DNA from: Macrostomum hystrix
Lineage: Eukaryota; Animalia; Platyhelminthes
Direction: 5' to 3'
Length of the DNA stretch: 64,000 bases
Assembly (NCBI GenBank): GCA_950097015.1
Contig: CATNEN010000010.1
Location: 1,054,001 to 1,118,000 of the forward strand
A program made the translations under genes and the position numbers. Position 1 is the first letter of the stretch. Each line of letters opens with the position of its first letter. Shown here piece by piece: positions 1-64,000 of this stretch. Below the pieces are notes generated by a model. The model worked only from the letters and a program-made list of their open reading frames with translations, was not told where the DNA came from and ran no database searches.

Positions 1-74
1 GTTGCTAGCTCTTGCTGGCCTTCACAGGACGCCTCCGTGAGTTGTTCGTACGAATCTGGTATGTAAGCACTCAC

Positions 75-1406
75 CTGAACAGGCAATACGCGACAATTGA
101 GAAGCCGTCTCTTGCCGCTCTTTTGTTTTTGAGTGCAGAATCTGCGTCTGACGCACTCAATAGAGATTGCTTATCGTTCTGAAATGTTGTACTGGGGTCA
201 AATCTGCAATTGAGACGGGATAAGTAATGTAAAAAATAGAACTGTTTGCTGTAAAAAAGCTGCTAACTGCTGTGACGTCTCACACTAGGTTTCTGGTGAT
301 CCATTTGTAAACGGCTCGGATTTTATCTAGCTCCGTGATGCAGATCGAGCCCAGGTGCTCAGCCAGAGAGTGCACAGACTCTGTGGCCTCCGGCGGAGTC
401 TGTTTGATTGGTGTTTAGGTTGGCTGTGTACTGAATAAGCCTGTCATGCTCCGCATACTCTTGCTCTGGAGTCCACTGTCAAAGTGGTCTAATAGTCTTA
501 CCAGCAATACGCGCTCGTCAAGCTGGCGGAAGGAGTCCAAATTGGGCCGATTTCCGATTGGCACCAGAGTTTCCGCCTGTTGCTAAAGAGTAAGCGAGTC
601 TAGACATGCACCAGTGTGTTAGACATTAATAGGTGGGTTAGACATGCACCAGTGTGTTAGACATTAATAGGTGGGTTAGACATGCACCAGTGTGTTAGAC
701 ATTAATAGGTGGGTTAGACATGCACCAATGTGTTAGACATTAATAGGTGGGTTAGACATGCACCAATGTGTTAGACATTAATAGGTGGGTTAGACATGCA
801 CCAGTGTGTTAGACATTAATAGGTGGGTTAGACATGCACCAGTGTGTTAGACATTAATAGGTGGGTTAGACCGACCGGCATCCGTCCATGTAACCCGTGC
901 TAGACATGTCCAGCTAGTTCAGCAGGTTCAGGTCACTCTACACTTGGTTCTGAATCTATCAGTTACCATCACTCTGACTGAGGGGTGGGTGGCCGAGCGG
1001 TTGACACGTTTGCCTCTCGCACCGAGCTCCCTGAGCTCGATTCCGCGGCGAGGCCACATTCATTTGGGGCGCAGCCGCGGAGAGAAGGCTTGGGGGCTGG
1101 TCGTGCAATTTACGCCCTTAAGGGCCAACCTCCAAGGCATCGTGAAATGTACTCTGCCTGACGATGAGAAAGTCAGAGCAGATGTACACACCTGTGTGAG
1201 CGTGTGCCTGCGTACGGTATCTGTGTGCGTGTGTGCTCAGGAGTCCGCGAAATGGGCAGAATTGCCTCCTCGCTGGCTGCGTGTCTAGTGTCACCAAATG
1301 ATGAGCCATTGTCCGCAGCGCTCCTGCAATTATTATTATTATTATTATTATTATCATCCTGACTTACCACGGGTGAACGCCTCGCAGAACTGGCTCCGCA
1401 GCCCAT
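75..1406 (-). CDS. KY/hillarin-like transglutaminase-family paralog Z (5' part only; gene runs off the window start); catalytic Cys position is Arg
   Basis: Exons 1406-1368 (MGCGASSARRSPV|GTAAGT), 582-502 (..NLDSFRQLDERVLL), 399-286 (TPPEATESVHSLAEHLGSICITELDKIRAVYKWITRNL) and 178-75 (..SDADSALKNKRAARDGFSIVAYCLF). These match the paralogous exons of genes A-E. Confidence 0.8.
600..871. repeat. 38-bp tandem repeat, ~7 copies, in an intron of paralog Z
   Basis: Unit TAGACATGCACCAGTGTGTTAGACATTAATAGGTGGGT, read directly. Confidence 0.95.
982..1353 (+). mobile_element. tRNA-derived SINE, copy 1 (full length)
   Basis: Pol III A box (TGGCCGAGCGG), B-box-like GAGCTCGATTCC and an (ATT)n tail. Homologous copies at 2632-2883, 16922-17294 and 46805-47109. 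Confidence 0.85.
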
Positions 1407-1792
1407 TTTTTGCTCTCTTGAGCATAGAGCTCTTAAGAAAATCTGTTAGCTAAGAGCCTTTTGAGTATTGTATCGAATCGTTTAAAAACGGCGCGTTAAA
1501 GATTCAAGATCAGTTTTATCTGATCGAGCACTGTGATATGAGGCTGCTCAACTCATTCAGCGGGCCGTCTGAATTTGCTCGCCGATAAGAAGGCGCAGTA
1601 ATTTCAGTGAGGTCCCAGAGTTCTGGTGTGCAACTCGTACTTACAGCTCTTATCGTAGAGCAGAATCTGCAGTTTACAATCCTTAGCCATGACAAGCAGT
1701 CGCCAATGAGCTTTTATTAACGAAATTCCTTAGTTAACGCAGGTCGAAAATAGTCAGAAAATTCAGTGGTGATAATTTAGTACAGATTTTTA

Positions 1793-2334
1793 CTAGTGGT
1801 AGATAGGGCACTTTTGCGTGGCCAGTCCGAACAAGCAGCAGAAAGCTCTGTCAGCTGCACTGACTACTATCGCCCATTCGTCGGTGCGCAGACACCTGGA
1901 CGCGTCAGAGGCATCGGAAACTTTTTGTTGCGAGAAATTCCAGGTGATCAGGCGGTTTATGAAAAGCGCGCGGACGAGTCGATTCCTGACGGGAGTGCCG
2001 CTTTGTCGCTTGAAGTGGCAGCTGAGCACGAATGCGTTGCAGAGCACACTGCTCATTGTCAGCAGCACCGCCGCGCTGAAGTACCAGGCTGCAATGGGGT
2101 GCATCCGTTGAATATTCCAAATAGAGTATGGACTTCAGCGCACTTTTTTTACTCGCTCTGCGTTGGCGTGTAGTTGCCAGCCAGCTGCAGGAACACGCAC
2201 ATGGACAGCACGATGGTGATGCTGTAGGAGATTCTCTCGCCGCAGTCGGGAGGCAGACAGAAAGCGATGGCGAAGATGGCAATGAGAAGGATGCTCGGCA
2301 GAATTAGAGTCATGACGTAGAAGGCCAAACGTCT
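1793..2334 (-). pseudogene. Cys-loop ligand-gated ion channel (nicotinic-receptor-like) transmembrane region M1-M4, probably decayed
   Basis: Exon 2334-2153 encodes RRLAFYVMTLILPSILLIAIFAIAFCLPPDCGERISYSITIVLSMCVFLQLAGNYTPTQSE (M1-M2). Region 2104-1793 encodes HPIAAWYFSAAVLLTMSSVLCNAFVLSCHFKR (M3) and EWAIVVSAADRAFCCLF (M4). The acceptor before M3 reads CAACG instead of CAG, and M4 is short. Confidence 0.8.
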
Positions 2335-2631
2335 CTGAAAGCATGCAAAGCGTGCTTAATCTTTCATCCGCGTCACCACTTTCAAATGCGTTATTTGCTC
2401 TTCGCTCTTTCGTTCTCTGTACTTTAATAGTTTGATTCGTATAGTCGTCCAGATATTCGCATAGTTCGTATTTTTATATTCTTATACAGTTTTCAGTGTT
2501 CGGCAAAGGCTGCCTGGAGGCCAGTGAGTAAATTTCTCTGCTTTCACGACATGGCACCCGAACGGGGACATTCAAATCTTAAACTATAATTTTGAATTTG
2601 AACAATATGAATTTTACAGACTGTTTTACGC

Positions 2632-2883
2632 CGTTAAGGGCCCGCCTGCATAAACTTGGAGGTGCACAATGAAGTGTACCCTGCCTGACGATTAGAAAGT
2701 CAGGGCAGATGTACATACCTGTGTGAGTGTATGCCTGCGTACAGTATCTGTGTGCGTGTGTGCTCAGGAGTCAGCAAAATGGGCAGAATGGCCTCCTCGC
2801 TGGCTGCGGGTCTAGTGTCACCAAATGATGTGCCATTGCCTGCAGCTCAACAGAAATTATCCTTATTATTATTTTATTGTTAT
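2632..2883 (+). mobile_element. tRNA-derived SINE, copy 2 (5'-truncated)
   Basis: Matches the 3' two-thirds of copy 1 (CCTGCCTGACGAT..AGAAAGTCAG..CTAGTGTCACCAAATGATG) and ends in a degenerate (TTA)n tail. Confidence 0.8.
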
Positions 2884-4280
2884 CCACTTCTTTGTATAGC
2901 CGAAGCCCCGGGTGCAGTTGAAGAGCCCCTGAACACCTCCCGTATGTCACAGCCTTTCAAAAGTGCCTGAGATTGCTCGATGGCATCGAAGACTCGGAAG
3001 CGTACCGTAGCGGCCTAAAACATCCAAGATATTTAGCAAATATTACTTCCAATAGAATCTACTTTTGTGTATTAGCAATATCTATTCACTGATGAATGCT
3101 TAAATGAATTTTCACTTAAAATCTGCATTCCGATTAACGTCTCATCTGCTCGATACAAATGCGTGCTCTTTCTACTTCTTGAGTAAAAGCAGGAGGAGCA
3201 AATTCGGGTCCAAGAAGTGTTTTTTGAAGTGGTTTCGGGCTAAAAGGCATCATGAAAGTACGAGTATGTAGACTGATGCTCAGTAAATGGCAGAGATACA
3301 TGCATTACTGCTACTTGTTGGCTTACTCGTACTGCATCTGCAACTTACTCGCACTAAACAATCTTTGGCACTTTCTGATTGATTATTTTCGTTTCTGAAA
3401 ATTTCATTCCACTTTCGCATGGATCAAGAAGAGTAAAATTGCACTTGAAGATGGCTTTATGTCGGTATAGCCACAGTTTGTACCGATTTACAACATTCTG
3501 TTGGTTTTTTTGGTGCATAGAAACGCCTGGAGTTCAAAAAGGGAGTTCAAAAAGTGTCTTGGTTGGAGCTCTCGAATAGCAATTAATTAGATGAGTTTTC
3601 AAGGGCAGTAACAACATACAGTGTTGGTCCGTCTGTCAATCAAGAGAATTAAAATGAGCTTTTCTTGGGATACGATATGCCTGCATCGGTATCGGAGGCT
3701 GAATAAAGTTAGAGTGAGAAAATATTTTGCTATTAAAAGTAAAAAAATCGCTTTCGATTCGGTTTAGAAAAACGAACCAACTCTCTAAGCTAGTTATGCA
3801 TCAAAAGTGTTAATTGATGTGAAGATGCAGCAAATTAAAGCTCGGGAGGTCTGGAGTTTGAATCTTAGCCTAGGATAACAATTTGTGTACTTTAGCAACA
3901 CACTTGATCCCCAATTGCTTCAGCTTACGTAGCAATCGATGTCACGGCCTTCCAAATCCACGGACGCAGTATGCAGCGCAACATCTGCAGCTGTGCCGTT
4001 GGTTGCATACCTGACCCGACTGGGACAGGACACTTCTATGTGTCTATAAGCTTCTATTTACGCTCTATTTTGCTCCTTTTCACTTCTGCTTAATGCTAAT
4101 TTACAGTACGAGTCTATTGGCTAACTACGATTATTAAACTTAAAAAAATATATATATATCAACCTAATTAAAGCATACAATGAGGAAATGGGTAACAATG
4201 AGCCTAAAACAAGAAAGTTTAGTTAATTTGTCTGGTGTCCTTGCTCCTCCTTCAAAAGTTACGATTAGAAGGACAAAAAT

Positions 4281-7200
4281 TCACACCACTTTGAGGTTGA
4301 AAAATCGTGGCAAAGTTGGCGCTTTCGCATTCACAGACCCAAAAACAGCAAGCTCTTTCTTAGTGGAGCCAGTTTGAATTGTTGCGCTAAACAGTTCGCC
4401 GCTTTTGTCACAGAATTTATCGCCCACCTTGACAATACCAAGACTGGAAGAGAACAATCTGAAAGTGATTTCCGAGTTTCGCTGTAGCTCGCCGTCGCGT
4501 GGCTCCAGCAACACCACGCGCTCATCGGCAGCTGCAGGGCACGGCACAGGAAATGGGCGACGCTTCTCCATTGGACTCAGACACTCGACCAGGAAGCTGG
4601 CCACTTTCTGCGTCTTCATAACTGGTGGAACCATCCTCTTCTGCGACCCTTGAGCCGATCTTCTCGCAGATCAAGTCCAGCTTGTGAAACCCTGCTTCGA
4701 ACATTCTCAGGCTAATCTTCATGAATTCACCGTCGATCTCCACGAAGCTCATGCTGTCATTGTCGGCACCGCTCTCTGCAGACTTGAACTTCGTCCGCGC
4801 GTAGATGCTGCGCGTGATGGGCAGCCGGAGCTCGTGCTCTCCCGTCTCTGCAGTGATTCGGAATCTGCGGTCTGTGCAGAAACCTCTGCGGAAGCCGAAC
4901 CTCTCCGGATTACTGTACACTCCGTAGTGGCCATCCGACTCAGGGAAACTTCCAAGGGTCTCGCAGAGGTCTGTTGCATTCGATCAGGAATCTGGCAACG
5001 GGTTTGATGTAGCCGTCATCCTTGCAGAACAGCTTCAGCTCATAAAATCCAGCGCGACTCATTAGCAAGCTGATGGAGACAAACTTGTCAGTAATCTCTA
5101 GGGCACACGAGGACTGATCTGGACTTTTTTCTCCCGAAAACTTCATCGTTACAGACGCAGCAACATTAAAGTCACTTTCAATCCGAAACTGCAACTCGAA
5201 TGCTGACCGGTTTGAGGTTTGAGCCAAAAGCGCTGGTCTTTGTGAAAACCGTTCGCAAATCCAAACTTCTCTGGATCGTTGAACACTCCATAGTAGTCAT
5301 ACTCTTCCGAATCCGGGAGGCGCCTGACCATCTTCATTGGATTAATACACTCGATAAGGAATCGAGCAACGCATTTCTTCCAACCAAAATCATCAAAATG
5401 CAATTCAACAATGTAGAACCCTGAGCGGTCCATTAGCAGGCTTATAGTGAGCATACTATCAGTGAGCTGAGGAACACACGATACGCTTTTTATACTATTT
5501 CCTTCGCTGAATTTAACATTGAACGAGGGTCTTCGTGTCAGCGGTCCAGATAGAGGAAGTATAATTTCATGCTCACCGGCGTCTGGCCTGATGTAGAAAC
5601 GTTGCTCTTTGTCACTTTGCAACCCAAGCGCGTCAGGGTTAATGTGGAATCCATAACAGTCTTTAATGTCTGGAAACTGTCTTAGCCCAGCATCTCGACG
5701 CAAAACCGAGCACTCAACAAGAAAGTGGGCGACAAGCTGTTTCTCTGCTGAATCAGATATTCTAAAATATATCTTGACCAAATAGAAGCCGATGCGATTT
5801 AACCGGCAGTGAACTATCAACAGTTTGTTGCATATCTCAACGGCGAACAACTTATTGTCGGGTTTTGAGTCATCAGCGAACTGAACCGAAGCAGAGCCAG
5901 TTGCCCCACTAGGAATTGGGATTTTGAGCTCGTACTCACTGTTTTCCACTCGAATCCAGAAGTTCTCGTTTGAGCAGAAATTTTTTGGGAACCCACAGCT
6001 CTGTGGATCTTGATTAAGTCCATAATGTCCGTCAAAGTCAGGAAAGGAAGAGTGGTTTGAGAATGCCACTGAGATTAGCTTATAAGATACAAGGCAGTCG
6101 CGCCGAGTAGCATTTTCCACTGTGGTCCCAAATACCTGCAGCTCATACTCCGTGTCGGTGGCAGGTGGCCTCGCTGTCACAGTCGCCTCGTTTGTCGAAC
6201 GGTTTAAAATTGACGCGATGTACTTTCCGCTATCAACTTTCTCACCACTCTTTAGATTCACAAACTTCGCGCAAAAGTAAGTCAAAGGCTTTCCGATTCC
6301 TCTGAACTTCAGCGTCACTTCGGCGTGCTCAACTTGAATCAGAGCCTGCATAGTGTGAGACACCAGCTCTACCTGGTGCTCGAAGCAGCCTCTTCTGCGA
6401 CTCGGTCGCTCAATGAAGGTTTGAAAGTCTATTGGATCATCCAACAGCTGCCACTGCTTGCTAGCCTCAAAGTTGTGGTCCATACACGGTAGGTGGTCCT
6501 CGATGAAGATGGCCGGATCAGTCAGGAAGAAAAAGTCGGTTTCCTTCCTGACAAACGAGCTTTCTTTCTCGACGTAGCCGGCTGCCCAGGTGCACTCTAC
6601 GAGTCTCCAATAGCCTTCTATCTTGACAGCGTTCCAGGCGTGCAGTTCATTTAGTTTGAAGTTGGCTGAATCGCTGCTGTCGCCTCTCGAGTAGCCGATT
6701 ATGAGCTCACACTCGATGTTCATCTGCCTGAAAGCCGTAAAATTTAATGTAGCTCAATGTGTCTTAATCCCTTACAGCCAGTGAGCTGGCTATCTGATAT
6801 ACGAGCGTAGCAACAAAGTATTGATCTGTATACTAGACTAGAACGTTTACTCGTACCGACATATCTTGCTCCAGCCATTTTTAACACATTTCTACGAGCG
6901 TATTTTAGAAAACGTACTCGTGCTAACAATAGCATGGTAACTTTTCTAATAAAAAAATCTTTCTAGGTAAAAATGGCACTCTTCTCTGTAACTCACATGC
7001 AGAGCCGCTGCATCAAGACAGCGTAGCCTTCGCAGACGCATGTTTTGTTTCGCAGCACCGACTCGGCATCGTTTGGAAGTCGCTTGGAAAAGTCTTTAAG
7101 AGCCCTTACGTCATATCTGAAATGAGAAAGACTTGGTCTAATTAGTTTGTTCAAGCAAAAAGATTCTCGCTATTAGAAGAAAGCTCACGAAATGTTTCTC

Positions 7201-8043
7201 GTTATCCATTTATAAGCGGCTCGAATCTTCTCCAAGTCAGTCTTCGCCCCCAGAACTAGATGAGCAACCAGCGATTCGATTGACGTAGCGACATACTCAG
7301 GTGTCTGTGTGGAGTGATCAATTTATCAATGAGTCAGCTCAAAGCACCTTATCGAAAAAAATAAATTCTCGCTTATTTACAATTATAACATGCGCGTCAA
7401 TCGGTCTTAGAGCACTGAAGTCGATAGTGAAATTCTTCCTTCGTTGAGGCCGAACTGATGCACTTTCCGACAGTTCCTGAATCCTGTACTCTTGGCCACT
7501 TATAGGTGGATTCAATCGATCCTGGCTCTCCAAGGAAGTGCTTGACACCTCTCTGACGTTTGTTAGTTGAGTTGGCTGATCCTGACTCTTCAATGAGGTG
7601 CTTGACGACTCTCTGACGTTTGTTCGTTCAGTTGGCTGATCCTGACTCTTCAAGGAAGTGCTTGACAGCTCTCTGACGTTTGTTCGTTCAGTTGGCTGAT
7701 CCTGACTCTTCAAGGAGGTGCTTGACGACTCTCTGACATTTGTTCGTTCAGTTGGCTGATCCTGACTCTTCAAGGAAGTCCTTGACGCCTCTCTGACATA
7801 AATCACAGAGCCATTCGACTGTGGAACCTGTTTTTCCTGGCTGTTGATTGGACTCGGAGACTTTTCTTTTAGATTTGTGTGTAAGATCGCTTGATCCGAG
7901 CTCTTGTCATCTGAGTTGAAAGGCTTTTCTGGTTGCACCTTGCCTTTTGTAGTTCCTGGCTGATGCTGATTGTAAGCAATGGGCTGCTGAGGTACAACTG
8001 CATTCTGCCTTCTGTGCACTCCGTGGCTCGATCCACAACCCAT
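4281..8043 (-). CDS. KY/hillarin-like transglutaminase-family peptidase paralog A; three frameshifts in the last exon
   Basis: Exons 8043-7381 (MGCGSS..DFSALRPIDAHVII), 7304-7189 (116 nt, TDLEKIRAAYKWITRNI), 7116-6997 (120 nt, TCVCEGYA) and 6727-4281 (HAWNAVKI, VECTWAAG, repeated ~125-aa Ig-like units). The frame changes near 5195, 4940 and 4630. Confidence 0.88.
7530..7797 (-). repeat. 60-bp coding tandem repeat (ERTNVRESSSTSLKSQDQPT x ~4.5) in exon 1 of paralog A
   Basis: Seen directly in ORF 7339..8043 and in the DNA. Confidence 0.9.
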
Positions 8044-9682
8044 TGCAGCTTCCTGGGTGAGCCCAGAGGCTTCTTTTCGCTTTTCAGCTGCGGGATTCGA
8101 TCTTTTATGATTGCCTGAAATTTCGACAGGATGGCGGATGCCCCATTAATTTCGCGATAATAATAACACGTCCTGCCACGTGTCGGAGTGTTTTGAATTT
8201 TTTATAGTCCAAGTAGCAAGGGTGTTAGGGCAGTGGCAGGGCATGGCGATAATGGGTGCTCAGGGCAGTTTTTTAGTTTAATCGTTCTCACAATAAGAAA
8301 AGGCCCAATTTAAAATGTGTGCGCATGAATTCACAGAAATATCCGGGTAATGCGAGCAGGACATAAAGAAAATGTTCAAGTGAGAAAAATATTTTTAGTC
8401 TCCAGGATAGTTGCATATTTTTGTGTCAATCAGCTTCTCACGCCTGGCATTCGTGGACTTCAATTGTACTCGTACGTGCGCGGCTACTGGAATTCAGAAC
8501 TCAACTCTAGCCACTGCCATTATTCTGCATCTGCAGCGTTACTGCAATACTTTCTCAAGTCCAGTCCACGCACATTCTCAACACCTTTCTCGCTGATAAG
8601 TGAATCATTTTCTCACGCCAGGGTGCATTGTTGAGTGCATCGGAGTTAGCCCAGGGTACTCATCACTATTAAGTAATAATCAGTCCTTTCGCTATCTAGT
8701 GAAACTCACCACTCTAAAATAAATTAAAAATGAGTTGCAATTTACAAAGAGAGCCATTTCTTACTCTTAATCACAGTGCTTTCGCAATAAGCTATGCTCG
8801 AAGCTTCGAGTAAGAGGTCGGCTGCAATTAAGCTGCTTATTGAGTTGTTTTGAGTTGGTTGACGAGTAGCGAATACAGTTCAGCGTGCATCTCAGCAGCA
8901 CAATTTTCTTTTCAATTCACCTAATTTTCCCACTATTTCGCTACTCTTGAAAAAATGAAGGACCGTATCCACATCCTTTAGGCTATATATATTATATGCA
9001 GTGAGTGCAATCAGTAGCACAGATTGTCTCAGATTTTGACACTTTTGACGTTCTCACGGCAACCTTGGTCAGCCATGGGCTGCCACCCCAGCCGAGTGGA
9101 GCCTCAAGGAACTGCCAGCAGAACAAAGACGGAAGCTGTCAATACGCGCGTCAAAAGGGATCCCAAAAAGAGACATATTGACGGCGGCCAGCTTCTCAAG
9201 ATTTAAAGGTGTTTAAAGGTATTGGAGTATCAAAAGCACAAATCAAAGTGTCACGAAATGCGCCTGCTTTTTAATAAAGCTATAACAATAATATTACAAA
9301 CTACTTTCCTACGTCAAAAGTGACTGGAAAAAATCCAGTAATATAACAGTGGCCTAATCACGACACCGATTTTCAGACTCCAGATGTGGTCACCAGCTCA
9401 CCCAAATCTCTAGCCACATACCTCAGCTCGTTCGCCTCGACCGACTTGGAGAAGGTCCGAGCAATCTACAAATGGATCACCAGAAGCATTTCGTGAGTCA
9501 GCCAATGCTTAGCTGTTGTGCCATAAATGACAGGACTTGCAAATTGAAATAACTCTAGACTGGTGGTATTTAGAACGAAACTAGCATGTTTTGCCCCCCT
9601 TCGGGGAGCAGAAATATTTTTAATTCGTCTTGTATATACTGTTTAGCAGCTGAATTTACAGCTTTTTAAAGCTAAAATAAAC

Positions 9683-11330
9683 CCCCAGTTGACAATGATC
9701 CCCCAGTTGACAATGATCCCCCAGTTGATGATGATCCCCCAGTTGACAATGATCCCCCAGTTGACAATGAACCCCCAGTTGACAATGATCCCCAGTTGAC
9801 AATGATCCCCCAGTTGATGATGATCCCCCAGTTGACAATGATCCCCCAGTTGACAATGAACCCCCAGTTGACAATGATCCCCAGTTGACAATGATCCCCC
9901 AGTTGATGATGATCCCCCAGTTGACAATGATCCCCCAGTTGACAATGAACCCCCAGTTGACAATGATCCCCAGTTGACAATGATCCCCCAGTTCACAATG
10001 ATCCCCTTGTTGACAATGATCCCCCAGATGACAATGATCCCACAGTTGACAATGATCCCCCAGTTGATGATGATCCCCCAGTTGACAATGATCCCCCAGT
10101 TGACAATGATCCCCCAGTTGACAATGATCCCCCAGTTGACAATGATCTCACAGTTGACAATGATCCCCCAGTTTACAATGATCCCCCAGTTGACAATGAT
10201 CCCCCAGTTGACAATTATCACCCAGTTGACAATGATCTCACAGTTGACAATGATCCCCAAGTTGACCATGATCCCCCAGTTGACAATGATCCCCCAGTTG
10301 ACAATGATCACCCAGTTGACAATGATCCCCCAGTTGACAATGATCCCCCAGTTGACAATGATCCCCCAGTTGACAATGATCCCCAGTTGATAATGATACC
10401 CCAGTTGACAATGATCCCTCAGATGACAATGATCCCCAAGTTGACAATCATTCCCAAGTTGACAATGATCACCCAGTTGACAATGATCCCCCCAGTTGAC
10501 AATGATCACCCAGTTGACAATGATCCCCCAGTTGACAATGATCCCCCAGTTGACAATGATCCCCCAGTTGACAATGATCCCCAGTTGATAATGATACCCC
10601 AGTTGACAATGATCCCTCAGATGACAATGATCCCCAAGTTGACAATCATTCCCAAGTTGACAATGATCCCCCAGTTGACAATGATCCCCCCAGTTGACAA
10701 TGATCCCCCAGTTGACAATCATTCCCAAGTTGACAATGATCCCCCAGTTGATAATGATACCCCAGTTGACAATGATCCCCCAGTTGACAATGATCCCCCA
10801 GTTGACAATGATCTCCCAGTTGACAATGATCCCCCAGTTGACAATGAACACCCATTTGACAATCATTCCCAAGTTGACAATGATCCCCCAGTTGATAATG
10901 ATACCCCAGTTGACAATGATCCCTCAGTTGACAATGATCCCCCAGTTGACAATGATCACCCAGTTGACAATGATCCCCCAGTTGACAATGATCCCCCAGT
11001 TGACAATGTTCCCCCAGTTGACAATGATCCCCAGTTGACAATGATCCCCCAGTTCACAATGATCCCCTTGTTGACAATGATCCCCCAGTTGACAATGATC
11101 CCACAGTTGACAATGATCCCCCAGTTGACAATGATCCCCCAGTTGACAATGATCCCCCAGTTGACAATGATCCCCCAGTTGACAATGATCTCACAGTTGA
11201 CAATGATCCCCCAGTTGACAATGATCCCCAGTTGACAATGATCCCCCAGTTGACAATGATCACCCAGTTGACAATGATCCCCCAGTTGACAATGATCCCC
11301 CAGTTGACAATGATCCCCCATTTGATGAGG
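9683..11330. repeat. ~18-bp satellite (CCCCAGTTGACAATGATC), ~90 copies, in the expanded intron of paralog B
   Basis: Direct reading; 17-19-bp length variants. Confidence 0.97.
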
Positions 11331-11509
11331 ACTCCTTATTGACAATGTTGCCCAGTTAATTTTTATATTAGCTTCTTTTGTAGAAAATTGAGAAGAACAA
11401 CAATTAAATGATTATTAGGCAAAATATTTATCATACAAATATATATCATTATGACGTTATGAGATAACAAACTCAAAATTCAATTCAATGACAAAAGAAA
11501 AATTTTGCC

Positions 11510-13960
11510 ATGATTCAAACGCTGGTTTAGCCATGATTCATACTATGGTTTAGCCATGATTCAGACGCTGGTTTAGCCATGATTCAGACTCTGGTTTAGC
11601 CATGATTCAGACTCTGGTTTAGCCATGATGCAAACTCTGGTTTAGCCATGATTCAGACCCTGGTTTAGCCATGATTCAAACTCTGGTTTAGCCATGATTC
11701 GGACTCTGGTTTAGCCATGATTCAGACTCTGGTTTAGCCATGATTCAGACTCTGGTTTAGCCATGATTTTAACTCTGGTTTAGCCATGATTTTAACTCTG
11801 GTTTAGCCATGATTCAAACTCTGGTTTAGCCATGATTCAGACGCTGGTTTAGCTATGATTTAAACTCTGTTTTAGCCATGATTCAGACTCTGGTTTTGCC
11901 ATGATTCAGACTCTGGTTTAGCCATGATTCAGACTCTGGTTTAGCCATGATTCAGACTCTGGTTTAGCCATGATTCAGACCCTGGTTTAGCCATTATTCA
12001 AACTCTGGTTTAGCCATGATTCAGACTCTGGTTTTGCCATGATTTAAACTCTGTTTTAGCCATGATTCAGACCCTGGTTTAGCCATGATTCAAACTCTGG
12101 TTTAGCCATGATTCATACTATGGTTTAGCCATGATTCAGACGCTGGTTTAGCCATGATTCAGACTCTGGTTTAGCCATGATTCAGACTCTGGTTTAGCCA
12201 TGATGCAAACTCTGGTTTAGCCATGATTCAGACCCTGGTTTAGCCATGATTCAAACTCTGGTTTAGCCATGATTCGGACTCTGGTTTAGCCATGATTCAG
12301 ACTCTGGTTTAGCCATGATTCAGACTCTGGTTTAGCCATGATTTTAACTCTGGTTTAGCCATGATTTTAACTCTGGTTTAGCCATGATTCAAACTCTGGT
12401 TTAGCCATGATTCAGACGCTGGTTTAGCTATGATTTAAACTCTGTTTTAGCCATGATTCAGACTCTGGTTTTGCCATGATTCAGACTCTGGTTTAGCCAT
12501 GATTCAGACTCTGGTTTAGCCATGATTCAGACTCTGGTTTAGCCATGATTCAGACCCTGGTTTAGCCATTATTCAAACTCTGGTTTAGCCATGATTGAGA
12601 CTCTGGTTTTGCCATGATTTAAACTCTGTTTTAGCCATGATTCAGACCCTGGTTTAGCCATGATTCAAACTCTGGTTTAGCCATGATTCAGACTCTGGTT
12701 TTGCCATTATTCAGACTCTGGTTTAGCCATGATTCAGACTCTGGTTTAGCCATGATTCAGACTCTGGTTTAGCCATGATTCAGACTCTGGTTTTGCCATG
12801 ATTCAAGCTCTGGTTTAGCCATGATTCAGACGCTGGTTTAGCCATGATTCAAGCTCTATTTTTGCCATGATTCAGACTCTGGTTTAGCCATGATTCAGAC
12901 TCTGGTTTAGCCATGATTCAAACTCTGGTTTAGCCATGATTCAGACTCTGGTTTAGCCATGATTCAGACTCTGGTTTAGCCATGATGCAAACTCTGGTTT
13001 AGCCATGATTCAGACCCTGGTTTAGCCATGATTCAGACTCTGGTTTAGCCATGATTCAGACCCTGGTTTAGCCATGATTCAAACTCTGGTTTAGCCATGA
13101 TTCAGACTCTGGTTTAGCCATGATTTTAACTCTGTTTGAGCCATGATTCAGACCCTGGTTTAGCCATGATTCAAACTCTGGTTTAGCCATGATTCAGACT
13201 CTGGTTTTGCCATGATTCAGACTCTGGTTTAGCCATGATTCAGACGCTGGTTTAGCCATGATTCAGATTCAGACTCTGGTTTAGCCATGATTCAAACTCT
13301 GGGTTAGCCATGATTCAAAATCTGGTTTAGCCATGATTCAAACTCTGGTTTAGCCATGATTCAGACTCTGGTTTAGCCATGATTCAAACTCTGGTTTAGC
13401 CATGATTCAGACGCTGGTTTAGCCATGATTCAGACTCTGGTTTAGCCATGATTCAAAGTCTGGGTTAGCCATGATTCAAACTCTGGGTTAGCCATGATTC
13501 AAACTCTGGTTTAGCCATGATTCAAACTCTGGTTTAGCCATGATTCAGACTCTGGTTTAGCCATGATTCAGACTCTGGTTTAGCCATGATTCAAACTCTG
13601 GTTTAGCCATGATTCAGACCCTGATTTAGCCATGATTCAAACTCTGGTTTAGCCATGATTCAGACCCTGGTTTAGCCATGATTCAGACTCCAGTTTAGCC
13701 ATGATTCAGACTCTGGTTTAGCCATGATTCAAGCTCTGGTTTAGCCATGATTCAAACTCTGGTTTAGCCATGATTCAAACTCTGGTTTAGCCATGATTCA
13801 GACCCTGATTTAGCCATGATTCAAACTCTGGTTTAGCCATGATTCAGACCCTGGTTTAGCCATGATTCAGACTCCAGTTTAGCCATGATTCAGACTCTGG
13901 TTTAGCCATGATTCAAGCTCTATTTTTGCCATGATTCAAACTCAGGTTTGCTATGATTTA
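11510..13960. repeat. 23-bp satellite (CCATGATTCAGACTCTGGTTTAG), ~105 copies, with a 575-bp higher-order duplication
   Basis: Direct reading. Variant monomers recur 575 bp apart (TACTATGG at 11541 and 12116; GATGCAAAC at 11627 and 12202). Confidence 0.97.
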
Positions 13961-14429
13961 TGATATTTTATTTACGAAATGAAAAAAAAAATCAAAATAA
14001 TCTTCAATCACTACTGGCTGAAAATTAGTCTAAATGATTTGACGCAGTGCAGAATCGAACCCTAGCCTAGCCTATAACCTATTCCTAGTGCCTACACATC
14101 GGCTATTCCGACTGTTGGTTAGTGGGCGCAAAAATCAGCCTTATAAAATGAATTCTCAAAGTTCGGGCTTTGTACAATGAAGTAAGAAAATAGAGTACAC
14201 TCAGTCTCGCGGTTGGTTGTGTACATTTATTTCCAATTTGTCTCCAGAGTGCAGGCTTCAAATTCAATCAGCTAGGGGTTGTTGCGCAATTTGACGATGC
14301 AATTCTAATTCAGTGGCAGTGAGTAAAATTCTCAATAGGCCAAGATGGTTTGACCTTTGAAAAAATCATGTTTTTCGAATATTTAATCCCCTTAGCAATA
14401 AAGTTAAGCTTAATAAAAATACGTGTATA

Positions 14430-14535
14430 ATTGTCCCCATATTTGGCATGTTTTGGTGAAGAAATGGTGAAAATCGGTTGAGCCGTTCGGGAGAAAATCA
14501 ATTACAACCAACCAACCATTTCATTTTTAGTATAG
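14430..14535 (+). mobile_element. Possible 3' end of a non-autonomous Helitron/Helentron-like element
   Basis: AAAATCGGTTGAGCCGTT, then an (ACCA)n microsatellite, then TTTTAGTATAG. This order resembles invertebrate non-autonomous Helitron ends; recognised by resemblance only. Confidence 0.35.
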
Positions 14536-16582
14536 TGGACGTAAACAGTCAGAGCTCCACGCTCCTGAGAACAGCGATATATATTTTATGCGACGGCACG
14601 TTGGGTGTAAGGATTAGGGGGTGATAAAATCGAGCGAACAATGATTTGAAAGTCAGCCAGTTAACCAAACGGCTGCCAGCGCGGTGTACTCAGCGTACGC
14701 GCGCTGGCTGCACATGGCTGCACCGCACAATGAAATGATATTCAGCCAGTTAACAGACAGCTGCCAGCGCGGTGTACTCAGCGTATACGCGCTGGCTGCA
14801 AGTCACTACATAACACATATTTTATCCATCTCTTAATGCTTCAGATATGATGTAACAGCTCTCACCCAGTACTCAAAGCGTCTTCCAAACGATGCCGAAT
14901 CAGTGCTTCGAAACAGAACTTGCGTCTGCGAGGGCTACGCTCGCCTAATGCAAAAACTCTGCCAGTAAGTGGTAACAGTTTCAATTGGTATGCGCTGAAA
15001 GTTTACATATTCAAGTCTCACCGCGAGACTGTAAAATGAGCCATGTTGAGCATATTTAACTCCCAAAGGTCGGCAACCTCCGGCCTGCAAGCCAGAACGC
15101 CCACAAAGCTTATTCGAACCCTTTCAACATGTATTATTTGTTGTTGCATCTCTCCCTGCCTCATCTTTCCCTGTCTTATCTCTCACGCTCTCATCCTTTC
15201 CTGTATCAGCGCTTTTAATTTATCTCGCGCTAAGAAAAATGATGAAACGGCAGTCATTCTTACAGTGAGCACCCGCATTTTTAGGCTCATGAACGTAGAG
15301 TGCGAGTTTATCATCGAATTCTCGAGGGGTGATAGCAGCGACTCGGCGAACTTCAAGATCAACGAGTTCCACGCGCGGAATGCAGTCATGCTTAATGAAG
15401 AATGGAGACTCGTAGAATGCACCTGGGGCTCCGGATATGTTGAGGGCGGCAGCAAATTCTTGAGAAAGGAGACCGGCCTTTTCTTCCTGACCGACCCGAC
15501 AGTCTTCATCGAGGACCACCTACCCTGCATCGATAGAAACCTCGAGGCAAGTAAGAAGTGGCAGCTACTGGATGACCGAATCGACTTTCACACCTTCGTT
15601 GAGCGACCAAGTTGGAGAAGAGTATGCTTTGAGCACGAGGTTGAGCTCGTGTTTCATTCTAAGCAAGCTCTCATTGAAGTTAGAGATGGTGAAGTAGCAC
15701 TGAAGTTCAGAGGAACAGGAAAGCCGCTAGCAATTTTCAAGGCCAAATACGTGAATCCAATCACGGGTGAGAAATTCGGCAGCGGAAAGTACATTGCGAC
15801 TGTATTGAACCGTTTAACTAACGAGGCGACTGTTACGGCAAGGCCACCGACCACTGACGACGAGTGGGAGCTGCCGGTGTTTGGTACCACGGTAGAAAAT
15901 GCCACAAAGAGTGACTGCCTGGTGTCATATCGACTCCATTCGGTCGCCTTCTCTAACGGCTCAGACTTTCCAGACCTGGATGCACATTTGCGTATGTAGT
16001 CACGTGTGCTTAGTGACACCATAATTCTTTCTGTCAAGCATTAAGAGCTCACTGTGTAAAACTTGAATTATTCTCGTATTTTCAAATTTTCCCGTTATAA
16101 AAGTGATAGTTGCACTTTATTTTTTGTACTTTTTTCAAATTCAATTTTCACTGTAGTTTATTGCCAGAAAAATTTGCACAAAATCTGGACACTGGGAGTT
16201 TTCGCAAGCGTTGCAAAGTTTTCAACGTCTACGCTCGTAAAAATTAAATTTCTGCAAAAACTGTTTGAGGATCAGATTACTATTTAAAACCATATGTCGT
16301 TTCATGCCGTTAAAATATGGAAGAATTTAAAGTTTTTTATTTAGCTCATTGCTATGGAAGCAATGCAATAGTACATATATGCGTACTTCAGTGGGCAGTA
16401 GCATTGTGACTATTTATAGCGCTTGTACTGAAAATGTCTGCATTCAATGGTGTAGTCAGAAAACTAGCTACAATTATGTACGCTGTCGTTCAAAGGCAAT
16501 CAACGCAATTTCTACCAAGGAAAATTTTTCTCTAAAGCGGTATAGTGTCAGTCAAGGCTGAGCACAGCACAGGTAAAGCAAC

Positions 16583-19100
16583 ATGGGTTGTGCTCCAAGC
16601 AAACAGAAGCTCGGACCGCATGAACATGCATCGGTCGGGTCCAAGTTGTTTGATTCACTCCGGCCAGCAGCTACTGGCAATGTTCTATTGCAGGGGCATT
16701 GCAGAGCCATGGATTTCTCTCTGTTAGAGCACGTCGATGAGCATGCTAGCAAGGTAAGTTCGGTCTGTGAGAGTAAGCCCAAGATATCCCGAAGATATGC
16801 CACATTAGGTTCGAACTAATTTAAAAAACAAAAAATACAGTCTTAGATCTCTGGCAATTCTTGGCATAAATTGTCATTGAGAACTGATGAGATCAAAATA
16901 TATTATAGAAAACAACGATAGTAATAATATTAACTAATAATATTCGCAGTAGGGCTGCGGGCGATGCCACATCATTTGGTAACACTAGACCCGCAGCCAG
17001 CGAGGAGGCAATTCTGCCCATTTCACTGACTCCTGAGCACACACGCACACAGATACTGTACACAGGCATACGCTCACACAGGTTTGTACACCTGCTATGA
17101 ATTTCTCATCGTCAGGCAGTGCACACTCCCACTGTGCCTTGGAGGTTGGTCCTCAAGGGCGTAAATTGCAAGACAAGCCCCCAAGCCTTGTCTCCGCGGC
17201 TGCGCCATAAATGAATGTGGCGTCGCCGCGGAATCGAGCTCAGGGACCTTGGTGCGAGAGGCGAACGCGTTAACCGCTCTGCCACCGACCCCCCAAACAA
17301 CTAAAGTGTTTTTTGTTTAAAAAATGTCACAGCAGGCTACTTGCCAATATGCAAAGATACTTTGTTATTCCCACTGGGACGCATGACAGGCACCACCTGC
17401 GGCCACTCTGTCGCTTCAGTCGCTTGCTGAATACCTAAGCCTACCGACCTACAGCGACTTGGAGAAGGTTCGAGCTGCTTATTGGTGGATCACCGCCAAT
17501 ATCAGGCAAGCTTTGGCATGCAAGCTTTCTTTCTTAATTTTCTACCTATTAACAATTTATTCAACTCATTTAGCTACGATGCTCAAGGCTACTTTGGCTC
17601 GAGAGTAAAGCAACCGAATGATGCCAACGCGGTGTTAGCACTAAAAACCAGTGTTTGTGACGGATACGCCAATTTGCTTCGCAGTCTCTGCTCGTGAGTT
17701 AGCCATTATCAGTTCATTATGCTTAAATCTGCCAAATCGGGCTGCTGCACCTATCACTGCTTTGCAGACACATTGGCATTGAATGCCGGACTATCAGCGG
17801 CTACTGCAAAGGTTTCACCTACGACCCACTGAAGCCATTGACAGTTGAAACAGCCACGAATCATTCATGGAATGTTGTGAGGCTGAATGGTAATTGGAGA
17901 CCAGTTGACTGTACCTGGGGTGCTGGCTTCTTGAATAACAAAAAGGAGTTTGTGCGAATGCAGACCGACTTTTACTTCCTCACCAATCCCGGGGTCTTCA
18001 TCGAGGATCACTTTCCGTGGATGAACTCCAGCGTGAGTGAGAGCAGCGAGTGGCAGCTGCTCGAGACTCCTATCCGTCTGAATGATTTTCACAGTCGAGT
18101 AAAGCGCCAAAAGGCCTGTTTTGAGCATCAAATTGAACTCGTGTCTCACAAGCAGGCTGTCATCGATGCGGATGGTGAAGTCACGCTGAAGTTTCGAGGA
18201 GTTGCAAAGCAGCTAACTGGATTCTGCGCCGATCTCGCCGACATCAATGCGAATGACAGAGCTGCCAGCAGGTGTCGCGTGGTCACTATCCTGGACCGCT
18301 GCAACAATGAGGCCACTGTGACGGCAAGACCGCCTGCTGGATCCGAATATTCGAAACTTCGGATCTACGGTGCCACAGATGAAAAGTCTTCAGTCTCTGA
18401 CATGCTTGTTTCTTATATTTTACGTCAATCCAAAAACAGGAAAGAATTACATGATTTCCCGAACTTTAGTAGCTACTATGGATTGCACAAAGACCCTGTG
18501 GAACACGGCTTCACTAAGGACTTCTCCAGTGAGCTGGGCTTCTGGATTAAGTCGAGATCGGGAGTGCTTGAGCTGAGATTTCCGCTCAGCAACGCTTCGG
18601 CGTCCGTGTCAATTCAGTTCACATCTGCGGCAGGGATCCAGTTGCAGCAGTTCTGTCTCTTGGAAGTGTCCGGTGACATTGTTCATGTCAGCATTCGAAT
18701 GAACCAGGCCGGGTTTTATCAGTTGGAGCTTTTCAGCAGTAAGTCGAGCAGCAGAGATCCCGGGTTGTTTTGGCTGGCCAGCTTCCTGATCGAGTGCCAG
18801 CAGCCGATGAAGCGACTACTCCCATTCCCCGTGTCCTATGCCTCGGCTCTGGAGCAGCGCGTCATACTGGAGCAGCCGAGGGATGGCGAGTTGCCATCTT
18901 GCGAGGAGGTCCGCATTCGGCTGAGATCACCCACGATAAAGAAGCTGTTGGTTCAAAGCTCCACGTTCGATGAGATTAGCGAGGGCCTGTTTGACTTCAC
19001 GGTGCAAACAGGCCCAACAGGTGGCGAGTTGTGCATTTTTGGAGCCACAGACTGCAGGGCGAAGTCATTCAGTGCGCTTCACAAGTTCAAGATTGTGTGA
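16583..19100 (+). CDS. KY/hillarin-like transglutaminase-family peptidase paralog C (~579 aa, intact Cys-His-Asp triad)
   Basis: Exons 16583-16753 (MGCAPS), 17390-17505 (116 nt, SDLEKVRAAYWWITANI; GC donor), 17574-17693 (120 nt, SVCDGYA) and 17768-19100 (HSWNVVRL, PVDCTWGAG). The frame is continuous. Confidence 0.92.
16922..17294 (-). mobile_element. tRNA-derived SINE, copy 3, in intron 1 of paralog C
   Basis: The reverse complement matches copy 1 (TGGCAGAGCGG A box, GAGCTCGATTCC) and has a degenerate ATT tail. Confidence 0.85.
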
Positions 19101-19148
19101 GCAGTGCTCCAGCACAAGCTGCTGGGACGCCTTCAACTTTTCTGGAAC

Positions 19149-20740
19149 TTAAACTATAATTAGACTTCGGAATTAGACCACAGAATGAGACCAATTCCCG
19201 TTGATTATTGTAATACTATAGCATGGTTTCCGAGGTCTTTAATGTCATGGCCGAGGGCGCGAAGCGCTTCAATCTGCTACATATTGAATACGGAGACATA
19301 GTTGGACTGACGAAGGACGAGATAGCCGCACGCATGGAAGCTGACAACGCTCTATTTGCTCTAGAAATGGACGCAGATAGAATAGAAGAGATGGCGGCTG
19401 CATTCGCTGCGAGAATTGATGATAATACGCTTGCCGAACTGCTAGATGCAAAAGAGCCTCGAAACGAAGATAACGAGGCTCTAATGCAAGATCTTGATTT
19501 GGTTGAGAAAAAAACTGAACCACCAAGTGCGAGTCTGCAAGAAAAATGGGCTCTGGAAAAAATTTATTCGACCATGGAGTCCTTTCAACTTGAAGTCTAC
19601 ATTAAGACCTGCATGCACAGAGGAGCGATTGGCGGCCTGTATCCGGATTGCGTATGGAACTATCAAGCGCTCTGACGGTGGGTACTATGCACCTGCTACT
19701 TTGCGCTGTTTCCGGGCCGGTTTGTATCGCTGGCTGCTTCGGAGGCGTGGAGTGGATATCATATCTAACCAGCTGTTCATATCTAAAGCGAACAATATGT
19801 TAAAAGTTGCTGCTAAACTGTTTCTGGAGAACGGCGGAGAAGTAAAGAGATTCAGCTCCATAGAAGACGATGATCTAGCTAAGCTTCGAAAGTATTTCGA
19901 TCCGAGCACACCAGCAAAGTTACAGCATGAGTTCTATTACAATATGATGACTCATTTCGGGCTGCGTGCGAGAGATTGGCTTCGACGCCTAACAGTTGAG
20001 TCGTTCGAAGAGATTATCACTGCATCTGGGCGAGAGGCCATCAAGTTGCGGCCGATGGCTACAAAGACTGATGGAGGACACTTGGAAAATGCTGCAAAAA
20101 TACTAAACAGGTGCTGATGGTTTCTACCGGCTTACCTGACTGCCCTGTGGGCTGCTTCAATGACTACATGGAAAGGATCGCGAATGCTAAGAACCGAGAA
20201 GGTGTCGTGAACAGCATCGTCTCATTCGGCCGAGGGCTAAGCCTAACGCAGACTCGTGGTATTTTGCCAAGCAGCCGGTTGGACACAATACGCTGGGATC
20301 AATGATGCAGACAATATCTGAGAAGGCTGGACTGTCTAGAAAGTATGCGCCTCATTGCATCAGAGCAACGGTCGTGACGGAGCTGCACAACGCCGGTTTT
20401 TCGCTGGAAGACGTCGGCCATGTGACGGGACATCGTTCGGTTGTGTCAACCCAGCGGTACATAAGATACTCAAAGAAGAAGGAGTCCCAACTGGCATGCG
20501 TTTCGGATGCATTAAGTCGGGCTGGATGTGAACATAAAGTAAGTTCAGCTTCAACCACCAATCTCTCAACTTGCAGTTCTAGTTCTAGTGGCGGCTTTAG
20601 TGGTACGTTCACCGGCTGCACATTCAACATTTTTCATAAGTGACATTTTGATATTTTGCATGACATTTACGGAAAATAACCTGTTTTACTTGTTAGAAAT
20701 AATGTCATTTGTTTTCAATATAGACTTGCTTATAGCTTAA
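19149..20740 (+). mobile_element. Crypton-type DNA transposon encoding a tyrosine recombinase (DUF3504-like), ORF split by ~3 frameshifts
   Basis: ORFs 19223-19675, 19494-20117, 20111-20305 and 20302-20643 together give DGGYYAPATLRCFRAGLYRWL, FGLR, ATKT, CPVGCF, HCIRAT, TGH and QRY, i.e. the R-K-HxxR-H-Y catalytic set. Candidate ends are TTAAACTATAA (19149-19159) and TTATAGCTTAA (20730-20740), a 10/11 inverted repeat. Confidence 0.85.
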
Positions 20741-21611
20741 CGACCATAGACATTTTGAGTTTAACCCATTTTTTAGATTTCCCTAGGGAAATCCCAGGGA
20801 CGCGAAAGACCGCTTTTATCGTACTACAATGAGCTGCTTAACGTGCTAAACCTATATTTTTATTATACTAATATCTGGAATAGACGATGAAATCTGCGTC
20901 CATCAAGAAATCCCTCCTAAATTATTTGCATTTTAAGAGATCCTTGTCTAAAGACGCAGTGATCTTTATTAAATACGAGCTTCAAAGTTCTTTCTCATTT
21001 CCGAAATTCCAAGAATAATGCCTCACTGGGACAGTAGTTCGTATTGAGCTCGATAGCAATTCATTTGGCAAGTTATTATAGGAAATAGCCAAGGAGTTCT
21101 AAAGATGCTATCTCCAGAACTCCTTGGATTTAGCTAACACTTATTAGGAACGCAAATTACGAGTAGGAGAAAGTGAATAAAGCCGATCTGAAAATAGTCT
21201 GAGAACTGTTTCCTTAAACATAAAGTAGCCAATTGTCACAGCAAAAACTGCTGTCAACGCACAATTCTGTGCTCATTGCCATTCTCGTGTATTTAAATTG
21301 CAATAAATTAATGGTTCTTTCGCGATTTGGTAAATATAAAAAAGTTAACATTTGATGTATTGCATTTATTTCACGTATCATTAAAGGCTTCGTAGCTATT
21401 GCTACTGTTCTCCTGCCAAGGTATTTGTTGGAAGCCTTATCCCCAATAATTTATACTGTAGCTTGTCGGACAGCCTGAATAAAAATTGAAGCAAAGACAT
21501 AAAAAGAGTTTAAATGATTAACAATTAAGCGTAAGGAATTAGGTTGAAAGCTCGTCAACCTGTTCACTGCATGTCCTAATCGCATTGTTATGACGCGAAA
21601 GACAGCTCAGC

Positions 21612-24600
21612 TCATTGTCTTTCACCCAGAGCGGCCTGCAGCTCCTTAGTTGTAGCCTCGAAGATTATGCTGGTCTCTTCAACGAACTCAACAGCCATGT
21701 GCGCAATCTCCACTGCACAGCTGGAATCGCAGCCTAGAGCTTCGGTGATTTTCGGGACAAAATTCGCCAAGGGCTCTTGGTTGCGGTTATCGTGCTTGAC
21801 ACAGTTGACCACATCCTGCCAGGCCACGAGCCACCCAAACGGTTTCTGGTCGCGAAATACTTTGCACTCGCGAATGCTCAGCAGATCTCTGACTGCTGCG
21901 ACTCGTTGCTGAAGCTCTTCAGCAACGCATTTCTTTGTCTGAAGTGTCTTTTCCAGCTTGACTTTAATCAGTCTTGCTCGTTCTTCGTGTGATTTTCCAT
22001 TTAGAGCAGATATCATCACTTTATCATCACAATTCTTCACAAAATTGAAGCCATATGGAAAGTATCTCAAGTCAATCCCCTTTTCAAAACATTCACCTCC
22101 CACAGAATTAATCAACTTTGACCACAAGCCATCCATGCAATTCTTGGCCTCCACTAGAGTCTGAATGATGGCTTTGTTTCTATCTTCTTCATGGTCTTGT
22201 CCTTGCTGTTCAAGGTGCTGCAGGTTCAGCGTGCATTTTTGCAGTTCTGTACTGTTTTGCCACTGGTGGTTGCACTTAAAATGGCTTTCGCCTGAAGCAA
22301 TGTGGATCAGGGCATGCAACTCATATGATTGCTTGCTATGCAGCCAAGGTACAGTCTGCACCGTCTGATCTGCATCTGCCGGAGAGTACTTTTGCTGAAT
22401 GACTTCAAGCGGGCGCCGCACTCTGTGCGACAGCCGGTCCTCCAGCAACTGCACGACTGGCTGACACGCCTCTGGACTTTTAAGTCGGATAGCCTCGACG
22501 ATGAGCTTTTCCTTTTCCACTCCATCAGTCAATTCGGCTTGCTTGAGCAGTGCTGAAGACAACAGCGAGCTTCTGCGATCATGGTTGAGAGACAGCTTGC
22601 GAAAGTTGTCCACTGCTGATTTGAACTCTTGACTGCTCATGTGCAGCAGGCCAAGGTGCTCAAACACAAGCTGGTGATTTGTGCCGTCACTGCTTAAAGC
22701 CCTCTGATAGAGATCAGAGATTGATTTTCGTTCTTCTGCAGGAATAGTGTAAGAGTGAAGCAGGTGTTGTCGGAACCAGGCCTCCATTTCTGGCCTCTCA
22801 CTCTTTGAGCGAACACTTTTAAGAGCCTTCCACCTTTGTTCACACTGCATAACAGCCAGAACCATGATCTCAAATCCAGAATCTATATTTCTAGCTTCGC
22901 AACAAATAAAGAAGCCCTTCAAACATTTGCTCACAGCTGCATGCCTCGGGAAATCTCGGTATTTATTTGCCATATTATCAAACTCATTAAGTATAAGTTC
23001 CTCACTGAACTTCTTTGGTCTCTCCACTCGGAACTGCTGAAGACTTACATCAACCCAGAAGTGTCCAGGCTCATAGGAAACTTTCTGTGCTCGGAGCAGT
23101 AGCCTTTCGTACTCATCTTCCGCTTTCTCTCGACTTAATTCTTCGATCGGTCTTTTCAGTGTTTGCTTCGCTAAACGAAAAAGTAGTTCTGAGTTTTGAG
23201 TACGAGGCGCCAGACCTCGCATTATTTCGTAAAGCTCAGATGAATCCGATGTGTCTCTGAGAATTCGAAAGACCTTCTCGCAAGTTAGAGTGATTCGATA
23301 ATACTGCTCCTGGATTTCTGCACTGAAATCCCTCACTGCGTGAATTGTTTCATGGGCGAATTTTCTGCACATCTCTTTCAGATCTCGATTGCACAGAATA
23401 GCCTCGGCATAGTTGATCAGGAACTGGAAGTAGTAAGGCTTTATTTTTGGGAATCGGTTTGGCAATCCCATTTGATTTGCTAGCTCGAGACTTCGCTCCC
23501 ACAGCAGCAGCTCCTTGGAGTCAGCGGGAGCTCTGTTATTCTTGTGCCGACGCAATCGTGAACGAATGTATGCCAGCCGATAGACGCACAGAAAATTGTC
23601 TGGTTGAATGCTTAGGCTTATCATTGCGGCTTCCTCCGCTTCTTTGTACTTGTTGATTCCTTGGTGAAAGAAGGCCAGCGCCTTCATGTGGAACGCGTTG
23701 GCTCTGACTTCGATTCGCGGAGCGTCGCTTCGTTCGTTCCACGCCTCCGCGAGGGCTTTAACACGCTCAGCAAAGTTTGGTGACCTTTTATTCTGCTGCT
23801 CTTCGAGGACTAAAGATATTGCCTCTAAGACAAAGTCACATTTGACTACGTGTTCACCTTCCCTCCGACCACATTCGAATGCGTCCTTCAAATGTTCCTT
23901 TGCTTTACTAAAGTCGATGAATTTCCTTCTATGAGAAGTAGCGGAGTGATATGATGCCAGTAGCCCGTGGTAAGCCGAAGCGAGCATTGGCTCCAGGCTA
24001 ATTCTCTCTGCTACTGTGTCGATCACGTCCTCCGGCAATTTATCTGAGCCTTCGTGCGCGTTCCACTTGAATGGACTCTCAGCATCCTTCAGTTGAAATT
24101 GATCAGTCGAGATTTCCTAAAATGTTTGTGTTTATATTTATGTACATGTTTGCGCGCTACTTAGGCGTTAATAAATGCGCTCTGCTCATCACTGCCGATT
24201 AAGTAAAGTTAAGACTAAAAAATGCTTACACACAGCTGAGGGTTTGAGGGCTTGATTATGTCTTCGAAACGAATTGACGGAGTGTCAGCAGCCCCAGTGA
24301 CAGGCTGTCTATCATGCTGGCCTCGCTTGTCCGCCAGCTTCGCCGCAATTCGCTCAGAACAACTGAAATTTTGGCTGAGCCAATCACTGTATTTGTTTAT
24401 GTACTGGACTATCGCGACCGCCTTCTCCTTTGAGTCGACGCTAATAAAGCCGAAAGATATTCCATTTTTTGAATGAAATGACTTTTTATTTGGTCGCGTG
24501 TCAGTCTGTCTGATGATAAAATCGATAAAATTGCGGCTGTTGTAGTAGGATTTCGGCAAGTTCCAGACGTAAACACAAGTTGGGTCCTTCTCGGCTTCCT

Positions 24601-26497
24601 GAGTTATAAAAGTTAAAGTTAAAGTCGAAGTTAAAAAAAGTAAAAAAGGGACAATTAAATTTAAATAAAAATTTTAATAACGCTCGTCAGCTGTCCACGT
24701 TTCATTGTAATTGCGATTTGTGGAACGCGTTTTTATAAATGAAAGCAAATGAAAAACGCTAAACTTATTTGCATTTTTAAAGAACTGAAAGTAGATAAAG
24801 TGCGACTTTGGGGCTGCTTGCTGATCTTGTTGTTGCTGAAAGTAGCTAAAGTGTGACTTTGGGGCTGCTTGCTGATCTTGTTGTTGCTGAAAGTAGCTAA
24901 AGTGTGACTTTGGGGCTGCTTGCTGATCTTGTTGTTGCTGAAAGTAGCTAAAGTGTGACTTTGGGGCTGCTTGCTGATCTTGTTGTTGCTGAAAGTAGCT
25001 AAAGTGTGACTTTGGGGCTGCTTGCTGATCTTGTTGTTGCTGAAAGTAGGTAAAGTGTGACTTTGGGGCTGCTTGCTGATCTTGTTGTTGCTGAAAGTAG
25101 CTAAAGTGTGACTTTAGGGGCTGCTTGCTGATCTTGTTGTTGCTGAAAGTAGCTAAAGTGTGACTTTAGGGGCTGCTTGCTGATCTTGTTGTTGCTGAAA
25201 GTAGCTAAAGTGTGACTTTAGGGGCTGCTTGCTGATCTTGTTGTTGCTGAAAGTAGGTAAAGTGTGACTTTGGGGCTGCTTGCTGATCTTGTTGTTGCTG
25301 AAAGTAGCTAAAGTGTGACTTTAGGGGCTGCTTGCTGATCTTGTTGTTGCTGAAAGTAGCTAAAGTGTGACTTTAGGGGCTGCTTGCTGATCTTGTTGTT
25401 GCTGAAAGTAGCTAAAGTGTGACTTTAGGGGCTGCTTGCTGATCTTGTTGTTGCTGAAAGTAGCTAAAGTGTGACTTTAGGGGCTGCTTGCTGATCTTGT
25501 TGTTGCTGAAAGTAGGTAAAGTGTGACTTTGGGGCTGCTTGCTGATCTTGTTGTTGCTGAAAGTAGCTAAAGTGTGACTTTAGGGGCTGCTTGCTGATCT
25601 TGTTGTTGCTGAAAGTAGGTAAAGTGTGACTTTGGGGGTGCTTGCTGATCTTGTTGTTGCTGAAAGTAGGTAAAGTGTGACTTTGGGGCTGCTTGCTGAT
25701 CTTGTTGTTGCTGAAAGTAGGTAAAGTGTGACTTTGGGGCTGCTTGCTGATCTTGTTGTTGCTGAAAGTAGGTAAAGTGTGACTTTGGGGCTGCTTGCTG
25801 ATCTTGTTGTTGCTGAAAGTAGGTAAAGTGTGACTTTGGGGCTGAATATTTTATTTGAGTGTTTTATAATTTCATACTTTTTATCTGTGGCTCAAGCACA
25901 AGCTACAACAGAAATCCGAAGCTCACCAATGCCATTTCTACTTGGAACTTGGAGCTCAGTTTCTGCAAAGCCATGCAAGCATCTTGCTCAGAATGAAGCT
26001 GGACAAAACCGAGGCCTGGAATTTGGTATAATTTAAAATAAAATCATTTTCAACAAGTTTAAAAACTGATGTGCTCGATTCTAAACAGTAGAATCGAATA
26101 AATGAACTGTGATAAAAGCTTCTCGTACGTGAATTCATTCTACATGAAGTTGCTAAATCCATCCATTCAAAGCCAGGTTATTTTTTACTGCAGCCTTCTT
26201 TCTAGGCTGGCCGATCGTCTCAGCGGCCATAGTACTTGAGCACACAGCCTAACTCAAAAACTTTAAACAGACAATTATCACAGTAGCCAAAAGCAAACCT
26301 TTGCACCGGCCGGTCTGCTTGTCAAACACGGCTTGGGTGTAGACGATGGCTGTATCAGAAACTCCAACATCCAGCATCTGCTGCCGAATGGTGCGATCGT
26401 TGTCATAAGGAGACAAACCCCGAATGAAAAGGCAAGTCTTGCTTAAGCACCTATTCTTGTGGCAACTTCTGGCTGTCTCTCCATTTGAGGGCAGCAT
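21612..26497 (-). CDS. Spliced ~1053-aa protein: RRM + RRM + TPR/IFIT-like superhelix + C-terminal HEPN-like domain
   Basis: Exons 26497-26299, 26015-25927, 24598-24230 and 24116-21612 join in frame through GT-AG junctions. RRM1 is CLFIRGL..FDKQTGRCK|GLGFVQL and RRM2 is CVYVWNLP..GISFGFISV. TPR-like helices include KALAFFHQGINKYKEAEEAAMISLSIQPDN and EHLGLLHMSSQEFKSAVDNF. The start codon is not certain. Confidence 0.82.
24790..25845. repeat. 51/52-bp satellite, ~20 copies, in intron 2 of the RRM-TPR gene
   Basis: Unit TGCTGAAAGTAGCTAAAGTGTGACTTT(A)GGGGCTGCTTGCTGATCTTGTTGT. Confidence 0.97.
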
Positions 26498-27399
26498 TCT
26501 GCAGTGCACTGCAGCTTTCAGTCTGTTTTGAAAGAAACAAGAGCAGACGCAAATGTGAGCTGATAAGCGATTGCTTACGAGCAAGAGTTAAAATACGAGT
26601 ATTTATATGCCTCGCCTTATCAGCTAGGAATAGCATAAGCTTAGTCTGTTTCTTGCACATTCTTTCCTACGCTTGCGCCTGTGCGAACTGTGTATCTACG
26701 TAGAGTGTTGGGCCGTCTGTCGCCCCACCCTTACTTTCAGCCTGGAGATCGTGTGCGCTGTGCGCCTCTCGCTTGCACTCTCTCCCCTCTCTCCCTTGGA
26801 TTCCACATTTCCATGGTGACAGGTCACAGAGTTTTTACGAGTACTTGTCCCACTTTCTGCTACAACTCTGTACTTTACATTGTTAAATATAATTGAAAGT
26901 ATTGCCAACCAGACCTCTCCTCACGTTCGTTTGTTCCCTCCCCGCTCGCCCTGCGAGCAAGGCCAGGTCTGAGCCTCAACTGGGCTGCAAGTAAGAACGC
27001 AGCCAAGAAAAAATGCTTGGTGACTCCAAGGTCTTCAAAGCTGACAGGCAAAAGGAAACATCAAAAACATCAATTGTTTCACTTTGTGAACGGCTGGTCA
27101 GAAATGCACGCCGAGCAAAAGAACGTGAGAATTGTCTTCGTGAGAACATGAGAACGTGAGAAAGAACGAACGAAACTCTCGTTCCCCAAAATTATTTGCA
27201 TTCTTTGGCGAATTCCAGAAATAGCGCGACAGAAATTAAGTACTAAAATTCTATTTTCGTATATGACGCGCTAGGTCCCAAGCACAGAAAATAGCAAAAA
27301 AGTTTCTTCCTGTCTGGAAATTTTTATTACGAGCGTATCAATATACAAATATTCAATGCGTAAAATTTAGTCTAATTTACTATGTTAATGAGAAATGAG

Positions 27400-30300
27400 T
27401 TAAATGACGCGAAATATGAGCAGGCCAAGAAAGCTTCCGGCATTATCATCCCGAGCGCCTAACACTCTGAGTTCGCTTCCGGATGGCCCAGTCCTAGCTT
27501 TGAATTTGAACCCGGAGCACGACCTCCGATGTACTGACTGGCCCTGGCATTCCACCATCACGGCCCTGAGGCTCGGAGAGCCCAGCCTGAACTTAATTTC
27601 GCTGTTCGCTCGCAGCTCGCCGTCTCTTGGACATTTGAGCACTACTTGCTCCACCAGCGACCGGTTGAGGATTTCCGGAAACGGCCTCCTTTGCCGCAGC
27701 GGACTGCTGCAAACGATGAGGAAGTTTGCGAACTCCGCGATAGTATCGCTGCCAGACCCGACGTCCTTACAGAAAAGAATGAGCCTGTGGAATCCTCGTC
27801 GATGCATCCTCACCCTGACTTTCAGAGTCTGCTCAACCATCTCAAGGAGAGCAAAGCACTTCTGAGGTTCGCTGTCTTCGGCAGACTGCAACTGCGCGGA
27901 TGCACAGATAAGCTGCTGAGCTGGCAGCTTCAGTTTGATCTCGCCAACCCTCGCTTTAAAGTAGAAAGCTTGGCTTCGCAAGTCTTTTGAGAAGCCGCAC
28001 CGCTCAGGACTACGGATGATGCCATAGAAGCCATCGAAATCTGGAAATGGATCCAGCCTCGCATTCCTCGATGATCTTAACTCATAAGATGCCAGCAGGT
28101 CTAATGTCATTGCTGTAATATCTGTTGTGCCAAACACCTGCAGTGTCCAGGTTATTCCACAGCTCGGCGGTCTGGCGGTCACTGTGGCCTTATTAGTTGC
28201 GTGGTTTAGAACGGTGGCTATGTATTTTCCTGAACTGACCTTCTCCCCAGTCCTCGGGTTCACAAAAACAGCACGGAAATTTGTTAAAGGCAACCCAAGT
28301 CCTTTAAATTTTAGCACAGCCTCGTCACGCACGCCAATAAACCCGTCGGGGCTGAACCTCCAGTCCACTCGATGCTTCCAACAGTTTGCGATATCTGGAA
28401 ACGGCCTAGGAGCAGGTAGCGGTCGGCTGCAATCGATGAGGTAGTTAGCCAGTGCGGGAATCCTCTCCGCTCGGCTGTCCTCCTTGTTCGCGCAGAAAAG
28501 AGTCAATCGGTAGAAGCCCATTCGGTGCAGTCTCAAGCTAATTGTCAGTTCCTGCTCCTGCTGTTCGAGCAGGCAGAACTTGCTCCCATCAAGCTCTTCA
28601 TCCTCCGCGAATCGCAGACTCACTGAGGCGTTCAATGGCCCATGGGTTTTGAACTTAAGCTGCATCTCGCTGCCATCATACTTCAGCCGGAATCCAGGCC
28701 TGTTGCAAAATTTCTTGGTGAAGCCGCAACTTTGAGGATCTCTTTGTAGGCCGTAGAAGGCACCGAAGTTCGGGAATTTCTTCAATCTAGTTGTCCTCTT
28801 TGCAAGAATTTGGTAAGAGACCAAACCGCGAGACGCAAGAGTGCCATCAGTACTGCCGTAGATTCGAAGCTCCCAGAAGCTGCCCACAGCTGGTGGTCGG
28901 GCGGTAACGGTTGCTTCGTTTTTTCGGCGGTCTAGAACAGTCGCTACGTGGATTGCGCTGTCGACTTTTACCTGTGTATCAGGATTAAAAAAGCTGGCAG
29001 AGAAATTTGTCAGAGGATCTCCGCGTCCCTTGAACTTCATAGTTACTTCCGTGTCAACCTTAACCAAAGCGTTCTTGTGCGACACAAGCTTAACGTCGCA
29101 GTCAAAACAGCTCTCCTGCCTTCTGACGCGCCGGTGAAATGTTGCCAAGTCGATCGGTCTCGGGAGCATCTGCCACCTCTTGCTCTCCACCATGTTTGAG
29201 TTGACGTAGGGAAAATGGTCCTCGATGAAGACATTGGGATCGGGAAGGAAGTAGAAGTCAGTCTCTTGCTTGACAAACTGATTGTCAATTGCATGACCAG
29301 CGCCACAAGTACAGTCCATGAACTTCCAGGTGCCGTTGAGCTTCACTGCATTCCACGCGTGATTTGGGCACGGCTCCGCGGTCAGCGCTCTGACAGGGTT
29401 ATACCCCACACCTTTGCAGATGCCTGTGATTAGCTTGTGCTCGATCGCCATTAGGCTGTTGGAGTGAACAGGGTGATAGCAGGTTTGATTAATTAGTACA
29501 TAGGAAATGTTGAGAAGGAAGAGTTCGAATTGTTTTTTGCATATCATTTAAAGTAAACAATAACACGTTGAAATTAACAATAGCATGTTGTGACTATTCA
29601 AGTCAACACGATCTATTTAGTCCTGGAAGCATTCCGGACAACCAGAAAAGAAAAGAAAAGCTTGACTGCCTCAGCGCTGCTGCTGTTTGGCGAGAGGCAG
29701 TCGGCGCAGTGGTTGCTGTACAGGAGGCACCGAGGCGTTGATCGTCGGCTTGTGCACAGCCCCCTTGCAGAGACCGATTGATCCACTGAAGACTGCTGGG
29801 AACTCGCTCGCGATGTCGACGCTGCCGATTTTCATGCCGTCGTCTGGCGGCTGCAAGCTGACTCGAAACCCGAGCTTCTCCATCAGATCGCGGCCAACGA
29901 TGTTCTCGCCGGACTTTGTGATGTGGAAGTCGTGCTGCAGCTGCAGAGTGCCGTACCTGACGACGATCGCCGCGACACCAGCGAGGGCAATTTGCTTCCC
30001 GCCGTACGCTCGCAGCTGCACGGATGACGACCGTAGCGCAGGTTGCCTAGACTCCTGGCAGTGTCCTCGTTGAGCAAAGACACCTTGGCTCCGCAGTCGA
30101 CCATCAGGCTGACGATCTCCTGGCTCTGGCCCAGCTGGAGCTGAACCCGAATCTCGTCGCTGCCGTGCACCGCGTAAATAGTGATCGATTCCTCTGCACT
30201 GACTTGCAGGGCTTTGCTCCGACAGAACCGGCTGAAGTGGTTGGATTTGCCGCAGTTATTGCACTTCTTGCCGTGCGCCGGGCACTTAGCCTTAGCGTCA

Positions 30301-32392
30301 TGGCTCCTGCCGCATCGCTGACAGAGCCCTCTTGCTGCGGCTTCTTGTTGAATTGCGCGCTGCTTTGGACATGCTGCCTCGGCGCCTCTCGCACTGCCTG
30401 GACGGTTCCGGGCATGCTGGCCGCCGCCATTGCCTTGCTGCCAGCAGCCGCATTCTCGATAGTGCTCGCGATGACGATCGCTTGCTCCAGCGTTAGCCTG
30501 GCGGCGTCCTCCGTCAGTAGGCGTTCGCGGATCCGGGAACTGCTGGTTTTCTCGGCTAATTGGTCGCGAATCATTTCGTCTGCCATGCCTCCGTAGTTAC
30601 AGGTGGCTGCCAGCTCCCGCAGAGCTGCGACGAACGTGGCGGCGTTCTCTCCCGGCAGCTGCTGTCGCTCCCGGAATCTATGCCGCGCAAGCATCACGTT
30701 CAGCCTGTCGCCGAATACCGTCGTCAGCTGATTGCGAGTCTCCCAGTAGGATTGGCCATCGATGATTGCGTTTCGTGCTCTAGCGATACGCTGCCCTTCA
30801 AAGCCCAAGAGATGCAGAAGTATGTTCTGACACAACGTTGCCCGTCGCGCTGCCTCCTCTGTCGGAGCTTCCTCCCCCACTGGTTGTGGTGGGCGACTTG
30901 TGCAGCCTAGCAATGGAAGTCGAATCCATCGAGCCATCTATTCCAGGGGACCGTCGGAAATCCGCTGCATGGCAGAAACGGTGCCGGTGGGCTTACGTTT
31001 AGGTTGAGGGCCATCCTCGTCGCCAGTTGTTGTACTATTCAAGTCAACACGATCTATTTAGTCCTGGAAGCATTCCGGACAACCAGAAAAGAAAAGAAAA
31101 GCATTGACTGCCTCAGCGCAGCACGTGCTTTTATATTTGTCAAAACCGAAAAAACCCATCGATCGATAAGTTTCAAACACTCGGTTTAATATTAAATATA
31201 ACTCGCACTTACTGACGCGTTTACTAATAGTAGCACGCACGCAACGCAAAACCAATGCACCCAAAAATGGTGGCCCAGAAAAGGGCCGTTTTAGCAAGTC
31301 ACTACACAACATAAAGTATGACAGCAAACACGGCTACTTACTCGCACAGACGGCCTGCAAGAGCTGCGCATCCCGCAACGTAGCCGAACTCGGCGCCAAG
31401 TGTGGCCTCTGTTCCAGCTGGGAAAACCAATCTACTCTGATAGTTCCGCTCAATTCTGTAACTAAAAGTGTTCGTGATTGTCTGTAATATGTGAGACTGA
31501 GATTTTATATGGCCTAATGGCAAAATTAAATATTTCGATGTCTAGGTAGATACTGACGTTATGTTTGCGGTGACCCATTTGTAGATGGCACGAACTTTCT
31601 CCAAGTCGCTGCTGGCAGCCGAGGCCAGGTACTCAGCCAAAGACTTCAGCGATTGGATGGCAGCTGGTGGAGCCTGTGTGATGAAATGTATACTGATGAC
31701 ATTTTTAAGATGCTCACTAGCACTATATATTTTCTTGAAACTTCATATTTTAGCCAGGGTATTTTGAATCGATCAGCAATAGCTCTCAAAAACTATATGT
31801 AGTTTTCTCAAACATCTCATAAAGTAGCATCCCTATAAGACTGCAGAAAGATTAAAAAACTTTGTCAAGTCTTAAATTCACACACCCTTAGGGCGTGATC
31901 GTCAATCCGTTTTAGAGCTGACCAGTCTCGCTTTCGAGCCGCTCGGTGCTTGCTGGCGACGTTCTGAAACTCCGAGGGGCGTGTTTTTTAGAACAAGAGT
32001 GTATTTAAAATTTTCCTATTTCTAGTTATTAAGTCTGGAGCACTTACTCGGCAAATTCCACAGCCTTGGCAAACTCCACAGTCTCGGCAAACTCCACAGT
32101 CTCGGCAAACTCCACAGTCTCGGCAAACTCCACAGTCTCGGCAAACTCCACAGACTCGGCAAACTCCACAGTCTCGGCAAATTCCACAGCCTTGGCAAAC
32201 TCCACAGTCTCGGCAAACTCCACAGTCTCGGCAAACTCCACAGTCTCGGCAAATTCCACAGCCTTGGCAAACTCCACAGTCTCGGCAAACTCCACAGACT
32301 CGACAAGCTCCACAGTCTCGGCAAAGTCCACAGTCTCGGCAATGTCCACAGTCTCGGCAAAGTCCACAGTCTCGGCTCGCTCCACAGCCCAT
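27400..32392 (-). CDS. KY-like paralog D (~904 aa): Cys-rich N-terminal repeat, catalytic Cys replaced by Val, duplicated Ig-like unit
   Basis: Exons 32392-32048 (MGCGAS(RDCGxC)n), 31963-31886 (DWSALKRIDDHALR), 31673-31558 (116 nt, SDLEKVRAIYKWVTANI), 31461-31342 (120 nt, FGYVAGCAALAGRLC) and 29455-27400 (NHAWNAVKL, FMDCTCGAG). The frame is continuous. Confidence 0.88.
29586..31120 (-). mobile_element. Internally deleted Ty3/Gypsy LTR retrotransposon in an intron of paralog D (gag, protease, start of RT region; ~92-bp LTR-like direct repeats)
   Basis: Direct repeats at 29586-29677 and 31028-31120. PBS TGGCGACGAGGATGG at 31025-31011. Gag-like ORF 30937-30104 (ARHRFRERQQLPGE..FVAALRELAATCNYG..IRDQL), protease LMVDCGAKVSLL and pre-RT PPVQQPLRRLP. 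No RT core, RNase H or integrase. Confidence 0.9.
32050..32385 (-). repeat. 18-bp coding tandem repeat (GCCGAGACTGTGGAGTTT; CRDCGV x ~18) forming exon 1 of paralog D
   Basis: Lies between the ATG at 32392 and an in-phase GTAAGT donor at 32047. Confidence 0.85.
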
Positions 32393-33459
32393 TGTCTCGG
32401 ATATTTAGTCGTGACTTTCAATTTAAGCGATTATGACTTTCTCTGTTAAGTATTTCTGCTTTCAAGTTGAAAAGCGAGCCTTATCTGCACTAATGGTGCC
32501 AGCCAAAAAGGGTTATCTCAATTTCATGCCACTCGTCCATGCATGCGAGAGCCAAAAACAGTCCGAACCAACCACCGGTTGAGACAAAGCTTGTAATTTG
32601 GGCACATTTTAGTTTATGTCCATAACTATTAATGTGTTTAAAGTGAAAGGCTGCCCAAAGGAAGAGAACATGGATCAGACAACAATCAGTTTTTACTGCT
32701 TGGCATAAAAACAAGTCCGGGGCTAGTCCCCAAGTTGCCTTACTGATCTGATAAATAAAATAAACACTTTGCTATTCGACTACAAGTCATCACCGTTTTT
32801 TCTCACCTATAGTTGCTAAGTGCAAGATAATTTCGATATCTCGAAGAGTAGTGCTTAGTAACCAGTCAAAGACAGCCAAGACGCCCCTCATTCGATCGGC
32901 GTGCAGGTTGCATTCGAAAACCGCCCACCATTTGCATCTAAAGCGTTCACCAGCATTATCACAAGCCACAGGATCAGCCACAAGCCACACATCAGACCAG
33001 GCCCACCGTAAGGCCGATGGCATTCCAGAGAAAATACTCGAAAACCAATCCCTAAGCAAGCTGCTCCGCATCTCTGAAACCGATTGGTGAGCTGCGCTGC
33101 GAGAGTGGCTCGCCGTGTACCACAGGACGCCGGCACGGGAATCCTCGCCGATCTGATGTTTGTAACGCCGTTCGCAGACAGCATTGGGGGTGCTGACCGG
33201 CGGGCAGCGATTTCAAGCGTGACTGTGACTATACTCTCTGACTAATGAAAAAACTGACTCGCTGACAGACATAATTTTCTGAAAAATGCTATTCATCTCA
33301 TAAATAACTTATTTCGTCACTACCCTTCCTTACCTACGAGCGTAATGTATCATAACGTTTTTTCATTGTTGCTTTATTTCTTTCAATGCCGCTAAGCAGT
33401 CACCGTACATTTAGTTTCGATCGAGCCTGTTGAATTTGAAAAATAGCTTCCTTTCTTTA

Positions 33460-33635
33460 ACATCCCATTTTATACTGGGATGTAAATCAAACGTGGTTGA
33501 GCTGTTGTTTTCTAACTCGCAGAACTATGCTTAGATAGAAACATCCCATTTTATACTGGGATGTAAATCAAACGTGGTTGAGCTGTTGTTTTCTAACTCG
33601 CAGAACTATGCTTAGATAGAAACATCTCATTTTTA
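33460..33635. repeat. ~81-bp direct repeat x2 plus a partial third copy, each full copy with a CATCCCA..TGGGATG hairpin
   Basis: Direct reading. Confidence 0.85.
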
Positions 33636-33888
33636 GCATCGTGGATCCAAAATGTAACAGTGTAGGAAAGAAAAACTGCCATAAAGTGGGAATTTAAGCA
33701 CTTAATCGTCGTTTGAAGTGGTTTTCGCAGATGCAATCACAGACTTCGATTGCTTCTGTGGCAGAGGTGAGTGTGGGGGATCCATCCTTAATTAGGAAAG
33801 CATCCCTACCTGAACTAGAGAATGCAAACTTAGGGTCCTATTGAAAATTTGCCTCTAACTTTTAATAACTTTTAATATACTTTTAATA

Positions 33889-34600
33889 TGTTGTGTCTTG
33901 GCCTAATGGCCGACGGAGGGAGATGGGGTTGGGTCCACCTGCCCGAGACACCCAGGTCCCAGACCGACCCTGCCTACGCCTAACAGACCTGATTGATTCA
34001 GCGAGAGTTCACTGAGCCAACCGCCCTGAGACTAGCGAGAGTTCACTCGTCTCAGGTCCCTAACGGAGCGAGAGTTCACTCAGTACGCCCCACCGGCCCG
34101 ACGCGGTACTCCCCGGAATGAGGAAGACACGAGCTCACCTTGAACTTCTCCACGCAAGCTGATCGGCTCTACTCGTTTATTGCCGGCACTTGAATAACAA
34201 CTATGATTGGTAGATAGGCAATGCACAGACTTGCAGAAAGGCAGGTAGGAAGTCGAAGCGGACGGGGTTACAGATAGGGCGGGGCGACTACTTATATAAC
34301 TTACTGTACAGGGGCAGAGAAGAGGGAGAGAGAAAAATGAGACACAAAGCCTGGGTCACTGGCGACTTATCCGGCCGCCAGCCAATGCGAGTGGCCCAGG
34401 TGGGGGGAGGGGTAGAGAGAGGCGCGGCTAGCGCAACGCTGGGGCACGGGCAGGTGGGCGCTGAGAAGAAAAAAGGGGGGCTAGGCCGGGGTTGAGGCGT
34501 AAGCCTCTTACAAACCCTGACCTAGGCTGGCACGGGTGTAGGAAGGGGTGGGGCAGACAAACAACGCAGAGGGCAAAAAGTGCATTTGCACGGCACAACA
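33889..34600 (-). mobile_element. Probable solo LTR (~712 bp)
   Basis: Ends are TGTTGTG..CACAACA (7-bp terminal inverted repeat). On the minus strand a TATA-like TATATAAG (~34295) precedes AATAAA (~34180). Three AGCGAGAGTTCACT repeats at 34000, 34034 and 34067. No matching TSD. Confidence 0.6.
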
Positions 34601-34750
34601 CTTCATCTGAAAGCTTTGGGCTTTCAGATCATGAAGTACATGACATTGAACAACGCTGAGCAAGGGTTTTAATGAAAATCGTTAAACTATGTCTATGGGA
34701 ATTCCCTAAGGGAATCCCCTTTGGATTCTTGTATTTCAAACGTTAAGTGT

Positions 34751-34886
34751 GTATTTTCGTTGAGCAACGCTGGGATTCCCGCCATTAAATGCCGCGGGGT
34801 TTTAATGGACGACATTAAAACCCCGGTGGAATGTCTATGGTGCAAACAGAACAGCTGGGAATCGCAGCGTTGCTCAATGAAAATAC
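34751..34886. repeat. Nested foldback: 22-bp outer inverted repeat (1 mismatch) plus a perfect 12-bp inner hairpin
   Basis: GTATTTTCGTTGAGCAACGCTG (34751-34772) pairs with CAGCGTTGCTCAATGAAAATAC (34865-34886). GGGGTTTTAATG (34796-34807) pairs with CATTAAAACCCC (34813-34824). Confidence 0.85.
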
Positions 34887-34926
34887 ATACAGGCTATTTC
34901 GGGCGCTGCGCGTCCTCGGTCACAGC

Positions 34927-34990
34927 CACAGATACTATAATAACTTTAGTACTTGAATAATAACTATAATAAGTTATTATAGTATCTGTG
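34927..34990. mobile_element. 64-bp MITE with ~19-bp TIRs and an 8-bp TSD (GTCACAGC), hAT-like
   Basis: CACAGATACTATAATAACT..AGTTATTATAGTATCTGTG, flanked on both sides by GTCACAGC. Confidence 0.85.
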
Positions 34991-35562
34991 GTCACAGCCA
35001 TTGAAAACCTCAATAGCCGGTATATATTCTCTTACAGTAAAAACAGTACGAGTAAGCTTGAAACCAGTTACAAAGTATCGTGGTATTCCAGAAGAGTCAA
35101 ATTTAGCCAATTCATCCTCATGTTTTACTAGCGCAATTGCCATCCAGTGCACTATTTTCTGTGATCCAGTGAATTCCTTCCATCCAAAAATTTACTGAAA
35201 CACATCTCATTGATTGCCTACACTATCTTATTGGTTGGAACAACATTTTAAACAGTAAATCGAAGTATAAAAACAAGAGGAGCAGCAACATCGCAGAAAA
35301 CGATAGTCAAAATTGCTTCTTAATTACTCGATAGACAGGAGGAAGAGAGTTTCTCACAAGAGGAATTTAACGCACGTGGGAGGGCGACCTTCTGCACCGC
35401 AGTCAGTTCATATAAAAGCGGGTCAGTTCAGTGTTTCGCAGATTAAAAATAAATAAATAAAATCTGTAATAAAAATGGAAACCTGTTTCCGATCCAACAA
35501 GCAGCATAATAAAAGTTTGGTTTGCGCAATTTACTTGGAGCGTAGCGGAAAGCTAGCTTGAA

Positions 35563-38500
35563 TCAAACAACGCAGTACTTGAACAACGCAGAGTATGACG
35601 TGGCGGCTTCATTAGCGGTGCCATACACGACGAGGTCGCTGCCAGCTGGGCCCGTCTGGACGACGAAGTCGAAGCCGGCTTCAGTCTTGCTGAAACTACG
35701 ATTTTGCACCAAAAGTTTCAGCAGGGTCGGTGAGTTCAGCCTGAACTGTACTTCAGAGTTTGCAGGCAGTCTGCCTTCACGCGGACACTCCAGAGTGACT
35801 TTCGCTTCAGACAACCCACCGTAAGTCTCTGGGAACGGCACTGGCTGCTTCATCGGGTTGACGCACTCGATTAGGAATCTCGCAAAAAGCGGCAGTTTTT
35901 TACTTTTTGAATTCCTCTCCTTGCAGAATAGCTGTAACTCATAGAACGCTATCTGACCCATTCGGAGACTGACCTTTAAACAGTCTTCTTCGGTTTCTAC
36001 GAAGCTGAATGCATCCGATCCCGAACCTTTCTCTCCAATCCTGATTGAAGCTTTTGAGGTGACTGGACTGGAAGTTGGAAACACAAGCTCACACTGTCCG
36101 TCGGCATTTCTGATGAAGAACCTCCGTCCTGCTTGGAACTGCTTTGTGAAGCCGAATCGCTCAGGGTTTGCATGAATACCATAATGCCCTCTTTCATCAG
36201 GGAACATGCTGGAGTCATTCAATGGCTTCGTGCATTCGATCAGGAAGCTCGCAATATGGCAATGATTTGAGTCGGTTGACTCAGCCTCCTTTACGAACAG
36301 ATCAAGTTTGTAGAAGCCAGCGCGCTTCATTCTCAAGTTTATCAGCAGAAACTTCTCAGTGATTTCAACAGCACACGCTCGACTGTCATGCTTCGAATCC
36401 GCCGCGTGTTCTAGACTCGCTAAAGCTGTCAATGCTTTTACTATTGGGATTTTGATCTCTTGCTCGCCATTTTCCTGACGAAGAAAAAATCCTTGCCTAT
36501 CTAAAAAGGATTTTGTGTCAATACAGCAAAGCTCAGCACTAAAACAGAATCCGTAGAAGCCCCTGAAGTCAGGGAACATACTGGAGTCATTCAATGGCTT
36601 CGTGCATTCGATCAGGAAGCTCGCAATATAGCAATGATTTGAGTCGGCTGACTCAGCGTCCTTTTTGAACAAATTAAGTTTGTAGAAGCCAGCGCGCTTC
36701 ATTCTCAACTTGATCAGCAGAGATCTGTCAGTGATCTCAAGAGCACAGGCGCGATTGTCTTCAGTTGAATCGCCGGCATACAACAGTCTCGCTAGAGCTT
36801 CCAACGGCCTTGAAATAGGAAACCTCATTTCATGGACTCCACAGTTGGTCTTGATCCAGAATGGCTGATTCGAGAAAAAATCCGAACTCAAGCCCAATTT
36901 TGAGGCACTGCCTTGCATGCCATAGTAGCCATTGGAACATGGAAACGGAAAGGAGCTCGTAGCTTCGCTTCCCCGAAGAAAGTACGAAACGATTTCTTCA
37001 GATGGTCCTCCGCGATCTAATGTCGTTCCGAAAACTCTAAGCTCCCAATTGACGCCACTGCTTGGCGGTCTGGCAGTGACAGTGGCCTCGTTGGTGCGGT
37101 GGTCCAGGACTGTGGCTATGTGCCCACGATTGCTCTGACTCTCGTCTGTTTCGGGATTCACAAATTTTGCGCTAAATATTGTTAGTTGCTTCCCAGTTCC
37201 TTTGAATTTCAGTGTCACCTCGCCATCCACATCAATGAGAGAGTGTTGGTGGGACACGAGCTCCACCTGGTGTTCGATGCAGGCTTCACTACGCTTGACC
37301 CGACTGTGGAAAGTGTTCAGGTCGATCGGAGTCTCCAGCAGCTGCCACTTCATGCTCTCCTTCATGTCGCCATTCATGTAAGGAAAGTGTGTGTCAATGA
37401 AGACTTCAGGCTCGGTGAGAAAGTGGAAGTCTGTCTCCTTTCTTTCAAACACTTTGTCCTTAGTAACGTGGCCTGCGCCCCACGTGCTCTCAATGAATCG
37501 CCATTCACCGTTGAGTTTCACGGCATTCCACGCGTGGCTCGTGTCCATGTCGGTTGTAAGCGGCTTTTTCGGGTCATAGCCGTAGCCCTTTGAATAGCCG
37601 CTTATCTTTACACACTCAATATTGAGAAGTCTGAAATGATTGATTAAAATGTTTTGTGAAGATTTTATCTTTATCTCTTTATGTCCAGCAGATTTCCTCC
37701 AAATTTATGCTGATTTCAACAAAAAATAAGAATCTGACAAAGTTCAGTCCTATTAGTGCCTTTCGCCATTTAATTTTTTTAAACTTGAAATACTCTAGTA
37801 TAATTGTAAAAGCCTGTGTCATGTGTCAAGTACGTATCCACACTGATTTTAAGTTTCACAGCAGTACTCAAGCTGATGAAGCGAATTAAAACTCACTGAT
37901 ACAGGCTGAGGCCAATGGAGGCGTAACCCTCGCACACGGACAGTCCGTTCCGAAGAACTGCCTCTGCGTTGTTTGGTGATTTCTCTCTTCTTCCAAAATA
38001 GCCATCAGTGTCGTAGCTAAAAGATAGGAAAGAATTGTATAGGAAACTTGGGAAAAATCTGTACTTTGTAAGTTTTAAATAGCTATATATCGGCTATGTG
38101 ATCACCTGATGTTGCCAGTGATCCACTTGTAGACCGCGCGAATCCTCTCCAAGTCAGAGGTGGCAGCAGAGCCCAGATAGGCTGCCAGGGTCTGCAGCGA
38201 CCGCCTAGCTTCCGGCGGAGTCTGCGGGTGTTTTCATGATGAATGACTTGGTCATGCTCAAAGATACTATAATAACTTTGTTATTAGTTATTAGTTATTA
38301 GTTATTATAGTATCTGTGGTCATGCTTTTATTTTGCATATTTTTTACTATCATGGCAGCACGGACTTCTTATATTATTTTTAATATTAGTTTTATTTTTA
38401 TTGAAATGCGCACGCCGATTGGGTGCTGGTTTTTTTGTTTCTTATTTTGTTTATTTATTGTTTATTAGTTTTTTTGTTTATATAAACGATTACTATCATG

Positions 38501-39314
38501 GCAGCACGGACTACTTATATAAACGACAACTTTGTAGTACGAGCATGGCAGGCATGCCCTCATCCCAAAATGTCCATAGAGATCCCTCAAGAAATTATCA
38601 GATATGACGGTTGAAACTCACTCTTCTGACATGCTGGTCGATTCTTTTGAGTGCAGCAAAGTCTGGCTTAAAAAGTTTGGGGTGGGAGGCTTGAGCTATT
38701 GGCTTCGGCACGTCTTCGACATTGGGCTCGACCTTGGACTCGACCTTGGGCTCGACCTTGGGCTCGACCTTGGGCTCGTCCTTGGGCTCGACCTTGGGCT
38801 CGACCTCGGGCTCGACCTCAGGCTCGACCTCGGGCTCGACCTTGGGCTCGACCTTAGCAACCAAATCCTCTGATCGAGTTGATTTCTCTGCAAGTTTCAG
38901 TCGCTTCTGGCTTGTCTCGCCCTGTCGTGAATTAAAAAAGACGAATTAAGAGAACCCTGAGTCAAGCTTTCTACTTCAAAGCGAGGGCTGGCGAGATCAA
39001 AATGAAGAGACTCAACCCTGAGTCATTGTTTAATTGCTTACAAGTTGTAATTTAACAAGTAAATGATTTTTAATAATACACTTAATGAAAGTGTATTTTG
39101 TGTTCCTCACCGTACTGACTTGCCGATCATTCTGTTTAGGCCTTGATAAAACTGACGTACTAGTGCTCAATGGTTGCAGGACAATTGGCTGAGTTCTAAG
39201 CTGCTTCGCGTCCAGCTGCTGTAGCTGCTGCTCTGCTTGGGGCTTTTCAACATTCTTAGGGTCAACTTGACCCAACGGAGCAACAGCCCGAGACTTGCTG
39301 CAGCAGCAACCCAT
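35563..39314 (-). CDS. KY/hillarin-like transglutaminase-family peptidase paralog E (~935 aa, Cys-His-Glu)
   Basis: Exons 39314-39111 (MGCCCS; donor could instead be at 39120), 38921-38622 (VEPK/VEPE repeats, DFAALKRIDQHVRR), 38221-38106 (116 nt), 38016-37897 (120 nt, SVCEGYA) and 37630-35563 (HAWNAVKL, IESTWGAG). The frame is continuous. Confidence 0.92.
38259..38318. mobile_element. 60-bp MITE of the same family as 34927-34990, 8-bp TSD GTCATGCT, in an intron of paralog E
   Basis: CAAAGATACTATAATAACT..(TTATTAG)n..AGTTATTATAGTATCTGTG, flanked by GTCATGCT at 38251-38258 and 38319-38326. Confidence 0.85.
38720..38858 (-). repeat. 12-bp coding repeat (VEPK/VEPE x ~11) in exon 2 of paralog E
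   Basis: ORF 38598..38864; DNA unit GTCGAGCCC(A/G)AG. Confidence 0.9.
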
Positions 39315-39985
39315 GGGAGCGACTATGCTTTGAGTGAGGCAATGTTCCGTCAAATCTCAGAAAGAATTATTTAACTCGCAATGATAAGATAGCGAGTTGC
39401 AAGACATCCTGCTGATACTGCCGCTACGTACTTTCGTGTCAGCCGGCGGAGCGCGGTTTGCTTGGTAAAAATTCTCTCCGAATTTAGGCTAATCTTGGCC
39501 AAGAAGTTGTCTTGGCAACCAGAACTAAAATGAGTCTCTTATCATTCTAGCACCTGTATCAGGCAGTCAGTCTAGTCGCCAACCCCAATACTTACTAGGT
39601 AACCCCAATACAATACTAGTTGACGCACCATTATCTATTTGAAAATGGGGAGAGCAGAGAACGCGTTCCTGTACTAATAGATTTTAAATTCATCGAAAGG
39701 TTTAGGCATTAGCAAAGCCATGATAGTGTGCTTATTTTCCGACAGAAATAAAATTCTAATAAAATACAGCGCTCAGTGAAGTGCTGTAGTGACTACTTAT
39801 CAATAGTGGCAGTAACATGCTCTTGAAAATTAAAATGAAAATAACGAATCACTGCGCTGTAAGCCTATACAGGCAAAAGTACATTTTAGCTTTTTTATCG
39901 TGCACCGAACAGTCATTACGGTCCAGTCATCAGTGTGAAGTCGAACCCAGAGTCCGACCTCCCGGTGCACTGACTGTGGTGTCAG

Positions 39986-40770
39986 TGTATCCTCACCCTG
40001 ACTTTCAGAGTCTGCTCAACCATCTCAAGGAGATCAGAGCACTTCTGAGGTTCGCCGTCATCGGCAGACTGCAACAGCGCGGATGCACAGATGGGCTACT
40101 GAGCTGGCAGCTTCAGTTTGATCTCGCCAGCCCTCGCTTTGAAGTAGAAAGCTTGGCTTCGCAAGTCTTTTGAGAAGCCGCACCGCTCAGGACTACGGAT
40201 GATGCCATAGAAGCCATCGAAATCTGGAAATGGATCCAGCTTCGCATTCCTCAATGATATTAACTCATAAGATGCCAGCAGGTCTAATGTCATTGCTGTA
40301 ATATCTGTTGTGCCAAACACCTGCAGTGTCCAGCTTATTCCTCAGGTTGGCAGTCTGGTGGTTACTGTGGCCTTATTAGTTGCGTGGTTTAGAACGGTGG
40401 CTATGAGCTCGAATGGGTTCGGCTCAGTTGTGCCCATAGCAAAGAGTTCCTAAGAAGCATAATTATTTGGTGGTAGGACAGTTTCAGTGGCCTCGTTTGC
40501 GTGGTGATCCAATTGAAAATCAGCTCCTCGCTAATGCCGCGGTATCTTGCAATTTTGCACTTAATGCAGTCCCAAATGCCTTCCAGTTCCTTTGAACTGC
40601 AGCGTCACTTCGATATCCACGTCAATGAGAGCCTGCTTGTGCATGGGACCGGAGCTCAATGCTCAGAGCTCAGTGCTCAGAGCTCAGTGCTCAATACAGC
40701 CTCACAATGCCTGACCCGACTGTGGAAAGTGTTCAGATCGATCGGAGTCTCCAGGAGATGGCGCTACATG
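39986..40770 (-). pseudogene. KY-like fragments: a close copy of paralog D positions ~27810-28223 (39986-40404) next to a degenerate E-like piece (~40470-40770)
   Basis: Long identical runs shared with 27810-28223 (e.g. FGTTDITAMTLDLLASYEL..FPDFDGFYGIIRSPERCGF). The second piece has stops and a 14-bp tandem insertion. Confidence 0.85.
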
Positions 40771-43700
40771 TATTGATTCTTTAAGAACAGGACTTGCACT
40801 AGTAATTCTCTCAGGACTAAAAATAACAGACACTCCCTGCTGGATTACCATAATGTGCATTTAACATGTGACAATCTAAAATTATGTAAAAAAAACCTTG
40901 GCGCCTTCAGAACCTTCAGACAGCAGCAGACAGACTCAGGAAATATTCGTATCTGACTAATTGAGTTGATTATCGAGTAACTTTGAATTCAAGTTTTCCT
41001 GATGCGCTCGCAGCTCTACGGATGACCGTACAAGCTACGGTTTGGGAATTCGTCACTTTGTTCATCACTCTGTTCATCACTTTGGTGGAAGGAGTGCTTT
41101 TAATTGTCTGTGTGCAGCAACCGATTTCTTGCTATCTCTGGCACTCCAGAGTCAACACACGAGCCTGCAACATGGAGCCTGCTGGCGGAGAAGGCTGAGA
41201 AGCGGCTCCAGCCGCACCCATAAGGCAGGCTGGGCGGATGGGGGCGCCAGTGTTTGCGCAGCAACTCCCAGCTCCCGACTGCCGCTCTCCGGTTCCCACC
41301 GGACGTGACCGAGCGGTCTCTTACAGTCTTTCTCTAGTCCAAAAACTCCGTGCCCACTCCAGTTCTCGCCATCATGTCGTCAGCTGGGAGATTCAACGCC
41401 CGGGAGTATTCTCCCATCATTCTACCTCCCTATTCCACTCAGGCTGAGTGAAACCGGACGCCGGGTGAGCAAACATGCGCATACTCGCCTGAGCACAGCG
41501 CACTGAGCTCAAATCCTGAGCGGGCAGTTGAGTAGCTGAAAAGGCGTTCCCCGGAGAGCGATTCTGGACCCACTGTCCTGTGGCACTGCTCATGAGAGAG
41601 CTCCAATTTCTGCTGAGACTGAGAGTGGAGCAGCCTGCTACACTGCAGGAGCGATGCAGGGCAAAACAAGGCAACTGAAGGAATGCCCGAGTTATCGAGC
41701 CTCGATATTTATTCTTCTACTGTGAGCTCTAGTTGATCAAATATTGCGCAACAATGAAAAAATGCATTTGAGGATTAAATCTTAGTTGAGGTGGGATACA
41801 GGTAACGGCAGTTGCTATGCATAATTATCCTGTCATGCTGTTTCGCTCTCTTCTCAACGCAGAAGCTGCCTTCTCGAGAATAAAGGGACAAATGATTGAG
41901 GAGACAAGCCCGGTCGATCCGCTTACCTCCTAGAGTCAACAAGACGCGCGAGTTCACCTCAGCTAGCAAACTCTGCCTCTACCCGAGCCCGGGTGTTTGT
42001 CCAGCCCCACCCCAGCTTTCTCCTCCGCCGCGCCAACAATGAGAGCTGCCTGTTTGCAGTTGGCGTACAATCATTGCACAGCAGAGCAACAGCTGCTCCG
42101 ATCACTGGAGTGGTGTGGGAGCGAGCCTCTTCGTGCAGTTGAAATCCGAGTCCTCGTGCTGAGGCGCAGGAAAAGAGCTTTTGTCTGCCTTCCGTGGGAA
42201 AGCCGGGCCAGCTCAGGGTTTGAGGTCCCACTCGGGCCAGTTTGCAGTTTGCCAAATTACTTCAGGCAGCGCTTGGGCAGACACTAAACTCGTGCTCATC
42301 TTTATACGAGAGTCGCTTGGCCTTTATGGATTATGTAGATTAAGTACACAAATTGTGCGTCAATGCAAGGCGTTCGTGCAGAACGCATTCGCGTGTATTT
42401 GATCTACTCTCAGCCATAGTGAAAACTGCACGTTTTTCATGTCAACTTAAGTACAGTACAGCTAGTGATTAAACTTGAACTTGATTAGGAAAAAGAATAT
42501 ATAAAAAACATGAGCACTAATGTGGGTATTCGTCTGTCAGTGGGCCTTAAGACGATCAGTGGACTGGCTTATGGTAAGACTCGGCACAGCTGATGCTTTG
42601 GTAGCAGCGAAGCGTTTCTGCAGGGCTTCTATATGAGCCCGCGAGCTTGCTGTGTCTGTGGAATTTCAGCTATGCCAAAATCTTGCCTTCTGCCGGCACA
42701 CGCGCCAGTGTGTCACTTTGGTCCACAACAAAGTCAAGTCTAAGAACGCACAGGATAAGGCGGGTGCAGCCTCTGTTAGCTCAATTAGCTGAACTGAGGC
42801 CACGACAGAGTTGGAGGCTGGACAAGGCAGCTGGGTGAGGGCGATGAAGAAAGATAAATTCTGGCTTACCTCGGATGCATCTCCGCCAGCGAGCGTGGAA
42901 CCCTGGCGGACCAGGCGGCTGCAGTGCCGGAGCATTTTATACCCCATTGTGCAGGCCCAGGCTCTGTTCAGAGACCGTGGGGTGGGCGGCGCTCGGCTTT
43001 TCCCGCATTTCCGCCTTTTTTGCCGCGGCCCGCACTCGGCCTTGTATTAATAGCCTATTACTGGCCCCGAGCTGGCAGCGGAGCGCCTCCAGAGCTGGGA
43101 CCCCAAATCGGGACAAGCCCTTCAAAATAACAGCCGAGAAGGAGGGCTGCGAAGGTCTGGCCTGGCCTTCCTCCGCTTTGCTCGCTTTATTTATGGGGCT
43201 ACAGCCAGGCAGGGAGGGAGGGAGGCTGACTGTAAAGGGGGCTTGGGTGGAGGGCAGCAACGGGCCGATGTGGCCCAGTTCTGTGCCGGAGGGAGGCCAC
43301 ACACACGGGCACACACACGCGCGCACACACACATTTGCTATACACATCGGGCCTGAGCACCCTGCCTTGCATTTACTATAGCGAGAAGGTAAACTTACGT
43401 GGCTGGGAGAGAGAGGGGCCGGCCCTGTTGGGTCAGGATGGAGGGAGAGGAGGAGAGACAGGGAGTGGAGCCTGGGGGGCTTTCAAACTGATTGGAGGCC
43501 CGCGCATTCAATGCAACCAGTCCCCGAAACCGGCAAGCAGTTCTTGTGTTTGCCAAAAGAAAACAGTCTTCTTGCCTGTGAGCGCCATTTTTCTTCTTTT
43601 GCTTACAGCGGCAGCAGCAGGAGAGATGGGGAACTGGTGGGTGGGTGGGTGGGTCAGGTTGTGTTTCTGAGACCTGGTTGGAAGGCGAGCCATGGGAACC

Positions 43701-46700
43701 AGCGGGCCTGCGTTGATAAGGAGGCAAGAGAAGGCAGTTCGCAATCACCGCGCACCGGACCAGGCCCAATTACCTGTGCGCTGCTGCTCCTTTTGTGTAT
43801 CGAGCTGCGCCCGCCTCGTACAGTTCCGCAGCTCGCAAGGTGGGCCTCCTGAGCTTGGGCGGATCCGTGCAAGGCAGCGATCGAATGAGGCGCAGATCCG
43901 GGTGAGCCACTGTTCCTGGAGCCTAAAATCACTTTGCAATTCTGAAGCCCTCGGGGAAAGGAGAAATGGGCAAGTGGGGTGGAGGGCTCACGGACAAGCG
44001 AAAGGCTCCGCTATTGGGCCGAGCTTCCCAGGGCCTCGGCTTGGAGCGCCAGTGTTGACTCGCGACTTGGAGAGGCGGGGCCTTAATGGATTCGGAACTG
44101 CGGGGCCGCGGGGTCCGAGCAGTCCGGTCAGACGCCCAGTCGAGTGGCTCAGTGAATAGACGGCGGTGCCCAAATAGAAAGCCTGCTGACATGGCGTCTG
44201 GGCCGATATGCGAGCCCAAGTCAAACAGCACTTGAACCGCTGCGACACTGTTTGTAGCTCGGGGCCGGACGGTCGCCGGACCCCCCACGGCGCACCGGGC
44301 ATCCATGACCGCGCCGCCACCAATCCCTAAGAGTCGGAAATTAACAGAGCCCAAGCCGGCCTGACACACAGAAAGATGATGGCAGAGTAAATTGCTGAAA
44401 GTTAGAAGGCTGGTTGCACTGTCGCCCACAGCGCACACAAACTGACTCTAGCCAGCACACACACACACACACGCACACACGGCCAGTTGCCTAGCATTTA
44501 TCAGAATTTATCTCTCTGCCGGCACCGCAGCCCATCTTGTCTCTCTCTGTGCTCTGGATCCCGGCCTCGGCACTCAGATCCCAGTCTGCAGCATGCGTTA
44601 ACCTCGTCCCAAACCAGCCCCGCAAGCGGTTTCCAGGCAAAATCCCCCAACAAGAAAGCTTCCCCATGAACACCAGATTTAAAAAACGTTTCGGCCGCAT
44701 ACCCGCAGTAGGCCCCAGGTTTATTGCAAGCGGCGGATGCTGCCTTATGACCTGCTGAAATTGGTTTCGCAGATTCCAACAATTTCGCTGCGGCTGAGAT
44801 TTGCTAATATACACAAGGCGCGCAGAGCAGCTTGTCGGATCCTGAAAAGCGCCCACCTGTTGTAACGACAGAGAAAAGAGAAACGAGAGGAGGGGTGCCG
44901 ACGGCTGAGGCCGCTTCCCGGCCTCTAGTGTTGTCCGTATAAACAGTGGGCCTGGAATGAGGGAAATGTGGGAGAGGCAGAGACCAGATCCGAAACCTGC
45001 TTCGCACAAGGCGGTTGTTCACTCACACACGGGCAAGACATGCACTGCACACACTGCACCGGGGATAGTAATGCCTGCCATCTGGTAAAATAGCGGCGGC
45101 GGTGGCGGCGACAGAGTTTGAATAAACAGGCGGGAGAGACCTGTTCGCGTCTTTGGAAGGGCCCAGGATTGCATGCAGCCACCCTTTGTTTGCCCTCCGA
45201 CAGAAAAGGGGCCTCACGAAAGCCAACTTTCCCTGGACTCGCTTTCCTCTCTCCCCCCGCCGTCCTTCTCTTTCCGCAGCTTTTCCGCCAGTCAACAGCC
45301 CATCGAGCCCACATGGCTGGCAACTGCGGAAAGCAGGAGGGATTGGGGACTGATTTGTTTGGCCTGGCCCTCCCCGATTTCCCATTTGAATTTCACTAGG
45401 TAGGACTGTGGCACACGAGAATGACACCCCTGCGGGTGGCGCTGCAACTGCTAATCGCTTGCGACGTGGGCGGGCAGTTCAGAGCTGCGACCTGCCGAGC
45501 GGTCATGTCTTCATCTGCCTCTCACGCAGCAGCCCAGAAACCGCTGGGTAAGCTTTTAGCAACAGAGCGAATGCTGCTGGGGGTCATCTGGCTTCGCGAA
45601 TGAACAAACGACTAGACCGAGGTTCCTCGTGCAGCGGGTCAAGTGACAAGCACTCGGGACCAGGCCTTCCGACAGGCGGGGAGAATGATTGACAGGTTTC
45701 TCCGCAGCCTCAGCCGCTCTCCACTCCGCCTCCCCCGTCCTCTCCTTCACTCCGCGCGGAAAGCCGTCCTCAAGAGGTTCGAAGCGCACCGTCCCAGCGT
45801 CACTAGCGGCGGATGCGGTGCCTGGCAAGTGGGACTGCAGCCTTCGCCACTTCTTCTACAGACCCAGCCTCTCCCCATGCAGCCAAGGGGCGGGAGACAC
45901 TCGCAAGCTGCAGGGCCAATCAATGCGATCGATCGCTCGAGGGAAGCTCTGGGCCTGCGCACGGCCCGATTCAGACAGACGTCGCCTCTGGTTCTGACCA
46001 GCTCGATCGACACTCCGGGCCGGGCCTGCTTAATGCGCATTAAAAAAATAGTTTTCGACCCAAAGCCGCCACCCCCTCCATCCAATCTCTCAGAGGCATC
46101 GCTGGTCGAAGCCTCGCAAACTGGAATCTCCAAATGCAACTCGTCCTACATGCTTGTGCGATGCCGTTTCGGTCGCTGCAAAATAATAATCGAAGCAGAC
46201 AAAAAGTTGGTGCACTGGCGTTTTAAGGCCGAAAGTGCAGTACAGTTTGAGCAGTCTAAATGCTAAAACTGTACGCAAATAGACCGGAAATCTTGGTCCA
46301 AGCTCAGCTCATGCCATAGACAATACAGATTACTGTATTGTACACGCAGTTTTGAAGTATGCTTTGGTCTTCATCCATACAGCAGCTGGACATAAACTTG
46401 AAACTCCCACTAAAGAGCCCTTTAATATTGGCAAAGACAAACAGGGCTGCTCATAAAGAAGAAGGGAAAGGGAAAGCACACTAGACTAACACAGCGGTGA
46501 GGGTTATGGCCACCGCAGTGGAAGATACACCCACCCCAACTGGTGTTTGACTAGCGGCAGGACAACAATGCCCGCCATGTTTAGCCAGCCCACCACCTGC
46601 AGATGAATATAAAGTACACACAGCGACAGGGCCACGGCAAACATTGACGCTGCCTGCAAGACAAACATTGCTCATCTAGCAGCTCAGAGCTGGCACTTGG

Positions 46701-46804
46701 CAATGCTAAGGTCTTCGCAATACAAGCCGCAATGCTTTCTTAGGCAATCGAAACAGTTGCGTAAGGGGTTTATGATCAGAACGAGAAGCGATTTAAAGCA
46801 GCAC

Positions 46805-47109
46805 AATAATAATAATAATAATTGTAGGAGGGCTGCTGGCTATGGCACACCTCTGCTGCCCATTCCGCTGGTTCCTGAACACAGTCACACAGGGCGTGTG
46901 CATCCGCCCTTCACTTTCTCATCGTCACGCAGTTTTAACTTTCACTGTGCCCTGGAGGTTGGCCCTCAAGGGTGTAAATTGCACGACAAGCCCCCAAGCC
47001 TTCTCACCGCGGCTGCGCCCCAAATAAATGTGGCCTCGCCGCGGAATCGAGCTCAGCTACGACCTTGGTGCGAGAGGCGAACGCCTTTTAGCGCTCTGCC
47101 ACTCACCCC
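46805..47109 (-). mobile_element. tRNA-derived SINE, copy 4 (internally shorter, more diverged)
   Basis: The reverse complement shows TGGCAGAGCG, GAGCTCGATTCC, the shared body and an (ATT)n tail. Confidence 0.85.
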
Positions 47110-47149
47110 GCAAAAGCAGCACAAAGGCGAACTAACACATTGTAGCAAA

Positions 47150-49245
47150 TGTCTGTCTGTCAGTGTCTAATTGTGTCTGTCTGTCAGTGTCTAATTGTGT
47201 CTGTCTGTCAGTGTCTAATTGTGTCTGTCTGCCTGTGTCTAATTATGTCTGTCCGCCTGTGTCTAATTGTGTCTGTCTGCCTGTGTCTAATTGTGTCTGT
47301 CTGCCTGTGTCTAATTGTGTCTGTCTGCTTGTGTCTAATTATGTCTGTCCGGCTGTGTCTAATTGTGTGTGTCTGCCAGTGTCTAATTGTGTCTGTCTGT
47401 CAGTGTCTAATTGTGTCTGTCTGCCTGTGTCTAATTACGTCTGTCCGCCTGTGTCTAATTGTGTCTGTCTGCTTGTGTCTAATTGTGTCTGTCCGCCTGT
47501 GTCTAATTGTGTCTGTCTGCCTGTGTCTAATTGTGTCTGTCTGCCTGTGTCTAATTATGTCTGTCCGCCTGTGTCTAATTGTGTCTGTCTGCTTGTGTCT
47601 AATTGTGTCTGTCCGCCTGTGTCTAATTGTGTCTGTCTGCCTGTGTCTAATTGTGTCTGTCTGTCAGTGTCTAATTGTGTCTGTCTGTCAGTGTCTAATT
47701 GTGTCTGTCTGCCTGTGTCTAATTATGTCTGTCCGCCTGTGTCTAATTGTGTCTGTCTGCTTGTGTCTAATTGTGTCTGTCCGCCTGTGTCTAATTGTGT
47801 CTGTCTGCCTGTGTCTAATTGTGTCTGTCTGCCTGTGTCTAATTGTGTCTGTCTGCCTGTGTCTAATTATGTCTGTCCGCCTGTGTCTAATTGTGTCTGT
47901 CTGCTTGTGTCTAATTGTGTCTGTCCGCCTGTGTCTAATTGTGTCTGTCCGCCTGTGTCTAATTGTGTCTGTCTGCCTGTGTCTAATTGTGTCTGTCTGC
48001 CTGTGTCTAATTGTGTCTGTCCGCCTGTGTCTAATTGTGTCTGTCTGCCTGTGTTTAATTGTGTCTGTCCGCCTGTGTCTAATTGTGTCTGTCTGCTTGT
48101 GTCTAATTGTGTCTGTCTGTCAGTGTCTAATTGTGTCTGTCTGCCTGTGTCTAATTGTGTCTGTCTGTCAGTGTCTAATTGTGTCTGTCCGCCTGTGTCT
48201 AATTGTGTCTGTCTGTCAGTGTCTAATTGTGTCTGTCTGCCTGTGTCTAATTGTGTCTGTCTGCCTGTGTCTAATTGTGTCTGTCTGTCAGTGTCTAATT
48301 GTGTCTGTCCGCCTGTGTCTAATTGTGTCTGTCTGTCAGTGTCTAATTGTGTCTGTCTGCCTGTGTCTAATTGTGTCTGTCTGCCTGTGTCTAATTGTGT
48401 CTGTCTGCCTGTGTTTAATTGTGTCTGTCCGCCTGTGTCTAATTGTGTCTGTCTGCTTGTGTCTAATTGTGTCTGTCTGTCAGTGTCTAATTGTGTCTGT
48501 CTGCCTGTGTCTAATTGTGTCTGTCTGTCAGTGTCTAATTGTGTCTGTCCGCCTGTGTCTAATTGTGTCTGTCTGCCAGTGTCTAATTGTGTCTGTCTGC
48601 CTGTGTCTAATTGTGTCTGTCTGTCAGTGTCTAATTGTGTCTGTCTGTCAGTGTCTAATTGTGTCTGTCCGCCTGTGTCTAATTGTGTCTGTCCGCCTGT
48701 GTCTAATTGTGTCTGTCTGTCAGTGTCTAATTGTGTCTGTCTGCCTGTGTCTAATTGTGTCTGTCCGGCTGTGTCTAATTGTGTCTGTCCGGCTGTGTCT
48801 AATTGTTTCTGTCCGCCTGTTTCTAATTGTGTCTGTCTGTCAGTGTCTAATTGTGTCTGTCTGTCAGTGTCTAATTGTGTCTGTCTGTCAGTGTCTAATT
48901 GTGTCTGTCTGTCAGTGTCTAATTGTGTCTGTCTGTCAGTGTCTAATTGTGTCTGTCTGCCTGTGTCTAATTGTGTCTGTCTGCCTGTGTCTAATTGTGT
49001 CTGTCTGTCAGTGTCTAATTGTGTCTGTCTGTCAGTGTCTAATTGTGTCTGTCTGCCTGTGTCTAATTGTGTCTGTCTGCCTGTGTGCAATTGTGTCTGT
49101 CTGTCAGTGTCTAATTGTGTCTGTCTGTCAGTGTCTAATTGTGTCTGTCTGTCAGTGTCTAATTGTGTCTGTCTGCCTGTGTCTAATTGTGTCTGTCCGG
49201 CTGTGTCTAATTGTGTCTGTCTGCCTGTGTCTTATTGTGTCTGTC
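47150..49245. repeat. 24-bp satellite (GTGTCTAATTGTGTCTGTCTGCCT), ~87 copies
   Basis: Direct reading. It produces spurious 400-720-aa ORFs. Confidence 0.97.
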
Positions 49246-49964
49246 TAACTCTATCTATGTCTGTTTGTCTTCACACATTAGCCAGTAGTTATGCAACTAT
49301 ACGAAATGAAAACAATCAAACAAATTGAATTTTGGTTTTTACATCCCGTTTGCTGACAATTTTTGCATAGATCAATGTGCCAGTCACATTTTCATCTTTT
49401 TTTCACCACCTTTATGTTTAGCGATGCATCTTTTACATTATTATAACAACTTTGCTCGTAAATTTGTATTATAATAAACATACATAATATTAAAAAACTG
49501 TTTGTCTTTCAGTCTAATAAAAAAACATCAGGGTTATAAAGATACATAGCTGATAGAAAAAAGCTAAAACTTGATCATGAATATGCTGAAATGACCTCAT
49601 TTCGTACATACTACTAACGGCTTAAGTCAAAGGCTTTTTCAGGCATTTAAACATTTTTGGCCAATACGACAAGCAGATAATATTAACAGGCGGGCGACAC
49701 GGAGCTGAGAAAAAAAAAGTTACAAATCAGCAAAGCAATTGTATTTAAAGCATTGTTGCGCTGTAAAAACTAACGAAGCACAATGACTGGAATTGACAGT
49801 TTAGGAAATGACTTGGCTGGCTTGAGAGAAACTCAGGAACCAGCATTTGATCAATGCGAAATTAAAGTTCTGGCACCCAAGGTAAAATACGTTAAATAGG
49901 CGAAATTCCGATTACCGGCTGTGGCCATATTCGCCAAGCATGTCTGTAGCGTGGCACTGAAGCA

Positions 49965-50295
49965 CTGAGGGAGTGAGTCTAGGACATCCTGAAGCACTGG
50001 TGTCTTCACTGGTGAGCACAGGGAGAGTGAGTCTAGGACACCCTGAAGCACAGGGGGAGTGAGTCTAGGACACCCTGAAGCACAGGGGGAGTGAGTCTAG
50101 GACACCCTGAAGCACAGGGGGAGTGAGTCTAGGACACCCTGAAGCACTGGTGGAGTGAGTCTAGCACATCCTGAAGCACTGGTGGAGTGAGTCTAGCACA
50201 TCCTGAAGCACTGGTGGAGTGAGTCTAGCACATCCTGAAGCACTGGTGGAGTGAGTCTAGCACATCCTGAAGCACAGGGGGAGTGAATCTAAAGC
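49965..50295. repeat. 32-bp tandem repeat, ~9 copies, just downstream of the AACS stop codon
   Basis: Unit GGGAGTGAGTCTAGGACACCCTGAAGCACAGG and variants. Confidence 0.92.
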
Positions 50296-50409
50296 ACTAT
50301 TGTGGTGGTGGTTGTGGTGGCACCATGAAGTACAAGCGGTTGAACAGAAGGAACCATGTGTTTGTTCTAACCAACTCAAAGTAAAAAATCAATGATGTGC
50401 AACCTGTGC

Positions 50410-52958
50410 TCAGAAATCCTGCAGGTCCGTCATGGCGGCGAAATAATCCAGAGCTTCCGGGTTCGCCACAGCCGTCCGATTCAGCACCGGCTCGGACTGC
50501 AGCAGCTGCCGCACCGCCAGCTCCACCTTCTTGCCCGAGAAGGTGTAGGGCACGTGCTCGGTGGCGCGAATCACAGCTGGCACGTGACGCGGCGACAGCT
50601 GGGCGCGAATGGCGGCCCGGATGCGCGAATCCAAGTCTGGCGTTAGGAAGGCCAGGCCGCCAGCGACCAGCCGCAGGAACAGCAGGACCCGCTCGTCTGA
50701 GGAGTGCCGGCTCGTTTGGCCGACGCACAGCGAGTCCGCCACCTCGGGGAAGGCGTCCACGACCTGCGGGTGGGGCGACAGCTGCTGGTTGATGTCCAGT
50801 TCAAAGACTTAGGACTGCCCGACTGCACGTCTGTCTCTATCCGCCTGTCTCTCTGATCATTCGCCGTTCCCACCTGGTAGATCTCGGCGCTGCCAAAGCG
50901 GACCCCGTTGGGGTTGAGGGTGCCGTCGGACCGGCCCAGCATGCGGATGCCGCCAGTTCGCGGGTTGACCGCGCAGAAATCGCCGTGGGTCCAGACGCCG
51001 CCGCTGAAGCCGTTAAAATAGGCACCGCGATACATGTGGCCGTCCGGCTCGTCCGCCCAGAACTTCACCGGCTGGCTGGGGAACGGCCGGGTGCAGACGA
51101 GTTCGCCGCGCTCGCCGGACACTGGCCGGCCGGCCGAGTCCCAGCACTGAACGGCCATGCCGAGATTCGGCGACTGGATCTCACCAGCGTGGACAGGCAG
51201 GGTCGGGTTGCTGCCAGCGAAGCAGCCGACAATGTCCGTGCCTCCGGTGATGCTGCCTAGCAACAGGTCGGCCTTGATGCTGCCGTAGACGTAGCGGAAG
51301 GTGGAGGCGGCCAGCGGGGAGCCGGTGCTCAGCAGGCAGCGGAGGCGGCTCGGCGTCTGAGGTGGCCGGAAATCGGCGGCCTCGAGCACCGCCAGCCACT
51401 TGGCGCTGGTGCCGAGCACTGTGGTGCCGCAGGCCTCGGCGAGCTGCCAGACAGCCTCTCGGCTGGGCAGCAGCGGGGAGCCGTCGTAGAGGACCAGAGC
51501 GGCGCCGGCGGCCAGGCCGGAGACTGTCCAGTTCCACATCATCCAGCCGGTGGAGGTGAAGTAGAGCATGGTGTCGTCAGGGCCAATGTCCGTGTGCAGG
51601 CGGTGCTCCTTGGCGTGCTGGAGCAGGCTGCCGCCAGCGCAGTGCACCAAGCATTTGGGCGGCCCCGTGGTGCCCGAGCTGTAAAGGATGTAAAGCGGAT
51701 GGTCGAAAGGCAGCGGAGTCAATTCGAGGCTAGGCGACTGGCCGGTGATGTCGGCGTCGGACAGAGCGTCATCGTACCAACGCCAGCGGGCGTCGCCATC
51801 CGGCAGGCGGTTGGGACAGTCCGGCTCGCCAGGTAGGCCGCGCACAACCAGCAGGCGGCGCAGACTGGGCAGCTTGGCGGCCACCTGGCAGTGGTGAATT
51901 CTCAGATGATCAGGATGGCAATGTTACACTGTTCGCAGCATGCTACTGCTTGAGCCAAGAGAGTAGTAGTCTATGCGCACCGAAATGAATTGGATTCAAA
52001 TAGGCCTTTAAGTGAGACTCCACTGGTAAGAGCCTGAAAGCTGTGCTGGCTACCGCCCTGTACAGACGCTTATTGGACATTAAAGTTACTAATCAATAAC
52101 AAAATAAATCGAGAACGTCGACAAAGTCACGTGACTTTGCAACTCTGCTCAGAACCGACCGCTGCACGACTACGCCAGCCTCACCTCGACAGCCTTGGCC
52201 AGTCCATCGTGCACCTTGCCACCGTAGCGCACCCGATCCACCGTCAGCAGCAACGCCGGCTCCACCTGGCCGAACCTGTCCAGCACGGCCTGGACGCCGA
52301 AGTCCGGCGACGCGGACGTCCAAATGGCGCCGAGGCCGGCGCAGGCCAGCAGGCCGACAACCGCCTCAGCGCCGTTGGGCAGCCAGCCGGCCACGCGATC
52401 GCCGGGCCCGACGCCGTCGGCTCGCAGGACGGCCTGCAGTCGGGCGGCGCGGTGTCGCAATTCGCCGTAGGTGACAATTTCGGCTGGCGCCGAGTCACCC
52501 TCGCGGCACACCAGCAGGGCGGGCTTGTCGGCCGGCCAGTCGGCCAGCAGGTTGTCGGCGTAGTTCAGCCGGACGCCCGGAAACCATCGGGGCAGGTCGG
52601 CCGGTCGGCTGGCCTCGTCCACAATAGGCTGGCCGGCGGGGCTGTCCGGGTCCGGCGAGAGGCGGAGGTCGCAGAAACGGGCCAGGGCGGACCAGAAGGC
52701 GGCGGGGCAGCCCACCGACCAGCTGTGCAGCGGCCAGTAGCCGGCTGCGAATGATATCATCAAAGAGAATTTTCAATACTTTTTTCTGCTGATTTCTAAC
52801 AAAATATGTTTCCTGCAATCAGAAGTCAAGTACTCACAGAAAGTTTCATCATATTGCTCTTTAACAAAGGCGGCAAATTTGCCTATGTTAGTCTCGGAGA
52901 ATGGTTTAGTTGGTGTCCATAGGCGATCATCAGTAGTCATGTCCAATGCTTCAGCCAT
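50410..52958 (-). CDS. AACS: Acetoacetyl-CoA synthetase
   Basis: Exons 52958-52838, 52744-52185, 51884-50874 and 50763-50410 join in frame. Motifs include LWTP, WFPGVRLNYADNLL, ILYSSGTTGPPKCLVH (AMP-binding), SITGGTDI, WTHGDF, GRSDGTLNPNGVRFGSAEIY and PYTFSGKKVE. The exact start codon is uncertain. Confidence 0.93.
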
Positions 52959-54719
52959 CGTGATTGTGCATACAAATGCTGTAAGAAAGTAAGAACCTCC
53001 TTTGAAAAAGAACGTTTTTGCCATCATTGAAAAAAATCACTAAAAATATAGGTGCAATATGATTATGAAGAGCATATACATGGCTATAATAAAAATCTAT
53101 AATTATATTCGATTCACCAAGTTACATACTAATTTAACACTTACATATTAAAAGACTAAAAAATAGCAAAATAAGTTGCAAAAAATTAAGTATGTCTAAG
53201 TATGTCTAAGTGTAAACAAAAAGTACACCTGTATTCGTCGTAAGTCTTTAAAATTGCCCAAAGCATAACGCTGTAAAGCATAGAAACTAGCATAACAAAA
53301 TAAAACAACATTTTATTCTTAATAATGTAGTAGCTATTCTGTGGATATACTGACTATAGGATAGCAAAATAATGTCCTGATTACATGTTCATAATATAAA
53401 TTACAAAAAAGCTTCGCACACAAAAACAACCACCTAAGTATTTTTTAATTGAAGCATAGAAACATAGAAACATAATAAAATAAAAATATAAATTATTTAC
53501 ATCCCACCATGCAGCATAATATAACTATTTTAGCACATTCATTTTACAGTACGAATTCATATAACAATTTGCAAGCTTTCAATTTCGATTTGCAAAAATA
53601 TAAATTTGTGGTATAGTAAAAAATAAAAAACTAAAAGTTGAGGTGACGACACTCGACAGGCGCTAAGAAATAATTTCTTAGAAAAGCCTTACGTTGTTTT
53701 AGTGCGAGAAAGTTTTACAAGAAAGTGAAGCATCCAGTAAAACTATACGGGAAAAAATATAAGGAAAGTATGCGAAAAAATTTACGTTGGCGTGTTCATT
53801 TACAAAAAATAATTTTGATTTATAAGGAAGCGAAATTAGGTAGCAAAAATTTTCGATAGTCAAAAAAGTAAATTGATAATAAAATAAGACTCAATATCGG
53901 AGTACATATTTAGCCCCATAATAGCACAGACACACACACAGCCTGTCTTGAAATAATTGAATCGTCAAGAAATTAATGTAAGTAGTAGCTATCAATTTGA
54001 CGCAAAAGCTACATGGAGTGATTGCCTTCACTCACAATAACTGTAACATCGCTGGAGATTCATTAAACTGATGCGAGAGAAGCGCATGAGAAGCATAGAG
54101 CCCTTAAGAAACCAATGGTCTTGCCACAAAAAATAAATGCTCATAAAAGAGTAAGGTCAGTCATTCGATTGCCATGCACTGCATGGCTAGACATATATCT
54201 CACGCCTCGCTTTTAAAACAGAACTTCAAGCACTTCGTGCTTAAGAGCAATCAAGTATTCTGCGTAGCAAAGCGCGAGCCTGAAGCCTGTTTGGAAATGT
54301 ACATCTAGATATGAACATGGAAAAATGAATATTTCATTTAGACGATGTACAAAGCATTTACACACCTCCGTACGAGATTAACAGTTCGCGGCAGTCCCAC
54401 GGTAATTCCGTGGAATTGCCTGCAGCTCTGGGCAACACAAGCAAGTTGAGACAACGTACAAGCAAGCGTACGGATGACAGTTAGTAGAGTGACTGTGTTT
54501 CGATTTTCGCTGTTGCTAGCCAGGATTTGTCCACGAAATTAAGATTTTGGATATAAATAAAGCAATTTGCTCTGGGTCTTGCATTTCAAAATAAACCTGG
54601 AAAATTAGCGTACTGCTCCTTTGCCCTTCATCGCTGACGCCAAATTATTCTATCAGATCGGGAAAGCAGGGACTCAAATCTCCACCCAGAATCGGATTGC
54701 CGCATGAAGGTCAGCAGTC

Positions 54720-56073
54720 ATGTCTGACATCGAGGATGAAACGCTTGAGGCGCAGAAGTTTCGCTCGCTGCCGCAGTCGGTCCAGCGCGCGCTGCTGGAC
54801 GACTATCCGCGCCTGCTTGCCCAGCTGATGCACGGCTACAGCCGAGGCGCTGACTGCGAGGTTCTGGTGCGAGCTATGCTCGAGAGCTCCGCCCAGCTGA
54901 TGCGAATAAGGAATAGTCAGGTGAGGCAAAGCGATGTAATACACCTGCATGTGCAGATTGAAGGCATTTTACACACTCACAATGGCAATGAAAAAGCCAA
55001 CAATCACTTTCCGCGCAACAACAAACCTGACTCCACAGGGAGACCAGCCCATCGCCTCGGCACTGGTTCACAGCCAACCAGAACGAGCCAACTGGCTCGC
55101 TAACCTGGCCGCTGAGAAGAACCCCTCGGCGCTTATGGACCGGGCCAAATACCGAGAGACGCTGCTCATGCTGAGTACAACGTCGCTGCCAGTTGGGCTA
55201 ATCGAGAGACTACTGGAGCGAGATCCCAGCGAGGTGTATCGCCTGTATGACACAGATGGACGCAACCTCCTCCACCACTGTGCGCTGGAGGACTCAACGA
55301 AGGCGCTGGAGATTGTCCTGGCCTGTGTCTCCAAGCTGATGGCTGAGAGAAAGCTGGAGGCGTCGGAGATAGAGCAGGCCGTGGACATGAACGATTGCAA
55401 TGGTGACACTCCGATGCACCTGATGGCGCAGCGTAATCAGCCGCAGATGCTGCGCCTGCTACTGAGCTTCGCCAGCGAAAACGGCATCAGAGTCAACTTG
55501 GACTCGCCGCGCCACGGTGTGAGTCAGTGGACGCCTCTGATGGCGGCCGCTGAAGCCGACGCTGCTGATGCCGTTGACTTCCTTGTGACGTCTGGAGCCG
55601 ACTTGGACCGGCTGGATGCCGAGGGCCGCAGTGTGGCCGAGTTGGTGGATGAGGCCGTACAGCCCAGGGTGACTGCCCTGCTCGCAAGGCTGCAGCCAGA
55701 CTTAGCAGCGTCTTGCCTGCGAGCCTCGACTGGGGCCCTCGAGTCTGTTGACAGCGGCGTCCAGTCTGTGCAGACTTCAGGCAGAGAGCGACAGCACGCG
55801 CAGCAGAGTCGAGGAGAACACCCCGGACTGGGGCCTGACGAGCTGGATGCGCTGGAGACGTGGCTGCTGCGCTGCGGCAAGTCGGCTCCCTTCCTTGAAG
55901 CGGTTTGGCGACTTTCGAGCGGAAAGTACCTGGAGCCGATGCTGCTGACTGGCGAGAAGCCGTTGACCACGGCATTCAGCGTCTGGTCGCACGAAGAGCC
56001 AGTGCCTCGTGAGCTGGTGCGGCGCGCTCTGATGAAAATCGGCGAAGGCGCCGCCGCTGATCGAGTGGGATGA
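54720..56073 (+). CDS. ~411-aa ankyrin-repeat protein with DSGVQS degron and death-domain-like C-terminus (IkB/p105-like)
   Basis: Exons 54720-54920 (CAG|GTGAGG) and 55039-56073 (CAG|GGA), phase 0. Ankyrin repeats DGRNLLHHCA, NGDTPMHLMA and QWTPLMAAA..GADLDRLDAEGRS. DSGVQS at 55750-55767. Tail AFSVWSHEEPVPRELVRRALMKIGEGAAADRV. Confidence 0.85.
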
Positions 56074-56817
56074 CAAGTGGACGCAGGCCATCATTCATAT
56101 GATGATGAAAAACTGATGCTTAAATTGAATGGCTGATGTCGTTAAAGAACAATTCTTCTTGAGCCAAACCATGCACTTTTACCGATATATGAATGCTATC
56201 GATGATCAGCTATGTCCTTTGTGTACGAGCTAACTCAAGGCCGGCTCTTTACATCCACGAAGCTCCTTATTTCTCTGGGTCTAATTTTTTAATCTGCATG
56301 ATCACAGATGCTGTTTTGCCCTGTAAATTTCTATGGTTTATTAATCGTGTTGAAGATATGCGCTACTGTAAGATAATTGTCCTCTACCTAAGAGAAAAAT
56401 ATAACAGAACAATATCTTAAAAGTACACTTATCTTAAATCTTATAGGTAAAATTATACTTAGTTCTTCAGTCTCATCTCAGAATTAAACTGTGAGAAGTC
56501 TGCAGTTGCACTACATGCATTTACGAGTATAATATGGCTTCAGGGCGTTGCTATGACGCTCACAAGCTGTTGCTATGCGTTGAATGAAGAGCGAAAGTCC
56601 ATTAAAAAGCTATAAATAACAGCCCAACGCGCTGACCAGTTGTCTATGGCTGCAGTGCATTACCAGAACTCAAAACTCAGAGCCCATCAATTACGAGCGT
56701 ATAATACATAACAAATTCACCAGGAATCCCATATAAAATAGTTATCTACTTCAATTTAGACAGCAGACTCCAAAGACTGCGAGACCGTCCGAGCCTCCGC
56801 CCAGTCGCCAGCTCCAC

Positions 56818-59016
56818 ATGCCATCGCCGCGATGCTCGATGCTCGCGGAAATCCCTGCGCCAGACGGCGGCTGGGGCTGGCTGGTCCTGGCCGGAGCCTT
56901 CACCGTCTACTTTGTCTGCGACGGCATCGAGAACACATTCGGCCTGCTGGCGGCGGAGATCATCGACGAGCTTGGCACGAGCAGGCAGACAATCGGCTGG
57001 ATTGTGTCGCTGAAGTGCGCCTCCATGTACTTCGTCTGTGAGTGATGTTTTGATTGGAAGGCTCCGAATGAATGCTACAGAGCTGCTCTGGAAGATGCAC
57101 CAGGTGAGAAATGACGAATCGAATCGCAAATTAACCGCATGCCAGGCCCGCTGTCCGCATTGCTCTGCCGCCTGACCGATGTGCGCCTCGTGGGCGCCTT
57201 GGCCGGCTTCCTGGCCTTCTTGGGCTTCTTCAGCGCCTCCTTCGCTAGCCAAGCCTGGCACCTGTTCATCACGGCTGGCATTGTGACAGGTGAGCCACCA
57301 ATGCAGTCTTATTCAGCGCACGCAATTTTGAAGGCTTTTCCTCTCGATTCTGTCGCCTGAACACAGGGCCCGGAGTTGGCACCTGCTTCCTCATCTGCCT
57401 AGTGACCGTTTGTCAGTACTTTGAGCGGCTGCGAGCCACGGCCACCGGCATGGCTCTCTGTGGCTCCGGGCTCGGTGAGTAACGCGAGCTTTAAAATGAA
57501 AGAACATCAGAGAATATTTCAGTTGCATGAAATCGATTCTGCCTCCCCGGCTCCTCCTTCCCCTCAGGCGGACTCATCCTGAGCCCGCTGGTTGCCTACT
57601 TGATTGGCAGCTACGGCTGGAATGGCACCCTGCTGCTTCTCAGCGCTCTCTATCTGCACACCCTGCCCTGCTGCCTGCTGATGCGCCCGCTCGAGGCTCC
57701 TGGCAAGTCGCCGCGGCAGCAGGAGGAGCTCGGGAAACCATCAACAAGCGAGGGCTGTGTCAACAGTGGAGATTCCCCGGTCACCAGTTCGCCGGTGTCA
57801 AGTCACAATACCGAAAGCGTCATCACTGTCGATGAAGTCGCTGCCGCATTCACGGAAAACCCCGCGCCGGAGGCGGAGCGGAACAGCCTGCGAGCTGCAG
57901 CCTGGCTGGCCAACTCCACGCTGTCGCCGATTTTTCTCTTGCCGGCGCACTTCTACGCGTCCTCGCGGCCTCAAACGGAGCACAACAGCACCTTGACCGA
58001 CGGCGCCTCCAAGATCTGTCAGCGACCGCGTCGAGGCCGAAATCCCAGCCTGTTGGTGTTTCACGCGTCACGACTGCTGCTGGCAGCGGCGGTGCCGGCG
58101 TTTTTTGCATACATCGCCGACCACTTCCGGCGCCTCGGTTTCAGCCAGGGTAAGGCGGCCGCCCTGCTGTCCATCCTGTCCGGCTGCAGCATGGCCGGCC
58201 GGCTGGCGTTCGGCTGTCTGGGCGACCGGGACTTCGCGTCTCCGCTGGCGCTCTACGGACTGGCGCTGTTGGTCGGCGGAAGCCTGGTCGGGGCCAGCCT
58301 GGCGGCGAACAGCTTCGGCGCCCTCGCTGCCTGCCTCGGCCTCGCATGGATCTTCGTGGGTGAGCGGCTGGTGGATAAGCAGATGGGAATTTAGGTGAAC
58401 TATGCTGACTGGCTGGCTATACTTTTCTTTGTACTTTTGGATTCATCCAGCCGAATGAATGCACACCACATGCATTTCGCTATACATACTGGTGTGCATT
58501 CATTCAAATCGATTGCCATGCCATGAGATACCCTCATACCCTCATGCATTATTGCCACGCAGGTAGTTGAATGGAGGAGATTCCACGCTGCAGTTTTTAT
58601 GCCCTTTAAACAATTATTTTGAGTATTTTATAACCGTCTTTTCCCGCGCATACCGACAGGCGGCGCGGTCTCGTTGACAACGCTGGTCACCGTCTACCTG
58701 GACGGAACTAGACGCCTGTTCTCTGCATTCGCGCGTCAGTCTATCTTTCAGGGCGTCGGCGTGCTGATTGGGCCGCCGTTAGCAGGTGAGCTGTCGGTTT
58801 GATGCCTCATTAAGACTGACAGTGGCTCTCAGTAGAGTTGTCGCATTCCTTTTGTGCAAATTACGCTTGTGCAACACAGGAGCCATCTACGATCGCATGG
58901 GTAACTACCTGGCAACGTTAGCCTTCATCGGGGCCTCGCTGTTCGCCTCGGCCCTCCTGGTGCTGGGTATCTACCTGCTGAAGCGGGTGGACAGCGCGTC
59001 ACAAACAGTTGCCTAA
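56818..59016 (+). CDS. Monocarboxylate transporter (SLC16/MCT family, MFS)
   Basis: PDGGWGW signature, YFERLRATATGMALCGSGLG and GRLAFGCLGDR. Six exons with phase-1 GT-AG junctions (donors near 57038, 57289, 57475, 58359, 58786); stop at 59016. Confidence 0.92.
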
Positions 59017-60329
59017 AGTGTTTCCTGAAATACAAGTTCCTATTTCCGCTCAATTTGTGCGCAGACCGGAGCACGAGTCATGCGCGTGATTCATGATTTC
59101 GCTGACCTTGAAGTCTATGGCCTTATTTCTGCACTTAGCTAATGTACGTGCACGACCTCTGGAATCACCCTGCCCTTTCCATACTCAAACTCTCAAATAT
59201 GAACTGTATCGTGCTGGTAGTTTCATACAATACTTGAATTTACATGCTGGGTATACATGAGTTAGCTGGGCTTTGTATTACTCTGTATACGGGTCTTAAA
59301 GGACAGGGAGTATAAGGTGATGGGGGATGGTGCATTGGACTGAGAGTTTGCACTACTCTACAACACTAGTGTGTAGACACTACAGTGTGGTGTAAACACT
59401 GTATCGAAGTTGTTAGGAGCAATTGGAAAAAAAATGACAAAAATGTTAGTCAAAGCTGAGTTCAAAGTTTGTGGGTGCGAGTGCGCTCTGTTTAAATGCA
59501 GCGACACAAACGCATAGCAGACAACTCTATATAAGCATTCCATATATAGTAGGAGCTTTATTAATACATAGAGGCCGCTGCTTTAGTAAATTAGACAGAA
59601 AACACGCAGCTGGGTCTAAATGGCTAAAATAAGTAAAATTGATTATTGATAAGCACTGGATAAGCTAAATGGCACGGACAGCTCAGTTCTGCTAACAGCT
59701 TATAAGTTCTCACTGGTGGAAGTCACAATAGTAAGTAACACAAATGTACTTGGTTAACACACGGGAAGTCAAGAGCACAACAACAGCCAGCAACTGACGT
59801 ACAATATACTAGCATACACATACTAAATAGCACGAACACACAGACTGCAAAAATAATTTTTTTATGAAGTAAAATTGAAGAAAAATTACCTTGCTTTGGA
59901 CAATGAATTATAAGCCAGTGCTTAAAATAAATTAAAGTACACGCAATAAAAGAAGGCGATTCGTTACTTTGAATAGCCATACTCAAATTATTAATTCGCA
60001 CATCAAGGTAAACATCCAGACTAGCGGATCAAGCGGTTGCTTCTTACTCGCAGGATTTTCACGTAAAGAGGCCACAGTTTCTCCTACATCCGATTTGCTG
60101 GGAAGCGGAATAATATACGATACCGAAAGATTAGCAAAATATAGCGGTATCGCAGCAGGTATCGAACAAATATTTCAGCGGCATTCCAACAACAGTGTTT
60201 CCGTGGAATGATGCAGAAATTAATTTCTAATCGATAACAGAACAGCGTTTCACAGAACATAAAAACTTTCAGTGATACGACAAGGCGCCATCCAAGCTCT
60301 ACGAACCCACAATTTTATGCGCTTAAAGA

Positions 60330-61340
60330 GTCGAGCAAGTCCTGAATCAATGCTGACACAATCAACAGCAAGTCCTGAATCAATGCTGACACAATCAACA
60401 GCAAGTCCTGAACCAATGCTGACACAATCAACAGCAAGTCCTGAATCAATGCTGACACAATCAACAGCAAGTCCTGAATCAATGCTGACACAATCAACAG
60501 CAAGTCCTGAATCAATGCTGACACAATCAACAGCAAGTCCTGAACCAATGCTGACACAATCAACAGCAAGTCCTGAATCAATGCTGACACAATCAACAGC
60601 AAGTCCTGAATCAATGCTGACACAATCAATAGCAAGTCCTGAATCAATGCTGACACAATCAACAGCAAGTCCTGAATCAATGCTGACACAATCAACAGCA
60701 AGTCCTGAACCAATGCTGACACAATCAACAGCAAGTCCTGAATCAATGCTGACACAATCAACAGCAAGTCCTGAATCAATGCTGACACAATCAACAGCAA
60801 GTCCTGAATCAATGCTGACACAATCAACAGCAAGTCCTGAATCAATGCTGACACAATCAACAGCAAGTTCTGAATCAATGCTGACACAATCAACAGCAAG
60901 TCCTGAATCAATGCTGACACAATCAACAGCAAGTCCTGAATCAATGCTGACACAATCAACAGCAAGTCCTGAATCAATGCTGACACAATCAACAGCAAGT
61001 CCTGAATCAATGCTGACACAATCAATAGCAAGTCCTGAATCAATGCTGACACAATCAACAGCAAGTCCTGAATCAATGCTGACACAATCAATAGCAAGTC
61101 CTGAATCAATGCTGACACAATCAACAGCAAGTCCTGAATCAATGCTGACACGATCAACAGCAAGTCCTGCATCAATGCGAACACAATCAACAGTAAGTCC
61201 CAAATCAATGCGAACACAATCAACAGCAAATCCCAAATCAATGCGGACTCAATCAACAGCAAGTCCTGCATCAATGCGGACACAATCAAGAGAAAGTCCT
61301 GCATCAATGCACAGTTGAGGCGGACACAATCAACAGAGCG
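60330..61340. repeat. 33-bp tandem repeat, ~30 copies, degenerating toward the right end
   Basis: Unit CAATCAACAGCAAGTCCTGAATCAATGCTGACA. Open in three frames because the unit is a multiple of 3 and lacks stops in those frames. Confidence 0.95.
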
Positions 61341-61935
61341 TAATAAAGAAATAAAGCAAGGAAAAACACGGAACAGAGGCAAATGCGTGCATTAGGCCTA
61401 GTAACAATTTGAATGTCCGAAACAAAAAACTGAAAATTGAAAAATACAGAAACTCAGACGCAAAATGATTGCTCACATGATAAGTACTGTAATTTAAAGT
61501 ACAGTCTGTGATTAAAAAAAGCATGTTGAACTGCAGGAGGCAACACGATAAAATCCTCACACAGATTTAAGAACTGAACTCGATCGGAATTGCCGCGCCT
61601 GAAAAAAGTACAGTTGGGTATAAGAAACCTGCACCGGCTGTTCTAATCCAGACAGGAATATGTAATGAAATAACGAAGGGAATAGGCTTCACTTCAGATT
61701 AGGGATTAGGGGTAAAGGATTAATCCGAGATTAAAAAAACAGGGATTAGAGATTAACAGAAGATTCGAGAGAGTAGGAATAAGGGATTAAGATGATATCT
61801 GAATATGGAGATCAGTTTTTATGTAAGGATTTAAATATGAGGGTCAAGTCCCGACCTCACAGAAACTTTGATTCCCATTTTAAAAGCAAATTCAGCCAGT
61901 CAGTGCTTAATTTTATCCTTCACTGCCTCTCATTG

Positions 61936-62700
61936 TCAGCCGGAAATTTCAGAGGCCGCCTCGGCGTCCAACAGGAAGAACAGCCGGCCGGCTGCCGGCC
62001 GCACAAGCGACGCTGGCGTCCGCGTGCTCGGTGGCGGCGGCGACCCGGCGGCATCGTTGTCGCCGCTGCGCCGGCCCAAGATTCGAGCCGCGGCGGCCGC
62101 CTTGCCTCGGCCGGCCAGGGCGAAGATGACAACGCCGGCGCGGTTAATGAGCGGCAGGGTGCAGGTGACGCGAGTCGGCGGCGGCTTGGGCGAGTCGAGC
62201 ACCGCGGCAATGCCGGGCCGCTGCTCGCTGAGGGCGATGTGGTCGGGGAACAGAGAGCAGGTGTGGCCGTCAGGGCCCAGGCCGAGCAACATGAGGTCGG
62301 GACCGTCGTCCAGGATGCCAGCCGACCGCAGCTGATCCTCGTAATCTTTCGCGGCCGCCTCCGGCGTCAGGCTGGCGTCGACAATTAGAACTTTGGCGGC
62401 GGAGGCGCCGACGCCACTGTCCGCCGACAGGAAGGTGCGGGCGAACTGTGCGTGGGTTCGCTCCGGATCGTCCATCCCAACCAGGCGCTCGTCGCAGTAG
62501 AACAGGGTGACGCGGGTCCAGTCGATGACGGCGCTGGCGAGGCCACGCGTCAGGAAGTCGACCAGGCTGCCGCCGGACAGGCCAACGGAGCAACGACCGC
62601 GCCGGTCCACACAGTCGCCGATGACGGAGGTGACGAGGTCGGCCAGGGCGGGCACGAGCTGCGCCTCGCTCGGGTAGACGAAAACACGCTTGTCGGGCTG
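61936..62700 (-). CDS. PGLS: 6-phosphogluconolactonase (main exon; the short first exon was not located)
   Basis: Motifs GLSGGSL, LFYCDERLV, DLMLLGLGPDGHTCSLFP, DSPKPPPTRVTCTLPLINRA and FFLLDAEAA. Acceptor CCTTCCTTCCAG at 62701. Confidence 0.9.
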   Translation of the reverse strand, partial: QPDKRVFVYPSEAQLVPALADLVTSVIGDCVDRRGRCSVGLSGGSLVDFLTRGLASAVIDWTRVTLFYCDERLVGMDDPERTHAQFARTFLSADSGVGASAAKVLIVDASLTPEAAAKDYEDQLRSAGILDDGPDLMLLGLGPDGHTCSLFPDHIALSEQRPGIAAVLDSPKPPPTRVTCTLPLINRAGVVIFALAGRGKAAAAARILGRRSGDNDAAGSPPPPSTRTPASLVRPAAGRLFFLLDAEAASEISG

Positions 62701-62714
62701 CTGGAAGGAAGGCA

Positions 62715-63075
62715 AGCAGGAACAAGTACCTCAGTATTGGGCAGCAGGAACAAAGACATCAGTATTGGGCAGCAGGAACAAGTACCTCAGTATTGGGCAG
62801 CAGGAACAAGTACCTCAGTATTGGGCAGCAGGAACAAAGACCTCAGTATTGGGCAGCAGGAACAAAGACCTCAGTATTGGGCAGCAGGAACAAGTACCTC
62901 AGTATTGGGCAGCAGGAACAAAGACCTCAGTATTGGGCAGAAGGAACAAGTACCTCAGTATTGGGCAGCAGGAACAAAGACCTCAGTATTGGGCAGCAGG
63001 AACAAAGGCATCAGTGTTAGGCAGAAGGAACAAAGGCATCAGTATAGGGCAGCAGGAACAAAGACCTAAGTATTG
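62715..63075. repeat. 28-bp tandem repeat, ~12 copies, in the intron upstream of the PGLS main exon
   Basis: Unit CAGTATTGGGCAGCAGGAACAA(GT/AG)ACCT. Confidence 0.93.
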
Positions 63076-63850
63076 TGCAGAAAGAGCAAAGAGCTCACTA
63101 TTGGGTAGAAGGAACAAGGGCCTCACTATCTGCAAGAACAAAGAACCACAAAAACAAAACTGAAAACGGTATGGCCTAAAACTAAACAGAGACAGTCTGC
63201 TGGTCTCATAATTGGTTTATTTTTTTGCGCAGCACATAATCTATTACTCACAGTAGTGAGTGGTAAGACATGCGACTAAATTTACCCGGATAACAATCAA
63301 CAGTGACTGGTGGGGCTGAAGAAACAAAAAATAGATCAGGCTCAGCAGACGGCCGCCAGCCTACAGTATAACTAAAGGTTGGGCGGGAAGCCTAGGAAGA
63401 GATGAACAATTTTACACGGCAAACTAAACTACAAAAAGAAATTTGAATTTAACAATAGTTAACAATTCGTTTTCTTCACTTAAAAAGTAACCAACCACAC
63501 AACTATGAGGGCTGAAAGATTAGAAGGAACTGACGTTGGGCGGTACCAGAAATGTTCGAGCTAAAGTTTAAGGCGAAATCGGGCGCACAGTGTCTGGCTC
63601 ATGAGTTCCTCTTAAAGTCTTCAGTAGTGAGCCCAAATCTCAGTCCTTCTTTTTCTCTCCTTCGTGCTCCTTGGCGCTCAGGTCGTTCATGCGAGCCTTG
63701 TGCCGCTGGATGGCCTCCAGGTGGCGCACGATCTCCTTCTCGTGATGGTCCACCTGCGGGTGGGGCACGGCTGCCCACAGTCAGCGGATTCGAACCCATG
63801 ACCACTCACTGAGACAATGCTAATTTAAAACTGATGAAAATAAATAGTAG

Positions 63851-64000
63851 ATCTCAAACTGAGGACAATGAGGAGCTTGTCTCAAACTGAGGACAATGAG
63901 GAGCTGGTCTCAAACTGAGGACAATGAGGAGCAGATTTCAAACTGAGGACAATGAGGACCTGGTCTCAAACTGAGGACAATGAGGAGCAGATTTCAAACT
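63851..64000. repeat. 28-bp tandem repeat (TCTCAAACTGAGGACAATGAGGAGCTTG), >=5 copies, runs off the window
   Basis: Direct reading. Confidence 0.92.

What the first reader, a model, noticed from the sequence alone, without database searches (positions are those of the whole stretch)
21612..26497. Hidden RRM-RRM-TPR-[HEPN-like] gene: candidate RNA-sensing nuclease
Seen: the ORF track shows only an 808-aa ORF and two unrelated-looking short ORFs. Splicing 26497-26299, 26015-25927 (not called by the track), 24598-24230 and 24116-21612 gives one ~1053-aa frame. RNP1 of RRM1 forms only across the splice junction (GRCK|GLGFVQL), which supports the model. Established: RRMs bind ssRNA, TPR superhelices of IFIT proteins sense viral RNA ends, and HEPN domains are metal-independent RNases in immunity and toxin systems. 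Inference: the C-terminal ~190 aa (21612-22180) has a helix with EAKNCMD, then YFPYG, then PFGWLVAWQDVVNCVKH. This resembles HEPN-like domains with an NxxKH variant of the Rx4-6H site. I do not recognise this architecture from any named protein. It suggests an RNA-activated RNase for antiviral or anti-transposon defence.
Basis: partly seen in the sequence, partly recalled or inferred. Interest (0 to 1): 0.88.

Follow-up and report, generated by a model that had tools for sequence, protein, structure and literature searches.

The report
RRM-bearing IFIT-like gene in flatworm
A real, spliced and expressed flatworm gene joins two RNA-binding RRM domains to a helical module related to vertebrate IFIT antiviral RNA sensors and to a conserved tail seen so far only in Macrostomum lignano and unnamed assemblies; whether that tail cuts RNA remains unproven.

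Summary
All introns are GT..AG and the frame is 1053 aa. Transcript contigs from four runs of one study carry exactly the three predicted junctions.

Macrostomum lignano orthologues (~53% identity) are collinear across every junction and score Pfam RRM_1. The second RRM is divergent but matches only RRM structures.

The "TPR" part appears to be related to IFIT rather than merely analogous. Family profiles hit IFIT5 (E 1e-8), IFIT1 and IFIT3 from the N-terminus. Paralogues carry the IFIT hallmark CHFTW, and language-model neighbours are all IFIT clusters.

The C-terminal domain is a real conserved domain. It has 28 clusters among 1.84 billion proteins and seven loci in this genome. D, RE, W..W, N..KH, H and E..E are near-invariant. 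NxxKH is conserved, but the HEPN arginine is not (R in 1 of 26).

No sequence model links the domain to HEPN. HEPN structures recur among fold matches, but only at noise-level Z (5-6). Helix topology fits HEPN. So HEPN-like is possible and RNase activity is unproven.

Family members also fuse RGG repeats or CCCH fingers, which points to RNA.

The scan noted this IFIT-like-plus-tail family before on other DNA of this genome (s1-339191). The RRM-bearing member is new here.

The parts
26299..26531 (-). Exon 1: 5' UTR (26498-26531) and CDS 26497-26299 (Met1 to Lys66 plus 1 nt). Holds RNP2 (LFIRGL) of RRM1.
   Evidence: Contigs of X2 and X3 reach 26531. Donor is GT.
25927..26015 (-). Exon 2 (phase 1): completes RNP1 (K|GLGFVQL) and the second half of RRM1.
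   Evidence: joints 26015|26299 and 24598|25927. Collinear with M. lignano P0001.
24230..24598 (-). Exon 3: divergent RRM2 (about 24332-24580; VYVWNL ... ISFGFISV) and a linker.
   Evidence: Profile A7 against PDB hits only RRM domains, best E 4e-4. No Pfam hit on its own.
21612..24116 (-). Exon 4: 834 codons plus stop. Holds the IFIT-like TPR core and the C-terminal domain. The 3' UTR continues to at least 21300.
22392..24116 (-). IFIT-like helical/TPR core (about 575 aa). The first ~180 residues (23574-24116) align with IFIT5 14-183. SPFKW at 24063-24077 stands where paralogues and IFITs have CHFTW.
   Evidence: IFIT5 E 4e-8, 2e-7, 1e-8; IFIT1 1.7e-4; IFIT3 0.46. (IFIT clusters, 0.96). (alignment). 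TPR Pfam hits in paralogues.
21615..22247 (-). Family-specific all-helical C-terminal domain (about 210 aa).
22131..22151 (-). EAKNCMD: the [ED]-x-[KR]-x-x-[LM]-D helix. The final D is present in 25/26 members.
22047..22064 (-). YFPYGF loop motif (family consensus YPHAF).
21867..21872 (-). R-E pair (R 24/26, E 25/26) in the helix before the W..W helix.
21792..21833 (-). WLVAWQDVVNCVKH. Both W are invariant; N 24/26, K 22/26, H 23/26. The position that would hold the HEPN arginine is V here and R in only 1/26. The motif lies at the end of a helix.
21672..21707 (-). IAHMAVEFVEET, at the start of the last helix. A, A, E, F, E are invariant; H 23/26.
31342..31371 (-). End of an alternative upstream leader exon, spliced (GTAAGT donor) to an acceptor at 26522. 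The 4.8-kb intron spans the neighbouring KY-like gene.
   Evidence: Loose ends of the X1 and X4 contigs map here. Splice signals.

Best explanation
This is an expressed four-exon gene of a Macrostomum-type flatworm. It encodes a 1053-aa RNA-binding protein with four parts. The first two are tandem N-terminal RRMs, one clear and one divergent. The third is a ~575-aa TPR superhelix whose N-terminal subdomain appears homologous to vertebrate IFIT proteins. The fourth is a ~210-aa all-helical C-terminal domain (CTD) found only in this small family, which is known so far from M. lignano and unnamed ENA assemblies.

Inferred mechanism: the IFIT-like clamp and the RRMs hold single-stranded RNA. The CTD is the family's common output module. 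Its near-invariant polar residues (D, R-E, N-x-x-K-H, H, E-x-x-E) form a functional site of unknown chemistry. That site could be a non-canonical metal-independent RNase or a ligand- or partner-binding site.

What is shown: gene structure, expression, RRM and IFIT-like relationships, CTD conservation, and repeated fusion of the core to RNA-binding modules. What is inferred: RNA-end binding, any nuclease activity, and any role in defence.
For: Gene model.

Orthologues: M. lignano P0001-P0005 at ~53% identity, named RRM domain-containing. The N-terminus is collinear over all junctions (44% identity, E 7e-61).

RRMs: RRM_1 scores 36 bits on P0001. RRM2 profile hits only RRMs in PDB.

IFIT link: PDB profile hits start at the N-terminus and strengthen as paralogues are added. 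CHFTW is exact in paralogues, and one paper states it is invariant in IFITs (PMC11462223). ESM neighbours are all IFIT clusters.

CTD: 28 clusters in 1.84 billion proteins, 7 loci in this genome, conservation table.

Fusions in the family: RGG repeats (L012, P0010) and CCCH fingers (P0018, P0034, P0012).

Polymorphism: 14 nonsynonymous against 2 synonymous differences among four transcript sets, so little purifying constraint is visible.
Against: No binding or activity data exist. The IFIT link rests on the N-terminal ~170 residues only. Single-sequence searches do not reach IFITs, and no structure of the core was predicted here. From memory, IFIT5 Lys150 contacts the triphosphate; it aligns with His or Cys here, so 5'-triphosphate recognition may not be conserved. 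This copy has SPFKW rather than CHFTW. It also departs from the CTD consensus at several positions (REHH becomes RECK, TAYD becomes CAVE). The CTD model is of only middling confidence (pLDDT 67.5). The 14:2 polymorphism ratio is also compatible with relaxed constraint.
Confidence: 0.6

Rival explanations
1. One reading: the CTD is a HEPN-fold, metal-independent RNase with a variant N-x-x-K-H site. The protein is then a sensor-effector that cuts RNA bound by the RRM/IFIT-like part, for antiviral or anti-transposon defence.
For: Topology fits the published HEPN description (PMC3710099). There is a conserved acidic residue in a long early helix, and a variable insert follows it. The N-x-x-K-H motif sits at the end of the next core helix, and a final helix comes after it. 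N stands where HEPN has its polar residue after R, with H four residues later.

HEPN structures recur in two independent wide structural searches. The first gave 4nqf Z 5.8 / rmsd 2.9 / 117 aligned, 8xdj 5.5 / 3.2 / 116 of 130, plus 1jog, 7ae2, 1wwp, 1wol, LsoA and HepS. The second gave sacsin HEPN 3o10 Z 5.9, plus 1wwp, 1wol and 8xdj. The RNA-binding fusions fit an RNA substrate.
Against: The arginine of Rx4-6H is not conserved (V 9, D 8, I 4, G 2, R 1 of 26). There is no hit to any HEPN model in Pfam, PADLOC or NCBIfam, even at E<=10, or to PDB sequences. Foldseek found nothing at E<=0.001. All Z values are below the tool's stated noise level for helical bundles, and non-HEPN bundles score as high or higher. 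hhalign against this genome's one HEPN_DZIP3 domain gave probability 0.1%. The homodimer test gave no verdict.
Confidence: 0.22
2. The CTD is not catalytic. It is a protein-protein, oligomerisation or RNA-binding bundle. The family then acts as RNP scaffolds or translation regulators, for example in germline or secretory tissue, and is not an immune system.
For: RRM, RGG and CCCH fusions are typical of RNP-granule proteins. Nothing here shows induction by infection. The best structural matches include many non-enzymatic bundles. Fast evolution also fits reproductive proteins.
Against: Near-invariance of a set of charged and polar residues (D, R, E, N, K, H, H, E, E) across members that are only ~20% identical is more typical of an active or ligand site than of a packing interface. 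The relationship to IFITs suggests defence, but only by analogy.
Confidence: 0.25
3. The helical core is an ordinary TPR scaffold, and the IFIT match is convergent or comes from repeat composition.
For: Only the first ~170 residues match. E-values are moderate. Consensus-TPR designs score higher than IFIT5 against the full-core profile. A database search with the profile did not list IFITs, though the candidate cap may explain that.
Against: Among natural proteins the top hits are IFIT5, IFIT1 and IFIT3 only. All are collinear from residue ~7-14 and include the non-TPR CHFTW segment. The score rose as paralogues were added. An independent language-model search returned ten IFIT clusters.
Confidence: 0.1

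Closest known systems
IFIT1 / IFIT5 (interferon-induced proteins with tetratricopeptide repeats)
   Same: The N-terminal subdomain matches by profile (IFIT5 14-183, E 1e-8). The CHFTW pentapeptide is present in paralogues. Both are TPR superhelices. The family has expanded within its lineage.
   Different: The core is about 100 residues longer. This copy has SPFKW instead of CHFTW. The family carries an extra conserved ~210-aa C-terminal domain and, in this gene, two N-terminal RRMs. It occurs in a flatworm, which has no interferon system. The residue aligned with IFIT5 Lys150 is not conserved.
HEPN superfamily RNases (HepT/MNT-HEPN toxins, RNase L/Ire1 KEN, sacsin HEPN)
   Same: Both are helical bundles of similar size. 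The order of elements is the same: an acidic residue in an early helix, a variable insert, a polar-x3-His motif at a helix end, then a final helix. The context is RNA-related.
   Different: There is no conserved arginine; instead the motif is N-x-x-K-H. There is no detectable sequence or profile similarity. The structural similarity is not above background.
DZIP3 / TTC3-type HEPN-TPR proteins of animals (Pfam HEPN_DZIP3)
   Same: An animal protein family that combines a HEPN-type bundle with TPRs and shows lineage-specific expansions.
   Different: In DZIP3 the HEPN is N-terminal. This genome has one true HEPN_DZIP3 locus elsewhere (C1, 64 bits), and it shows no similarity to the CTD.

Membership tests
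RRM (Pfam PF00076) | Significant match to the RRM_1 model, with RNP2 and RNP1 motifs in the right order. | tested here: met
   RRM1: the orthologue P0001 scores 36.1 bits (cut-off 20.7). The window sequence is collinear with it and has LFIRGL and KGLGFVQL. The window's own RRM1 could not be scanned whole because it is split by an intron. RRM2: no Pfam hit, but profile A7 hits only RRM structures, best E 4e-4, so it is a divergent RRM.
TPR repeats | Match to TPR models above the curated cut-off. | tested here: inconclusive
   The window protein gives only weak hits (E 0.1-0.4). Paralogues and an orthologue pass or nearly pass (L012 TPR_2 34.6 bits; P0006 38.6 bits). Family profile positions 431-489 match consensus TPR designs.
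IFIT family | N-terminal CHFTW pentapeptide. | tested here: inconclusive
   CHFTW is exact in paralogues L002, L012 and P0006. Other members have CHFKW or CHFMW. This gene has SPFKW at the aligned place.
IFIT family | Significant, collinear sequence similarity to known IFITs beyond generic TPR similarity. | tested here: met
   Against profile A8: IFIT5 E 1e-8, IFIT1 1.7e-4 to 2e-3, IFIT3 0.46, all starting at the N-terminus. ESM neighbours are all IFIT clusters. The match covers subdomain I only.
IFIT family | Clamp fold with a central pocket that binds RNA 5' ends, and conserved pocket residues. | not tested
HEPN superfamily | Rx4-6H motif with conserved R and H. | tested here: not met
   H is present in 23/26. 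The R position is V/D/I/G, with R in 1/26. The polar residue after it (N) is present in 24/26.
HEPN superfamily | [quoted passage not shown] | tested here: inconclusive
   The AF2 model (pLDDT 67.5) has this order of elements. HEPN chains are among the matches at Z 4.3-5.9 but not above other bundles. Foldseek found none.
HEPN superfamily | Profile similarity to a HEPN family. | tested here: not met
   There was no HEPN family among hmmscan hits at E<=10 for 26 members in Pfam, PADLOC or NCBIfam. hhalign against HEPN_DZIP3 of this genome gave probability 0.1%.

The most novel reading that the evidence does not exclude
The C-terminal domain is a previously unrecognised, HEPN-derived or independent metal-independent RNase with an N-x-x-K-H site. 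The flatworm family would then be IFIT-type RNA-end sensors fused to their own nuclease, in this member with RRMs added. That would be a single-chain sensor-effector with no vertebrate counterpart.
Probability: 0.2. Interest if true: 0.85.

Novelty: new variant of a known kind. Interest (0 to 1): 0.62.

Why it matters
IFITs are described in the literature held here as an invention of jawed vertebrates tied to interferon (PMC3688568). This flatworm family keeps the IFIT N-terminal subdomain and hallmark motif but has a conserved extra domain. It is repeatedly joined to RRM, RGG or CCCH modules. That would move the origin of IFIT-type RNA recognition outside vertebrates. It would also offer a natural experiment in how such sensors are wired to outputs. 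The tail domain has no named relative and has a clear set of invariant polar residues, so it is a well-defined target for structure and activity work.

Tried and rejected
Pfam on the exon pieces gave nothing significant.

Foldseek against PDB with both CTD models gave no match at E<=0.001. The ESM Atlas by shape gave TM<=0.38 and unrelated families. The Atlas by features on the CTD gave no usable hit. Profile A3 against PDB sequences gave only a de novo bundle at E 0.023. PADLOC and NCBIfam gave scattered single hits with no pattern.

hhalign of the CTD against the genome's one HEPN_DZIP3 domain gave probability 0.1%. An attempt to collect a DZIP3-HEPN alignment for a better profile-profile test found no homologues, so that test could not be made.

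A database search with the N-terminal core profile returned only the M. lignano orthologue P0005.

The homodimer prediction of the CTD gave 'no answer' (score 0.00). It is not evidence either way.

A search of the papers for the M. lignano gene identifiers gave no hits.

The canonical-looking RNKAEH in the M. lignano orthologue was considered as support for HEPN. I rejected it because that R is unique within the family.
Full report
**Observation.**
The window belongs to a 220-Mb, 42-contig eukaryotic assembly. On the minus strand the ORF list shows an 808-aa ORF (21612-24038) and short ORFs at 24215-24559 and 26249-26584. Joining 26497-26299, 26015-25927, 24598-24230 and 24116-21612 gives 3162 nt with no internal stop, that is 1053 aa. 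All three introns have GT..AG. Exon 1 ends one base into a codon, so the RNP1 octamer K-GLGFVQL exists only in the spliced product.

**Expression.**
Four public runs of one study hold the stretch. Their library type is not on record. Each gave a single ~3.5-kb contig that covers all four exons. The contigs skip exactly 24117-24229, 24599-25926 and 26016-26298, with CT..AC on the plus strand. The contigs lack the introns, so they behave as transcript assemblies.

The contigs run to at least 21300, which gives a 3' UTR of 310 nt or more. In X2 and X3 the contigs start at 26531. In X1 and X4 they leave the genome at 26522 and continue with 30 letters that map uniquely to 31342-31371. That site has a GTAAGT donor, and an AG acceptor lies at 26523-26524. 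This is an alternative upstream leader exon. Its ATG is out of frame with the main ORF.

**Organism and orthologues.**
The best database relatives are five Macrostomum lignano proteins (53-57% identity) that UniRef names 'RRM domain-containing protein'. The first 260 residues of the model align collinearly with P0001 residues 15-279 (44% identity, E 7e-61). The alignment runs straight through all three splice junctions. The fusion of RRMs to the large helical exon is therefore conserved between species, and two M. lignano paralogue groups carry it.

**RRMs.**
Pfam RRM_1 scores 36.1 bits on P0001 residues 21-91 and 29.8 bits on P0004. The window's RRM1 is the collinear equivalent. The second region (exon 3) gets no Pfam hit. 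However, a four-sequence profile of it matches only RRM domains in PDB: cS22, RBMS1, LARP7, ELAVL1, PABP and CELF2, with a best E of 4e-4. I take it as a divergent RRM.

**The helical core is IFIT-like.**
Seven loci of this genome share the core and the tail. They are C10 (this gene), C2, C38, two on C11 and two on C3. A 485-aa paralogue without the tail lies 466 kb upstream.

- Several paralogues begin with L-x-x-L-E-CHFTW. One paper calls the CHFTW pentapeptide invariant in IFITs (PMC11462223). This gene has SPFKW at that place.
- A profile of the whole core hits IFIT5 at E 3.8e-8, over profile positions 5-173 against IFIT5 residues 13-182.
- A profile of the first ~240 residues gives IFIT5 as the top hit at E 2e-7.
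- After two more paralogues were added, the results were IFIT5 1e-8, IFIT1 1.7e-4 to 2e-3 and IFIT3 0.46. All are collinear from the N-terminus, and no other natural family scores better.
- A language-model search with the window's own core returned ten IFIT clusters at 0.96.
- TPR models pass in paralogues.

Liu et al. 2013 found IFITs only in jawed vertebrates (PMC3688568). A search of the held papers for 'IFIT-like' together with 'invertebrate' returned only that paper. From memory, automatic annotation does label some invertebrate proteins 'IFIT-like', so I do not claim that this is the first such case.

**The C-terminal domain (CTD).**
A profile of the last ~210 residues found only 28 clusters at E<=0.001 among 1.84 billion representatives. 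Those with names are M. lignano proteins, and the rest come from ENA eukaryotic assemblies.

Across 26 members that are only ~20% identical, the following are conserved:

- a D in an early long helix, 25/26 (EAKNCMD here);
- a YPHAF-like loop;
- an R-E pair, 24/26 and 25/26;
- W-x3-W, invariant;
- N-x-x-K-H, with N 24/26, K 22/26 and H 23/26;
- A-H-x-A-x-E-F-x-E-[EQ]-T, with A, A, E, F and E invariant.

**Is the CTD a HEPN domain?**
The HEPN signature needs an arginine five residues before the histidine. At that position the family has V 9, D 8, I 4, G 2 and R 1 of 26. The one arginine is in the M. lignano orthologue (RNKAEH), so it is a coincidence.

No member hits a HEPN model in Pfam, PADLOC or NCBIfam, even at E<=10. 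The profile hits no PDB sequence of note.

Two AF2 models (pLDDT 63.7 and 67.5) are all-helical. Foldseek finds nothing. The exhaustive structural search gives a best Z of 6.5-6.9, which the tool itself rates as background for helical bundles.

HEPN entries do recur in both lists:

- 4nqf: Z 5.8, rmsd 2.9, 117 aligned;
- 8xdj: Z 5.5, rmsd 3.2, 116 of 130 aligned;
- 3o10 (sacsin HEPN): Z 5.9;
- also 1jog, 7ae2, 1wwp, 1wol, LsoA, HepS and Roquin.

They sit beside PorM, Rsd, p130Cas, vinculin tail and designed bundles at equal scores.

The order of elements in the model does fit the published HEPN description (PMC3710099). An acidic residue lies in a long early helix. A variable insert follows. 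The polar-x3-His motif sits at the end of the next core helix, and a last helix comes after it.

My reading is that a HEPN-like fold is possible (about even odds). Membership fails on the defining motif, and RNase activity is an open question (about 0.2).

**Context that bears on function.**
Other family members carry long RGG repeats after the tail (L012 in this genome, P0010 in M. lignano). Others carry zinc-ribbon plus CCCH-type fingers (P0018, P0034 and P0012, which UniRef names 'C3H1-type'). One member has a weak CBM20-like N-terminus. The shared IFIT-like core and tail has thus been joined three separate times to RNA-binding modules, which points to RNA as the substrate or ligand.

Among the four transcript sets there are 16 coding differences, 14 of them nonsynonymous. 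Five of these lie in the loop just after N-x-x-K-H. This ratio cannot be told apart from neutral expectation, so little purifying selection is visible within the population. The frame nevertheless stays open in every transcript set and across species. Fast-evolving conflict or reproductive genes look like this, and so do genes under relaxed constraint.

**Verdict.**
The architecture is RRM-RRM-[IFIT-like TPR]-[family-specific helical tail].

The HEPN nuclease reading is neither established nor excluded.

The scan had already noted IFIT-like genes with an unidentified tail elsewhere in this genome (s1-339191). The follow-up agent there also could not assign the tail and found that it fails one nuclease family's tests. 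I reached the same view independently before reading that note. What this locus adds is the RRM-bearing, multi-exon member, with transcript proof of the fusion.

Noticed in passing
window 31342-31371 and 26522-26524 (minus strand): In two of four runs the transcript starts in an exon about 4.8 kb upstream and splices to 26522. It jumps over the whole KY-like gene that lies between. The leader's ATG opens a short frame that overlaps the main start codon and ends at 26451. This may be a shared promoter or leader, or read-through from another gene.
   Followed up: partly
window 27400-30937 (minus strand): The upstream neighbour encodes a KY (kyphoscoliosis peptidase)-like protein. Pfam Ig-like_KY scores 138 bits in three stretches on the 715-aa ORF.
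   Followed up: partly
window 20302-20643 (plus strand): A 113-aa ORF matches the C-terminal end of the tyrosine recombinase ('Phage_integrase') model at 35.5 bits. It is probably a fragment of a Crypton- or DIRS-type mobile element just downstream of the gene.
   Followed up: no
window 21583 (3' UTR): A 30-nt deletion polymorphism lies 29 nt after the stop codon, in two of the four transcript sets. There is also a 1-nt insertion at 21477 in one set.
   Followed up: no
L002 (G000:C11:4843453-4848198) and L012 (G000:C11:4857000-4866999): The two tandem C11 paralogues differ through their N-terminal halves. They are nearly identical from about 'FFSTQLYELCAEV' to the tail, which suggests gene conversion. 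L012 additionally ends in RGG repeats.
   Followed up: partly
L016 / L017 (G000:C3:838000-845000 and 859000-866000): Two further family members lie about 20 kb apart on opposite strands of contig 3, as an inverted pair. The L016 ORF (1018 aa) has CHSKW at the hallmark place.
   Followed up: partly
L013 (G000:C1:11761431-11764820): This is the genome's single clear HEPN_DZIP3 locus (64 bits). It lacks the histidine of Rx4-6H (…IQRELASLRS…). From its sequence, the stretch that follows looks like a death-fold (CARD-like) region; this was not tested.
   Followed up: no
P0009 (ENA protein, 570 aa): It carries two tandem copies of the tail domain's W..W....N..KH helix, at residues 220 and 494. This is an internal duplication of the domain.
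   Followed up: no
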